Below are positions 1 through 45,238 of a stretch of DNA of 45,238 bases, one piece after another. The stretch's first letter is position 1; each line of letters starts with the position of its first letter. The DNA is from Kiritimatiellia bacterium (lineage in GTDB: Bacteria; Verrucomicrobiota; Kiritimatiellia; RFP12; UBA1067): positions 1-45,238 of the forward strand of contig JAFXST010000010.1 of assembly GCA_017525475.1 (NCBI GenBank), written 5' to 3'. The translations under genes were made by a program, and so were the position numbers. The notes under the pieces were generated by a model, which saw only the letters and a program-made list of their open reading frames with translations, was not told where the DNA came from and did no database searches.

Positions 1-2591
1 CACGTCTTGATTGTCCACTGCGCATAAAGCGTGGTGGCGCTCGTCGTATCCTTGTCCCACTTCTTGGCGCTTGTGCCATCGGCGTTGTAATACTTATTGC
101 CGTTTACTGCCGCATCGTAGAAGCCGGCAAAGGTATAGCCGGTCTTCGTGGGGAGCGCAAGCACAGTTGGCATCGTCGCATTGTAGGTGGCCTTCGTGCC
201 GGTCGCCATCTCACCCTCGCCGCCATTGGCGTCAAAAAAGAGCGTACTCTGCTTGGCCGTCCACTGCGCATAAAGCGTGGTGGCGCTCGTCGTATCTTTG
301 TCCCACTTCCTGGCGCTGGCGCCGGTGGCGGTATAGTATTTGCTTCCGCCCGAAGTCGCATCGTAAAACCCGGCAAAAATGTATCCGACCCTTGTCGGGA
401 GCGCAATCCCCGTGGGCATGGCCTCGCCGTAGGTTGCGGTTTTGCCCGTCGTCATCGTGCCGGTGCCGCCATTGGCGCTAAATTTAAGTTCGCACGTCTT
501 GATTGTCCACTGCGCATAAAGCGTGGTGGCGCTCGTCGTATCCTTGTCCCAATTCTTGGCGCTGGTGCCGTTGGCGTTGTAGTACTTGCTTCCGCCCTGC
601 TTCGCATCGTAAAACCCGGTAAACGTGTAGCCCGTGCGCGTGGGGAGCGTAAGCCCCGTGGGCATCGCCGCATCGTAAACGGCCACCTTGCCCGTAGTCA
701 TCGTGCCCGCGCCGCCATTGACGTTGAACGTCAAGGCGCTCTGCTTGGCCGTCCAATGCGCATAGAGCGTTTGCGCGGCGGTTATCTTAACCGTCGTTTC
801 GCCGGTAACCTCGGTGCCGCCGCTCGAAGTCGTGTACCATCCGGCAAAGGCGTAGCCGGTGCGCGTGGGCGTAGGCAAATCGCCGTAAGCCGCATCGTAC
901 GTTACCTCCTTCGAAGCGGTGGTTACGCTCCCGCCATTGGCATCGAACGTAACCGTATACGTATTGGCCGTCCAGTGCGCGTAGAGCGTTTGCGAATTGG
1001 TTATCGCAACCGTGGTGGTGGCGGTAATCTTGCTGCCGCCAGTCGTGGCCGTGTACCATCCCTTGAACGTATAGCCGGTACGCGTAGGCGTAGGCAAGGT
1101 GCCGTAGGTTGAATTGTAGGTAACCGTCGCCGAAGCGGGGCTCACATTTCCACCTTGGGCATCGAAAATAACGGTGTACGTATTGGCCGTCCAGCGCGCA
1201 TAGAGCGTGATGTCGGTGGTTATCTGTACCGTGGTGGAACTTGTGCGCTGGCTGCCGCCCGTCGCTTCCGTGTACCAACCGTTAAAGGTATAGCCGGTAC
1301 GCGCAGGCGTAGGCAAATCGCCGTAAGTAGCATTGTACGTAACCAGCTTGGAAGCGGGATCTACGCTACCGCCATTGGCGTCGAACGTAACCGTATACGT
1401 ATTGGCCGACCATTGCGCATAGAGCGTGGTGCCGCTCGTCGTATCTTTGTCCCAATTCTTGGCGCTGGCGCCGGTGGCTGTATAATATTTGTTGCCGCCC
1501 GAGACCGCATCGTAAAAGCCGGTAAACGTGTAGCCGGTGCGCGTGGGGAGCGCAATCGACGTGGGCATCGCCGCCGCATAAGTCGCTTTCTTGCCCGTAC
1601 TCATCGTGCCGGTGCCGCCATTGACGTTGAACGTCAAAGCGCTTTGCTTGGCCGTCCATGTCGCCTTGTAGGTGGCGTTGGAGGCGGGCACGGTGGCGGG
1701 CACAGCCGGGCTCCACTTGGAGAACGTATACCCCTTGCGCGTCACCGTGGGCGCCGTGAGCTGAGTAGCGTAATACAGCTTGTTGGTGGCGCCGGGCGTC
1801 CCCTTGTTGGCGTTGAAGCAAATCGTATACTGGTTGGTCTGCCACTGCGCGTACAGCGTAGTCGCTTTGGCCAAGTTGTTGGAGGTAATGGCCGGGTTGT
1901 AATACGGCGTCTTGATCATCGAGCCGCCAGTTTTGCTTGTCGACCAGCCCTTGAAGGTGCAGCCCGTATTCGTAACGAGATTGGACGCATACAACTCCAC
2001 GCCTAGGCAGCCGCCGGCGCCTTCGACCTCGAACCGGTTGGTGAACGTATTGCCGCCTTGCGTATTGAACTTGAACTCGCGGGCCTTGCGGATGAGCGGC
2101 ACCACCAGATACTGGGGATACCAGTTATTGCGTACATTGACCAGCTCGAGAATATTGGTCGCGATGAGAGCGTAAGTGTAGCCGCTTTTGTAGTCGGGCT
2201 TGGTGCCCTTCAAAAAGCCGTACGATACTTGGCCAGGGGGCGGAGTAATCTTGACCAAGAGATTGGTACCATGAAAACTGTCGCTCGGCGAATAAAGACT
2301 GTAGCGACTATCGGCCGTAACTTGGTAATCGCCAACTGCCAGCGGAGTTGGATCCAAATCCGGCCAAATCTTGAACGGCAGCGAAGCGCTAAGACAGCTG
2401 TTGGAGGCTACCACGATCTCCTCGAACGGCCGCGTGAAAGTCGGCTCGTTGTTGGCGGTAACCAGCCGCACCAGACATTCAAAGTCGCTACCGACATTCG
2501 CCTGTTCGGTAAGCGGCGTAAACGTCTCCGCCTGGACGAGGGCACACCACCCCATAGCCAGCAGTAACGCCAATCTGACTTTTTGCAACAT
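1..2591 (-). CDS. Secreted surface protein with InlB B-repeat/Listeria-Bacteroides (Flg_new) repeats, >863 aa, 3' end outside window
   Basis: Hand translation from ATG 2591 gives [21 protein letters not shown]|ET (signal peptide). About 9 repeats of the form Y.VTFDANGG...[14 protein letters not shown]...TLYAQW follow. The frame is open to the window edge, which explains its absence from the ORF track. Confidence 0.9.
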
Positions 2592-2599
2592 TATGGTAT

Positions 2600-2628
2600 A
2601 TTATACCAAAAATCCGCCCGAATTGCAA
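2600..2628 (-). promoter_or_regulatory. sigma70 promoter, (near-)leaderless
   Basis: TTGCAA-17-TATAAT with TGn extension; 8 nt from -10 to ATG; no SD. Confidence 0.75.
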
Positions 2629-2635
2629 GGGGAAA

Positions 2636-2729
2636 GTTAGCGGATAGCGGTTGGCGGTTGGTCGCTTGTCGTTAGTCTTTAGTCGTTGGTCGCTAGGGAA
2701 CCACGGAATACACGGAAGGCACGGAAAGG
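2636..2729. repeat. Degenerate heptamer tandem array (9x) followed by CACGGAA nonamer repeats (3x)
   Basis: GTTAGCG GATAGCG GTTGGCG GTTGGTC GCTTGTC GTTAGTC TTTAGTC GTTGGTC GCTAGGG; then CCACGGAAT ACACGGAAG GCACGGAAA. Confidence 0.75.
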
Positions 2730-2768
2730 TGATTGGTCTCCACGGAGGAAGTCTTAAGACTTCACTAT

Positions 2769-2860
2769 CTGATGTCTGCAGACTTTAGTACCTGATGTCT
2801 GCAGACTTTAGCACCTGATGTCTGCAGACTTTAGTACCTGAGTTCTTAAGACTTTAGTAC
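2769..2860. repeat. 23-bp tandem repeat x4 with palindromic core
   Basis: CTGATGTCTGCAGACTTTAGTAC at 2769, 2792 (1 mismatch), 2815, and a variant at 2838; core GTCTGCAGAC. Confidence 0.95.
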
Positions 2861-2862
2861 TT

Positions 2863-2906
2863 GTCGGCCAAGTGTCAAGTAAACGTCGGCCAAGTGTCAA
2901 GTAAAC
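2863..2906. repeat. 22-bp tandem repeat x2
   Basis: GTCGGCCAAGTGTCAAGTAAAC at 2863 and 2885, exact. Confidence 0.95.
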
Positions 2907-3152
2907 GTCAGACAGATACTGACAGTACTTGACAGCTTCCTGACAGCGACCTGACGTTAGGTTGACATGTGGATGGGCGATAATAGCGCCAAACAAAGGT
3001 AATCTACGGCAAACGGCAAGTTAGGTGCAAAAGGCATAGCAATCTCACAGTCAATAGCGCGCGCGCAAACATAGAGGCGAACACTTCCACTGTCTCAGGC
3101 GGCTATTCCCGTGGCTGCGGCGAACAGTTCTCGGCCTCACGGGAGCGACCGC

Positions 3153-3211
3153 AAAAGTGCGGGACTTTTTGGAAAAAGTGCCGGACTTTTCCCCAAAAGT
3201 CCCGCACTTTT
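3153..3211. repeat. Long inverted repeat built from three AAAAGT-N5-ACTTTT units
   Basis: Perfect 17-bp arms at 3153-3169 and 3195-3211; central unit at 3174-3190. Confidence 0.9.
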
Positions 3212-3251
3212 TGCCACATCCTCACGGCACATGAAACTGTCTACCACTGCA

Positions 3252-3283
3252 CAAAAAACACAAGGCGGGGAGTGATCCCCGCC
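3252..3283 (-). terminator. Rho-independent terminator of the 1621-aa gene
   Basis: GGCGGGGA-TCAC-TCCCCGCC followed by TTGTGTTTTTT, ~27 nt after the stop. Confidence 0.85.
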
Positions 3284-3310
3284 CTGTGTGTGCCAGATAT
3301 GGAGGCCTAG

Positions 3311-6300
3311 TTACTCCGCGGCCTCGGCAGCAGTGCGGCCGACCGAAATCGTGTAGTAGCGGACAGATTCCTCGTTACTCAGCGCCGGACCCGCAAGGCC
3401 AGTGGTGGTGGTGGTGGCCTGCGTGGCATCACCAGCGGCAAGCGAACTCGGCGAAGTACCCGACCTGACCACATACCACAGACCAGGAATGGTCTTGATA
3501 TTGAACGCCGGCGCAGTTGTTTCGTCCGGCATCGTCATCGGATCATCGGACGTATCCACCGCCGGCTTCACCGTTATCGTCTTGTCGCTGATCGTCACCG
3601 ACCCGTTCGCATTGAGGGCAAGCGTGATTGCGCCAGCGCTGCCACCAACCGTAAAGGCGCCGGAAATGTCGGTAGTACCGTACTTCACAATAACTTTATC
3701 AGTGGCAAGGCTGGTTCCGGTGGTAGTAACGCTCTCAACATTCGGCGGAACCACCACGCTACCTTCATAACCATCGCCAAGATTGATCGAGACCGAAGTG
3801 GTTTCAGTATCGGTGGTGACCGTCGTGACTGCGCTTGAACCTTCGCCCTCGCTCGACACCTTGCCGTCCACATACACGCCGTCATCGGCATAGTAGAGCG
3901 TCAAGGTCTGAGCTTCGCCGCCAATAGTTACTGTACCAGTGCCGTCAACTACCACATTGCCGCTCTTCGAGAGGAGCTTGGTGCCGGATGCAGTTGAAGT
4001 TCCGCCTGCCTTCGCCAACGTGGTAATGGTCACGGGAGTCTCGAGTGTCGAGGATATCGTGCCCGAATATCCTTCCGCGACTTTCGTGATTGTCACGTTC
4101 GGGGAGTTCTCGCTCGTGGGGAACGAGAGATTGCCGGTGCCCGTGATTTCCGCGAAAGTGTACGTCCAGGACGACATGGCGGTTATATTCATCGCGCCGT
4201 CTAGCCGGAGCGTCGGCGCGACGGTCCTGCCGACTTCGAGAATATACCCTTCCGTCATGCCTGCGAGAGCGACCGTCGAGCCCGTCGTACCGTAATTGTT
4301 GAAGTTGACGCCGCTGGAGGCCGAGAACGATGGCAGCTCCACCGTGCCTGTCCAACCCGTGAACGACGAAGGCGTCGCAGCCGGAATCGCCGCGTATGCA
4401 ATCGTGCCCGTGCCAGCAACGGCATTTGCGATAGAGCCGCCGGACGCCACATTAACCGTTCCGCTTATCGTCAGCGCCGCCGTGCCGGAAACCGCGCCAG
4501 AGACGGTGGTCGCACTGGGAATGTTCACGCTTCCATCGCCGTTGATTGTCGCAGCACCGATGTTCAGAGCCTCCACATCGTTTTTCGAGATATTAAGCGT
4601 CGAACCACTGTCGACCGTTATTGTCACGCCATCGAGTATCGCGCCGCTCGCGTCGCCGCCGTTAAGGAGCGACATCGCGCTCGTGCGGCTTATACGAATG
4701 TTGCCGACAAAGTCGTCCTTGATCCAGACCTTGCCGTTGGTCAAATCCGAATTGTCATTGATTACCATTTTGTCGTTGGGGAACATCACCGTCTGCGTGG
4801 TGAACGCGGAATCGACATACACTGTGCCGCAGTCCGTGCCGTTCATGTTACTTGCAAGATACCCGCTCTTGAAATACACCTCCGCGCCGTTTTCATGGTT
4901 TGGCGCGACGCGCATCGCGTAATAGCCGGACTTATAGACGAGCGAAACCGTGCGATAGGCGGCGCTCGGTGCGACAAGGTGCACCTTGGTGCTGTTTTCA
5001 TCGACATCGCTCGTGAGCGGAATGTCGGTAGTCGTGTAGATGTCGGAAATATCATAGCTGGAATAGTCGAACGTAATATCGCCGTCTTCCGTTATGGTCA
5101 TAGGACCGCCAGTCATATCGACCGCACCATACTCGTTCGTGACGGTAGTGCCGATGACGGTCATGCCGGTCACCTTGATATCTGCCGTGCCAGCCTTGAA
5201 AGTAGTAGCCGCACCGCCAATAGTGAGAGCTTCGTAGTATGTCTCGGAAGCAAGGTTGATCGTCACTTCGGTAGCGACACCAGCAGTAACGTTCAGCGAC
5301 GCGCCAGCAAGAGGAGTCCCTGTTTTTGTGTCGTCCGAATTGGACCAAACCTCGGAACTCTCGGTCGTATCAATCCAGTTCTCTGCCGCCGCCGTAAAGG
5401 TGCGTGAGGACGAACCATTGGGCGAAACATAGGGATATACCGCAGCATACTCGGCAATCTCGGCCGACGTAATGATGCGATCGTAAAGCCTGATGGTGTT
5501 AACCACGCCAGTTTCCGTAGCGGTGTCGGCATTTATATCTACAGCCTTATATGTGCCAGAAGCATCGTTCTTAATACTGCCTGATATGTCGGAACCAACC
5601 TGGATTTCCGTTGAAGTCCCTAGCGTTACCGCCGGGAAGGATGTTGTTTTCCACTTGATACCATCAAGGTATACGGTGAATGTAGTTACATCATCAGCAT
5701 CTTCCTTTGTAACGATGTAGGCGTGCCGCGCTGTAGCCGCATTCGGCACTGTCATAGGAGTCGTGGTGATGAGCGTAATTGTCTTACCGCTATTATATGC
5801 GATATATACCTCATCCTTGTTTTTTCCCGTGAGAATCAAGATGCCTTTATTTGATCCGCTACTGCTGCCAAGATGCAGGAATATACGGTTGGCCGTAGGT
5901 GACATGGTGCCGACAGCCGCAAGCGTGAGATGGTCTTGAAACTCCGAAATCTTACTGCCGGTGCTACTCATATACGGATGCCATTTTATGTACATGCCGG
6001 TAGTTTCATCATTGGCTACATTATTGTATGTCGGATTTTGTGCTGGGCTCGTCCACATTCCATCGTGACCGGACGAAGCGGAAACCTTATTGTAGACTAT
6101 TGTAAACGTGTTCGTATAGGAGATATCCAATACCGTTGCCGCACCGGAAATCTTGACCGTTCCGTAGTCAGACAAACGAGCCGTACCATCTGTGACAGTT
6201 GCGGCAGTCGACGTATCATCAGGGCGGGTAACGGTTACGGTCGCATTAGCCGGGACATTGGCAACCGAGAACGTGCCGTTGGCGTATTCCTCACGGGTTT

Positions 6301-8176
6301 CGGTTAGGGTAAATTCGCTAGTCCAAGTCAAAGATTCCAACCCAGTTGGCGACGTATAGGCAGACAAGTTACGCAAAGATCCACCATCCACAACGTATGT
6401 TACAGTCGTGCAAGAAGCGGGCAAGATGACATTGCCCAAGTCAAATGTGGTGGAACTGCCAAGCGCAAGCTTGAGCGTCGTAAGCGATGTGCAGGCGGAC
6501 AAATCCAGCTTGCCGCCGTTCTGCGCAGAAAAAGTCTGGGTCGCAAGCGTGGTGTCGGCCGGAATCGTCAACTCCGTTATGCTCGTATCCGAAACGGCCA
6601 GATTCATGCCAACCATTGCAAGTTTGGCGGATATTGCATTGTCCTTAACACCGGAAATTGTGGCAGCCCCGCTTCCATAAGCTATAATCGTACCGGTTGA
6701 ACCGGTGTTGATGGCTGGTATTGTCGAACCGTTGCCAACATTGAGTGTCCCATTTACATTAATCGCCCATGCATTCCAGATCTTTCCCGCCGCAACTGTC
6801 GCCGTTGCATCGGAAACAACCGTAATTGTTCCTGAGCGAGGAGCAAGCGAAGCACCGTCCCCGAGAACCACTCGCAAATAGAAATGTCCGGCAGAATCGG
6901 TACGCTCGCAATTGATCGTACCTGTAAACGCTGACGGATTCTTGAACACATAGCGCTGGGAGATGTCCCTTGTTGTACAGACAAGCGAGCCAGAACCTGT
7001 CAACTTGCCGAAAACCGCAATGCCATTGTCCGACCAACCGTTATCAACCGTGAAGGCTTTTGTACTTCCATCATCCTGCAGATCGAGAGTTCCGTCGGTA
7101 CTCTGCGGATTTTTTGCCACTGTACCAGAATCATTGAAATATCCCTTAACACCAGTAAGCCTAAGCGTTGAATTCGCACTCGTCACGTTTCCGGGGACAA
7201 GACCGACAATATTGCAGTTCTTGAGCCAGAGGACGCCGCTCCAATTACTGTCATTAAGCGTAAGTCCACTAGGAGTTGTCTCATAAACCAAGGTACCATT
7301 ACCCTTGACAGTACCGGAGAACGTACTGGCGGCGGGAACTACGACAGAACCGCCTTTAACAATGATTCCGTTTGCTGCGGTCAGCGTGTTGGCCCCCGCA
7401 AGTGTCAGTGTCTTGCCGGAGGTGACGGCAAATATGATGCTTTCCGCGCTGACTGCCGTATCGAGAGTAATGGTGCAATCGTCGGTTACAATGACAAGTA
7501 CAGGCGCAGTCGTGGCCGCCGTCCAGTCGGCAGGGACATTCTCCCAGCTAAGTTCACTCCAGTTGCCGCCAGCCGCAGTGGAGACTGATGCCATAACGGT
7601 TGCCACAAGTTCCTGTGTAGTTCGATACGAAGTCGACGAAGTACTTTGCACAACGGGGCTGTAATCGCCATTGGTCGTGTTAATCATATAGACACGCTGA
7701 AGGACATTCGTGCCATTGCCATCCTGCATTCCAAACGTGTTTGAAACTCCGGCCTTAACAATACATTCACTGCTCTCGCCGGCACTGCCAAAAGCAAGGG
7801 TCTGCTTCAGGGCATTGTTCTCTAATTTCGTTGTAGCCTGTTTTTGACCATTTCCATTAACCGGCCCGGAAATAACGGTATTGCCAAGAAAATCAACACA
7901 AGTGACATAAGTTGCGTTGCAAGAATCGTCCCTGGAGTTCATTCCATAGGCAAACGATTTCAACCTAACATACCCAGACGACAACGATGCCGTAGGGAAT
8001 GTCAGCGTATACGTATCTGTTGCGGCAAGGTTGCCCGCACTTTGCCTTGTGCTTTGACCTACGTTGGTGATGATTATATCATCGCCAGCCGCCGCCCATG
8101 CGCCGCTTGTTGCGCAGATGGCGATTAGCAGCGCAATGAGTCGTGCGCTGGTCAAACTCTTGATGAACTGTTGCAT
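3311..8176 (-). CDS. Large secreted T/S/G-rich beta-strand protein with LamG/concanavalin-like domain (adhesin-like), 1621 aa
   Basis: SD GAGGAGG at 8183-8189; signal peptide ending SGAWA; passenger-like repeats (TLTLAGANT, KLTGSGSL); LamG-like segment (HAYIVTK..FTVYLDG..IRLYDRIITSAEI). Confidence 0.85.
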   Translation of the reverse strand: MQQFIKSLTSARLIALLIAICATSGAWAAAGDDIIITNVGQSTRQSAGNLAATDTYTLTFPTASLSSGYVRLKSFAYGMNSRDDSCNATYVTCVDFLGNTVISGPVNGNGQKQATTKLENNALKQTLAFGSAGESSECIVKAGVSNTFGMQDGNGTNVLQRVYMINTTNGDYSPVVQSTSSTSYRTTQELVATVMASVSTAAGGNWSELSWENVPADWTAATTAPVLVIVTDDCTITLDTAVSAESIIFAVTSGKTLTLAGANTLTAANGIIVKGGSVVVPAASTFSGTVKGNGTLVYETTPSGLTLNDSNWSGVLWLKNCNIVGLVPGNVTSANSTLRLTGVKGYFNDSGTVAKNPQSTDGTLDLQDDGSTKAFTVDNGWSDNGIAVFGKLTGSGSLVCTTRDISQRYVFKNPSAFTGTINCERTDSAGHFYLRVVLGDGASLAPRSGTITVVSDATATVAAGKIWNAWAINVNGTLNVGNGSTIPAINTGSTGTIIAYGSGAATISGVKDNAISAKLAMVGMNLAVSDTSITELTIPADTTLATQTFSAQNGGKLDLSACTSLTTLKLALGSSTTFDLGNVILPASCTTVTYVVDGGSLRNLSAYTSPTGLESLTWTSEFTLTETREEYANGTFSVANVPANATVTVTRPDDTSTAATVTDGTARLSDYGTVKISGAATVLDISYTNTFTIVYNKVSASSGHDGMWTSPAQNPTYNNVANDETTGMYIKWHPYMSSTGSKISEFQDHLTLAAVGTMSPTANRIFLHLGSSSGSNKGILILTGKNKDEVYIAYNSGKTITLITTTPMTVPNAATARHAYIVTKEDADDVTTFTVYLDGIKWKTTSFPAVTLGTSTEIQVGSDISGSIKNDASGTYKAVDINADTATETGVVNTIRLYDRIITSAEIAEYAAVYPYVSPNGSSSRTFTAAAENWIDTTESSEVWSNSDDTKTGTPLAGASLNVTAGVATEVTINLASETYYEALTIGGAATTFKAGTADIKVTGMTVIGTTVTNEYGAVDMTGGPMTITEDGDITFDYSSYDISDIYTTTDIPLTSDVDENSTKVHLVAPSAAYRTVSLVYKSGYYAMRVAPNHENGAEVYFKSGYLASNMNGTDCGTVYVDSAFTTQTVMFPNDKMVINDNSDLTNGKVWIKDDFVGNIRISRTSAMSLLNGGDASGAILDGVTITVDSGSTLNISKNDVEALNIGAATINGDGSVNIPSATTVSGAVSGTAALTISGTVNVASGGSIANAVAGTGTIAYAAIPAATPSSFTGWTGTVELPSFSASSGVNFNNYGTTGSTVALAGMTEGYILEVGRTVAPTLRLDGAMNITAMSSWTYTFAEITGTGNLSFPTSENSPNVTITKVAEGYSGTISSTLETPVTITTLAKAGGTSTASGTKLLSKSGNVVVDGTGTVTIGGEAQTLTLYYADDGVYVDGKVSSEGEGSSAVTTVTTDTETTSVSINLGDGYEGSVVVPPNVESVTTTGTSLATDKVIVKYGTTDISGAFTVGGSAGAITLALNANGSVTISDKTITVKPAVDTSDDPMTMPDETTAPAFNIKTIPGLWYVVRSGTSPSSLAAGDATQATTTTTGLAGPALSNEESVRYYTISVGRTAAEAAE

Positions 8177-8328
8177 GGCGTACCTCCTCGTTGTCGATCG
8201 ATGCAGAATACGCCAAAGTATAGCTCGCCGCGTAGGCTACTACACAGCGAGACTATAGTTCTCTTATTAAGAGGCCCAAAATGGGATTTAGCGGTTTCCA
8301 CAAGGCTCTTGTTACAAGTTTCGCAAAT

Positions 8329-8358
8329 ATTATACCATATTCACCTCGTACTTGTCAA
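8329..8358 (-). promoter_or_regulatory. Consensus sigma70 promoter for the 1621-aa gene
   Basis: TTGACA-18-TATAAT with TGn extension; implies a ~145-nt leader. Confidence 0.8.
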
Positions 8359-8407
8359 GAGGGGCGGCGATAATTCTTGGGGCAGGTGCCCGCGCAGAAA
8401 AGCCCGC

Positions 8408-9328
8408 TCAGTAGCGGATATGCTCGAGCTGGTCGCGGAGCGAGAGCTTGAACGGCAACTCCAGCGTGAGGATGCGCAGGATGCGGAACTCGCGCAAAGT
8501 GCGCACGCGGATTTCGCCCGGCACGAACTTGAGTTCGGCAAGTTCTTTGAGGACGCGCGGCGCCAGATCCTGCCACAAATCGGCGATGCCCGTCGAGGGC
8601 GGGCGCACGACGGCGGTGCGGCTGAAGAGGAGCTTGCCGTCCTTGGCGTTGCGGCATTCGAGCTCGTAGGCGATGCGCGGATGCGGCTCTTGGGTGATGT
8701 GCCCGAGGTTGGGCCCAAAGCGCAGCTCCACGGCCATTTCGCGGATGAACGGCAAATCCTTGACCGCCGCGCACTCGTCTTTGGAGACTACGATCTTTTC
8801 CACCATGGGGCGCGGCGGCACCAGGGCGAGCGGGGCGTCCTCCCACTTGCGCGGCGAAAGCTCCCGCCGCGCGAAGAGCGCGCCTTCCGAGGCGTACTTG
8901 CCGAGCACCTGCGTATCGCCTTCGCAGCGCATGATGACGCCGTACGTCTCCCACACGAGCCGCGATACCAGCGCCAGCGCCTTGTCGCCCGGTTCGAAAT
9001 CGGGCGCGAAGCCGGGCGAAGTGCGCGCCGTCTGCACGGTGCCGTCGCGGCCGATCATCACGTCGAAGGCGGTAAGCTCGACGGGGTTGGAGATAAAGCC
9101 GTAGTTGTGGTCGCGCCGCCAGCAGTTGTAGTCGCGGAGATTCTGCCAGCCCTCGAGGAAGAGGAGGTGCGCCTTGAGGAGCGGATGGCCCTTGAGCTCT
9201 TCCGCGACGCAGAAGTAGGGGAAGACAGTACCTTGCGGCAACAGCGCCCACAGGCCGGAGATCTTGCCCCATAGCCCCAGCGCGTCGATCTTGAGCGCGG
9301 TATCGGCTATTTGAGCGCGGCTATCCAC
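8408..9328 (-). CDS. Hypothetical protein (possibly DUF7309/DUF6930-like)
   Basis: Open frame with host-like codon usage. The likely GTG start at 9328 follows GGGAG and overlaps the ybeY end. The family resemblance (early LW motif, C-terminal P.EI.VR..L..L) is from memory only. Confidence 0.65.
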   Translation of the reverse strand: MDSRAQIADTALKIDALGLWGKISGLWALLPQGTVFPYFCVAEELKGHPLLKAHLLFLEGWQNLRDYNCWRRDHNYGFISNPVELTAFDVMIGRDGTVQTARTSPGFAPDFEPGDKALALVSRLVWETYGVIMRCEGDTQVLGKYASEGALFARRELSPRKWEDAPLALVPPRPMVEKIVVSKDECAAVKDLPFIREMAVELRFGPNLGHITQEPHPRIAYELECRNAKDGKLLFSRTAVVRPPSTGIADLWQDLAPRVLKELAELKFVPGEIRVRTLREFRILRILTLELPFKLSLRDQLEHIRY

Positions 9329-9726
9329 CTGAGCTCCCGGCGCCGCATGGCGCGATAGTCCTTTTCGGCGAAGTCGTCGGCCCCGGACAGGTGATCCATG
9401 CCGTGCGCCACGTAAAGCAAAAGTTCCTGCCAACCGCCCAGCGCCAAAGCGCGATCGGTGTTGACGTAAACTTCGCCGTACACGCCGGGCGCTTCGCCGG
9501 CGATCGGCTCGTAGCGCTGGGTGATCACGTCGGTAGCGCCCTTCACGCCCATAATGCCCTGGTGCACGGCGTCGGAGCCGGCGTCGTCCTGGAGAATTAC
9601 GGTAATGTCCCGAAACGGCGTCTTGATGCGGCGCGACGACTTTTGCGCAAACGCCGCGGCCGCCGCTTGCAGTTCTTTGCGGGTGTGGCCGAACGCGCGA
9701 GGGAGCTTGCCTTCGATGACGATCAT
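9307..9726 (-). CDS. ybeY: rRNA maturation endoribonuclease YbeY
   Basis: ATDVITQ, GEVYVN, HGMDHLSGADD, M...E motifs; ATGA overlap with the murA stop. Confidence 0.85.
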   Translation of the reverse strand: MIVIEGKLPRAFGHTRKELQAAAAAFAQKSSRRIKTPFRDITVILQDDAGSDAVHQGIMGVKGATDVITQRYEPIAGEAPGVYGEVYVNTDRALALGGWQELLLYVAHGMDHLSGADDFAEKDYRAMRRRELRWIAALK

Positions 9727-11000
9727 CGCCTCACGATGCTCCCGCCCAAGGCCGACAGTTCCTTTTCCACCGCCACGTAGCCGCGATCGACCGTTTCGGC
9801 GTTTTGGATCACGCTCTTGCCCTTGGCCGCCAAGGCCGCGATGACGAGCGCGATGCCCGCGCGGATGTCGGGGCTGGTGACGCGCCCGCCGTAGAGCGCG
9901 CTCGGGCCCGTGACCACTACGCGATGCGGGTCGCACTGCACGATTTTGGCGACGAGGCCGCGCAGGTGGTCCACGAAGTAGAGGCGGCTTTCGAACATCT
10001 TTTCGAAAAAGAGGCAAGTGCCGCGCGTCTGGGTGGCCAGCACGACGAGCATGGAGATGAGGTCGGAGGGAAAGGCCGGCCAGGGACCGTCGGACACCGA
10101 GGGGATGGCGTCGCCCAGGTCGTACTTCATCTTGAGCTTCTTCTTGGGCGTGTAGACGAGCGTGCGGGCTTTGGCGTCGATGGTCCAGGTGACGCCGAAG
10201 CGCGCAAAGGTGGGGGCGAGGATCTCGAACGGGCCGGGGTCGATATTGGCGAGGACGAGCGTGCCCCCGGTGACCGCCGCCGCGGTAACGTAGCTCGCGG
10301 CCTCGATATAGTCGCACCCGACCGTGACCTCGCAGCCGTGGAGCGACTCCACCCCTTCGACCTCGATGCGGTTGGTGCCCGCGCCCGCGATCTTGGCGCC
10401 CATCGCGTTAAGCATGTTGGCGAGATCGACGATGTGCGGCTCGCAGGCGGCGTTGTAGATTACGGTAGCGCCCTTGGCGAGGACGCTCGCCATCAGCACG
10501 TTTTCGGTGGCGGTTACGCTCGCTTCGTCCAAGAGGATGCGCGCGCCTTTGAGCGCGCCCTGGAAGCGCAGCAGTTTTTTGCCCGCCTGGGCCTTGGCCC
10601 CCAATTGGCGGAAGGCGGCAAAGTGCGTATCGAGCCGGCGATGGCCGATCTGGTCGCCGCCAGGGGGCGGGAGGCTGGCCCGGCCGGCGCGCGCCAACAG
10701 GGGCCCCGCGAACAAAAAGCTGGTGCGGATGCGCGCGGCGAGTTCGGGGCTGATGGTGGAAGCTTTGAGCTTGGGGGTGGCGATTTCGACCCGGTCGCCC
10801 TCGCGGCGGATCTGCGCGCCGAAGCGCCGCGCGGCCTCGAGCATGGAGGCGACGTCGGCGATATCGGGGAGGTTGGCGATCGTCACCTTGTCGGCCGTCA
10901 GCAGCGAGGCCGCGATCATCGGGAGCGCCGCGTTCTTGTTGCCGGAGACGCGATGTTCCCCGGCGATCGCCCGCCCGCCCTCGATGACGAAAGTGCTCAT
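9723..11000 (-). CDS. murA: UDP-N-acetylglucosamine 1-carboxyvinyltransferase
   Basis: SGNKNAALP, ASVTATEN, NAACEPH, PWPAFPSD, FESR, DIRAG, DRGY. Confidence 0.97.
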   Translation of the reverse strand: MSTFVIEGGRAIAGEHRVSGNKNAALPMIAASLLTADKVTIANLPDIADVASMLEAARRFGAQIRREGDRVEIATPKLKASTISPELAARIRTSFLFAGPLLARAGRASLPPPGGDQIGHRRLDTHFAAFRQLGAKAQAGKKLLRFQGALKGARILLDEASVTATENVLMASVLAKGATVIYNAACEPHIVDLANMLNAMGAKIAGAGTNRIEVEGVESLHGCEVTVGCDYIEAASYVTAAAVTGGTLVLANIDPGPFEILAPTFARFGVTWTIDAKARTLVYTPKKKLKMKYDLGDAIPSVSDGPWPAFPSDLISMLVVLATQTRGTCLFFEKMFESRLYFVDHLRGLVAKIVQCDPHRVVVTGPSALYGGRVTSPDIRAGIALVIAALAAKGKSVIQNAETVDRGYVAVEKELSALGGSIVRR

Positions 11001-11656
11001 GAAAGTTCGTCGATCCGGCGAGTCTCGCCAAAGACGATGAGCCGGTCGTCATCCTGCAGCAAGGCGTCGGCCGAGGGGATGATGATCTGCCGCTCGGCCT
11101 CGGGCTTGTCGGGGTCGAGGCGCCGGATGCAGAGTACGGTAACTCCCGTCTTGTTGCGGAAGTTGACCTCGGCGAGCGTATGGCCGCGTATGGCCGAGGG
11201 CACTTCGATCTCGGCGATGGAGTAGCCCTCGGAAACTTCCAGAAAATCGATGGCGTCGTGGTTGGCGATGGTGCGCGCGAGACGATGGGCGCTGTCGCGA
11301 TCGGGGTAGATGATGGTGTCGGCCCCGATGCGCCGCAGGATCTTGCCGTGGAGTTCGCTGGAGGCCTTGGCCACCACGCGCGGCACGCCCAGCTCCTTGC
11401 AGTTGGTGGTGGCCATGATCGAGGCTTCGATGTTGGAGCCGATCGCCACCACCACTACGTCGCACTCGCCGAAACCGGCCTCTTCCAAAACGTGCGGCTG
11501 CGTGGCGTCGCCCTGCAGCGAGGTGGCGAATTCGCTCGCGTTCTGCATGGCGGGGCGGTTGCGGTCGATAAGCATCACCTCGGCGCCGGCGTTGGCCAGC
11601 GACTCGGCGAGCGACATGCCGAAACGGCCAGCGCCGATGATTCCGATACGTTTCAT
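10997..11656 (-). CDS. ktrA: KtrA/TrkA family potassium uptake regulatory subunit
   Basis: IIGAGRFG Rossmann motif, GDAT, VVVAIG, C-terminal RCK_C; start MKRIGII. Confidence 0.9.
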   Translation of the reverse strand: MKRIGIIGAGRFGMSLAESLANAGAEVMLIDRNRPAMQNASEFATSLQGDATQPHVLEEAGFGECDVVVVAIGSNIEASIMATTNCKELGVPRVVAKASSELHGKILRRIGADTIIYPDRDSAHRLARTIANHDAIDFLEVSEGYSIAEIEVPSAIRGHTLAEVNFRNKTGVTVLCIRRLDPDKPEAERQIIIPSADALLQDDDRLIVFGETRRIDELS

Positions 11657-12453
11657 CAGTTTTCGAGCTCCATGCGCCGGGCCTCGCGGATGAGCCCCTG
11701 CGAATACGGGTGGACTGGCGACTCGAAGAACTTGGCGGGGTCGTCGGTGGTTTCGACGACGCGGCCGTCCTTCATCACCGCGAGTTTGGTGGCCATCTGC
11801 GAGACCACACCCAAGTCGTGGGTGATGAGTAACACCGCCGAATTGGCCTGGTGGAGGCGCTTCATGAGCTTCAAAACCTGCGCCTGGATCGTCACGTCCA
11901 AGGCGGTGGTGGGCTCGTCGGCGATCACGAGATCGGGGCCGAGCATCAGGCCCATGGCGATCATCACACGCTGCTGCATGCCGCCGGAGAGCTCGTGCGG
12001 ATAGGCGCGGGCGCGCACCAGCGGATCGGGAATGCCCACCTTCTCCAGCCACTCGAGCGCCATGGCGCGGGCGGCTTGCTTGGACATCTGCTCGTGGAGG
12101 AGGATAGTCTCCACCAACTGATCGCCGATGCGATGGAGCGGCGAGAGCGAACCCATGGGGTCCTGGAACACGACACCGATCTTCTTGCCGCGCAAGGCGC
12201 GCAGTTCGGGGAGCGGCATGGTCAAAGTATCCCGGCCGTCGAGGAGGATGCGACCCTTGGGGTAGAATGCGGGCGGCGAGGGAAGGAGCCGCGCGATCGA
12301 CATCGACACCGAGCTCTTGCCCGAGCCCGATTCGCCGACGATGCCCAGCACTTGACCGCGATCGAGCGAAAGATTAACGTCGATGGCGGCGCGGGTGACC
12401 TCGCCCTCGTCGTTGCGGAACGATACGTCCAGATCCTGAATTTCCAACAACAT
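11656..12453 (-). CDS. oppD: Peptide/nickel ABC transporter ATP-binding protein (OppD/DppD)
   Basis: GESGSGKS, FQDPM, YPHELSGGMQQR, ADEPTTALDVT, ITHDLG, HPYS. Confidence 0.93.
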   Translation of the reverse strand: MLLEIQDLDVSFRNDEGEVTRAAIDVNLSLDRGQVLGIVGESGSGKSSVSMSIARLLPSPPAFYPKGRILLDGRDTLTMPLPELRALRGKKIGVVFQDPMGSLSPLHRIGDQLVETILLHEQMSKQAARAMALEWLEKVGIPDPLVRARAYPHELSGGMQQRVMIAMGLMLGPDLVIADEPTTALDVTIQAQVLKLMKRLHQANSAVLLITHDLGVVSQMATKLAVMKDGRVVETTDDPAKFFESPVHPYSQGLIREARRMELEN

Positions 12454-13304
12454 CAATTGAATTCCTTGGTTACGAAATCCTTGAGCGCGTCCTGCCACCT
12501 GGGTGTGCGGTAGCCCAGGAGATTGAGCACGCTTTTCTTGAGCGCCGAACAGCGCGGGCGCGGTGCGGGCCGGGGGAACTCGGCCGTGGTGCAAGGGACG
12601 ACCGGGCGCTTGAGGCCCAAGAGTTTGAAGAGTTCCACGGTCAAATCGTACCAGGTGCACTGGTCTTCGCAGGTGCCGTGGACGATGCCCGAGACTTCGG
12701 GCTTGGCGAGCAGAAACTTGACGACGTCGGCCACCACCTTGGTGGAGGTGGGGTTGCCGCGCTGGTCGTCCACCACTTTGAGCGGGGCGCCCTCGGCCGC
12801 TCCGAGTTTGGCCATGGTGTGGATGAAACTGGGGCCGCCCGCGCCATAGAGCCAGGCGATGCGCAGGATGACCGCATCGGGATAGAGCATCTGGATCATC
12901 TGCTCGCCCGCGAATTTGGACATGCCGTAAACCGTGCGCGGGCGGGGGATGTCGGTTTCGCTCCAGGCCCAAGGTTCGCGCGGCGGCTCGCCGGAGAAAA
13001 CGTAGTCGGTCGAAATGGCGATGAGCCTAGCGCCGCACATCTTGGCCGCCAGCGCCACGTTGCGCGAGCCCTCTTCGTTGAGCTTGAAGGCGAGCTCGCG
13101 GTTGGTCTCGCAATCGTCTACCTTGGTCATGGCGGCGCAGTGGATGATCGCATCGGGCGACTCCGCGAGCACCTTGGCGGCGAACTCTTCGTCCTTGGTG
13201 ATGTCGTATTCCGGGAGGTCGGCGACGACAAGCTCGTGGTCTTTAAGCTCCGCCTGGAGCGTGCGCCCCAGCATGCCTTTGCCGCCGGTAATCAGAATCT
13301 TCAC
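12453..13304 (-). CDS. rfbD: dTDP-4-dehydrorhamnose reductase
   Basis: ITGGKGMLG, ISTDYVF, YGMSK, VVDDQRGNPT, PAPRP; GTG start overlapping the upstream stop. Confidence 0.95.
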   Translation of the reverse strand: MKILITGGKGMLGRTLQAELKDHELVVADLPEYDITKDEEFAAKVLAESPDAIIHCAAMTKVDDCETNRELAFKLNEEGSRNVALAAKMCGARLIAISTDYVFSGEPPREPWAWSETDIPRPRTVYGMSKFAGEQMIQMLYPDAVILRIAWLYGAGGPSFIHTMAKLGAAEGAPLKVVDDQRGNPTSTKVVADVVKFLLAKPEVSGIVHGTCEDQCTWYDLTVELFKLLGLKRPVVPCTTAEFPRPAPRPRCSALKKSVLNLLGYRTPRWQDALKDFVTKEFN

Positions 13305-14314
13305 TTTTCCGCCCCCGTTTCCAGCGCGTGCACCATGCAGGCGCCCAACAGCACGATCTGCCAACTCATGTAAATCCAGGCGAGGATGATGGGCATGAAC
13401 GCAAACGAGCCGTAGAGCGCCGACGACTTGGCGATGCCGACTTGCGCCACGGCGCACACCTTGATCCACCCGCCGAAGAGCACCGAAGTGACCATGCCGC
13501 CGTAGAACGCGTGCAGGCTATCGACGCGCTTGTGCGGAATTACCTTGAAGAGGAACGCGAAGTTGAGCGAGGAGAAGAAGAACATGACCGCAAAGCGGAA
13601 GACGCCCGATTCGAGAATGGCGATTAGACCGTCCGACACCCACTTGGTGAGCCAGGTGGCGCCCACGGTGGCCACGATCACGTTTTTGATCATGTTGAGG
13701 ATCGGCATCGACATGGCCATGGCCACCAGGACCGGCAGCACCACCGAGATGAAGAGGTAAAGCATGCACCGCCGCCAGATCGCGCGCGGCTTGCCCACCT
13801 GCCAGATTTCGTTGAAGCTCACCTCCACCATGCTGAGCGAGGAGACGACCGTCCAGAGGAGAAACGCAAAACCGATCCACCCCAGCGTCTTGATGTTGAA
13901 CTGCTCGATCTTTTCGAACAGCATATCCGAGATCTGCCGCGCCTCGCGCCCGAACTCCAAGGCCGCGATCTTGCGCTGCTCGCGCTCTTCGTCGCTGCCG
14001 AGATAGGAGGCGAGATAGGCCATTTCGTCTTCCTGGCCGTTCTCGATGTTCGAAATCATCATATCGAGCTGACGGTTGATTTCGGTGCGGGCGTAGTCGT
14101 CGACCCCAAACTGCTTGGCCCCAAAGAGCAGGATGCACATGGTGGGGATCACCGCCAGGAGCGAGAAGTACGTGAGCCCGGCCGCGTGCATGGAGCAGTT
14201 GTTGTTCAGGAACGACATGACCACGCCCTTGACCCAGCGAACCGCCGGATTGGAGAGACACTTGCAGGAAATATTGGCGATTACCGCACGGATTGACGCT
14301 TGGTTGAGTGTCAT
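13301..14314 (-). CDS. YihY/virulence factor BrkB family inner membrane protein
   Basis: AAGLTYFSLLA, FNEIW, LYGSFAFMPIILAWIY.SWQIVLLGA. Confidence 0.92.
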   Translation of the reverse strand: MTLNQASIRAVIANISCKCLSNPAVRWVKGVVMSFLNNNCSMHAAGLTYFSLLAVIPTMCILLFGAKQFGVDDYARTEINRQLDMMISNIENGQEDEMAYLASYLGSDEEREQRKIAALEFGREARQISDMLFEKIEQFNIKTLGWIGFAFLLWTVVSSLSMVEVSFNEIWQVGKPRAIWRRCMLYLFISVVLPVLVAMAMSMPILNMIKNVIVATVGATWLTKWVSDGLIAILESGVFRFAVMFFFSSLNFAFLFKVIPHKRVDSLHAFYGGMVTSVLFGGWIKVCAVAQVGIAKSSALYGSFAFMPIILAWIYMSWQIVLLGACMVHALETGAEK

Positions 14315-15147
14315 AGGAGATACCCCGTTAGGTGCCCGAGAATGGTGCCCATGAAATAGACCGCGGCCAAGATGCCGAGATTCTCCTTGAGGTTGCGGTT
14401 GGTGCGGAACAGCACGAGGAGCCCCAGGCCGCTGCCCGTAAAGGAACTGGCCATCAAGGCGCCGGGGCTCATCGCGCCGGCCAGGTAGAGCTTGGCGGCC
14501 GCCACGCTGACGGCGCAATTGGGGACGAGCCCCAACAGCCCGGCGAGCGCCTCGCCCACGAACGGCGTGGAAAGGTGGAGACTGGCGAGCCATTCCTCGC
14601 CGCCAAAATGCATGGCGAGTTCGATGAGACCCGAAATACAGACGATAAAGGAAAAGATTTCGGCGGTATGGATCAGCGCGGGCACCACGATACCCCGATG
14701 CTCGCGGCAGGCGCAGTGCGAATGTTCGCACAGTTCGTGCACGTCCACCTGGCGCCGGCGGTGGCGGAAGAAACTCAAGACGGCCGTGACGGTAAAGCCC
14801 ACCGCAATGGCCGCAAATACTTTAAGAAGCGTAATCTTGACGAGGAGCGACACCGGCGCGCGCGAAGAAACGAGGACGGGCAAAAGTTCGTCGGAAGTCG
14901 AAAGCATAACCGCCAGGAGCGTGCCCGCCGCAATCACTCCGCCGGCGTAAAGCGAGGCCGCCGCCGCCGACACTCCGCACTGCGGAATGGCGCCGGCCAG
15001 CGCCCCGGCCAGAGGCCCTATGGAACGAGCACGCTCGAGGAAAGCCTCGAGCGCACTTCCCGCCTTGGCTTCCACGTACTCCAGCACCAGATAGGTGACA
15101 AAGAGGAACGGGAGCAGCAGCAGGGTCTCTTTGACGAATTCCAGCAT
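14311..15147 (-). CDS. Putative heavy-metal/manganese transporter (ArsP_2-like)
   Basis: Duplicated GAIPQCG / GLVPNCA motifs, LSTSDE, His/Cys loop HELCEHSHCAC, multiple TM helices. Confidence 0.8.
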   Translation of the reverse strand: MLEFVKETLLLLPFLFVTYLVLEYVEAKAGSALEAFLERARSIGPLAGALAGAIPQCGVSAAAASLYAGGVIAAGTLLAVMLSTSDELLPVLVSSRAPVSLLVKITLLKVFAAIAVGFTVTAVLSFFRHRRRQVDVHELCEHSHCACREHRGIVVPALIHTAEIFSFIVCISGLIELAMHFGGEEWLASLHLSTPFVGEALAGLLGLVPNCAVSVAAAKLYLAGAMSPGALMASSFTGSGLGLLVLFRTNRNLKENLGILAAVYFMGTILGHLTGYLL

Positions 15148-15317
15148 TAACCGGCCGCAATCGCCTCGTTGGGGCACTGGGCCGCGCAAGCGCCGCAATC
15201 GAGACACTTGTCGGGATCGATGGAGTAGGGGGCGCCGGCGGTAATCGCTTCCGCAGGGCACGCAGCCTGACAGCATCCGCAAGCGACGCACTTGTCGCCG
15301 TCAATTTTATGTGCCAT
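15147..15317 (-). CDS. 2[4Fe-4S] ferredoxin, 56 aa (not in ORF track)
   Basis: MAHKIDGDKCVACGCCQAACPAEAI...DKCLDCGACAAQCPNEAIAAG has two CxxCxxCxxxCP motifs; SD AAGGAG. Confidence 0.95.
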   Translation of the reverse strand: MAHKIDGDKCVACGCCQAACPAEAITAGAPYSIDPDKCLDCGACAAQCPNEAIAAG

Positions 15318-15360
15318 GTTCTGTTTCTCCTTTTGTGGTTATTTAGTGTGGTTTGGGAAT

Positions 15361-15390
15361 ATTATACCATATCCGCCATCAAAAAGTCAA
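15361..15390 (-). promoter_or_regulatory. sigma70 promoter of ferredoxin operon
   Basis: TTGACT-18-TATAAT, TGn extension. Confidence 0.75.
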
Positions 15391-15397
15391 GTGCGGA

Positions 15398-16057
15398 TTA
15401 CTCGGCCGGCTCGGCCTCGTCCGCATCCTTTTCCTCCTTGGCGGCCGGCTTGGCGGCGCTCTTGGCGGCCTCCTTGGCCTCGCGGATGCGCTCGATACGC
15501 TCGCTCACCGTCTCGGCCTTTTCGCCGGTTTTCTTGGGGTGGTCGGTACCTTTGAGCTTGATGTGCTGCTGGCAGTAGTCCTCGTGCTTGAGCATGTCCC
15601 AGCTGAGCTGCTGCTCCGAATCCTTGGGCAGTTTGGCCATCGATTCGAGCGTCTGCGCCATGCAGTTGGGCGCCGCGCACGTATGCTCCTTGCAGAACTT
15701 GCCTTTGTGCAGGCGCTCGTTGCCGCAGGCGATGCGCTCGAGGAGTTCCTCCTCGTCCAACTTGGCGAAGAGCGTGCCGCCCTTGTTGATGCGCGGGCAG
15801 AAGCGGTTGCAAGCGTGCGCCGGGCAGTGGTGCCAGACTACGCGCGGGGCCACGTACTTTTCGGGCGTTTCGCCGGGCGTAAAGTACTGCGATTCGTTCT
15901 TGCTCTGCGCCCAACCGGGGAGCCCGCCCACCTTGACTGCCTTGTTGCAGCCTTCGGTGGCGCACACGTGGCGTTCGCAGAAGTTGCACTTTTCCAGCGC
16001 CTCCTGGTCGCATTGCGACATTTTGCACATGGCCGCCAGCATAATCGCCAAAATCAT
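15398..16057 (-). CDS. Cys/His-rich hypothetical protein with charged tail
   Basis: SD AAGGAG before ATG 16057; 14 Cys, four CxxH motifs; K/E/A-rich C-terminus. Confidence 0.8.
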   Translation of the reverse strand: MILAIMLAAMCKMSQCDQEALEKCNFCERHVCATEGCNKAVKVGGLPGWAQSKNESQYFTPGETPEKYVAPRVVWHHCPAHACNRFCPRINKGGTLFAKLDEEELLERIACGNERLHKGKFCKEHTCAAPNCMAQTLESMAKLPKDSEQQLSWDMLKHEDYCQQHIKLKGTDHPKKTGEKAETVSERIERIREAKEAAKSAAKPAAKEEKDADEAEPAE

Positions 16058-16061
16058 GGGT

Positions 16062-16922
16062 TTACTCCTTGTCGATTGGGTTTGTAAATTGGTCGGCGCC
16101 ATCGGTTACCGGCCTTAGGCCGATCCACGGCAAGCGCAGAAACAAATCGAAATGCCTCAGCGTATCGGCCCCCAGGTACGAGCAAGGCGCGCCGGGATTG
16201 ACGAGCGGGCGAAAACGGATGGCGTAGTCGCCGCCCTTCGCGGTTTTGAGCTGGAGCGTGCCCGGCTTGCCCGGGCGCATGGCCATGGCCGTGCGGCCGT
16301 TGACGTCGGTGGCGCCCATCGTCGCCGCCTCCACTTCCTCGGCCGGCCAATCGGCGGGATCGTTGATGAACGAGAGCGACGAGCCGCTATCGACGAGCAT
16401 GGTCTTGTAGGTGCCGTCGGCCGCGAGGTACATGAGCCTGGGCGAGCCGTCGTAATTGCGCCGGTCGAATTTGAGCGGCGGGCCGAAACCGGCCATGTCG
16501 TCGGGATTGAAGATGATTTCGCCCTTGGCCACCGAGAGCACCAGCGGCATCTGGCCGATGATGTCCATGCCGAGAATGCCGTGGACGGGCCGCCCGAGCT
16601 CCTGCGACAGCGGCGGGAACGGAATGGCCATTACGGGATAGCCCTCGAACGCTACTTCGCCCACCTTGAGCGTTTTGGACATGGCGAATTTGGGCACGAA
16701 GTTGGCGTTGGAGGTGCCGGCGAGCATCACCGGCTCGGGATGGGCCTCGGGGAGCGCCTTGGCGATAAACTCTTCGTCGAACGAGGTATGGGTGGCGCCG
16801 GTATCGAAAACGAGCGTGCAGGGGGTGCCGTCGAGACTGCCTTCGACGAGCAGCATGTGGGTGGGCTCGCAGACGACGAGCGGCACCACTACTTGGGCCA
16901 TCAATAGCAAGTTGGATAGCAT
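16062..16922 (-). CDS. Retropepsin-like aspartyl protease, two-domain
   Basis: VFDTGA...GILGMD and LVDSGS...YLGAD. Confidence 0.88.
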   Translation of the reverse strand: MLSNLLLMAQVVVPLVVCEPTHMLLVEGSLDGTPCTLVFDTGATHTSFDEEFIAKALPEAHPEPVMLAGTSNANFVPKFAMSKTLKVGEVAFEGYPVMAIPFPPLSQELGRPVHGILGMDIIGQMPLVLSVAKGEIIFNPDDMAGFGPPLKFDRRNYDGSPRLMYLAADGTYKTMLVDSGSSLSFINDPADWPAEEVEAATMGATDVNGRTAMAMRPGKPGTLQLKTAKGGDYAIRFRPLVNPGAPCSYLGADTLRHFDLFLRLPWIGLRPVTDGADQFTNPIDKE

Positions 16923-16926
16923 CGGC

Positions 16927-17436
16927 TTAAGCTCTCCGGCGCTTCAAGGCCAAGAGCGAGGCGCCCACCAAAACCAACAAGCCCGAGGTCGGCTCGGGGA
17001 TGGTGTAACTCAGCGTGCTTGCCGGTTGCTTGAAGAGGTCGTCGTTGCTGCCTACGGAAAAATACGTATCGCCATTGGTTAGCTCCCTGGCGGCCGACAA
17101 AGCGTAAAGTGTTTCCAGGCCAAACGAACTTGGGGTAAACACCGCAAAATATACGGTAGTACCGGCATCCAGACCGGGAGCATCGTTAAACGACACGCTA
17201 TCAGACGTAATTGCGCCCTCGGATACAATGGCGCTGCGATTGACATTGTTTAGGTTGCCGTCGCCAGATGCCAACAGATAAGCGAAATCGTATCTCTCGT
17301 ATGCCGAATTGTCAATCAGCATATAATAATAACCGACTCCGATCGGCGGATCCAAAGGCGTGATATTCAACTCGACATACGCCGCCATCACCGAAAGCGG
17401 CAGCGCCGCCAATAATGCGAGAATTGCTTTCCTCAT
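16927..17436 (-). CDS. PEP-CTERM sorting domain protein
   Basis: Signal peptide MRKAILALLAALPLSVMA; C-terminal IPEPTSGLLVLVGASLLALKRRRA; SD GGAGG. Confidence 0.93.
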   Translation of the reverse strand: MRKAILALLAALPLSVMAAYVELNITPLDPPIGVGYYYMLIDNSAYERYDFAYLLASGDGNLNNVNRSAIVSEGAITSDSVSFNDAPGLDAGTTVYFAVFTPSSFGLETLYALSAARELTNGDTYFSVGSNDDLFKQPASTLSYTIPEPTSGLLVLVGASLLALKRRRA

Positions 17437-17440
17437 TGCC

Positions 17441-18178
17441 TTACCTCCCATACGGCGGGGGCGAAACCCGCGCCTCGAAATCCGCCTGCGTCCACGGGCG
17501 ATAGCGTTCTTCGTCCACCGCCGCCAGATATTCGCGGTACCCTTCTTGCCAGATCATGTAGGCGATGATGATACGCACGAAGCCCCAGCTGCCGCCGCCC
17601 AAAATGGCGCCAAGTCCCGAGAAACCCAGATAGATGGCAAAAACGCGCCCCACCCACATGGCGATTTTGGTGGCCTTGACGCGCGAATAGAAAATGCGCA
17701 TCACCGACCGGAAGATCCGCCCGCCGTCCATGGGGAAGCCGGGTAAGAGATTGAACGCGCCGAGCATCACGTTCATCCAGAAAAACCAGTTGAGCATCGA
17801 GGCCAGCCATATATTGGTGACCGGAATGCCCAGGATATCCACGAGCAGCACCATGAACGCGAGCAAAAAGCTTACCGCCGGGCCTGCGATGGCCGTCAAG
17901 AACTCCTTCCACGCCGTGCGCGGGAGCGCAATCAAGCTTGCACATCCCCCGAGGAGAGAAATCGTGATGTCGCGCGTCTTGTAGCCGAAGGCGGCCGCCG
18001 TCAAGGCATGGCCGAGCTCGTGCGCCACGATCGACACGGCGAGCATCAGCGCCCCCGCCACCCCCAGCGACAGCGAGTGCGCGTTGAGCGCCATGATGAG
18101 GAGGAGAAAGAGGAAGCTGGACTCCACGAAAATCGGGATTCCGAATACCTCCATAAGCCGATATCTGCCGTTAAACAT
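17441..18178 (-). CDS. Site-2 protease (M50 family)
   Basis: HELGH, IAGPAVS, FNLLPGFPMDGGR. Confidence 0.95.
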   Translation of the reverse strand: MFNGRYRLMEVFGIPIFVESSFLFLLLIMALNAHSLSLGVAGALMLAVSIVAHELGHALTAAAFGYKTRDITISLLGGCASLIALPRTAWKEFLTAIAGPAVSFLLAFMVLLVDILGIPVTNIWLASMLNWFFWMNVMLGAFNLLPGFPMDGGRIFRSVMRIFYSRVKATKIAMWVGRVFAIYLGFSGLGAILGGGSWGFVRIIIAYMIWQEGYREYLAAVDEERYRPWTQADFEARVSPPPYGR

Positions 18179-19490
18179 TTTGGGCGGTCTTGCTCAAACG
18201 CGCAATGGTCGTTTCCTTGCCCAGGAGCTCCAGCATCTCGAAGAGCCCCGGCCCCTCGGTGCGGCCGCTCACTGCCACCCGGATGGGATGCACCCACGGG
18301 CCCATGCCGTTGCCCTGGCTGAGTTCCTTGACCATGGCCTCGAGCACGGGCGCGGTCCAATCGGCGATTGCCTCGAAACGAGGAATGAGGTCGAGGAGAA
18401 TTTCCTTGACGCCGGGCTTGGCGAGGCGCTTTTCGACCGCCTTGGGGTCGATTGGATAGTCCTCGGTGAAGAAGTAGACAAGCGAAGTGGCCAGGTCCTT
18501 CAAGAACTTGGTGCGCGGCTGGATCTGCGCGATCAGCAGGTTCCACCACGCTTCGCTCTTGGCGGCGGCGATGGCCGCCTGCTCCGGCGGGAGCGCGCGC
18601 AGAATCTCGTCCTGGAACACGGCGGGCGGGATCTGCTTGATGTATTCGCCGTTCATCCACGCGAGCTTCTTGGGGTCGAACATGGCGGCCGTAACGTGCA
18701 CCTTTTCGAGTTCGAAGAGGCGGATCATCTCCTCCTTGGTCAGCACTTCGCGGTCGTCTCCCGGGTTCCAGCCGAGGAGCAGCAAATAGTTGAACAGCGC
18801 CTCCGGCAGATACCCCGCCTCGCGATATTCGCCCACGAACGCCGCGCCGTCGCGCTTGGAGTAGGGCTTGCCCTGCTGGTTGACGATCATCGAGAGATGC
18901 CCGTACTTGGGGATGGGCGCGCCCAGCGCCTTGAAGATCTCGATATGCTTGAAGGTGTTCTCCACGTGGTCGTCGCCGCGGATGATGTGGGTGATGCGCT
19001 GGTCGATATCGTCCACCACGTTGGCGATATGGAAAATGGGCGAGCCGTCGCTGCGGACGATGGCGAAGTCCTGGATGTCCTCCGCCTTCTTGGCCATGTG
19101 CCCCTTGACGATATCGTCGAACTCGATCGTGCCCTCCTTGGGCATGCGGAACATGGTGACGATGCCGGTCTTGCCGTCGCGCGAAGTCTTTTCCACCTCG
19201 TAGGCGCGGCCGATGCGCTTTAGTTCCTCCACCGCCTCCAAGTGGCGCTTGACGTTCTTGGTCTGGTAGAACACCTCTTCGTCGTAGTCGAGCCCCAGCC
19301 ACTCCATGCACTCGAACAGCACCTGGATGGCCTCGGGCGTGGACCGCTCGAGATCGGTATCCTCCACGCGCAGCAGAAACTTGCCGCCGGTATGGCGGGC
19401 GAACAGCCAGTTGTAGATGGCCGCCCGGATATTGCCGATATGCACCTTGCCGGTGGGCGAAGGCGCAAAACGCACTCTGATGTCAGACAT
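18171..19490 (-). CDS. gltX: Glutamate--tRNA ligase
   Basis: RFAPSPTG.HIGN, RVEDTD, IRGDDH, PYSKRDG. Confidence 0.96.
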   Translation of the reverse strand: MSDIRVRFAPSPTGKVHIGNIRAAIYNWLFARHTGGKFLLRVEDTDLERSTPEAIQVLFECMEWLGLDYDEEVFYQTKNVKRHLEAVEELKRIGRAYEVEKTSRDGKTGIVTMFRMPKEGTIEFDDIVKGHMAKKAEDIQDFAIVRSDGSPIFHIANVVDDIDQRITHIIRGDDHVENTFKHIEIFKALGAPIPKYGHLSMIVNQQGKPYSKRDGAAFVGEYREAGYLPEALFNYLLLLGWNPGDDREVLTKEEMIRLFELEKVHVTAAMFDPKKLAWMNGEYIKQIPPAVFQDEILRALPPEQAAIAAAKSEAWWNLLIAQIQPRTKFLKDLATSLVYFFTEDYPIDPKAVEKRLAKPGVKEILLDLIPRFEAIADWTAPVLEAMVKELSQGNGMGPWVHPIRVAVSGRTEGPGLFEMLELLGKETTIARLSKTAQNV

Positions 19491-20808
19491 TTTCCAATAT
19501 TCTCCTGGCCCATTCGCGGGCCTTGCCGAATTGATTGAAGCCGTACGATTCGTTGGGGCTGTGGATGCGGTCTTCTGCCTGGCCCCACCCCACGATCAAA
19601 GGCGCGGCGCCGCTGACTTCCTTGAGCACCGACACCACCGGGATCGAGGCGCCGTCCCACTGGAACACCGCGCCGCGAGCGTCCATGCCGTCGAGCACCT
19701 CCTCGGCCAAGCGGAACACCGGCGAAGCAAGCGGCAGGCGGAAGCCCCCCGCCCCCTCGGCCTGTTCGGGGATGTCCAGGACCATGCCCTTGGGGAGGTG
19801 CGCCTCCAAATGCGCCTTGACGCACTCGAACGCGCGCCGGGGCGATTGACCCGGCACCAGCCGCATCGAAATCTTGGCGATGGCCTCGGCCGGAATGATC
19901 GTCTTGCTCCCCGGCCCGCCGTAGCCCGAATGGACGCCGTTGATCTCGATGGTGGGCTCGAAACCGTTCTTGCGGGCGATTTCGCGCGTGGCGGCCTTGG
20001 TGCCGATATCGCGCTCCAGCGCCTCTACCGTAACCGCCGACTTTTCCGCCGCCTCGAGTTCGTCCGCCGTGGGCGCTTCGATGCCGTCCATAAACCCGGC
20101 CACCGCGATATTGCCCTCGTCGTCGTGGAGACTCGCCAAGAGTTTGGCCATCGCCTGGGCGGGATTGGGGGCGATGCCGCCGTACTCGCCCGAGTGGAGA
20201 TCGCGGTTGGGGCCTTTGAGGCGCACGGTAAAATGGCCTACGCCACGCAGCCCCGCCACGATGGCCGGGCGCAGATCCGCCGCCGCCGAAGTGTCGCATA
20301 CGAGCAAGATGTCGGCCGCCAGCTCCTTGCGCAGTTCCGGCGCGCACTTGATGAGCGCGGGCGAACCGCTCTCCTCCTGGCCTTCGATGCAAAGCTTGAT
20401 GGTGGGGGTGGGCGCGCCCTTAACTTTTTGCCGGTCGAGATAGTCGCCGATTCCCGTGAGTAGCGCAAAGAGCTGCCCCTTGTCGTCCTGCGCGCCGCGG
20501 CAGTAGACGCGGCCGTCCTTGACCGTGGGTTCGAAAGGCGGCGTTTCCCATGCCTCCAGCGGATCGGCCGGCTGCACATCGTAGTGGCCGTACACGAGCA
20601 CGGCGGCCGGGTTTTCGCCCTTGAGCTCCGCCAAAAGAATCGGCGGGGCGAAGTCTCGGGTCTCAAGCCGCGCCGTAAAGCCCATCTCCTCCACCTGGCT
20701 CTTGAGCCACATGGCGGCCGCGCAACATTCCTTGAGCTTGCCCTGATCGGACGACACCGAAGGAATCCGCAAAAACTCGAAGTACCGGCTTTGGACTGCG
20801 CTTTCCAT
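19483..20808 (-). CDS. M20/M25/M40 family dipeptidase
   Basis: YGHYDVQP, RGAQDDKGQ, EGQEESGS, DLHSG, IHSPNE. Confidence 0.93.
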   Translation of the reverse strand: MESAVQSRYFEFLRIPSVSSDQGKLKECCAAAMWLKSQVEEMGFTARLETRDFAPPILLAELKGENPAAVLVYGHYDVQPADPLEAWETPPFEPTVKDGRVYCRGAQDDKGQLFALLTGIGDYLDRQKVKGAPTPTIKLCIEGQEESGSPALIKCAPELRKELAADILLVCDTSAAADLRPAIVAGLRGVGHFTVRLKGPNRDLHSGEYGGIAPNPAQAMAKLLASLHDDEGNIAVAGFMDGIEAPTADELEAAEKSAVTVEALERDIGTKAATREIARKNGFEPTIEINGVHSGYGGPGSKTIIPAEAIAKISMRLVPGQSPRRAFECVKAHLEAHLPKGMVLDIPEQAEGAGGFRLPLASPVFRLAEEVLDGMDARGAVFQWDGASIPVVSVLKEVSGAAPLIVGWGQAEDRIHSPNESYGFNQFGKAREWARRILENV

Positions 20809-20814
20809 GGCGAT

Positions 20815-22263
20815 TTAGGCCTTTTTCATCTGCGGGAACAGCACCACGTCGCGGATGCCGTCGCACCCGGTAAGCAACATCACCAACCGGTCGACGCCAA
20901 AGCCCAGCCCGCCGGTGGGCGGCATGCCGCACTCCAGCGCCGAAATGAAGTCTTCGTCCACCTTCTCGGTGTCTTCGCCCGCCTGATGCTCCAGCGCCTT
21001 GCGCTGTTCGATGGGGTTGTTCTGCTCGGTGTAGCCCGGGCAAAGTTCGCGCCCGGCCACCACGAACTCGAACACGTCCACGAGCGACGGATCGTCGGGG
21101 CACGCCTTGGCGAGCGGCACGAACTCGTGCGGCAGGCGCGTTACGAACGTAGGCTGCCGCAAGCCCTTTTCGATGATCTTGTCGTAGATTTCGTGCGTGA
21201 GCATGAGCTCGGTATCGACCCCGTCGAGCTCGAGATTCACGTCGCGCGCTTTGGCCAGTTCCTTGGCCTTGGCGAGCTGCACGTCGAAGTTAAGCTCGAA
21301 CCAGTCGTCGCCCATCAGCTCCTTGACGAGATCGCGGTAGGCCACGCGACGATAGGGCGGCGTAAAGTCGATGATCTCCTTGTTCTCGCCGTACTCGATC
21401 TGCCGCTTGCCCACTACCGTATCGCACAGGTGCGGCAGGAGACCTTCCATAATATCCTCCATGCTCGTCCTGTCGCCATACGCCTCGTAGATTTCGCACA
21501 CTGTGAACTCGGGGTTGTGGCTGCGGTCGATACCTTCGTTGCGGAAGTCCTTGCCGAGCTCGAACACCTTGTTCATGCCGCCCACGATGAGCCGCTTGAG
21601 ATAGAGCTCGGGCGCGATGCGCAGCACCATCTTCTGATCGAGCGCGTTGAAATGCGTCTCGAACGGCTTGGCCGCCGCACCGCCCGCCTGGCCCTGCAAA
21701 ATGGGCGTTTCCACCTCGTAGAAGCCCCGGTCCCACAGATACTTGCGCGTCTCGCGGATGATGTCCGAACGCATGAAGAAGCGGTTGCGGCTCTCCTCGT
21801 TGGTCATCAGATCCACATAGCGACGGCGGTACTTCTCCTCCTGATCGGCGAGGCCGTGGAACTTCTCGGGCGGCTGCTCCAGCGCCTTGGCGAGCATAGT
21901 CCACTCTTTGCAGATTACCGACTTTTCGCCCTTCTGGGTCGTAAAGAGCGTTCCCTCCACGCCGATGATGTCGCCCAGGTTCAGCTGCTTGAAGGCGGCG
22001 AACTGCGTTTCGGAGAGCTCGTCGCGCTTGAAGATCAATTGGAAACGCCCGGTGCCGTCGTCGATGGTGGCAAAGTTCATCTTGCCCATCTTGCGGATCA
22101 TCATCAGCCGCCCGGCCACGCGCGCCTCAGCGCCCTCGACGAACGTCTGGCGCAGAACTTTAAGGTCCGTATGCTCGTACTTGCGCCCGTAGGGCTCGAA
22201 GCCGAGCTCGCGCAGTTTGCCGAGGCTCTGGAGGCGCTGCTCGCGGTATTCGTTAGTTTCCAT
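20815..22263 (-). CDS. lysS: Lysine--tRNA ligase (class II)
   Basis: YRRRYVDL, LRIAPELYLKRL, FRNEG..HNPEF, GMPPTGGLG.GVDRL. Confidence 0.98.
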   Translation of the reverse strand: METNEYREQRLQSLGKLRELGFEPYGRKYEHTDLKVLRQTFVEGAEARVAGRLMMIRKMGKMNFATIDDGTGRFQLIFKRDELSETQFAAFKQLNLGDIIGVEGTLFTTQKGEKSVICKEWTMLAKALEQPPEKFHGLADQEEKYRRRYVDLMTNEESRNRFFMRSDIIRETRKYLWDRGFYEVETPILQGQAGGAAAKPFETHFNALDQKMVLRIAPELYLKRLIVGGMNKVFELGKDFRNEGIDRSHNPEFTVCEIYEAYGDRTSMEDIMEGLLPHLCDTVVGKRQIEYGENKEIIDFTPPYRRVAYRDLVKELMGDDWFELNFDVQLAKAKELAKARDVNLELDGVDTELMLTHEIYDKIIEKGLRQPTFVTRLPHEFVPLAKACPDDPSLVDVFEFVVAGRELCPGYTEQNNPIEQRKALEHQAGEDTEKVDEDFISALECGMPPTGGLGFGVDRLVMLLTGCDGIRDVVLFPQMKKA

Positions 22264-23446
22264 ACACGTTGTCGAGCGCGTCCGAAATCATGTCGATGGC
22301 CTCTTCGAGGTCGTCCTCCTTCAGCACCAGCGGCGGCAGGAACCGGACCACGTTGGGGCCGGCCGTAAGCGCCAAGAGACCCATCTCCTTGAGCGCGTCC
22401 ACCAATACCTTGGCGTCGCCGTCCACCACCAGGCCCACCATCATGCCCTTGCCGCGCACTTCGAGGAGCTGGTCGTAAGCATCCACCTTCTCCTGCAACG
22501 CCTCGATCAAGAGCCGCCCCATCTCGGCCGCCTTCTGCGGCAGATTGTTCTTTTCGGTAAAGCCGATCACCGCCAGCGCCGCCGACGCGGCCACCGGATT
22601 GCCGCCGAAGGTCGAAGCGTGGCTCGAAGCCGTAAACACGTCGGCCACCTTGGCGCTGCCGACGAGCGCGCCCATGGGGAGGCCCCCTGCCAGCGCCTTG
22701 GCGAGCGTGAACATATCGGGCTGGACGCCGTAACCCTGCCAGGCGAACATGGTGCCGGTGCGGCCCATGCCGGTCTGCACCTCGTCAACGATCATGAGCA
22801 GGTCCTTCTCGTCGCAGAGCGCGCGCACGCCCTCCATGAATTCCTGCGTGGCGGGATTGACGCCGCCCTCGCCCTGCACCGCCTCGAGCATGATGGCCAC
22901 CGTCTTGTCGGTGATGGCCGCCTTGACGCTCTCGAGGTCGTTGAAATCGGCGTAGGCAAAGCCGACCGGGAGCGGATCGTAACCCTCCTGGCACCACGCC
23001 TGGCCGGTGGCCGCCAGCGTGGCCAGCGTGCGGCCGTGGAAGCCGTTCTTCATCGTCACCACCTCGTAGCGGCCGGTGGCGCTGCCGTACTTGCGCGCCA
23101 GCTTGATGGCCGCCTCATTGGCCTCCGCGCCCGAATTGGCGAAGAACACCTTGCCGCCCAGGCCCGAGAGCTCCACCAGCTTCTTGGCGAGCGCGGTCTG
23201 CGGCACGTTGGCGAACAGGTTGGAGGCGTGGGTAAGCTGCGCGGCCTGTTTGGCGATGGCCTCGGCGATGGCGGGGTTGCCGTAGCCGCAGGTATGCACG
23301 CCGATGCCGGAGGTAAAGTCGTAGTATTTGCGCCCGTCCACGTCGGCCACCGTCACGCCTTTGCCCGAATACAGCACCAGCGAGGGCGTGTAGGTAGGCA
23401 TGACCACGCCGTTATAGATATCGATTACGTCAGCATTTTTGCTCAT
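22253..23446 (-). CDS. argD: Acetylornithine aminotransferase
   Basis: NSGAEANEAAIKLAR, FHGRT, DEVQTGMGRTG, STFGGNP; adjacent to argB. Confidence 0.94.
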   Translation of the reverse strand: MSKNADVIDIYNGVVMPTYTPSLVLYSGKGVTVADVDGRKYYDFTSGIGVHTCGYGNPAIAEAIAKQAAQLTHASNLFANVPQTALAKKLVELSGLGGKVFFANSGAEANEAAIKLARKYGSATGRYEVVTMKNGFHGRTLATLAATGQAWCQEGYDPLPVGFAYADFNDLESVKAAITDKTVAIMLEAVQGEGGVNPATQEFMEGVRALCDEKDLLMIVDEVQTGMGRTGTMFAWQGYGVQPDMFTLAKALAGGLPMGALVGSAKVADVFTASSHASTFGGNPVAASAALAVIGFTEKNNLPQKAAEMGRLLIEALQEKVDAYDQLLEVRGKGMMVGLVVDGDAKVLVDALKEMGLLALTAGPNVVRFLPPLVLKEDDLEEAIDMISDALDNVYGN

Positions 23447-24303
23447 TCCGTTATCTCCGTTCCCACGCCTTCACGCGTGAATATTTCCAGGATCAGCGAG
23501 TGGGCCATGCGGCCGTCCACCAGGTGCACCTTGCGGACGCCGGCGCGCAGCGCCTCCTCGCAACTTTCGATTTTGGGAAGCATGCCCCCCGAGATGGTCC
23601 CGTCGGCCTTCAGTTTTGCGGTATCCTCGAGCTTCAGGGAAGAAATCAGCGTAGCGGCGTCGGCCGGATCGCCCAACAACCCCGGCACGTCCGAAACCAG
23701 CGCGAACTTGCGCACTTTGAGCGCCTTGGCCAGCGCTGCGGCGGCGATATCGGCATTGACGTTGTAGAGATGGTGGTCGTCGCGCCCGGTGGCCACCGGC
23801 GTAATGACCGGCACGATGCCGGCGTCCAGCATTTCGTTGACGGGCCGGACGTCGATGCCGGTCACCCGCCCCACATAGCCCCGGTCGGGTTCGGTTATCC
23901 GCTCGGCGGCGAAAATCCAGTTGCCGTGCAGAGGCCGGGCGTTGGTGCCGGTAGCTTGCAGGCGGGCGATGATATCGGGGTTCACCACGTTGTTGAGCGT
24001 GCGGCGCACGATTTCCATGGTGTTTTCGTCGGTTACCCGCTGGCCGTCCACGAACTCGGGCACGTTCCCCGACTCCTTGATGGCCTTCGAAATCGCCTTG
24101 CCGCCGCCGTGCAAAACCACCACTTTGATGCCTACGGCCCGCAAAAAGGCGATATCGTTGATGACGCTCGACAGGTTCTCCTCGATCTCCATCACCGAAC
24201 CGCCAAGTTTCACGAGCACCACCGAGCCCTTGAAATCCTGTATATATGGCAACGCCTCCGTCAAGACGGCGGCCTTGGCCATCGCTATCGACACTTTATC
24301 CAT
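23443..24303 (-). CDS. argB: Acetylglutamate kinase
   Basis: EALPYI, VKLGG, HGGG, RVTD, YNVNAD, GGMLPK. Confidence 0.96.
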   Translation of the reverse strand: MDKVSIAMAKAAVLTEALPYIQDFKGSVVLVKLGGSVMEIEENLSSVINDIAFLRAVGIKVVVLHGGGKAISKAIKESGNVPEFVDGQRVTDENTMEIVRRTLNNVVNPDIIARLQATGTNARPLHGNWIFAAERITEPDRGYVGRVTGIDVRPVNEMLDAGIVPVITPVATGRDDHHLYNVNADIAAAALAKALKVRKFALVSDVPGLLGDPADAATLISSLKLEDTAKLKADGTISGGMLPKIESCEEALRAGVRKVHLVDGRMAHSLILEIFTREGVGTEITE

Positions 24304-24314
24304 ATTGAAGTGGT

Positions 24315-24343
24315 ATTATATCAAAAATCGCCGCCGATTTCAA
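24315..24343 (-). promoter_or_regulatory. sigma70 promoter of argB operon, very short leader
   Basis: TTGAAA-17-TATAAT, 11 nt from -10 to ATG, no SD. Confidence 0.75.
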
Positions 24344-24462
24344 CCCCAAACTTCATAAATCGCACTTTTCTCCCCGCTCGACGGATCAAGAGCTGGGTTA
24401 TCGCTGGCTAGCTTGTCAATACCGTGCCAGGCAAAAAATGCAAAAGCAAGAGGACCGTTTTG

Positions 24463-24585
24463 CTAGGGCTCTAGTGACGGCGCCAGAGCGGCGAAGGTGG
24501 CCTCGGCGATGAGGCGCGCGCCCTCGGCGTCGGGGTGGATCTTGTCTTTGGCGAGGATCCGCTCCGCCTTGGCCGCGAGCGGCGA
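24463..24585 (-). pseudogene. C-terminal remnant of an SGNH/GDSL hydrolase
   Basis: SPLAAKAERILAKDKIHPDAEGARLIAEATFAALAPSLEP* contains the DxxHP..G..IA block; no start codon of its own. Confidence 0.65.
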
Positions 24586-25419
24586 CTACCGCAGCGAGCG
24601 CAAGGCCGGATCGAGGCGATCGCGCAGATAGTCGGCCAAATGGTTGAAAGCGAGCACCAACAGGAAGATGCAGAGCGTGGTGAACGCCATTTCCCACCAG
24701 ATGCCCTGCCAGAGCCGGAGCCGCGCGTTGTTGATCATGACGCCCCAGCTGGGTTCGCCCTGGATGCCGATGCCGAGGAACGAAATGAAGACTTCGGTGG
24801 AGACGGCCGAGGGGAAGCGGATCGAAAGCTGGATGAGGACGATATGCGCCACGTTGGGGAGGATGTGGCGGAACATGATGCGCAGGTGCGAATAGCCGAG
24901 GATCCGGGCCGCCTGCACGTAGGCGCGCGACTTGTGCTTGATGACTTCGGCCCGCACGGTGCGGCAGACGCCCACCCAGGTGGTGAACCCCACGCCCATG
25001 ACGATGCCGAGCATCCCCTGGCCGAACACGAGCGAAATGGCGAGGATGAAAAGGAGCCCCGGCATCGAGGCCACCGTGGCGCAAAGCCAGAGGACGATGG
25101 AGTCGGTCTTGCCGCCGAAGTAGCCGCCCGCGAGCCCCAAAAGGACGCCGAGCGGAATGGCGATACAGCTCGTGAGCACGCCCACCACGAAGGCGATGCG
25201 CGCGCCCTGCACGAGCCTCAGCGACACCGGGCGGCCGAGATTGTCGGTGCCCAGCCAATGTTCCGCCGAGGGCGGCAAATACCGCTGCGACGTATCCACC
25301 CGGTTGTAGGCGGGCGTTTCGTCGCGGAATTGCGCCACGCGATACTGCACCTCGCCGTAGACGGCGGCGAGGAGAAAGGCGAGGAGAACGCCGAGCGCGA
25401 GTTTAACGGACGGCTTCAA
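24586..25419 (-). CDS. oppC: Peptide ABC transporter permease (OppC/DppC)
   Basis: PPSAEHWLGTDNLGR, GARI, YVQAARILG..RHILPN, SFLGIG..PSWG. Confidence 0.93.
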   Translation of the reverse strand: MKPSVKLALGVLLAFLLAAVYGEVQYRVAQFRDETPAYNRVDTSQRYLPPSAEHWLGTDNLGRPVSLRLVQGARIAFVVGVLTSCIAIPLGVLLGLAGGYFGGKTDSIVLWLCATVASMPGLLFILAISLVFGQGMLGIVMGVGFTTWVGVCRTVRAEVIKHKSRAYVQAARILGYSHLRIMFRHILPNVAHIVLIQLSIRFPSAVSTEVFISFLGIGIQGEPSWGVMINNARLRLWQGIWWEMAFTTLCIFLLVLAFNHLADYLRDRLDPALRSLR

Positions 25420-26062
25420 GGACGAGCCCCACCACCTGTTCGAGCGTGAGGTCGGAAGAGTCGATTTCGGTTACGCCGTCGGCCTTCTTGAGCGGGGCGT
25501 ATTTGCGGGTGGAATCGATCCGGTCGCGGGCGAGAAGCGAGGCCTTGACCGCCTCCTCCGACTGGTTGGCGATGCCCTTCTCGACCTCCTCCTTTTGGCG
25601 CCGGCGCGCGCGCGCCTCGGCCGAGGCGGTGAGATAGAAGCGGTAGGGCGAATCGGGGAAGACGGCGGTGGTGATATCGCGCCCTTCCACCACGAGATCG
25701 CCGAACTTGACGAGCGAACGCAAAAGCGCGGTTACGGCGTCGCGCACTTCCTTGACGGTGGCCACCTGCGACGCGTGGGCGTTGATCTCGGGCGTGCGGA
25801 TGCGGTTGCCGGGGAGTTCGCCGCCGACATAGTAGACGATGGCGCCATGCTCGGGGCGGCACTCGATGGTTACCTTGGGCGCGAACGCGGCCACGGCGGC
25901 GGGATTGGCGGTGTCGACGCCCTTGACGAGCGCCTGCCAGGTGTAGATGCGGTAGAGCGCGCCCGAATCCACGTGCAGCATCTGGAGGCGCTCGCCCACG
26001 AGGCGCGAAACCGAAGACTTGCCGGCGCCGGAGGGGCCGTCAATAGCGATGACTTTGCTCAT
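25403..26062 (-). CDS. cmk: Cytidylate kinase
   Basis: IAIDGPSGAGKSS, DSGALYR, VEGRDI..VFP, RD.IDSTR..APL. Confidence 0.96.
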   Translation of the reverse strand: MSKVIAIDGPSGAGKSSVSRLVGERLQMLHVDSGALYRIYTWQALVKGVDTANPAAVAAFAPKVTIECRPEHGAIVYYVGGELPGNRIRTPEINAHASQVATVKEVRDAVTALLRSLVKFGDLVVEGRDITTAVFPDSPYRFYLTASAEARARRRQKEEVEKGIANQSEEAVKASLLARDRIDSTRKYAPLKKADGVTEIDSSDLTLEQVVGLVLEAVR

Positions 26063-27003
26063 AGGATCTCCTGATAGATGGTCAAAGCGAGATAGGCCAA
26101 AAAGGTAAAGAGCCAGATGGTGCCTTCGAGGCGGGTGATTTTGCCGTTGCGCCCGAAGAGCGCGATCAGGATGGCGGCGACGATGGTGGCGGGGAGATCC
26201 CGGTCGAAGACGTTGTCCGAAAAACCGCGCGCGCCGTTGAAGCTGCTCGCGAGGCCCACCACCACCAAGAGGTTGAAGAGGTTGGAGCCGATGATATTGC
26301 CGAGCACGAACTCCGCTTCGCCGCGCCGGGCCGATTGGATGGCGGCGGCGAGCTCGGGGAGGGAAGTGCCGATGGCGATGACGGTAAGCCCGATCATCAG
26401 CTCGGAAACGCCCATCAGACGCGCGAGGTCGGCCGCGCCCTTGACGAGGAGCTGCGACGAGCCCACGAGCACCGCGAGCCCGATCGTCAGCTTGAGCGTC
26501 GCTTCGAGCGGGCGGAACGGATGGGCGCTCGCGGTTTCGCCGGCGGCCTGCTGGCGGCTGAAAAAGCAATAGACCGGGAACAATACCGCAAACGCGCCCA
26601 GGAGGATAAAGGCTTCGCAGCGGGCGATCTCGAGATCGTGCGCCAGCACCATCGACAGCACCCCGACGGCCGAGAGCACGAGGCCGGCGAACAGCGTGGC
26701 GCCGCGCTTGACGGTCAAGGTGCGGATAAAGGCGGTGACGCCCAAAATGGCGGTGATGTTGAAGACACAGCTGCCGTAGGCGTTGCCGAGCGAGAGGTTG
26801 GCGCGGTCGCTCAAACCCGCGATGAGGCTCACGCAAAGCTCGGGCGCCGACGTGCCGAAACCGATGATCACCATGCCGATGATGAACGGCGAGACTTTGA
26901 AGCGCCGCGCGAGCATGGCCGCGCCGTCCACGAAGGCGTCGGACGAGCGCTCCAGGAGCACCAGCCCCGCCAACACGTAGAAGATGGAAAGCGCCGCGGT
27001 CAT
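26059..27003 (-). CDS. Calcium/sodium antiporter (YrbG-like)
   Basis: Two alpha repeats: GTSAPEL..GNAYGS and GTSLPEL..GNIIGSNLFN. Confidence 0.93.
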   Translation of the reverse strand: MTAALSIFYVLAGLVLLERSSDAFVDGAAMLARRFKVSPFIIGMVIIGFGTSAPELCVSLIAGLSDRANLSLGNAYGSCVFNITAILGVTAFIRTLTVKRGATLFAGLVLSAVGVLSMVLAHDLEIARCEAFILLGAFAVLFPVYCFFSRQQAAGETASAHPFRPLEATLKLTIGLAVLVGSSQLLVKGAADLARLMGVSELMIGLTVIAIGTSLPELAAAIQSARRGEAEFVLGNIIGSNLFNLLVVVGLASSFNGARGFSDNVFDRDLPATIVAAILIALFGRNGKITRLEGTIWLFTFLAYLALTIYQEIL

Positions 27004-28352
27004 TTGCGGGTGCAGGTCTGGCCTTCGCGCGAATCCTTGACCGCGTAGCCGAGCGCGGCGATGGCGTCGCGCAGGCGGTCGGATTCGGCCCAGTTTTTGG
27101 CGGCGCGGGCCTGGGCGCGCTCCGCGAGCAGCTTTTCGACTTCCGCGGGGAGTTGTTCGGCCTCGCGCTTGCCGAAGAAAATTACGCCCAGCACCTTGTC
27201 CATCTTGCGGAACACCTCGAGGACCGGCCCGCCGTTATGCGCATTGGCGTCGCGCACGAGCGCGAAGAGCGCTGCGAACGCGCCGGGGAGATTGAGGTCG
27301 TCGTTGACGGCGGCGGCGAAAGCCTCGAGATGCTTGAGCGCCCAATCGGGCGCTTCGCCCTCGGTGCACTGCGCGACCGCCCGGTCGATGCGCTCGAGCG
27401 ACTTGCGCGCGTCCTCCAGCGCGCTGAAGGCGAAATTGAGGCCGCTGCGGTAGTGGGCGTTGACGAGCACGTAGCGAATTTCGCGGCCGGTCCAGCCCTT
27501 GTCGAGGAGATCGCGCAAGGTAAAGAAGTTGCCGGCCGACTTGGACATCTTTTCGCCGTTCACGCGCAGGTGCGCGCAGTGCATCCACGTGCGCACGAAC
27601 TCCTTGCCGGTGGCGGCCTCGGCCTGGGCGATTTCGTTTTCGTGGTGGGGGAAGAGGTTGTCGATGCCGCCCGTGTGGAGATAGAACGTTTCGCCCAGGT
27701 ACTTCATCGACATGGCCGAGCACTCGATGTGCCAGCCGGGGCGGCCTCTGCCCCAGGGGGAATCCCAGCCGACGGGGCCGTCGGACGCTTCCCACGCCTT
27801 CCAGAGCGCGAAGTCGCCCACGTTCTCCTTGTCGTATTCGTCGGCGGCGCACCTAAGTCCCGTGCGCTGGTTGTCGAAATCGATATGGGCGAGCTTGCCG
27901 TAGCCCGGGAACTCGCGCACCTTGAAATAGACCGAGCCGTCCTCGCTTTGGTAGGCGACGCCCTTCGCCATCAGCTTTTCGACGAGCGCGATCATCTCGG
28001 GGATGTGGTCGGTCGCGGCGGGATAGACCTCGGCCGGTTCGATATTGAGCTTTTTGAGGTCGGCGAAGAACGCGTCCTTGTAGGTCTTGGTGTAATCGGT
28101 TAGCGCCACCCCGGCGGCATTGGCGCCGCGGATCGTCTTGTCGTCCACGTCGGTAAGGTTCATGACCTGCTTGACCTTGAGGCCGTTGAACTCGATGGTG
28201 CGGCGCAAAACGTCCTCGAAGGCGTAGGCGCGGAAGTTGCCGATGTGGGCGAAATTGTAGACGGTGGGGCCGCAGGTGTAGAGCCTGATTTCGTCGCCCG
28301 TCAAGGGGCGGAGTTCTTCGAGCCGGCGGGTAAGGGAATTGTATACTTTCAT
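27000..28352 (-). CDS. cysS: Cysteine--tRNA ligase
   Basis: YTCGPTVY..HIGN, DFALWK, GRPGWHIECSAM, FPHHENE, KMSKS. Confidence 0.98.
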   Translation of the reverse strand: MKVYNSLTRRLEELRPLTGDEIRLYTCGPTVYNFAHIGNFRAYAFEDVLRRTIEFNGLKVKQVMNLTDVDDKTIRGANAAGVALTDYTKTYKDAFFADLKKLNIEPAEVYPAATDHIPEMIALVEKLMAKGVAYQSEDGSVYFKVREFPGYGKLAHIDFDNQRTGLRCAADEYDKENVGDFALWKAWEASDGPVGWDSPWGRGRPGWHIECSAMSMKYLGETFYLHTGGIDNLFPHHENEIAQAEAATGKEFVRTWMHCAHLRVNGEKMSKSAGNFFTLRDLLDKGWTGREIRYVLVNAHYRSGLNFAFSALEDARKSLERIDRAVAQCTEGEAPDWALKHLEAFAAAVNDDLNLPGAFAALFALVRDANAHNGGPVLEVFRKMDKVLGVIFFGKREAEQLPAEVEKLLAERAQARAAKNWAESDRLRDAIAALGYAVKDSREGQTCTRK

Positions 28353-29545
28353 TGGGTCAGCGATTTGCGGTATTTGTTGACGGTGCGGCGGGCGAACTTG
28401 AACCCCGCCGCCTGCATGAGATCGGCGATTTGCCGGTCGGAAAGTTGGCGTAGCTCCGGGTCGGCCAGAAGTTCCTGGAGCTTGGCGAGGGGAGCGGAGT
28501 CCTTGGCGGAAAAGAGGTCCCTCAGGCGCACCAGCCCGCAGGGCCCGCGCAGATACTTGCGCTCGGCCGCGCGCGAAACGGTGGAGACGCTGCACCTGGC
28601 GGCGACGGCCACTTCCTTCATCTTGAGCGGCTTGAGCGCGCCGCGGCGCATCACGAAATCGCGCTGGCGCTCGACCACGGCGTTGGCGATAAGCTCGAGC
28701 GTCTCGAAGCGCTTGGCCACGGCCGCCTGGAGTTCCTGCACGTGCTCGACCATATCGCGGGCGTAGGCGCGCACGTCGTCCGCCAAAGTGTCGTCGCCGG
28801 CCATGGCCACGTAGGCGGGCGAAAGCTTGAGCGTGGGGATGGTGCCGTGCTCCACGGCCACCCGCCCTTGGCTATCCACCAGGATGTCGGGCACGATGTA
28901 GCCGGGCTTGGCCGCGCTATAGCGCGCGCCGGGCTTGGCGTCGAGGCAGGCGAGGAGCTTGGCGGCCAAGAGCCGCGTATCCGGCTTGAGCTCGGCCGTG
29001 CCCGCGAGGACCTGGTCGATCTCGGCGATCACCGCGCGCGCGGCCTCGCGATCGTGCCGGGGGACTTTGCCGAGCTGGGCGAGATAGCATTCGGCGAGCG
29101 TCCGCGCGCCGCAACCGGGCGGATCCAGCGTCATCACGAGCGCGCGGGCCTTTTCGCCCTCCGCGTCGAGGTCGTCGCCGGCGTAGCGGCCGTTCTCGTC
29201 CAAGGAGCCGATGATTTCGATGGCCTTTTCGCGCAGCTTACCCTCGGCGCCCGACAGCTCCAGCTCGCGCGAGAGATGTTCGAACAGCGTCTCCTCGGCC
29301 TGCAGCTTCTCGAAGGCGAAGGCGTTGTCGCCCGCGAGCGAGGCGGCGCGGTCGGGGCGCCAGCCGGGAGGCAGCTCGAAGCGGCAGTCGGCCAGCGCCG
29401 GGTTGGTCTCCACCTGCTTGCGGATTTCCTCGTGCAGATCCTTGATGGGCAGGCGCAGGAAGTTGAGCCCCATCCACATTTTGTAGTTGAGGCGCATCGT
29501 CGGGCGCTGCTCCAGCGCCGCGCGCGAGACGATCTTCAGCGCCAT
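28349..29545 (-). CDS. rpoN: RNA polymerase sigma-54 factor (compact, divergent)
   Basis: NPAL, LDPPGCGARTLAEC..QL, YIVPDI, LKPLKMKEVA..STVSR..KY, LSD..I, RpoN box ARRTVNKYR. Confidence 0.88.
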   Translation of the reverse strand: MALKIVSRAALEQRPTMRLNYKMWMGLNFLRLPIKDLHEEIRKQVETNPALADCRFELPPGWRPDRAASLAGDNAFAFEKLQAEETLFEHLSRELELSGAEGKLREKAIEIIGSLDENGRYAGDDLDAEGEKARALVMTLDPPGCGARTLAECYLAQLGKVPRHDREAARAVIAEIDQVLAGTAELKPDTRLLAAKLLACLDAKPGARYSAAKPGYIVPDILVDSQGRVAVEHGTIPTLKLSPAYVAMAGDDTLADDVRAYARDMVEHVQELQAAVAKRFETLELIANAVVERQRDFVMRRGALKPLKMKEVAVAARCSVSTVSRAAERKYLRGPCGLVRLRDLFSAKDSAPLAKLQELLADPELRQLSDRQIADLMQAAGFKFARRTVNKYRKSLTQ

Positions 29546-29874
29546 TTTGACTTTTTCTCCTGGGCTTGCGACTCGGCGTGGCGCTCGGTGACGAGCACCG
29601 GGCGGGTATAGCCGTTGGCCGCGAGATACCCCATGAGCATGCGGGCGGGCCGCAAATCGGTGACGTCCTTGTCGATGCGGATGTGGATCACCCGCTCGAC
29701 CGGCACTTCCATGTCCTGCAGCGTCTCGAGGATGGACTTGGCCGAGGCCGGCTTGTTGTTGACGTAGAAACCGGTGGTCTTGACCTCGATGGAGGGATGC
29801 TTGGCGTCGAGCTCCAGCGTGTTGGCGGTTACGCAACCGGCCAGCAGCAGCAGTATGGCGGCGAACTTACGCAC
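29536..29874 (-). CDS. Lipoprotein, ExbD/TolR periplasmic-domain-like
   Basis: MRK-hydrophobic-LAGC lipobox; IHIRIDKDV..LM..L..GY..PVLVT pattern. Confidence 0.7.
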   Translation of the reverse strand: MRKFAAILLLLAGCVTANTLELDAKHPSIEVKTTGFYVNNKPASAKSILETLQDMEVPVERVIHIRIDKDVTDLRPARMLMGYLAANGYTRPVLVTERHAESQAQEKKSKWR

Positions 29875-30610
29875 GCGACAGGAGAAGTTGTTCCACCCGG
29901 ACGGCGTCCTCGGGGGTGTCCACCCCGATGCCTTCGTCCTCGGTGCGGACGATCGCGATCTTGGCGCCCATGTAGAGCGCGCGCAGCTGCTCGAGCTTCT
30001 CGGTCTTTTCGAGCGCGCACTGATCCTCGCGGATGTACTTTTTGAGGAAGCCGCCCCGGTAGGCGTAGATGCCGAGGTGCCGCACGTAGAGCCCCGAGGC
30101 GAGATCGGCCTCGCGGTCGCGGTCGCACGGGATGGGGGCGCGGGAGAAGTAGAGCGCCATGTCGTTGGCGTCCATCACCACCTTGACCACCGTCTTGGCG
30201 TTGTAGTCGGCGAGCGTCCGGATGGGGGTTACGGCCGTGGCCATGGCGACCTCGGGATTGTCCCGGAGCTTGCCGACCAAGGCGTCGATGAGCGCGGGGT
30301 CGATCAGGGGCTCGTCGCCCTGGATGTTGACGAGAATGTCGTCGTCGGCGAAGTCGCCCGCCGCGCAGGCGATGCGATCGGTGCCGGAGGGCAGTTCCGA
30401 GGGCGTCATCGCCGCCCGGCCGCCGTGCGCCTCCACCGCCTGCACGATGCGTTCGTCGTCGGTGGCGACCAGCACTTCGTCGAGCGTCTTGGCCTTCTTG
30501 ACCGCCTCCACCACCCAGGCGACAAGGGGCTTGCCCGCCAGCATGGCGAGCGGCTTGCCGGGGAACCGGCTGGAGCCGAAACGGCTAGGGATTATTCCGT
30601 AGGTCTTCAT
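29867..30610 (-). CDS. kdsB: 3-deoxy-manno-octulosonate cytidylyltransferase
   Basis: IIPSRFGSSRFPGKPL, SGTDR, NIQGDEP, YFSRAPIP, HLGIYAY, EKLEQLRAL, GVDTPED. Confidence 0.97.
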   Translation of the reverse strand: MKTYGIIPSRFGSSRFPGKPLAMLAGKPLVAWVVEAVKKAKTLDEVLVATDDERIVQAVEAHGGRAAMTPSELPSGTDRIACAAGDFADDDILVNIQGDEPLIDPALIDALVGKLRDNPEVAMATAVTPIRTLADYNAKTVVKVVMDANDMALYFSRAPIPCDRDREADLASGLYVRHLGIYAYRGGFLKKYIREDQCALEKTEKLEQLRALYMGAKIAIVRTEDEGIGVDTPEDAVRVEQLLLSRA

Positions 30611-32684
30611 TTGCCTCCACCTTTACTTTCATGAAAAAGATTCTGCGGTAGATCTCGATGCGGCGCAGCTGGCGCTCGAGCGACCATATGACGAACCGCC
30701 ACTTGCGGGCGAAGTTGAAGTGCCGCGGCAGGCGCGGATCGAAATTCTCGAAGCGTTCGCGCATGGTCGAGAGCTGCCAGGCCATGGCCTGCGTGCGGAA
30801 TTCGAAGCCCTCCATGAAGCGCTCGGCGAGGTCGTGCATGCCGACCTTGTGCTTGCGCTGGAACAGCTTGAGGCTGTGCGCGTAGAACCCCATGTAGTAG
30901 TTGGCCATGTTGCGCAGATTGTCGTCGGTGAAGTCGAGGCACGGCCAGCCGAACGCCCCGCGGATCGAGCACGTGGCCACCGCCTTGGGCATGATACGCT
31001 GCTGCATGTTGTTGTATTCGAACTCGTAGATTTCCTTCTCGCCGAAGAGCGGCGTTTCGGTGGCGGGGTCGAACTTCTTCATCACCATGTTCTGCGCCGC
31101 GGCGTCGCCCATCAGCATGGCGAGCGCCAGCACGGCCTCGGTCTCCTCCACGTTGGAATCCTCCATGGAGGTGAAGTAGTTGGTGGGGATCGACTCCACC
31201 GGCTCGCCCTCGCAGCGCGAGCGGATGTAGTAGTCGAGCGGGCGGCCGTTGAATTCGCCCCGGCGCCTCAGGAGCATGTACCACGGCAGGTTGACCCCCA
31301 GCGCCTTCAAGGCGCCGATGCGCGCGATCACGTACTGCCCGTAGCCGCGCTGGCGCTGGGTGATGCGCTTTTCGATGAGCGAGGCCTGCAACGGGCGGAC
31401 GTTGGTGGTGTACACCACCTCGCGCGTCTTGCCGCACCCCACCTTGACCTCGGTTTCGTCGCCCTTGGTGTGGAGCTCGTAGACGTTGACCGAGGTGAGG
31501 ATCTCATCCTTGGAGAGGATGATGCGCAGGTTGGAAATGAGGATCTTGGTGCGGTCGTCGATGCCGGGATGGAACGTGGGCACGCCGTTGACGTAGGTGG
31601 CGCCAGGCAGCGCGGTGCGCCGGTCGTCGAAGGCGAGCGACGAGCCGTCGCCCACCACCGAGTAGATCTCGCCCGAGACGTGCATGTACAAGGCCTCGAT
31701 GAAGGCGTGCGAATTTTCGTCGCTGAACTCCGGCTGGGTCAAAAGCGACTCGTAGAGGCTCACGATGCCGCCGATGCGCTTGACGATATGGTCCTGCGCG
31801 ATCTTGGCGATGACGATCGACTCCATGAGCTTGTCGAGCTCCGGGACGATGCGGTCCATGCCCACGCCGCGCGCGAGGCCGAAGAGCTCGATCTCGTGGT
31901 GGCCGCGGTACTTGGGCATGCGCACGAACGAGTAGCGGTTGCCCTCGTGCACCGCCACCATTTCCTTGAGCGCCTCCACGAACTTGGGCAGCTTCTCCGG
32001 GTCGGCGGCGAGCGCGGCGAACTTCTTGAACTCGGGGAAGGTGAGGAAGTGCACGCCGCGCGAAGAGTGGTAGTACCTCAGTTTGCTCGCGATGCGCTTC
32101 TTGGACGCTTCGAGCGCGAGCTTCATGCCCGACTCGGTCCAGGCGAGCGGCTTGACGCGCCACTCCTGCCCCAGGGCGCGGTAATGGTCGAGCGTGATCT
32201 CGTTGCGGTCGAGCATGATAATGTCGTTTAGCGCGAAATCGCCGACCTTGAGGAGCCATTCGTCCGAGAGGAACAGCTGTTTGCTCGCGACGTCGCGCTG
32301 GGAGATCTCGAGGACGTCGTTGACGATGTTGGCGCACAGGACGTGCTTCATGAGCGCCTCTTCGCGCTGCTCGGGCTTGAGATGCGACAGCCGCCAGAAC
32401 CGCCCGTCAAGGACGGGGAAGGCCGCCACCGAATGGTTGCCGGTGGTGACCGTCATCACCATGCCCTTCTGGCGCCGGGTGAGGTACTCCTTGGGGATGA
32501 TCAGGACCGAGGGCCTGACGGACAGGTGATTGTGGATGCCGTCTTCGAGGATGAAAGTATCCTCGCCGATGTCGTAGGCCTTGAATTTGCGCTCCCGGCC
32601 CATGGCCACGGTCTTGACCACGGTACTGCGGCGCGTGCCGGTTTTGCGGATGCGCGCGAGGAACGAGCGGTAGCGTCTACCCAT
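30585..32684 (-). CDS. Hypothetical protein, 699 aa
   Basis: Long ORF with strong GC3 bias that fills the operon gap exactly and overlaps both neighbours; no family recognised. Confidence 0.8.
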   Translation of the reverse strand: MGRRYRSFLARIRKTGTRRSTVVKTVAMGRERKFKAYDIGEDTFILEDGIHNHLSVRPSVLIIPKEYLTRRQKGMVMTVTTGNHSVAAFPVLDGRFWRLSHLKPEQREEALMKHVLCANIVNDVLEISQRDVASKQLFLSDEWLLKVGDFALNDIIMLDRNEITLDHYRALGQEWRVKPLAWTESGMKLALEASKKRIASKLRYYHSSRGVHFLTFPEFKKFAALAADPEKLPKFVEALKEMVAVHEGNRYSFVRMPKYRGHHEIELFGLARGVGMDRIVPELDKLMESIVIAKIAQDHIVKRIGGIVSLYESLLTQPEFSDENSHAFIEALYMHVSGEIYSVVGDGSSLAFDDRRTALPGATYVNGVPTFHPGIDDRTKILISNLRIILSKDEILTSVNVYELHTKGDETEVKVGCGKTREVVYTTNVRPLQASLIEKRITQRQRGYGQYVIARIGALKALGVNLPWYMLLRRRGEFNGRPLDYYIRSRCEGEPVESIPTNYFTSMEDSNVEETEAVLALAMLMGDAAAQNMVMKKFDPATETPLFGEKEIYEFEYNNMQQRIMPKAVATCSIRGAFGWPCLDFTDDNLRNMANYYMGFYAHSLKLFQRKHKVGMHDLAERFMEGFEFRTQAMAWQLSTMRERFENFDPRLPRHFNFARKWRFVIWSLERQLRRIEIYRRIFFMKVKVEANEDLRNNP

Positions 32685-34311
32685 GATGGTGCTCCCCGCA
32701 ACGGCAATGGCCGCCGTGATGGTGGTGGCGGGCGTGCTCCTTGGCGATCAAAGTTTCGGCAAATCCCGCCAGCGCGTCCATGCCGGCCTCGTCGGCGACT
32801 TCGAGGAGGTTGACGAGCGCAGGTTCGACGTACTTGCAAAAGCCGTGCTGCCCCACCGAGGCGAGCCGCCCGTAGGCCCCGAGGCACTGGACGAGCCGCT
32901 GGCAGGCGGCATAGGGGAGCGCCTTCAAGATGCCGTCGTTGCCCGAGGCCTTGGCGTAGAGTTTGGCGAGCGCGCGCCGCTCGCCCGCGCCGAGTTCGAT
33001 ATAGGGATCGTACAGGAGCGAGGCGAGGTCGTAGGCGGCCGGGCCCTTGCGCATGCCTTGGTAGTCGATGATCGCCAGCTTGCCCTCGCCATCCCAGAGG
33101 ATGTTGGTGGACTGGAAATCCCGGTGGACGAGCGCGAGCGGCAGTTTGGAGAGGAACTCCGCGATCTGCCCGAGCTCCGCCGCCACCGCAGGCGGCATTT
33201 CCAGAAGAAAGCGCGAGTTGAGGCAGTGCTCGGCGAAAAGACTATGCTCCCAGGTGTAGAGCTCGCGGTCGAACGGCTTTTCGAGTTCGAGTTCGCCCGT
33301 ATCGAGCGCGTTGAACTTGGCGAGCGTCTCCACCACCTTGACGTAGCGCTCCAGGGTAAAGCCGCTTTCGCCGGCGTAGCCGAGGGCAAGCGTCTTGTCG
33401 GCGGGCAAATCGAGCTTTAACTCGGGCACCGGAATGCCGGCGGCCGCCAAGAAGCGGGTATGCCCGGCGTAGCGGGCGTTTTCGGGCCGCTTGGCGTCGT
33501 CGTAGACGATGATCACGCTGTTGCCGGTGCGGAAGAAGCAGCGGTCGGAGCCGCGCGCGCCCAGGAATTTCAGGCCTGTCAGATCGAGCCCCACCGCGGC
33601 CGCCTTGGCGAGCTGCGGAATGGCGGCGAAGGCGTTGTCGCCCTGATCCTCGTTGACCGCCATATAGGATTCGATCGTGCCCGCGTCGGTCCACAGGAGG
33701 CCGTCGAGTTCCTCGGCCTTGACGAATTTGCCGTCCATCATGGCTTTTTCGTAGGCCTCGATGATCGACGAAAAGCCCGCGGGCGCGACATAGTCCAAAA
33801 TCCCGTTCTTGAGCGCCGCGATACCAAGATAGGTATAGGTGCCGTTGTAGCCGGGATCGGGGCTTTTCCAGCAGGTTACGAAGCCGCTTTCGGGCTCGAC
33901 TTCGACGGTGCGCGGCCCGAGCGTGGAGCTGACGAGCGCCGTGCCGATGCTACCTTCGGGTATCTTGGGTTGCCACTTTTCGAGGCCGTCCACCACGATA
34001 TCGCCGTTGACGAGATAGAAGTCGTCGCCCGCGAGCCACTCGCGGAGCGGATTCAATACGCCGCCCGTGCCCAAAATCTCGGTCTCGAAACTGGTCCGGC
34101 AGCCGTTCGCGGCCGCCCACACGTCGACCTGCTCGTGCAGGTAGTGGCTGTTGACCGCGATTTCCTCGACGCCCAGCGCCTTGAGCGCGGCGACGATGCG
34201 CGCAACCATCGGCTCGCCCCAGACCGGCATCATCGGCTTGGGCACGGCGCAGGTGAAGGGCCTCAGGCGCGTACCGAGCCCGGCGGCCAGGACTACGGCT
34301 TTCTTGATCAT
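32677..34311 (-). CDS. Fused sugar-phosphate nucleotidyltransferase (MurU-like) + APH-family phosphotransferase (AmgK-like)
   Basis: N-terminal LAAGLGTRLRP.T..PKP, ILGTGG, NGD; C-terminal GSDRCFFR, HRDFQSTNI, IDYQG, YDLASLL.DPY. Confidence 0.88.
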   Translation of the reverse strand: MIKKAVVLAAGLGTRLRPFTCAVPKPMMPVWGEPMVARIVAALKALGVEEIAVNSHYLHEQVDVWAAANGCRTSFETEILGTGGVLNPLREWLAGDDFYLVNGDIVVDGLEKWQPKIPEGSIGTALVSSTLGPRTVEVEPESGFVTCWKSPDPGYNGTYTYLGIAALKNGILDYVAPAGFSSIIEAYEKAMMDGKFVKAEELDGLLWTDAGTIESYMAVNEDQGDNAFAAIPQLAKAAAVGLDLTGLKFLGARGSDRCFFRTGNSVIIVYDDAKRPENARYAGHTRFLAAAGIPVPELKLDLPADKTLALGYAGESGFTLERYVKVVETLAKFNALDTGELELEKPFDRELYTWEHSLFAEHCLNSRFLLEMPPAVAAELGQIAEFLSKLPLALVHRDFQSTNILWDGEGKLAIIDYQGMRKGPAAYDLASLLYDPYIELGAGERRALAKLYAKASGNDGILKALPYAACQRLVQCLGAYGRLASVGQHGFCKYVEPALVNLLEVADEAGMDALAGFAETLIAKEHARHHHHGGHCRCGEHHHG

Positions 34312-35117
34312 CGATACTGGATATGCTGGCGCGGATTGCGGTACTTGGGTTCCTCGAGGTAGAGCGAATACCACTGGTCGCCGAGCCCGCTGTTGCTGAA
34401 GTGCGCCGTCTTGTTGTTCATCAAAAGTTCGTGATTGCGCTTCAAGGTGGCGTCGTCCGACTTCTTGAGCGCCTCGGTCAGGGTTTTGAAGGCGCCGTCG
34501 AAATCCTGGCGCTGCACCTGCATCCACGACATGGCGGCGGCGACAAGCACGTTGCCGTTGTAGCCCGAGCGCCGTACGGCCTTGCGGTAGACCTTGGCGA
34601 TTTCGTCGAGGCCGGCGCCGTTCATGTACAGATGCGCCATCTTGATGGCGGCCATGGTGGGGTCGACGACCATCGCCTTGGGCATCAGCCGGTCGACCGT
34701 CTTGAACTCCTTGATCATCCAGTTGAGCTGCAGCTGGGCGGTGGCGATCTGCCGGTCGATGAGCGGCACCCAGAAGCGGTACTTGCGCAGCGTTTCCGTC
34801 TCGGCGATGGCCTCGCGCACGAACACCTTGGTGTCTTCGAACATTTCCTTCTGCGCCGCCTTCATGGACGACGGCGGGCGGGTCTGCCAGCGTTGCGTCT
34901 TTTCCTTGAGCTTGCGCTGGCCGGCTTCGAGGATGCGCTGGACCTTGGCCATGTCGGCCTTGACCTTGCGCTGCAGCACGAACCCGAGCCCCATCTGCGC
35001 GACGAGCAAGGCCGCCGCGCCCGCGAACACCGACCATCCCCGGCCGAAATCGAGGCCGTAGAACGCCCCCAGATACGCCAGCGCGCCGGCGAGAACCGCA
35101 ATTGCGAAAATTATCAT
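34308..35117 (-). CDS. Hypothetical membrane protein (2 N-terminal TM + helical/TPR-like domain)
   Basis: Two hydrophobic segments, then an amphipathic helical region; ATGA overlaps on both sides. Confidence 0.75.
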   Translation of the reverse strand: MIIFAIAVLAGALAYLGAFYGLDFGRGWSVFAGAAALLVAQMGLGFVLQRKVKADMAKVQRILEAGQRKLKEKTQRWQTRPPSSMKAAQKEMFEDTKVFVREAIAETETLRKYRFWVPLIDRQIATAQLQLNWMIKEFKTVDRLMPKAMVVDPTMAAIKMAHLYMNGAGLDEIAKVYRKAVRRSGYNGNVLVAAAMSWMQVQRQDFDGAFKTLTEALKKSDDATLKRNHELLMNNKTAHFSNSGLGDQWYSLYLEEPKYRNPRQHIQYR

Positions 35118-36751
35118 TTCCTGGTCTTTCTTTCGATTTCGACTTCGGTATCGAAGTCCTTGACGATGTTTTGCGCCATCTGCATGCCGCCCAGCGGCAG
35201 GCGCACGAAGCCTTCGTAGGCCTTGTCGCCCGCGAGTCCCTTGAGCGAGAACGCCACGGACTCGGGCTCGCCCTTGACACGCCCGATGATGTCCACGCTG
35301 TTGCCCTTGTAGAGGTTGCGGAGCAGGGTCGGGTAGGCCTCCGCCTCGGTGTCGGCGGCGAACACCACGCGCAGGTCGGTGAGGACCGGCTGCTTGAAGC
35401 GGTCGGAGAAGCCGTCGATGTCGTCGCCCGCGAACGCGCGGTCGCGGAAGAAGCCTTCGCGGTAGATCATCGACTCGCCGCGGTTGCCGCGGGTCAGCAC
35501 GTCGATGAGCTCGCGGTTGGCGCTGCGCTTGACGCCGTACATGTAGACGGAGATGAGCCCGTCGTTGAGCGCGGAGAACTGCGAGAGGATCTGCGCCGTC
35601 TGGGAAACGCCGGCGTTGGCGTCGCCGTCGGTGATGACGAGCGCGATGATCGGCCGCTTGGGGTCGCGCGGCAGCGTGAGCACCGAGCGGATCACCGAGA
35701 AGACGTCGGTCCAGCCGTGCAGGACGCGGTTGTCGATCCACTTTTCGGCGGCGTTGAAGCTATTGAGATTGCAGTCCTGCCAGGACGTGAAGGCGTACTG
35801 GAACTTGTCGCTGAACGCCACCACGTTGAAGCGATCGCCGGTGTTGGTGCCGTGGACGATGAGGCGCTTGATCGCATCCTTGACCGAACTCAGACGGTCG
35901 CGGCCGACCGAAGGCGAGGTATCGATGAGGATGACGATATCCTTGGGCACGATCGGCAAATCCGGCTTGGGCGTGAGCGTGACCCTGAAGTAGGTGTAGC
36001 CGTCCTTGACCTGCCGGAACGAAGCGAAGTCCACCGCCTCGGAGATTTCGATGGCCTCGTAGGAGTCGATAAGCTCCTTGACCGCCGATTTTTCCTGTTC
36101 GACCAGCGCTTCGTCGACTTCGGGCGCGACGAATTCGGCGGGGGTGAACTCGGGCTGCTTGTCCTTGACCAGCTTCTCCGGCTCCGACTCCTCGGCCGAC
36201 GAAAGCGACTCCTCCACCACCTCGAAATCGGGGGCCACGTCCTCGGGCGCCTCGACGGGATCGGTCTCCATGGCCAGCTCGATCTTGGGCGTGGGCTCGG
36301 CCTTGAACTCGGGCGGCTCGAAATACGCCCGCATCTCCACCGTCTGCTTGCCGGGCGAGAAGACGATCGGCGCCGACTCGAATACGGCCGGGGCCTCGAG
36401 GACGCGGTAGTTCTCGACCTCCCGGGTGACTTCGCCGGGCTCGGGCGCGGTCAGTTCGGCGTTTTCGTCGAGCGGGATGTGGTTCATGGTGCTCAGGGCC
36501 GAAAGCTTGAGGAGTTCCTCCTCGTTGATTTCGGGGGCGTCCTTCTTGGCCTGCTCGTCGTCCATGAGGCTCATCTCGGTGAGGTCGCCTTCGGGCACCT
36601 CCTCGCGCTTGACGGTATTGACGTGGCGGCTGACGCGGGCGAGCCCGCGGGCCACCGAAGTCATCACCTTGGGGCGCGCCCAGATCATCACGGCGATGTG
36701 CACGACGATCGAGACGATCAGCGCCACCAGCAGCACGTCCCTGCGGCTCAT
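35114..36751 (-). CDS. Membrane-anchored VWA-domain protein with TonB-like N-terminus
   Basis: TM with SIVVH; E/P-rich linker; VWA MIDAS IDTSPS..T..ITDGD. Confidence 0.88.
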   Translation of the reverse strand: MSRRDVLLVALIVSIVVHIAVMIWARPKVMTSVARGLARVSRHVNTVKREEVPEGDLTEMSLMDDEQAKKDAPEINEEELLKLSALSTMNHIPLDENAELTAPEPGEVTREVENYRVLEAPAVFESAPIVFSPGKQTVEMRAYFEPPEFKAEPTPKIELAMETDPVEAPEDVAPDFEVVEESLSSAEESEPEKLVKDKQPEFTPAEFVAPEVDEALVEQEKSAVKELIDSYEAIEISEAVDFASFRQVKDGYTYFRVTLTPKPDLPIVPKDIVILIDTSPSVGRDRLSSVKDAIKRLIVHGTNTGDRFNVVAFSDKFQYAFTSWQDCNLNSFNAAEKWIDNRVLHGWTDVFSVIRSVLTLPRDPKRPIIALVITDGDANAGVSQTAQILSQFSALNDGLISVYMYGVKRSANRELIDVLTRGNRGESMIYREGFFRDRAFAGDDIDGFSDRFKQPVLTDLRVVFAADTEAEAYPTLLRNLYKGNSVDIIGRVKGEPESVAFSLKGLAGDKAYEGFVRLPLGGMQMAQNIVKDFDTEVEIERKTRK

Positions 36752-38637
36752 CGGTTTTCCTCCAGTATGCGCTCGGCCTCGGCGGCGAACGGCGTCTTGT
36801 CGAACAGCGTGGCCACCACCGTGGCGTAGCCGCTGGCCTCCTCGCGGTTGTGCTTGCCGGCGGCCACCTTGGCGAGATTGAGATAGGCCTCCGCGCGCGC
36901 GAGCACGTCGTCCTTGTTGAGATCCACCGCCTTGACCAAAGTCTTGTGCGCCGAGTCGAAATCGCCGTTGTCGGTCTCGAGGACTCCGAGCCTAAGCATG
37001 GTCTTGGGCAGTTCGTCGGTCTCCACCAGTTCGTCGACCGCCCGGCGATAGGCGTCCATGGCCGAGCGGAAGTTGCTGTCGGCCTCCTCGATCTGCCCCA
37101 ATAGCGCATAGCCCGCCTGCCGCCATTCCGGCGTTTCCGAATCGATCAGCGCCTTGGCGCATTCGCGCGAGCTGATGAGCTTGCCGACCATGAACGCCTT
37201 CTTGGCCGACATCCGCGCGGCCGCGCCGTTGGCCACCAGCTCGCGATAGGCCGCCTTGGCCGTTTCGACGTTGCCGGCGTTGTATTCGAAATCGGCGATG
37301 ATGAGCTTGGCTTCGCGCGTCATGTCGAGCGAGAGCCCCGCCTCCAGCGCTTCCCGAAGGAGCCTTACGCCCTCCTCCTCGTGCTCGAGCTTGACCGAGG
37401 CGATGCCGCGCCAATACCGGGCCTCGGCCACGCGCCGCTGCTCCAGTTTGCCGTCGAGCGCTTCTTTTAGCGCCAGATCGGCGGCGTTCCAGCGCCCTTC
37501 GCGCAGGTCGACCATGGCCTTGAGGTACATGGCTTCGGCGGCTTCGCGGGTGCCGGGATTGGCGGCGGCGATGGCCGCGTATTCCCTGACCGCGTCCTCG
37601 AAGCGGGAGTTCTTTTCGTACGCCCACGCGAGCCGCAGATGATCGGCCGGGAGCGTGCTCAGATTGGCGGCGCGCTGGGCGGCGTCGACCAGTTTCTGGC
37701 GGTCGTCCGATTTTTCGGCCTCGTTGAACTCGAGCCGCGCGAGCGGCAGCTCCGCCTCGTTGCGGTAGCGCCCGGTGGGGTATTTCTGCAGATATTCGCG
37801 GAACTTGCCGAGCGCCAGCTCGTTCTCGGCGAGCGCATAGTGGGCGGCGGCCGCAAGGTAGACGGTGTCGTCGCTCTCCAGCCGCTGGCACAGGGCGAGC
37901 GTATCGGCGTACTTGTTCTGCAGGTAGTCGCACCAGGCGCAGATCCGGATGACGTCGCTCTTGTGCTTGCCGTCGGGGTAGCTCTTGAGGTAGCGGTGGA
38001 GGAGATTGCCGGCGTCGCGGTACTTCTTGTCGCTGTAGCTGGTGGCGGCCGCGAGGTAGAGCGCATCCTCGGAGAATTCGCTCTCGGGGCCGAACGCGAT
38101 GTCGGTCAAAAGCTGCACCGCGTCGCGCTTTTCCTTCTGGTCGCCCGAGGTGGCCAGGATGGAGGCGCGCCGTAGCTTGGCGTAGGGCGCGTACTTGCCC
38201 TTGGGATCGAGCCGGATCGACCGCGCCAGCTTCTCGGCGTCGTTGTTGGCGATGCCGAGATAATAGAGCGCCGCCGCCCGGATGTCGTTGGGCACCGAGT
38301 CGGAATCGAGGAGGAGCAGTTCCTCCTTCTGGCGGCCGGCGTCGACGGCGATGGCAGCCATCAGGCGCGAACGGGCCACGAACTTGGAGTTGGGGTGCTT
38401 CTTGACGAGCAGCGTGTAGATGCGCCGCGCATCGGCCGTGCGCCCCACCGCGCGGTAGCACTCCGCCAAGCGGAACAGGAGATCGTCCCGGACGGAATCG
38501 TCGCCCTTGTAGAGCGCCACGTATTCTTTGAGCGCGTCCTGGTAGGCGCCTTTGTTGAACAGCCGGTCGGCCATCGCCAGCCGGTCGGCGGCGGTGATGG
38601 TGATGGCGGCCAGCAACAGTCCGGCGAAAGCGGTCAC
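36748..38637 (-). CDS. Tetratricopeptide repeat protein (periplasmic, CpoB/BamD-like repeats)
   Basis: Repeated A.Y..A/YL..YP.G patterns throughout; GTG start overlapping the exbD stop. Confidence 0.88.
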   Translation of the reverse strand: MTAFAGLLLAAITITAADRLAMADRLFNKGAYQDALKEYVALYKGDDSVRDDLLFRLAECYRAVGRTADARRIYTLLVKKHPNSKFVARSRLMAAIAVDAGRQKEELLLLDSDSVPNDIRAAALYYLGIANNDAEKLARSIRLDPKGKYAPYAKLRRASILATSGDQKEKRDAVQLLTDIAFGPESEFSEDALYLAAATSYSDKKYRDAGNLLHRYLKSYPDGKHKSDVIRICAWCDYLQNKYADTLALCQRLESDDTVYLAAAAHYALAENELALGKFREYLQKYPTGRYRNEAELPLARLEFNEAEKSDDRQKLVDAAQRAANLSTLPADHLRLAWAYEKNSRFEDAVREYAAIAAANPGTREAAEAMYLKAMVDLREGRWNAADLALKEALDGKLEQRRVAEARYWRGIASVKLEHEEEGVRLLREALEAGLSLDMTREAKLIIADFEYNAGNVETAKAAYRELVANGAAARMSAKKAFMVGKLISSRECAKALIDSETPEWRQAGYALLGQIEEADSNFRSAMDAYRRAVDELVETDELPKTMLRLGVLETDNGDFDSAHKTLVKAVDLNKDDVLARAEAYLNLAKVAAGKHNREEASGYATVVATLFDKTPFAAEAERILEENR

Positions 38638-39047
38638 TGGTCTCCTTCGGTCGCGAGCGAGAAGTTCCACACGTCGGCCTCGCGGCAGGTGTCGATGACT
38701 TCGACCAGCGACTCGTACTTGACCTCCCGGTCGGCGCGGATGATGACCGGCTGCCCGGGATAGAACTTGGCGATCTTGGCGAGACGGCTCTTGAGCTCGG
38801 TAAGCGTCATGTCGCCGCCGTTGACCCGGATGCGGCCCTCGCGGGTGAGGTTGACGATGATTTCGCCCGGCAGCCGTTCGGGTTCCTGCGCGGTCTTGGC
38901 GTTGGGGAGCTTGATCGAGATCTCGCTTTCCCATTGCGAGAACACGCTGACCGTGACGAAGAAGCACAGCAGCAGGAAGATGACGTCGAGCATCGACGTC
39001 ATCGCCAGCGCCGGCGCGTTCGACTTTTTGTCAGTCTTGAATGTCAT
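38634..39047 (-). CDS. exbD: Biopolymer transporter ExbD/TolR
   Basis: MTSMLDVIFLLLCFF (conserved Asp), IKLP.A, VIIRAD..V.Y. Confidence 0.93.
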   Translation of the reverse strand: MTFKTDKKSNAPALAMTSMLDVIFLLLCFFVTVSVFSQWESEISIKLPNAKTAQEPERLPGEIIVNLTREGRIRVNGGDMTLTELKSRLAKIAKFYPGQPVIIRADREVKYESLVEVIDTCREADVWNFSLATEGDQ

Positions 39048-39519
39048 CGCAAGCCTCCTCGAGTTCGGCGATCCGCTTTTGGCAGCGGCGGCGGAGGAAC
39101 GCGTAGAACACCAGCGCGGGGATGGCCACCACCAGGCCGAAAATCGTGGTTACGATCGCCTGCGACACGCCTTGGGCGAGCACCACCGGCTTGGCGCCGG
39201 CCGAGACGTCGCTGGCGATGCCGCCGAACGCGCGGAACATGCCCAGCACCGTGCCCAAGAGCCCTACGAGCGGCGCGATGGCGGCCACGTCGGCCAGCCA
39301 GTCCACGGCGGCGAGCGCCCGGGCCGCGATCCGCCCGCCGGCCGCCGCGCGATCCTTGGCCGCGGCCACTTTGCGGTAGGACGATTTGAGGAACACGAAG
39401 CGGCTTTGCGTAACCCAGATGTACAGCACGACCGCCAGCGCAAACACGCTGATGCCCGCGAGTACCCACATCAGCGGGCCGCCGTAATTCCATGCCTGTT
39501 CGAACGTAATGTCGTTCAT
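39031..39519 (-). CDS. exbB: MotA/TolQ/ExbB proton channel protein (short)
   Basis: GGPLMW, APLVGLLGTVLGM..AF, GVSQAIVTT.FGL.VAIPA; SD AAGGAG. Confidence 0.92.
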   Translation of the reverse strand: MNDITFEQAWNYGGPLMWVLAGISVFALAVVLYIWVTQSRFVFLKSSYRKVAAAKDRAAAGGRIAARALAAVDWLADVAAIAPLVGLLGTVLGMFRAFGGIASDVSAGAKPVVLAQGVSQAIVTTIFGLVVAIPALVFYAFLRRRCQKRIAELEEACDDIQD

Positions 39520-39524
39520 GTCGT

Positions 39525-41333
39525 TTACTCCTTGATGGTTCCTTTTAAGACTGCGATAAATGCGCTTTGCGGCACGTTGACGTGGCCGAATTCCTTCATG
39601 CGGGCCTTGCCGCGCTTCTGCTTCTCGAGCACCTTCATCTTGCGCGTCACGTCGCCGCCGTAGAGCTTGGCCAGAACGTCCTTGCGGAACGGCCGGATGT
39701 CCTCGCGGGCGATGATCTCCTTGCCGATCGCCGCCTGCACCGGGATCTTGAACTGGTGGGGCGGGATCGTCTCCGACAGCGCCTTGCACATCTGGATGCC
39801 GCGCGCGCGCGCCTTGTCGCGATGGACCATGGTGGCGAACGCGTCCACCGTTTCGCCGTTGAGGAGGATATCCATCTTGACGATGTCGGAAACCTGATAG
39901 CCGGCCGGCTCGTAGTCCATGGAGGCATAGCCGTGCGAAACGCTCTTGAGCGTATCGTGGAAGTCGATCAGGATCTCGTTGAGCGGCAGCATGCAGTGGA
40001 GCATCACGCGCTTGGCGTCGATGGTTTCGGTGCCTTCCACCTGCCCGCGCCGGTCCATGACGATGCGCATCACGTCGCCGATCGACTCCGAAGGCGTGAT
40101 GATGCGCGCCTTGAGGATGGGCTCCGAAATCGTCTCCAGCGCCGACGGATCGGGCATCTGCAGCGGGTTGTCGAGATCCTTCTCGGTGCCGTCGCGCATC
40201 TTGAGCTTGTAGACGACGCCCGGCGAAGTGGAGATGATGTCGAGGTTGAACTCGCGCCGCAAGCGCTCCTGCACGATTTCCATGTGCAGCAGGCCCAGGA
40301 ATCCGCACCTGAAGCCGAAGCCGAGCGCCAGCGAGCTCTCGTGGTGGAAGGTAAAGGCGCTGTCGTTGAGGTGGAGCTTCTCGAGCCCCTGCGCCACCTT
40401 CTGGAACTCGTCGGTCGACATGGGGTAGATGCCGCAGAAGACCGTGGGGTGGATGTCGTGGAAACCGGGGAGCGGCTCGGTGGCGCCGAGTTTGGCGGTG
40501 GTGACGGTATCGCCGATCTTGATCTCGCTCGGGTCCTTGACCGTGCCCACGATATAGCCCACCTGCCCGGCCTCGAGTTTCTCGACCGGCTTTTTGTTCG
40601 GCGAGAAAACGCCTACCTCGTGCACGGTGGTGGAGACGCGGCTGCCCATGAAACTCACGCTCTGCCCCGCCTTGAGCGAACCGTCGACCACGCGAACGTA
40701 GGTTATGACCCCGCGGAACTCGTCGAAAACCGAATCGAACACGAGCGCCCGGAGCGGCGCGTCCACGCCCAGGGTCGAAGGCGGCGGGATGCGCTCGACG
40801 ATTGCCTCCAGCACCTCGGGGCAGCCCTCGCCAGTCTTGGCCGAAACAAGCAGCGGCCGGTCCATGGGGATGGCGAGAATGTCTTCGATCTCGCGGCTCA
40901 CCTCGGGAACGTTGGCGCCCGGCAGATCCACCTTGTTCAAGACCGGTACGATTTCGAGCTTGGCGTCCTGCGCGAAATAGGTGTTGGCCACCGTCTGGGC
41001 CTCCACCCCCTGCGCCGCGTCCACCACCAACAGCGCGCCCTCGCAGGCACCCATGGAGCGGCTCACCTCGTAGGCGAAGTCCACGTGGCCGGGCGTGTCC
41101 AGGAGGTTGAACAGGTACTTTTTGCCGTCTTTGGCGACGTATTCCATCGATACCGGATGGCTCTTGATGGTGATCCCGCGCTCGCGCTCGAGATCCATGG
41201 CGTCCAAAGTCTGCTCTTTGAGTTCGCGCTGGCTGATGGCGTGGGTAAGCTCCAGGATACGGTCCGAAAGCGTCGTCTTCCCATGGTCGACATGGGCGAT
41301 GATGCAGAAGTTCCGTATGTTGTCGAGCGTCAT
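39525..41333 (-). CDS. lepA: Elongation factor 4
   Basis: IRNFCIIAHVDHGKTT, RERGITIK, DTPGHVDF, GFRCGFLGLLH, RKDVLAKLYGGD. Confidence 0.98.
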   Translation of the reverse strand: MTLDNIRNFCIIAHVDHGKTTLSDRILELTHAISQRELKEQTLDAMDLERERGITIKSHPVSMEYVAKDGKKYLFNLLDTPGHVDFAYEVSRSMGACEGALLVVDAAQGVEAQTVANTYFAQDAKLEIVPVLNKVDLPGANVPEVSREIEDILAIPMDRPLLVSAKTGEGCPEVLEAIVERIPPPSTLGVDAPLRALVFDSVFDEFRGVITYVRVVDGSLKAGQSVSFMGSRVSTTVHEVGVFSPNKKPVEKLEAGQVGYIVGTVKDPSEIKIGDTVTTAKLGATEPLPGFHDIHPTVFCGIYPMSTDEFQKVAQGLEKLHLNDSAFTFHHESSLALGFGFRCGFLGLLHMEIVQERLRREFNLDIISTSPGVVYKLKMRDGTEKDLDNPLQMPDPSALETISEPILKARIITPSESIGDVMRIVMDRRGQVEGTETIDAKRVMLHCMLPLNEILIDFHDTLKSVSHGYASMDYEPAGYQVSDIVKMDILLNGETVDAFATMVHRDKARARGIQMCKALSETIPPHQFKIPVQAAIGKEIIAREDIRPFRKDVLAKLYGGDVTRKMKVLEKQKRGKARMKEFGHVNVPQSAFIAVLKGTIKE

Positions 41334-42952
41334 TTCGCCTGGGGAACCGGTTTCGCCTGGCGGCGGATAAGATACATCTGGACGATGCTCAAGACTTGCG
41401 AAAGCGTCCAGTAGAGCGACAGCGCCGACGGGAAATTGTAGAACATGACGAGCATCATCGCCGGCATCATCACCACCATCATGCGCTGCTGGTTCCGGTC
41501 GCCCGCCTGCGGGGTGAGCGCGCTCTGGAGCGCCATGGTCGCCGCCATCAGGATGGGCAGGATGTTGAGCCCGCCGAACGGCAGATAGGCGGCGAAGAGG
41601 CCTTCGGGCTCCGACAGGTCGGGGATCCACAAAAAGCCCGCGTACCTGAGCTCCACCGCGGAGCGAAGCACGTTGAACAGGGCGATGAACACGGGGATCT
41701 GGATCAGCATCGGCAGGCACGAACTCAAGGGGTTGACCTGGTGCTCGCGATAGAGCTTCATGGTCTCCTGCTGCAGGCGCTGCGGGTTGTCCTTGTACTT
41801 GGCCTGGATCTCCTTCATGAGCGGCTGGATCTCCTGCATCTTCTTCATGCCGACCGTCGACTTGTGGGTGAGCGGCCAGAACACCAGGCGCACCAGCACC
41901 GTCAACAGGATGATCGCCACGCCGAAACTCGGCACCCAGCCGTAGAACAGGTTGAGCACCCACACGAGCGGATAGCAGATCCAGCGCCACATGCCGAACT
42001 CCATCACGTCGCGCATCCCCAGCGCCGACAGGAGCGCCTGCTTCTTGGGCCCGATGAAGAACACGCTGCGCACCGGCCCTTGGGATTCGCCGAGCGTCGC
42101 CGTGCCCGATACCTGTTTGGGCCGGTACTTGCCGGAACTTAAATCGCGCTCGACGACGGCCGAAAAGCCCACCACCGGCGCCGTGGAATCGCAGAGCGCC
42201 GCCACGAAGAACCGGTTCTTGAGCGCCACCCAGGCGAAATTGCCGGCCACCGGGATTTCCGGCGTAAACCGCGGCATGCCGGTTGCGTCGCCTGCGCCCG
42301 AACAGCCGCCCGCCGCCCCGGCGAGATAGCCCTTGAGCGGTTCGGTCTCGGAATAGTGCACGACATGCGGCTTCTTGCCGCCGAGCTCCCAGGCATCGAC
42401 CGACAGCAAATCGTTCTTGCTCGACCCCATGGCCGCCGCGCCCAGACTGAGCCGGGCATAGCCCTCGACCGCGCTATCTTCGAATACCACCCGGTAGCCG
42501 TCTTCGAGCGTCACCGTGCGCACCCGATCGCCGCGCGCGAACACGGCCCGATCGCCCTCCACCGCGACCGTATCGAACTCCACGCCCATCGAACCCAGGG
42601 GCGAAGCGGCGAAATCGAACCGGTAGGCCGGGTTATGCTCGCCGATTTCGCCGCAATCGCGGGCGTAGCGCTTGAGCGTGGCCTGCTTGACCGCGCCGCC
42701 GTGCGTAGTCAAGACGAGCGACAGTTCGCCGTTTTCCAACACCGCCGTCTGTTCGACGCCGGTAAAGACCGCGCTGGGGGCGGGAACCGGCGCTTCCGGC
42801 GCGCGCGGAGCCGGCTCGACCTGGCGTTCGGCCGCCGCCGGCGCCGCCGCAGGTTCCTCGACCGCGCTTTTGCGACCGGCGAAATCGAAATACAGATACC
42901 CTGCCAGCACGAGGCCCAAGAGTACCGCGATTATCTTCTCGCTACTGTTCAT
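41330..42952 (-). CDS. yidC: Membrane protein insertase YidC
   Basis: [43 protein letters not shown]. Confidence 0.96.
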
Positions 42953-43178
42953 TCGTCCATTTTCCTTTGGGCGGCACCGGATCGAACCCGTGTTTCCCGA
43001 ACGGATGGCACCGCAAAATCCTGAAAAGCCCCAGCAAAACGCCCTTGAGCGCACCATGCACCTCAAGCGCCTCGATCATGTAGTTGGAGCAACTGGGCTC
43101 GAACCGGCAGGCCCCGCCCATCATCGGCGACAACGCCACCTGGTAGGCCCTGACCATCATCACGAGAACCTGCCGCAT
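42942..43178 (-). CDS. yidD: Membrane protein insertion efficiency factor
   Basis: [29 protein letters not shown]. Confidence 0.95.
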
Positions 43179-43486
43179 ACCTTGGCCATGTCCGCTTTGA
43201 CCTCGCCGCACTTGGCACTTCCCATGCTTGCGCGCGCGATAAAAATCCAGCGTCCCGACGGCAACGCCGACTCTTCCTTGACCAGCAATCTGAACGCTTC
43301 GCGCATCAGGCGCTTGGCGCGCGACCGGCCGACCGCATCGTGGAACGTGCGCTTGGAAACCACCACGCCCGCCTGCGGTTCGAACTCGGACCCTTTTTGG
43401 CGCCATGCCACCAGGAGGCGTCCCTTGGCGGAACGCCCGCGGTCGAAAACCTCTTTGTAGTTTCGTCCCGGAAGCCTGGTGGACAT
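43160..43486 (-). CDS. rnpA: Ribonuclease P protein component
   Basis: [22 protein letters not shown]; conserved position after rpmH. Confidence 0.92.
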
Positions 43487-43496
43487 CGCCGGACCT

Positions 43497-43634
43497 TTAG
43501 ACCTGCGTCAGGCGTTTGCGACCCTTGGCGCGGCGGGAAGCCAACACCTTGCGGCCGCCCTTGGTGGCCATGCGCGCGCGGTAGCCGATTTTCCTTTTCC
43601 GCTTGATCTTCGACGGTTGCCATGTCATCTTCAT
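43497..43634 (-). CDS. rpmH: 50S ribosomal protein L34, 45 aa (not in ORF track)
   Basis: [45 protein letters not shown]; SD AAAGGA. Confidence 0.97.
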
Positions 43635-43675
43635 GTGTGTATTCCTTTCAGTCTGAAATGGTTGGATTTTCGAAT

Positions 43676-43705
43676 ATTATATCAAAAATCGTCCTCGCTT
43701 TTCAA
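43676..43705 (-). promoter_or_regulatory. sigma70 promoter of rpmH operon
   Basis: TTGAAA-18-TATAAT with TGn, overlapping the end of the HAD gene. Confidence 0.7.
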
Positions 43706-44335
43706 GTACCTAAGCAATTCTTCCATACGATTTATCTTGGCCGTATAGCGCGAATCGCCGAGTTTTCCGAAGCCAAATGCGCAAAAAGCCCCCTTTATTC
43801 CCGCATTTGCGGCACATTGCATGTCGGTCCAGGAGTCGCCCACCATCCAGTCGCCGGCGCCGAGGCGATGGCCGCGCATTTTGGCCGCGCACTCCCTTAG
43901 AGGTAGCGGCGAGGGTTTCATCTCCTTGCAGTCCCCGCCGGCCACGACCGCCCCGCCGAAGAACCTGGCGAGCCCGAAATGCTCGAGAATGGCATGGGTG
44001 GCGAACGCCGGTTTGGCGGTGTTGACCCCCAACAGCCACCCGCGCGCCTTGAGTTCCTCCAGCGTCTTGCGCACCGTGGGATAGAGCTCCACGGTCTCCA
44101 GCATGTGCTCGGCGTAGTGGGCGGAGAACACCTCCCACAACAGGTCCGGGTCGTCGGCCTTTTCTGGGATGCAGTGCTTGAGGAGATGTTTGGCCCCCTG
44201 GCCCACATTCGCCAGGATCCTGTCCATCTCCCACTCCGGCAAGCCCAATTCCCGGCGCGTATGGTTGACGGTGGCGCAAAGATCCCGCCGCGAATCGATG
44301 AGGGTGCCGTCCATGTCGAAAAACGCCGCGTTCAT
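43682..44335 (-). CDS. HAD family hydrolase (phosphoglycolate phosphatase-like)
   Basis: FFDMDGTLIDS, NTAK, KPSP, MVGDSWTD. Confidence 0.92.
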   Translation of the reverse strand: MNAAFFDMDGTLIDSRRDLCATVNHTRRELGLPEWEMDRILANVGQGAKHLLKHCIPEKADDPDLLWEVFSAHYAEHMLETVELYPTVRKTLEELKARGWLLGVNTAKPAFATHAILEHFGLARFFGGAVVAGGDCKEMKPSPLPLRECAAKMRGHRLGAGDWMVGDSWTDMQCAANAGIKGAFCAFGFGKLGDSRYTAKINRMEELLRYLKSEDDF

Positions 44336-45238
44336 CTCGTTTTCTCCAGTATCTTGGCGGCCGTCGCCTTGAGGTCCAAACCGTCGAATTGCCGGCGATC
44401 GGCAGTCATGCCGAAAACCCGCTCCCAGCGTTCCAGGTAATACGGCACCAACAGCCCATGGTAGGCGCGGTGCGCGTAATCGCCGAGCCCCGACTCCAAC
44501 GCCTCGTCTTCGCTCGCCGCCCAGGTGGTGATCATCCTGAGGTAGCCGGCGCTCCGCGCCTTCTTGTCGAGCCGCCAATTGTCCGAAAACGCGGCCAAAG
44601 CGTCGGCCAGCACAATCAGGTCCAAAAATTCGCGCCGCCGCTCCAGGTCAAACCGCGTTTCCGGCAGCACCGCCCGCGCCTTGTCGGCCAGCAACTGCAT
44701 GAGCACCTCGACGAGATCGTTGCGGTAGTTGTCGCCGTCCAGATCCGCCGCGAGATAGAGCCGCGCCGCCTCGCGCACCTGCGCGCGGTCGTACCATACC
44801 CCCGTCCGCGGCCCCCAGGCCGAAACATTGCGCACCTCGAAGGCGGGATAGGCGCACATCACGTTTTCGATACAGCCCTCCTGACGCAAACGGCAATCCC
44901 ACACCGACGCCTCCAACCGCCTAATCGCCAGCTCCAGCCGTTCGTCCTCCACGCCATACCGCAGTTTGACGTACTCCTTGACGCTCCACTCGCGCCCGTT
45001 AGCGTTGCGCAAAAAGAGATAGTAGCAGTAGTCGTTGGTATCGAGCCCCTCAGAGAGCATGCCGTAGCCTCTGAAATATTCCCCGCCGCGGCCCTCGGCG
45101 ATTTGCGACAGCGTCTTGAAGCGCTCCGCGCCGCCGTAAAGCCCGGTGTTGCCGCCGAAATTCATGACTTCGCACCAAATCCACGGCAAGTCGCCGAATT
45201 TGTAGTCGTATGCCCCGGTGTTCGACATGTCCTTGTCG
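44332..45238 (-). CDS. Alpha-N-acetylglucosaminidase (GH89), C-terminal part; start outside window
   Basis: PWIWC..NFGGN..LYG, G.G..SEG, ITTW, DYA...GL...YY..RW. Confidence 0.85.
   Translation of the reverse strand, partial: DKDMSNTGAYDYKFGDLPWIWCEVMNFGGNTGLYGGAERFKTLSQIAEGRGGEYFRGYGMLSEGLDTNDYCYYLFLRNANGREWSVKEYVKLRYGVEDERLELAIRRLEASVWDCRLRQEGCIENVMCAYPAFEVRNVSAWGPRTGVWYDRAQVREAARLYLAADLDGDNYRNDLVEVLMQLLADKARAVLPETRFDLERRREFLDLIVLADALAAFSDNWRLDKKARSAGYLRMITTWAASEDEALESGLGDYAHRAYHGLLVPYYLERWERVFGMTADRRQFDGLDLKATAAKILEKTR

Follow-up and report, generated by a model that had tools for sequence, protein, structure and literature searches.

A conserved exbB-exbD-TPR-VWA cassette in a bovine-gut Kiritimatiellae bacterium, a likely motor-driven arm of the proposed vWA force transducers

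Introduction

The locus described here raises the question of whether a proton-driven motor of the Ton/Tol kind can act on a protein that ends in a metal-dependent VWA head, in place of the domains carried by TonB and TolA. It lies in a window (the whole stretch of DNA that was analysed) of 45,238 nucleotides. A preliminary description had proposed that an ExbB-ExbD motor is coupled, through a membrane helix bearing SxxxH, to a protein with a VWA head and an intact MIDAS, with a TPR protein as partner; it had also counted a fifth gene in the unit, read a role in protein export or envelope biogenesis from the neighbouring genes, and drawn a parallel with the Agl-Glt machine of Myxococcus. As far as sequence goes, the core of this proposal has held, and the fifth gene, the export or biogenesis role and the parallel have not. 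We consider it likely that the locus is a four-gene cassette that belongs to the proposed "vWA force transducers" and works as a motor-driven arm.

The Cassette and Its Motor

The genes of the cassette, and the elements of the VWA protein on which the argument turns, are the following:

39031..39519, minus strand: exbB/tolQ-like gene for a proton-channel subunit (162 aa, a short form with three hydrophobic segments; Pfam MotA_ExbB, 87.1 bits)
38634..39047, minus strand: exbD/tolR-like gene (137 aa, single copy; Pfam ExbD, 105.3 bits)
36748..38637, minus strand: TPR protein gene (629 aa; many TPR families in Pfam)
35114..36751, minus strand: VWA protein gene, the putative transducer (545 aa; transmembrane helix, disordered linker, VWA and beta-sandwich head)
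36677..36745, minus strand: transmembrane helix of the VWA protein, residues 3-25 (S14, 36710-36712; H18, 36698-36700)
36152..36676, minus strand: Glu/Pro-rich linker of the VWA protein, residues ~26-200, delimited by low pLDDT and composition
35627..35923, minus strand: MIDAS of the VWA protein (D277-x-S279-x-S281, 35909-35923; T348, 35708-35710; D375, 35627-35629)

The overlaps of stop and start codons that had been reported from exbB through to a gene for a membrane protein of 269 aa can be read directly in the sequence, and the four genes of the cassette are on the minus strand. The ATG of exbD lies 17 nt within the 3' end of exbB, the exbD stop and the GTG start of the TPR gene have GTGA in common, and an ATGA overlap occurs at each of the next junctions (TPR/VWA, VWA/membrane gene and membrane gene/murU-amgK fusion); 5 nt separate the lepA stop from the exbB start. 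RNA libraries made from bovine gut in two studies contain contigs that match the cassette at 95-100% identity, some of which span the exbD/TPR junction (38500-38947 and 38558-38926) and the VWA/membrane-gene junction (35007-35273). They give a weak hint of expression, as such libraries can hold DNA and the contigs show no single transcript.

The motor proteins have the residues first pointed out in them, namely GLLGT and VTT in ExbB and the transmembrane Asp of ExbD, which lies in SMLDVIF. The NCBIfam tolQ and tolR models score slightly above those of exbB and exbD (for ExbB, 62 bits with tolQ and 55 with exbB), with both ExbB scores far under the equivalog cut-offs and no tolQ or tolR cut-off approached. 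Family searches of the whole genome bear out the earlier statement that partners of these systems are missing from the surroundings, as no TonB_C, Plug, TonB-dependent transporter barrel, TolA_C, OmpA/Pal or TolB match falls on the window's contig. TolA_C (PF06519) has no match anywhere in the genome, and the sole TonB_C match is a weak one on contig C52, which holds a separate exbB-exbD-TonB/TolA-like locus. The cassette thus coexists with a TonB-like system and is not simply a replacement for TonB. With the TonB-like protein and three further exbBD loci also present in the genome, this motor is only the probable partner of this arm. A Pal-like OmpA lipoprotein is encoded on contig C4, and a TolB-like propeller (199 bits against a cut-off of 343) on contig C12.

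The VWA Protein and the TPR Protein

The S-x3-H pattern that had been noticed in the N-terminal membrane helix of the VWA protein is formed by S14 and H18 in LIVSIVVHIAV, and the helix (residues 3-25) is modelled by AF2 with block pLDDT values of 89-97. The pattern is conserved: 125 out of 132 full-length representatives have it in their N-terminal helix (these come from the best 150, with pairwise identities <50%), as do all 71 close loci with an aligned N-terminus, including loci without adjacent exbBD. Taxonomic labels of the distant representatives, given for two of ten clusters looked up, are Kiritimatiellae and Verrucomicrobiota. The pattern is also rare, since only 2 of the 172 N-terminal hydrophobic segments of the genome (ORFs of at least 200 aa) contain it, and both carriers, the VWA protein and the TonB-like protein on C52, adjoin an exbB-exbD pair. 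Judged on the sequences, the match in the VWA protein is beyond chance. That this N-terminus is a cleaved signal peptide seems unlikely, because the hydrophobic helix runs for some 22 residues and bears a conserved polar Ser and His; the residue that would occupy position -1 varies across the family (L, F, A, V or M).

Right after the helix comes RPKVMT, a motif conserved within the genus that appears as RPxVMT in the consensus of alignment A2 (36 rows). The Glu/Pro-rich linker, put at about 220 aa at the outset, corresponds to the 219 residues from 27 to 245, of which 42 are Glu and 20 Pro. The AF2 model of the whole protein (mean pLDDT 81.8) is disordered to about residue 200 and confident in the head, 200-545. 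For most of residues 32-177 pLDDT stays under 50, and the linker of the monomer has no predicted strand; a "motor box" strand, a feature of the linkers of the vWA force transducers (PMC12204202), was not identified with confidence. Within the head, Pfam recognises VWA (53.5 bits), VWA_3 (40) and VWA_2 (29.9) in residues 271-429 and no other family. The MIDAS is intact, as had been claimed, and nearly invariant: D277, S279 and D375 are conserved in 124 of the 124 rows of alignment A1, and S281 and T348 in 123. The top Foldseek match of the head is ITIH1 (6fpy, E 6e-21), which is also what phmmer finds in the PDB (E 5.9e-10); further matches of the head are a bacterial VWA protein, ArnB and integrin beta subunits.

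The TPR protein has a short N-terminal hydrophobic stretch with no lipobox Cys, probably a signal peptide. It scores 104 bits with TIGR02795 (tol_pal_ybgF; cut-off 90.1), a sum over four repeated TPR stretches that may for that reason reflect repeat type only, and it also matches the BamD/YfiO and CpoB models. A complex prediction of TPR residues 20-629 with the VWA head (200-545), run with alignments and without controls, gave a score of 0.00 (mark 0.32), which counts neither in favour of binding nor against it.

Conservation of Gene Order

The order exbB-exbD-TPR-VWA is syntenic across a taxonomic order, as the preliminary description would lead one to expect: it is found in 16 of 20 fetched loci (7/8 within the genus and 9/12 in other families of the order). 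A search with A2 gave the closest 80 loci, all from close gut and rumen relatives; the loci counted are kin and not independent samples. In 48 of 70 further close loci the four genes stand together, and the homologs are not mostly unlinked from exbBD. The tightest pair is TPR-VWA, adjacent in 65 of the 70. The motor genes are less firmly tied to the VWA gene than the TPR gene is, since exbBD does not adjoin the VWA gene in 22 of these loci, and at five the VWA gene stands alone. Where the cassette is split, exbBD orthologues were found elsewhere in all four genomes checked; those of G019 show 76% identity, and those of G029 remain beside the TPR gene. Relatives without a Plug domain match also have the cassette, among them G029, whose genome is 99% complete.

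What surrounds these genes varies much more. The 269-aa membrane protein, taken originally for the fifth member of the unit, is conserved in 40 of 41 relatives; its gene adjoins the cassette in only the 4 closest of the 80 loci and is otherwise found on a different contig or at a distance of 59 kb, on which grounds it was rejected as a member. The conserved unit consists of four genes, exbB-exbD-TPR-VWA, and not of five. The yidC/lepA/kdsB context is likewise common to only the 4 closest of the 80 loci, and the inference of a role in protein export or envelope biogenesis, which had been read from the position beside yidC and kdsB, does not hold, as the flanks vary even among members of the genus. 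Upstream they include Lyase_1, gyrB, purH and a glycogen phosphorylase, and downstream GH30, GH39, an S49 peptidase and NAD synthase; no conserved outer-membrane or other partner gene is present in the flanks of the 20 loci.

Comparison with Known Systems

The closest relatives are the "vWA force transducers", proposed in silico with a different Kiritimatiellota species as the starting point (Mol Biol Evol 2025; PMC12204202, section 8). The paper describes the same architecture, in the AF3 models of its own examples the helix docks on the motor by way of the conserved His, and it states that deletion phenotypes have not been reported. By architecture the VWA protein is a member of this class, set beside the Tichowtungia aerotolerans prototype by description: it has the N-terminal helix with the Ser and His of TonB/TolA, the disordered linker and the C-terminal vWA fold, its gene is next to tolQ/exbB-like, tolR/exbD-like and TPR genes, and the phylum is the same. 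There are differences from the published case (PMC12204202), which has a pair of different tolR-like genes whereas there is one exbD here, and whose gene order is not the one found here, in which the TPR gene separates the motor genes from the transducer gene. The starting case of that paper has no discernible TolA/TonB, in contrast to the TonB-like protein of this genome. The SHLS motif of its transducers is matched only at its first S and its H; the VWA protein has A25 at the L position and V29 at that of the second S, and the L position is occupied by L in 40 of the 124 rows of A1.

The likeness to TonB and TolA extends to a signal-anchor helix with S-x3-H, a long linker of periplasm-spanning type, a globular head and an operon with MotA/ExbB- and ExbD-family genes. 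Membership in either family was nevertheless rejected. TonB_C (PF03544) has no match on the VWA protein at E up to 0.01, and TolA_C is absent from it as well, Pfam giving VWA families only; for TolA, PF06519 is missing from the genome and the TolB- and Pal-like genes do not share a contig with the cassette. The head comprises about 345 residues with a MIDAS, while that of TonB/TolA is a domain of roughly 90 residues that binds by strand addition, and no TonB-dependent receptor, tolB or pal lies near the cassette.

In solved fold and in sequence, the best matches of the head are ITIH1 (6fpy), one of the inter-alpha-trypsin inhibitor heavy chains, and the bacterial TIGR03788 VIT-VWA "sortase target" proteins, and the head has an integrin-like MIDAS; unlike the VWA protein, they are secreted or surface-linked and neither SxxxH-anchored nor motor-linked. 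The TIGR03788 match covers residues 236-516 (profile positions 235-508), and membership was rejected because it reaches 71 bits against a cut-off of 551.65 and Pfam finds no VIT domain. The Bat proteins (BatA/BatB) of aerotolerance are VWA proteins with a BatA-type N-terminal domain, encoded in operons with a MoxR ATPase and DUF58. The VWA protein was not assigned to them, given that Pfam detects only VWA, VWA_3 and VWA_2 in it and that no MoxR or DUF58 gene is present in the window or in the 20 loci. Gliding in Myxococcus relies on a TolQR-like motor with TPR proteins, and the force transducers of Agl-Glt, GltG and GltJ, are TonB-like proteins with TonB_C-type domains. The combination of a TolQR-type motor, TPR proteins and a VWA protein is shared with the cassette, and no other Glt genes are near it. 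The parallel that had been drawn with Agl-Glt is a loose one, as its VWA protein CglB is reported to be an outer-membrane lipoprotein (PMC9946355) and not SxxxH-anchored in the inner membrane.

Proposed Mechanism and Alternatives

In the mechanism that we favour, ExbB and ExbD would assemble 5:2 into a proton-driven motor of the inner membrane, and the uncleaved N-terminal helix would hold the VWA protein in that same membrane, docked on the motor rim via Ser14 and His18 like the helices of TonB and TolA. The disordered, acidic and proline-containing linker, of ~175-220 residues, would span the periplasm and bear the ITIH/integrin-like VWA and beta-sandwich head, in which a divalent cation bound to the MIDAS would clamp an acidic residue of an envelope ligand; motor activity could then pull on this ligand or alter its conformation. 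The periplasmic TPR protein, with its CpoB/YbgF- and BamD-like repeats, accompanies the VWA protein most constantly, and its binding site is probably on the head, linker or ligand; from the pairing of the genes, it may act as the scaffold of the system.

A narrower form of this explanation, and not its contradiction, is a divergent Tol-like system for outer-membrane tethering or constriction at division, in which the TPR protein would be the analogue of CpoB/YbgF and the VWA head would replace domain III of TolA and engage a TolB- or Pal-like partner. We regard this as rather unlikely. The TIGR02795 score above its cut-off, the BamD/YfiO and CpoB matches, the slight preference of the motor for the tolQ/tolR models, the Pal-like and TolB-like proteins of the genome and the presence of the cassette in relatives without a Plug match (G029) all speak for it; yet the ybgF score may mirror repeat type, the motor does not approach the Tol cut-offs, the TolB- and Pal-like genes are never beside the cassette in the 20 loci, and the C52 locus could itself be the real Tol or Ton system. 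It is less probable still that the VWA protein is a passive anchor, that is, a Bat- or ITIH-like periplasmic binder or scaffold that works with the TPR protein and has no mechanical coupling to ExbBD, so that the motor neighbourhood reflects co-regulation only. The Bat genes are a precedent for bacterial membrane-anchored VWA/TPR sets without motors, and the tighter TPR-VWA pairing (65/70, against 48/70 for exbBD) and the five solitary VWA genes fit the same idea. However, a Ser and a His at fixed spacing in a membrane helix, across proteins that are 20-30% identical, are hard to explain without a helix-helix partner, and SxxxH is limited in this genome to two proteins beside exbBD; moreover, exbBD orthologues persist where the cassette is split, Pfam gives no BatA family match, and the cassette has no MoxR or DUF58 gene.

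Very improbable is a machine for gliding or adhesion like Agl-Glt, with a VWA adhesin that the motor would power in surface movement or in attachment to a substrate. A gliding-like role has been floated for the vWA force transducers (PMC12204202), and gliding in Myxococcus is reported to involve the VWA adhesin CglB (PMC9946355). Against this, the VWA protein here is an inner-membrane protein with a TonB-like helix and no lipobox, whereas CglB is reported to be an outer-membrane lipoprotein (PMC9946355), and the varied flanks of the 20 loci contain no other Glt-type genes.

A bolder version of the favoured reading, a motor-driven arm, is possible, if on balance doubtful: the TPR-VWA pair would be the functional core, with ExbBD supplied in cis or in trans, and the head would be a metal-dependent "bacterial integrin", gated by the proton motive force, that catches and pulls a ligand of the envelope or of an extracellular polymer. 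Import and the tethering of the outer membrane would then be joined by a third output of Ton/Tol motors, one peculiar in its role to the PVC bacteria, such as the handling of glycans or capsule or the remodelling of the envelope.

Significance

The machine type was already proposed from genomes in 2025 (PMC12204202), so the window adds no new kind, and a full-text literature search found no experimental paper on an ExbBD-TPR-VWA system. To the proposed class the window adds that the conserved unit comprises four genes, that TPR-VWA is its tightest pair, that exbBD may be encoded at another place in the genome, that one exbD suffices in this clade and that the system coexists with a TonB-like one. 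Should the proposal for the class prove right, the Ton/Tol proton motor would drive a third kind of arm, whose hand would be an integrin-like metal-dependent clamp instead of a strand-pairing domain, and the scope of inner-membrane energy at the bacterial envelope would be wider.

Gene layout of the cassette

The exbB-exbD-TPR-VWA cassette and the genes that follow it in the window are arranged as listed here.

39031-39519, minus: exbB, 162 aa; MotA_ExbB (Pfam, NCBIfam)
38634-39047, minus: exbD, 137 aa; ExbD family (Pfam, NCBIfam)
36748-38637, minus: TPR gene, 629 aa, GTG start; TPR (Pfam, NCBIfam)
35114-36751, minus: VWA gene, 545 aa; VWA (Pfam, NCBIfam)
34308-35117, minus: membrane-protein gene, 269 aa
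32677-34311, minus: murU/amgK-like fusion, 544-aa single ORF
30585-32684, minus: 699-aa ORF, flanked by the murU/amgK fusion and kdsB

The genes lepA and yidC lie upstream, with 5 nt between the lepA stop and the exbB start, and all junctions from exbB to the murU fusion overlap (17 nt, GTGA, ATGA, ATGA and ATGA, in order), the last being that of the membrane-gene stop with the fusion start. The gene set and overlapping stop and start codons of the preliminary description are thus borne out by the gene reading, Pfam and NCBIfam, and its observation as a whole is confirmed. The cassette carries a single exbD copy, and contigs from RNA libraries that fall on it are a weak hint of expression.

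The 269-aa membrane protein, which matches no Pfam family, has two N-terminal hydrophobic segments and a TPR-like helical domain. In the structure atlas it resembles small TPR proteins, and one of the structural rows (TM 0.51) falls in a YfgM/CpoB-type “ancillary SecYEG subunit” cluster, which serves only as a lead. In the next ORF, residues 4-220 make up a MurU-like nucleotidyltransferase domain and residues 259-453 an AmgK/APH-like kinase domain, which suggests a fused MurNAc/GlcNAc recycling enzyme; for the 699-aa ORF, neither Pfam nor NCBIfam gives a match at E up to 0.01.

The VWA protein

In the AF2 model, built with 124 homologues as input (mean pLDDT 81.8), residues 3-25 form a confident helix, the chain is disordered from there to about residue 200, and the head (200-545) is modelled confidently, its VWA domain (271-450) preceded by a helix and a hairpin and followed by a beta-sandwich (455-519) and a C-terminal helix. 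The closest solved structure is inter-alpha-inhibitor heavy chain 1 (Foldseek E 6e-21; phmmer E 5.9e-10), and a bacterial VWA protein, archaeal ArnB and integrin beta subunits are also among the nearest. The MIDAS, described from the start as intact, is formed by D277, S279, S281, T348 and D375, each retained in 123-124 of the 124 aligned homologues (alignment A1).

The rows of A1 were picked for having SxxxH, so the invariance of S14 and H18 within it is circular, and an unbiased count was made separately on the best 150 representatives of an exhaustive search, mutually less than 50% identical. Among the 132 of these that are at least 480 aa long, an N-terminal hydrophobic segment is found in 127, and in 125 SxxxH lies inside it. 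The motif is also present in all 71 close loci with an aligned N-terminus; in the remaining 9 of 80 the best match held the C-terminal half only, and these were left unscored. The conservation expected of this motif is therefore found. As a control, every ORF of the window's own genome from 200 aa upwards was scanned; an N-terminal hydrophobic segment is present in 172, and two of these have SxxxH in that segment. The two are the VWA protein itself and, on contig C52, a TonB-like protein of 320 aa, each adjoined by an exbB-exbD pair. Of the SHLS motif, the window's protein retains the S and the H and not the rest.

More distant homologues (approximately 580-670 aa; for example rows P0155, P0158 and P0176 of A1) share a W-x-P-R-x-x-[IV] motif in the middle of the linker, about 110 residues past the helix. 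Its consensus is WxPRxEI, the strict pattern is matched in 44 of the 124 rows, and the W-x-P-R motif is absent from the window's protein and from 25 of its 26 closest representatives in A1, to about 34% identity.

Conservation of the gene order

Twenty loci from relatives were scanned by tblastn. The gene order exbB-exbD-TPR-VWA occurs at 16 of them (7 of the 8 from the genus, 9 of the 12 from other families of the order), and the Pfam results for the latter 12 are in agreement. The 80 closest further loci in public genomes are all from gut or rumen Kiritimatiellae-type assemblies, and 70 have enough upstream DNA to be judged: 48 hold the full cassette, 17 the TPR-VWA pair only, and five the VWA gene alone. 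Where the cassette is split, exbBD orthologues were found elsewhere in all four genomes checked. Those of the relative G019 have 76-77% identity, and in G029 exbBD and the TPR gene stay together, with the VWA gene 228 kb distant. At one relative's locus (L017, G025:C109) an inserted FRG-domain gene (86 bits) separates the TPR gene of the cassette from the VWA gene.

The membrane protein had been counted as a fifth member, and this does not hold: its gene is conserved in 40 of 41 relatives yet unlinked to the cassette, being located on other contigs or 59 kb away, and the context seen in the window is common to the four closest loci only. The flanks of the cassette vary even inside the genus, which leaves the function read from the yidC/kdsB operon unsupported. 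Taken together, the locus counts, the unlinked membrane gene and the variable flanks establish a conserved core of four genes, in which TPR-VWA is the tightest pair, and a yidC/kdsB position that is uninformative on function.

Other motors in the genome

The labels of close homologues put the organism in the Kiritimatiellae. The window's own genome assembly (1.3 Mb, 98 contigs, 83% complete) has four MotA/ExbB loci, with a TPR gene near each.

C52:26173-33860 (locus L128): exbB-exbD, then the 320-aa TonB-like protein
C41:13523-20718 (locus L127): TPR (1057 aa), 252-aa protein, exbB, exbD, exbD, then a 488-aa protein
C30: TPR, exbB, exbD, then a 145-aa protein
C7: the window's exbB-exbD-TPR-VWA cassette

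The TonB-like protein has SLLVH in its helix and a Pro-rich and Lys/Glu-rich linker with PPPPPP and EEKPK repeats; its TonB_C match (19.7-21 bits) is below the cut-off, and after its gene come an ORF encoding a BatD-like domain (26.7 bits) and two TPR genes. In the 488-aa protein SxxxH is absent, the hydrophobic segment is internal, the linker is acidic and the C-terminal domain matches no Pfam family; this protein may represent a different type of motor partner. Searches of this 83% complete genome gave neither a Plug domain nor a TBDT barrel. Of 41 relatives, 33 have a Plug domain, and some relatives with no Plug match, one of them 99% complete, carry the cassette as well. The coexisting TonB-like locus, the Plug distribution and these Plug-less carriers mean that in this clade the VWA arm is neither a TonB replacement nor dependent on TonB-dependent receptors.

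Proposed role

A Tol-like role for the cassette is the most attractive specific guess, on weak evidence. The TPR protein scores 104 bits against TIGR02795 (tol_pal_ybgF; cut-off 90.1), passing only as a sum over four repeat stretches, and the genome has a Pal-like OmpA lipoprotein on contig C4 and a TolB-like propeller, under its cut-off, on C12. Neither motor subunit reaches any of the NCBIfam equivalog cut-offs for tolQ/exbB or tolR/exbD.

The core interpretation, an ExbBD motor with an SxxxH-anchored VWA arm, is well supported by conservation across homologues, and it is the part of the earlier reading that stands, without the fifth gene and the argument from operon position. It is already published and hence not new: exactly this architecture is described as “vWA force transducers” in PMC12204202 (Mol Biol Evol 2025), with Tichowtungia aerotolerans as the starting point from which the family was found and AF3 models that place the helix on the motor by way of the conserved His. 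The authors give the function as unknown and state that no deletion phenotype is reported, and full-text literature searches found no experimental follow-up to the proposal. Most likely, the proton-driven ExbBD motor would pull, by way of the SxxxH helix and the extended linker, on a MIDAS head of integrin type that holds an envelope ligand, and the TPR protein would serve as partner.
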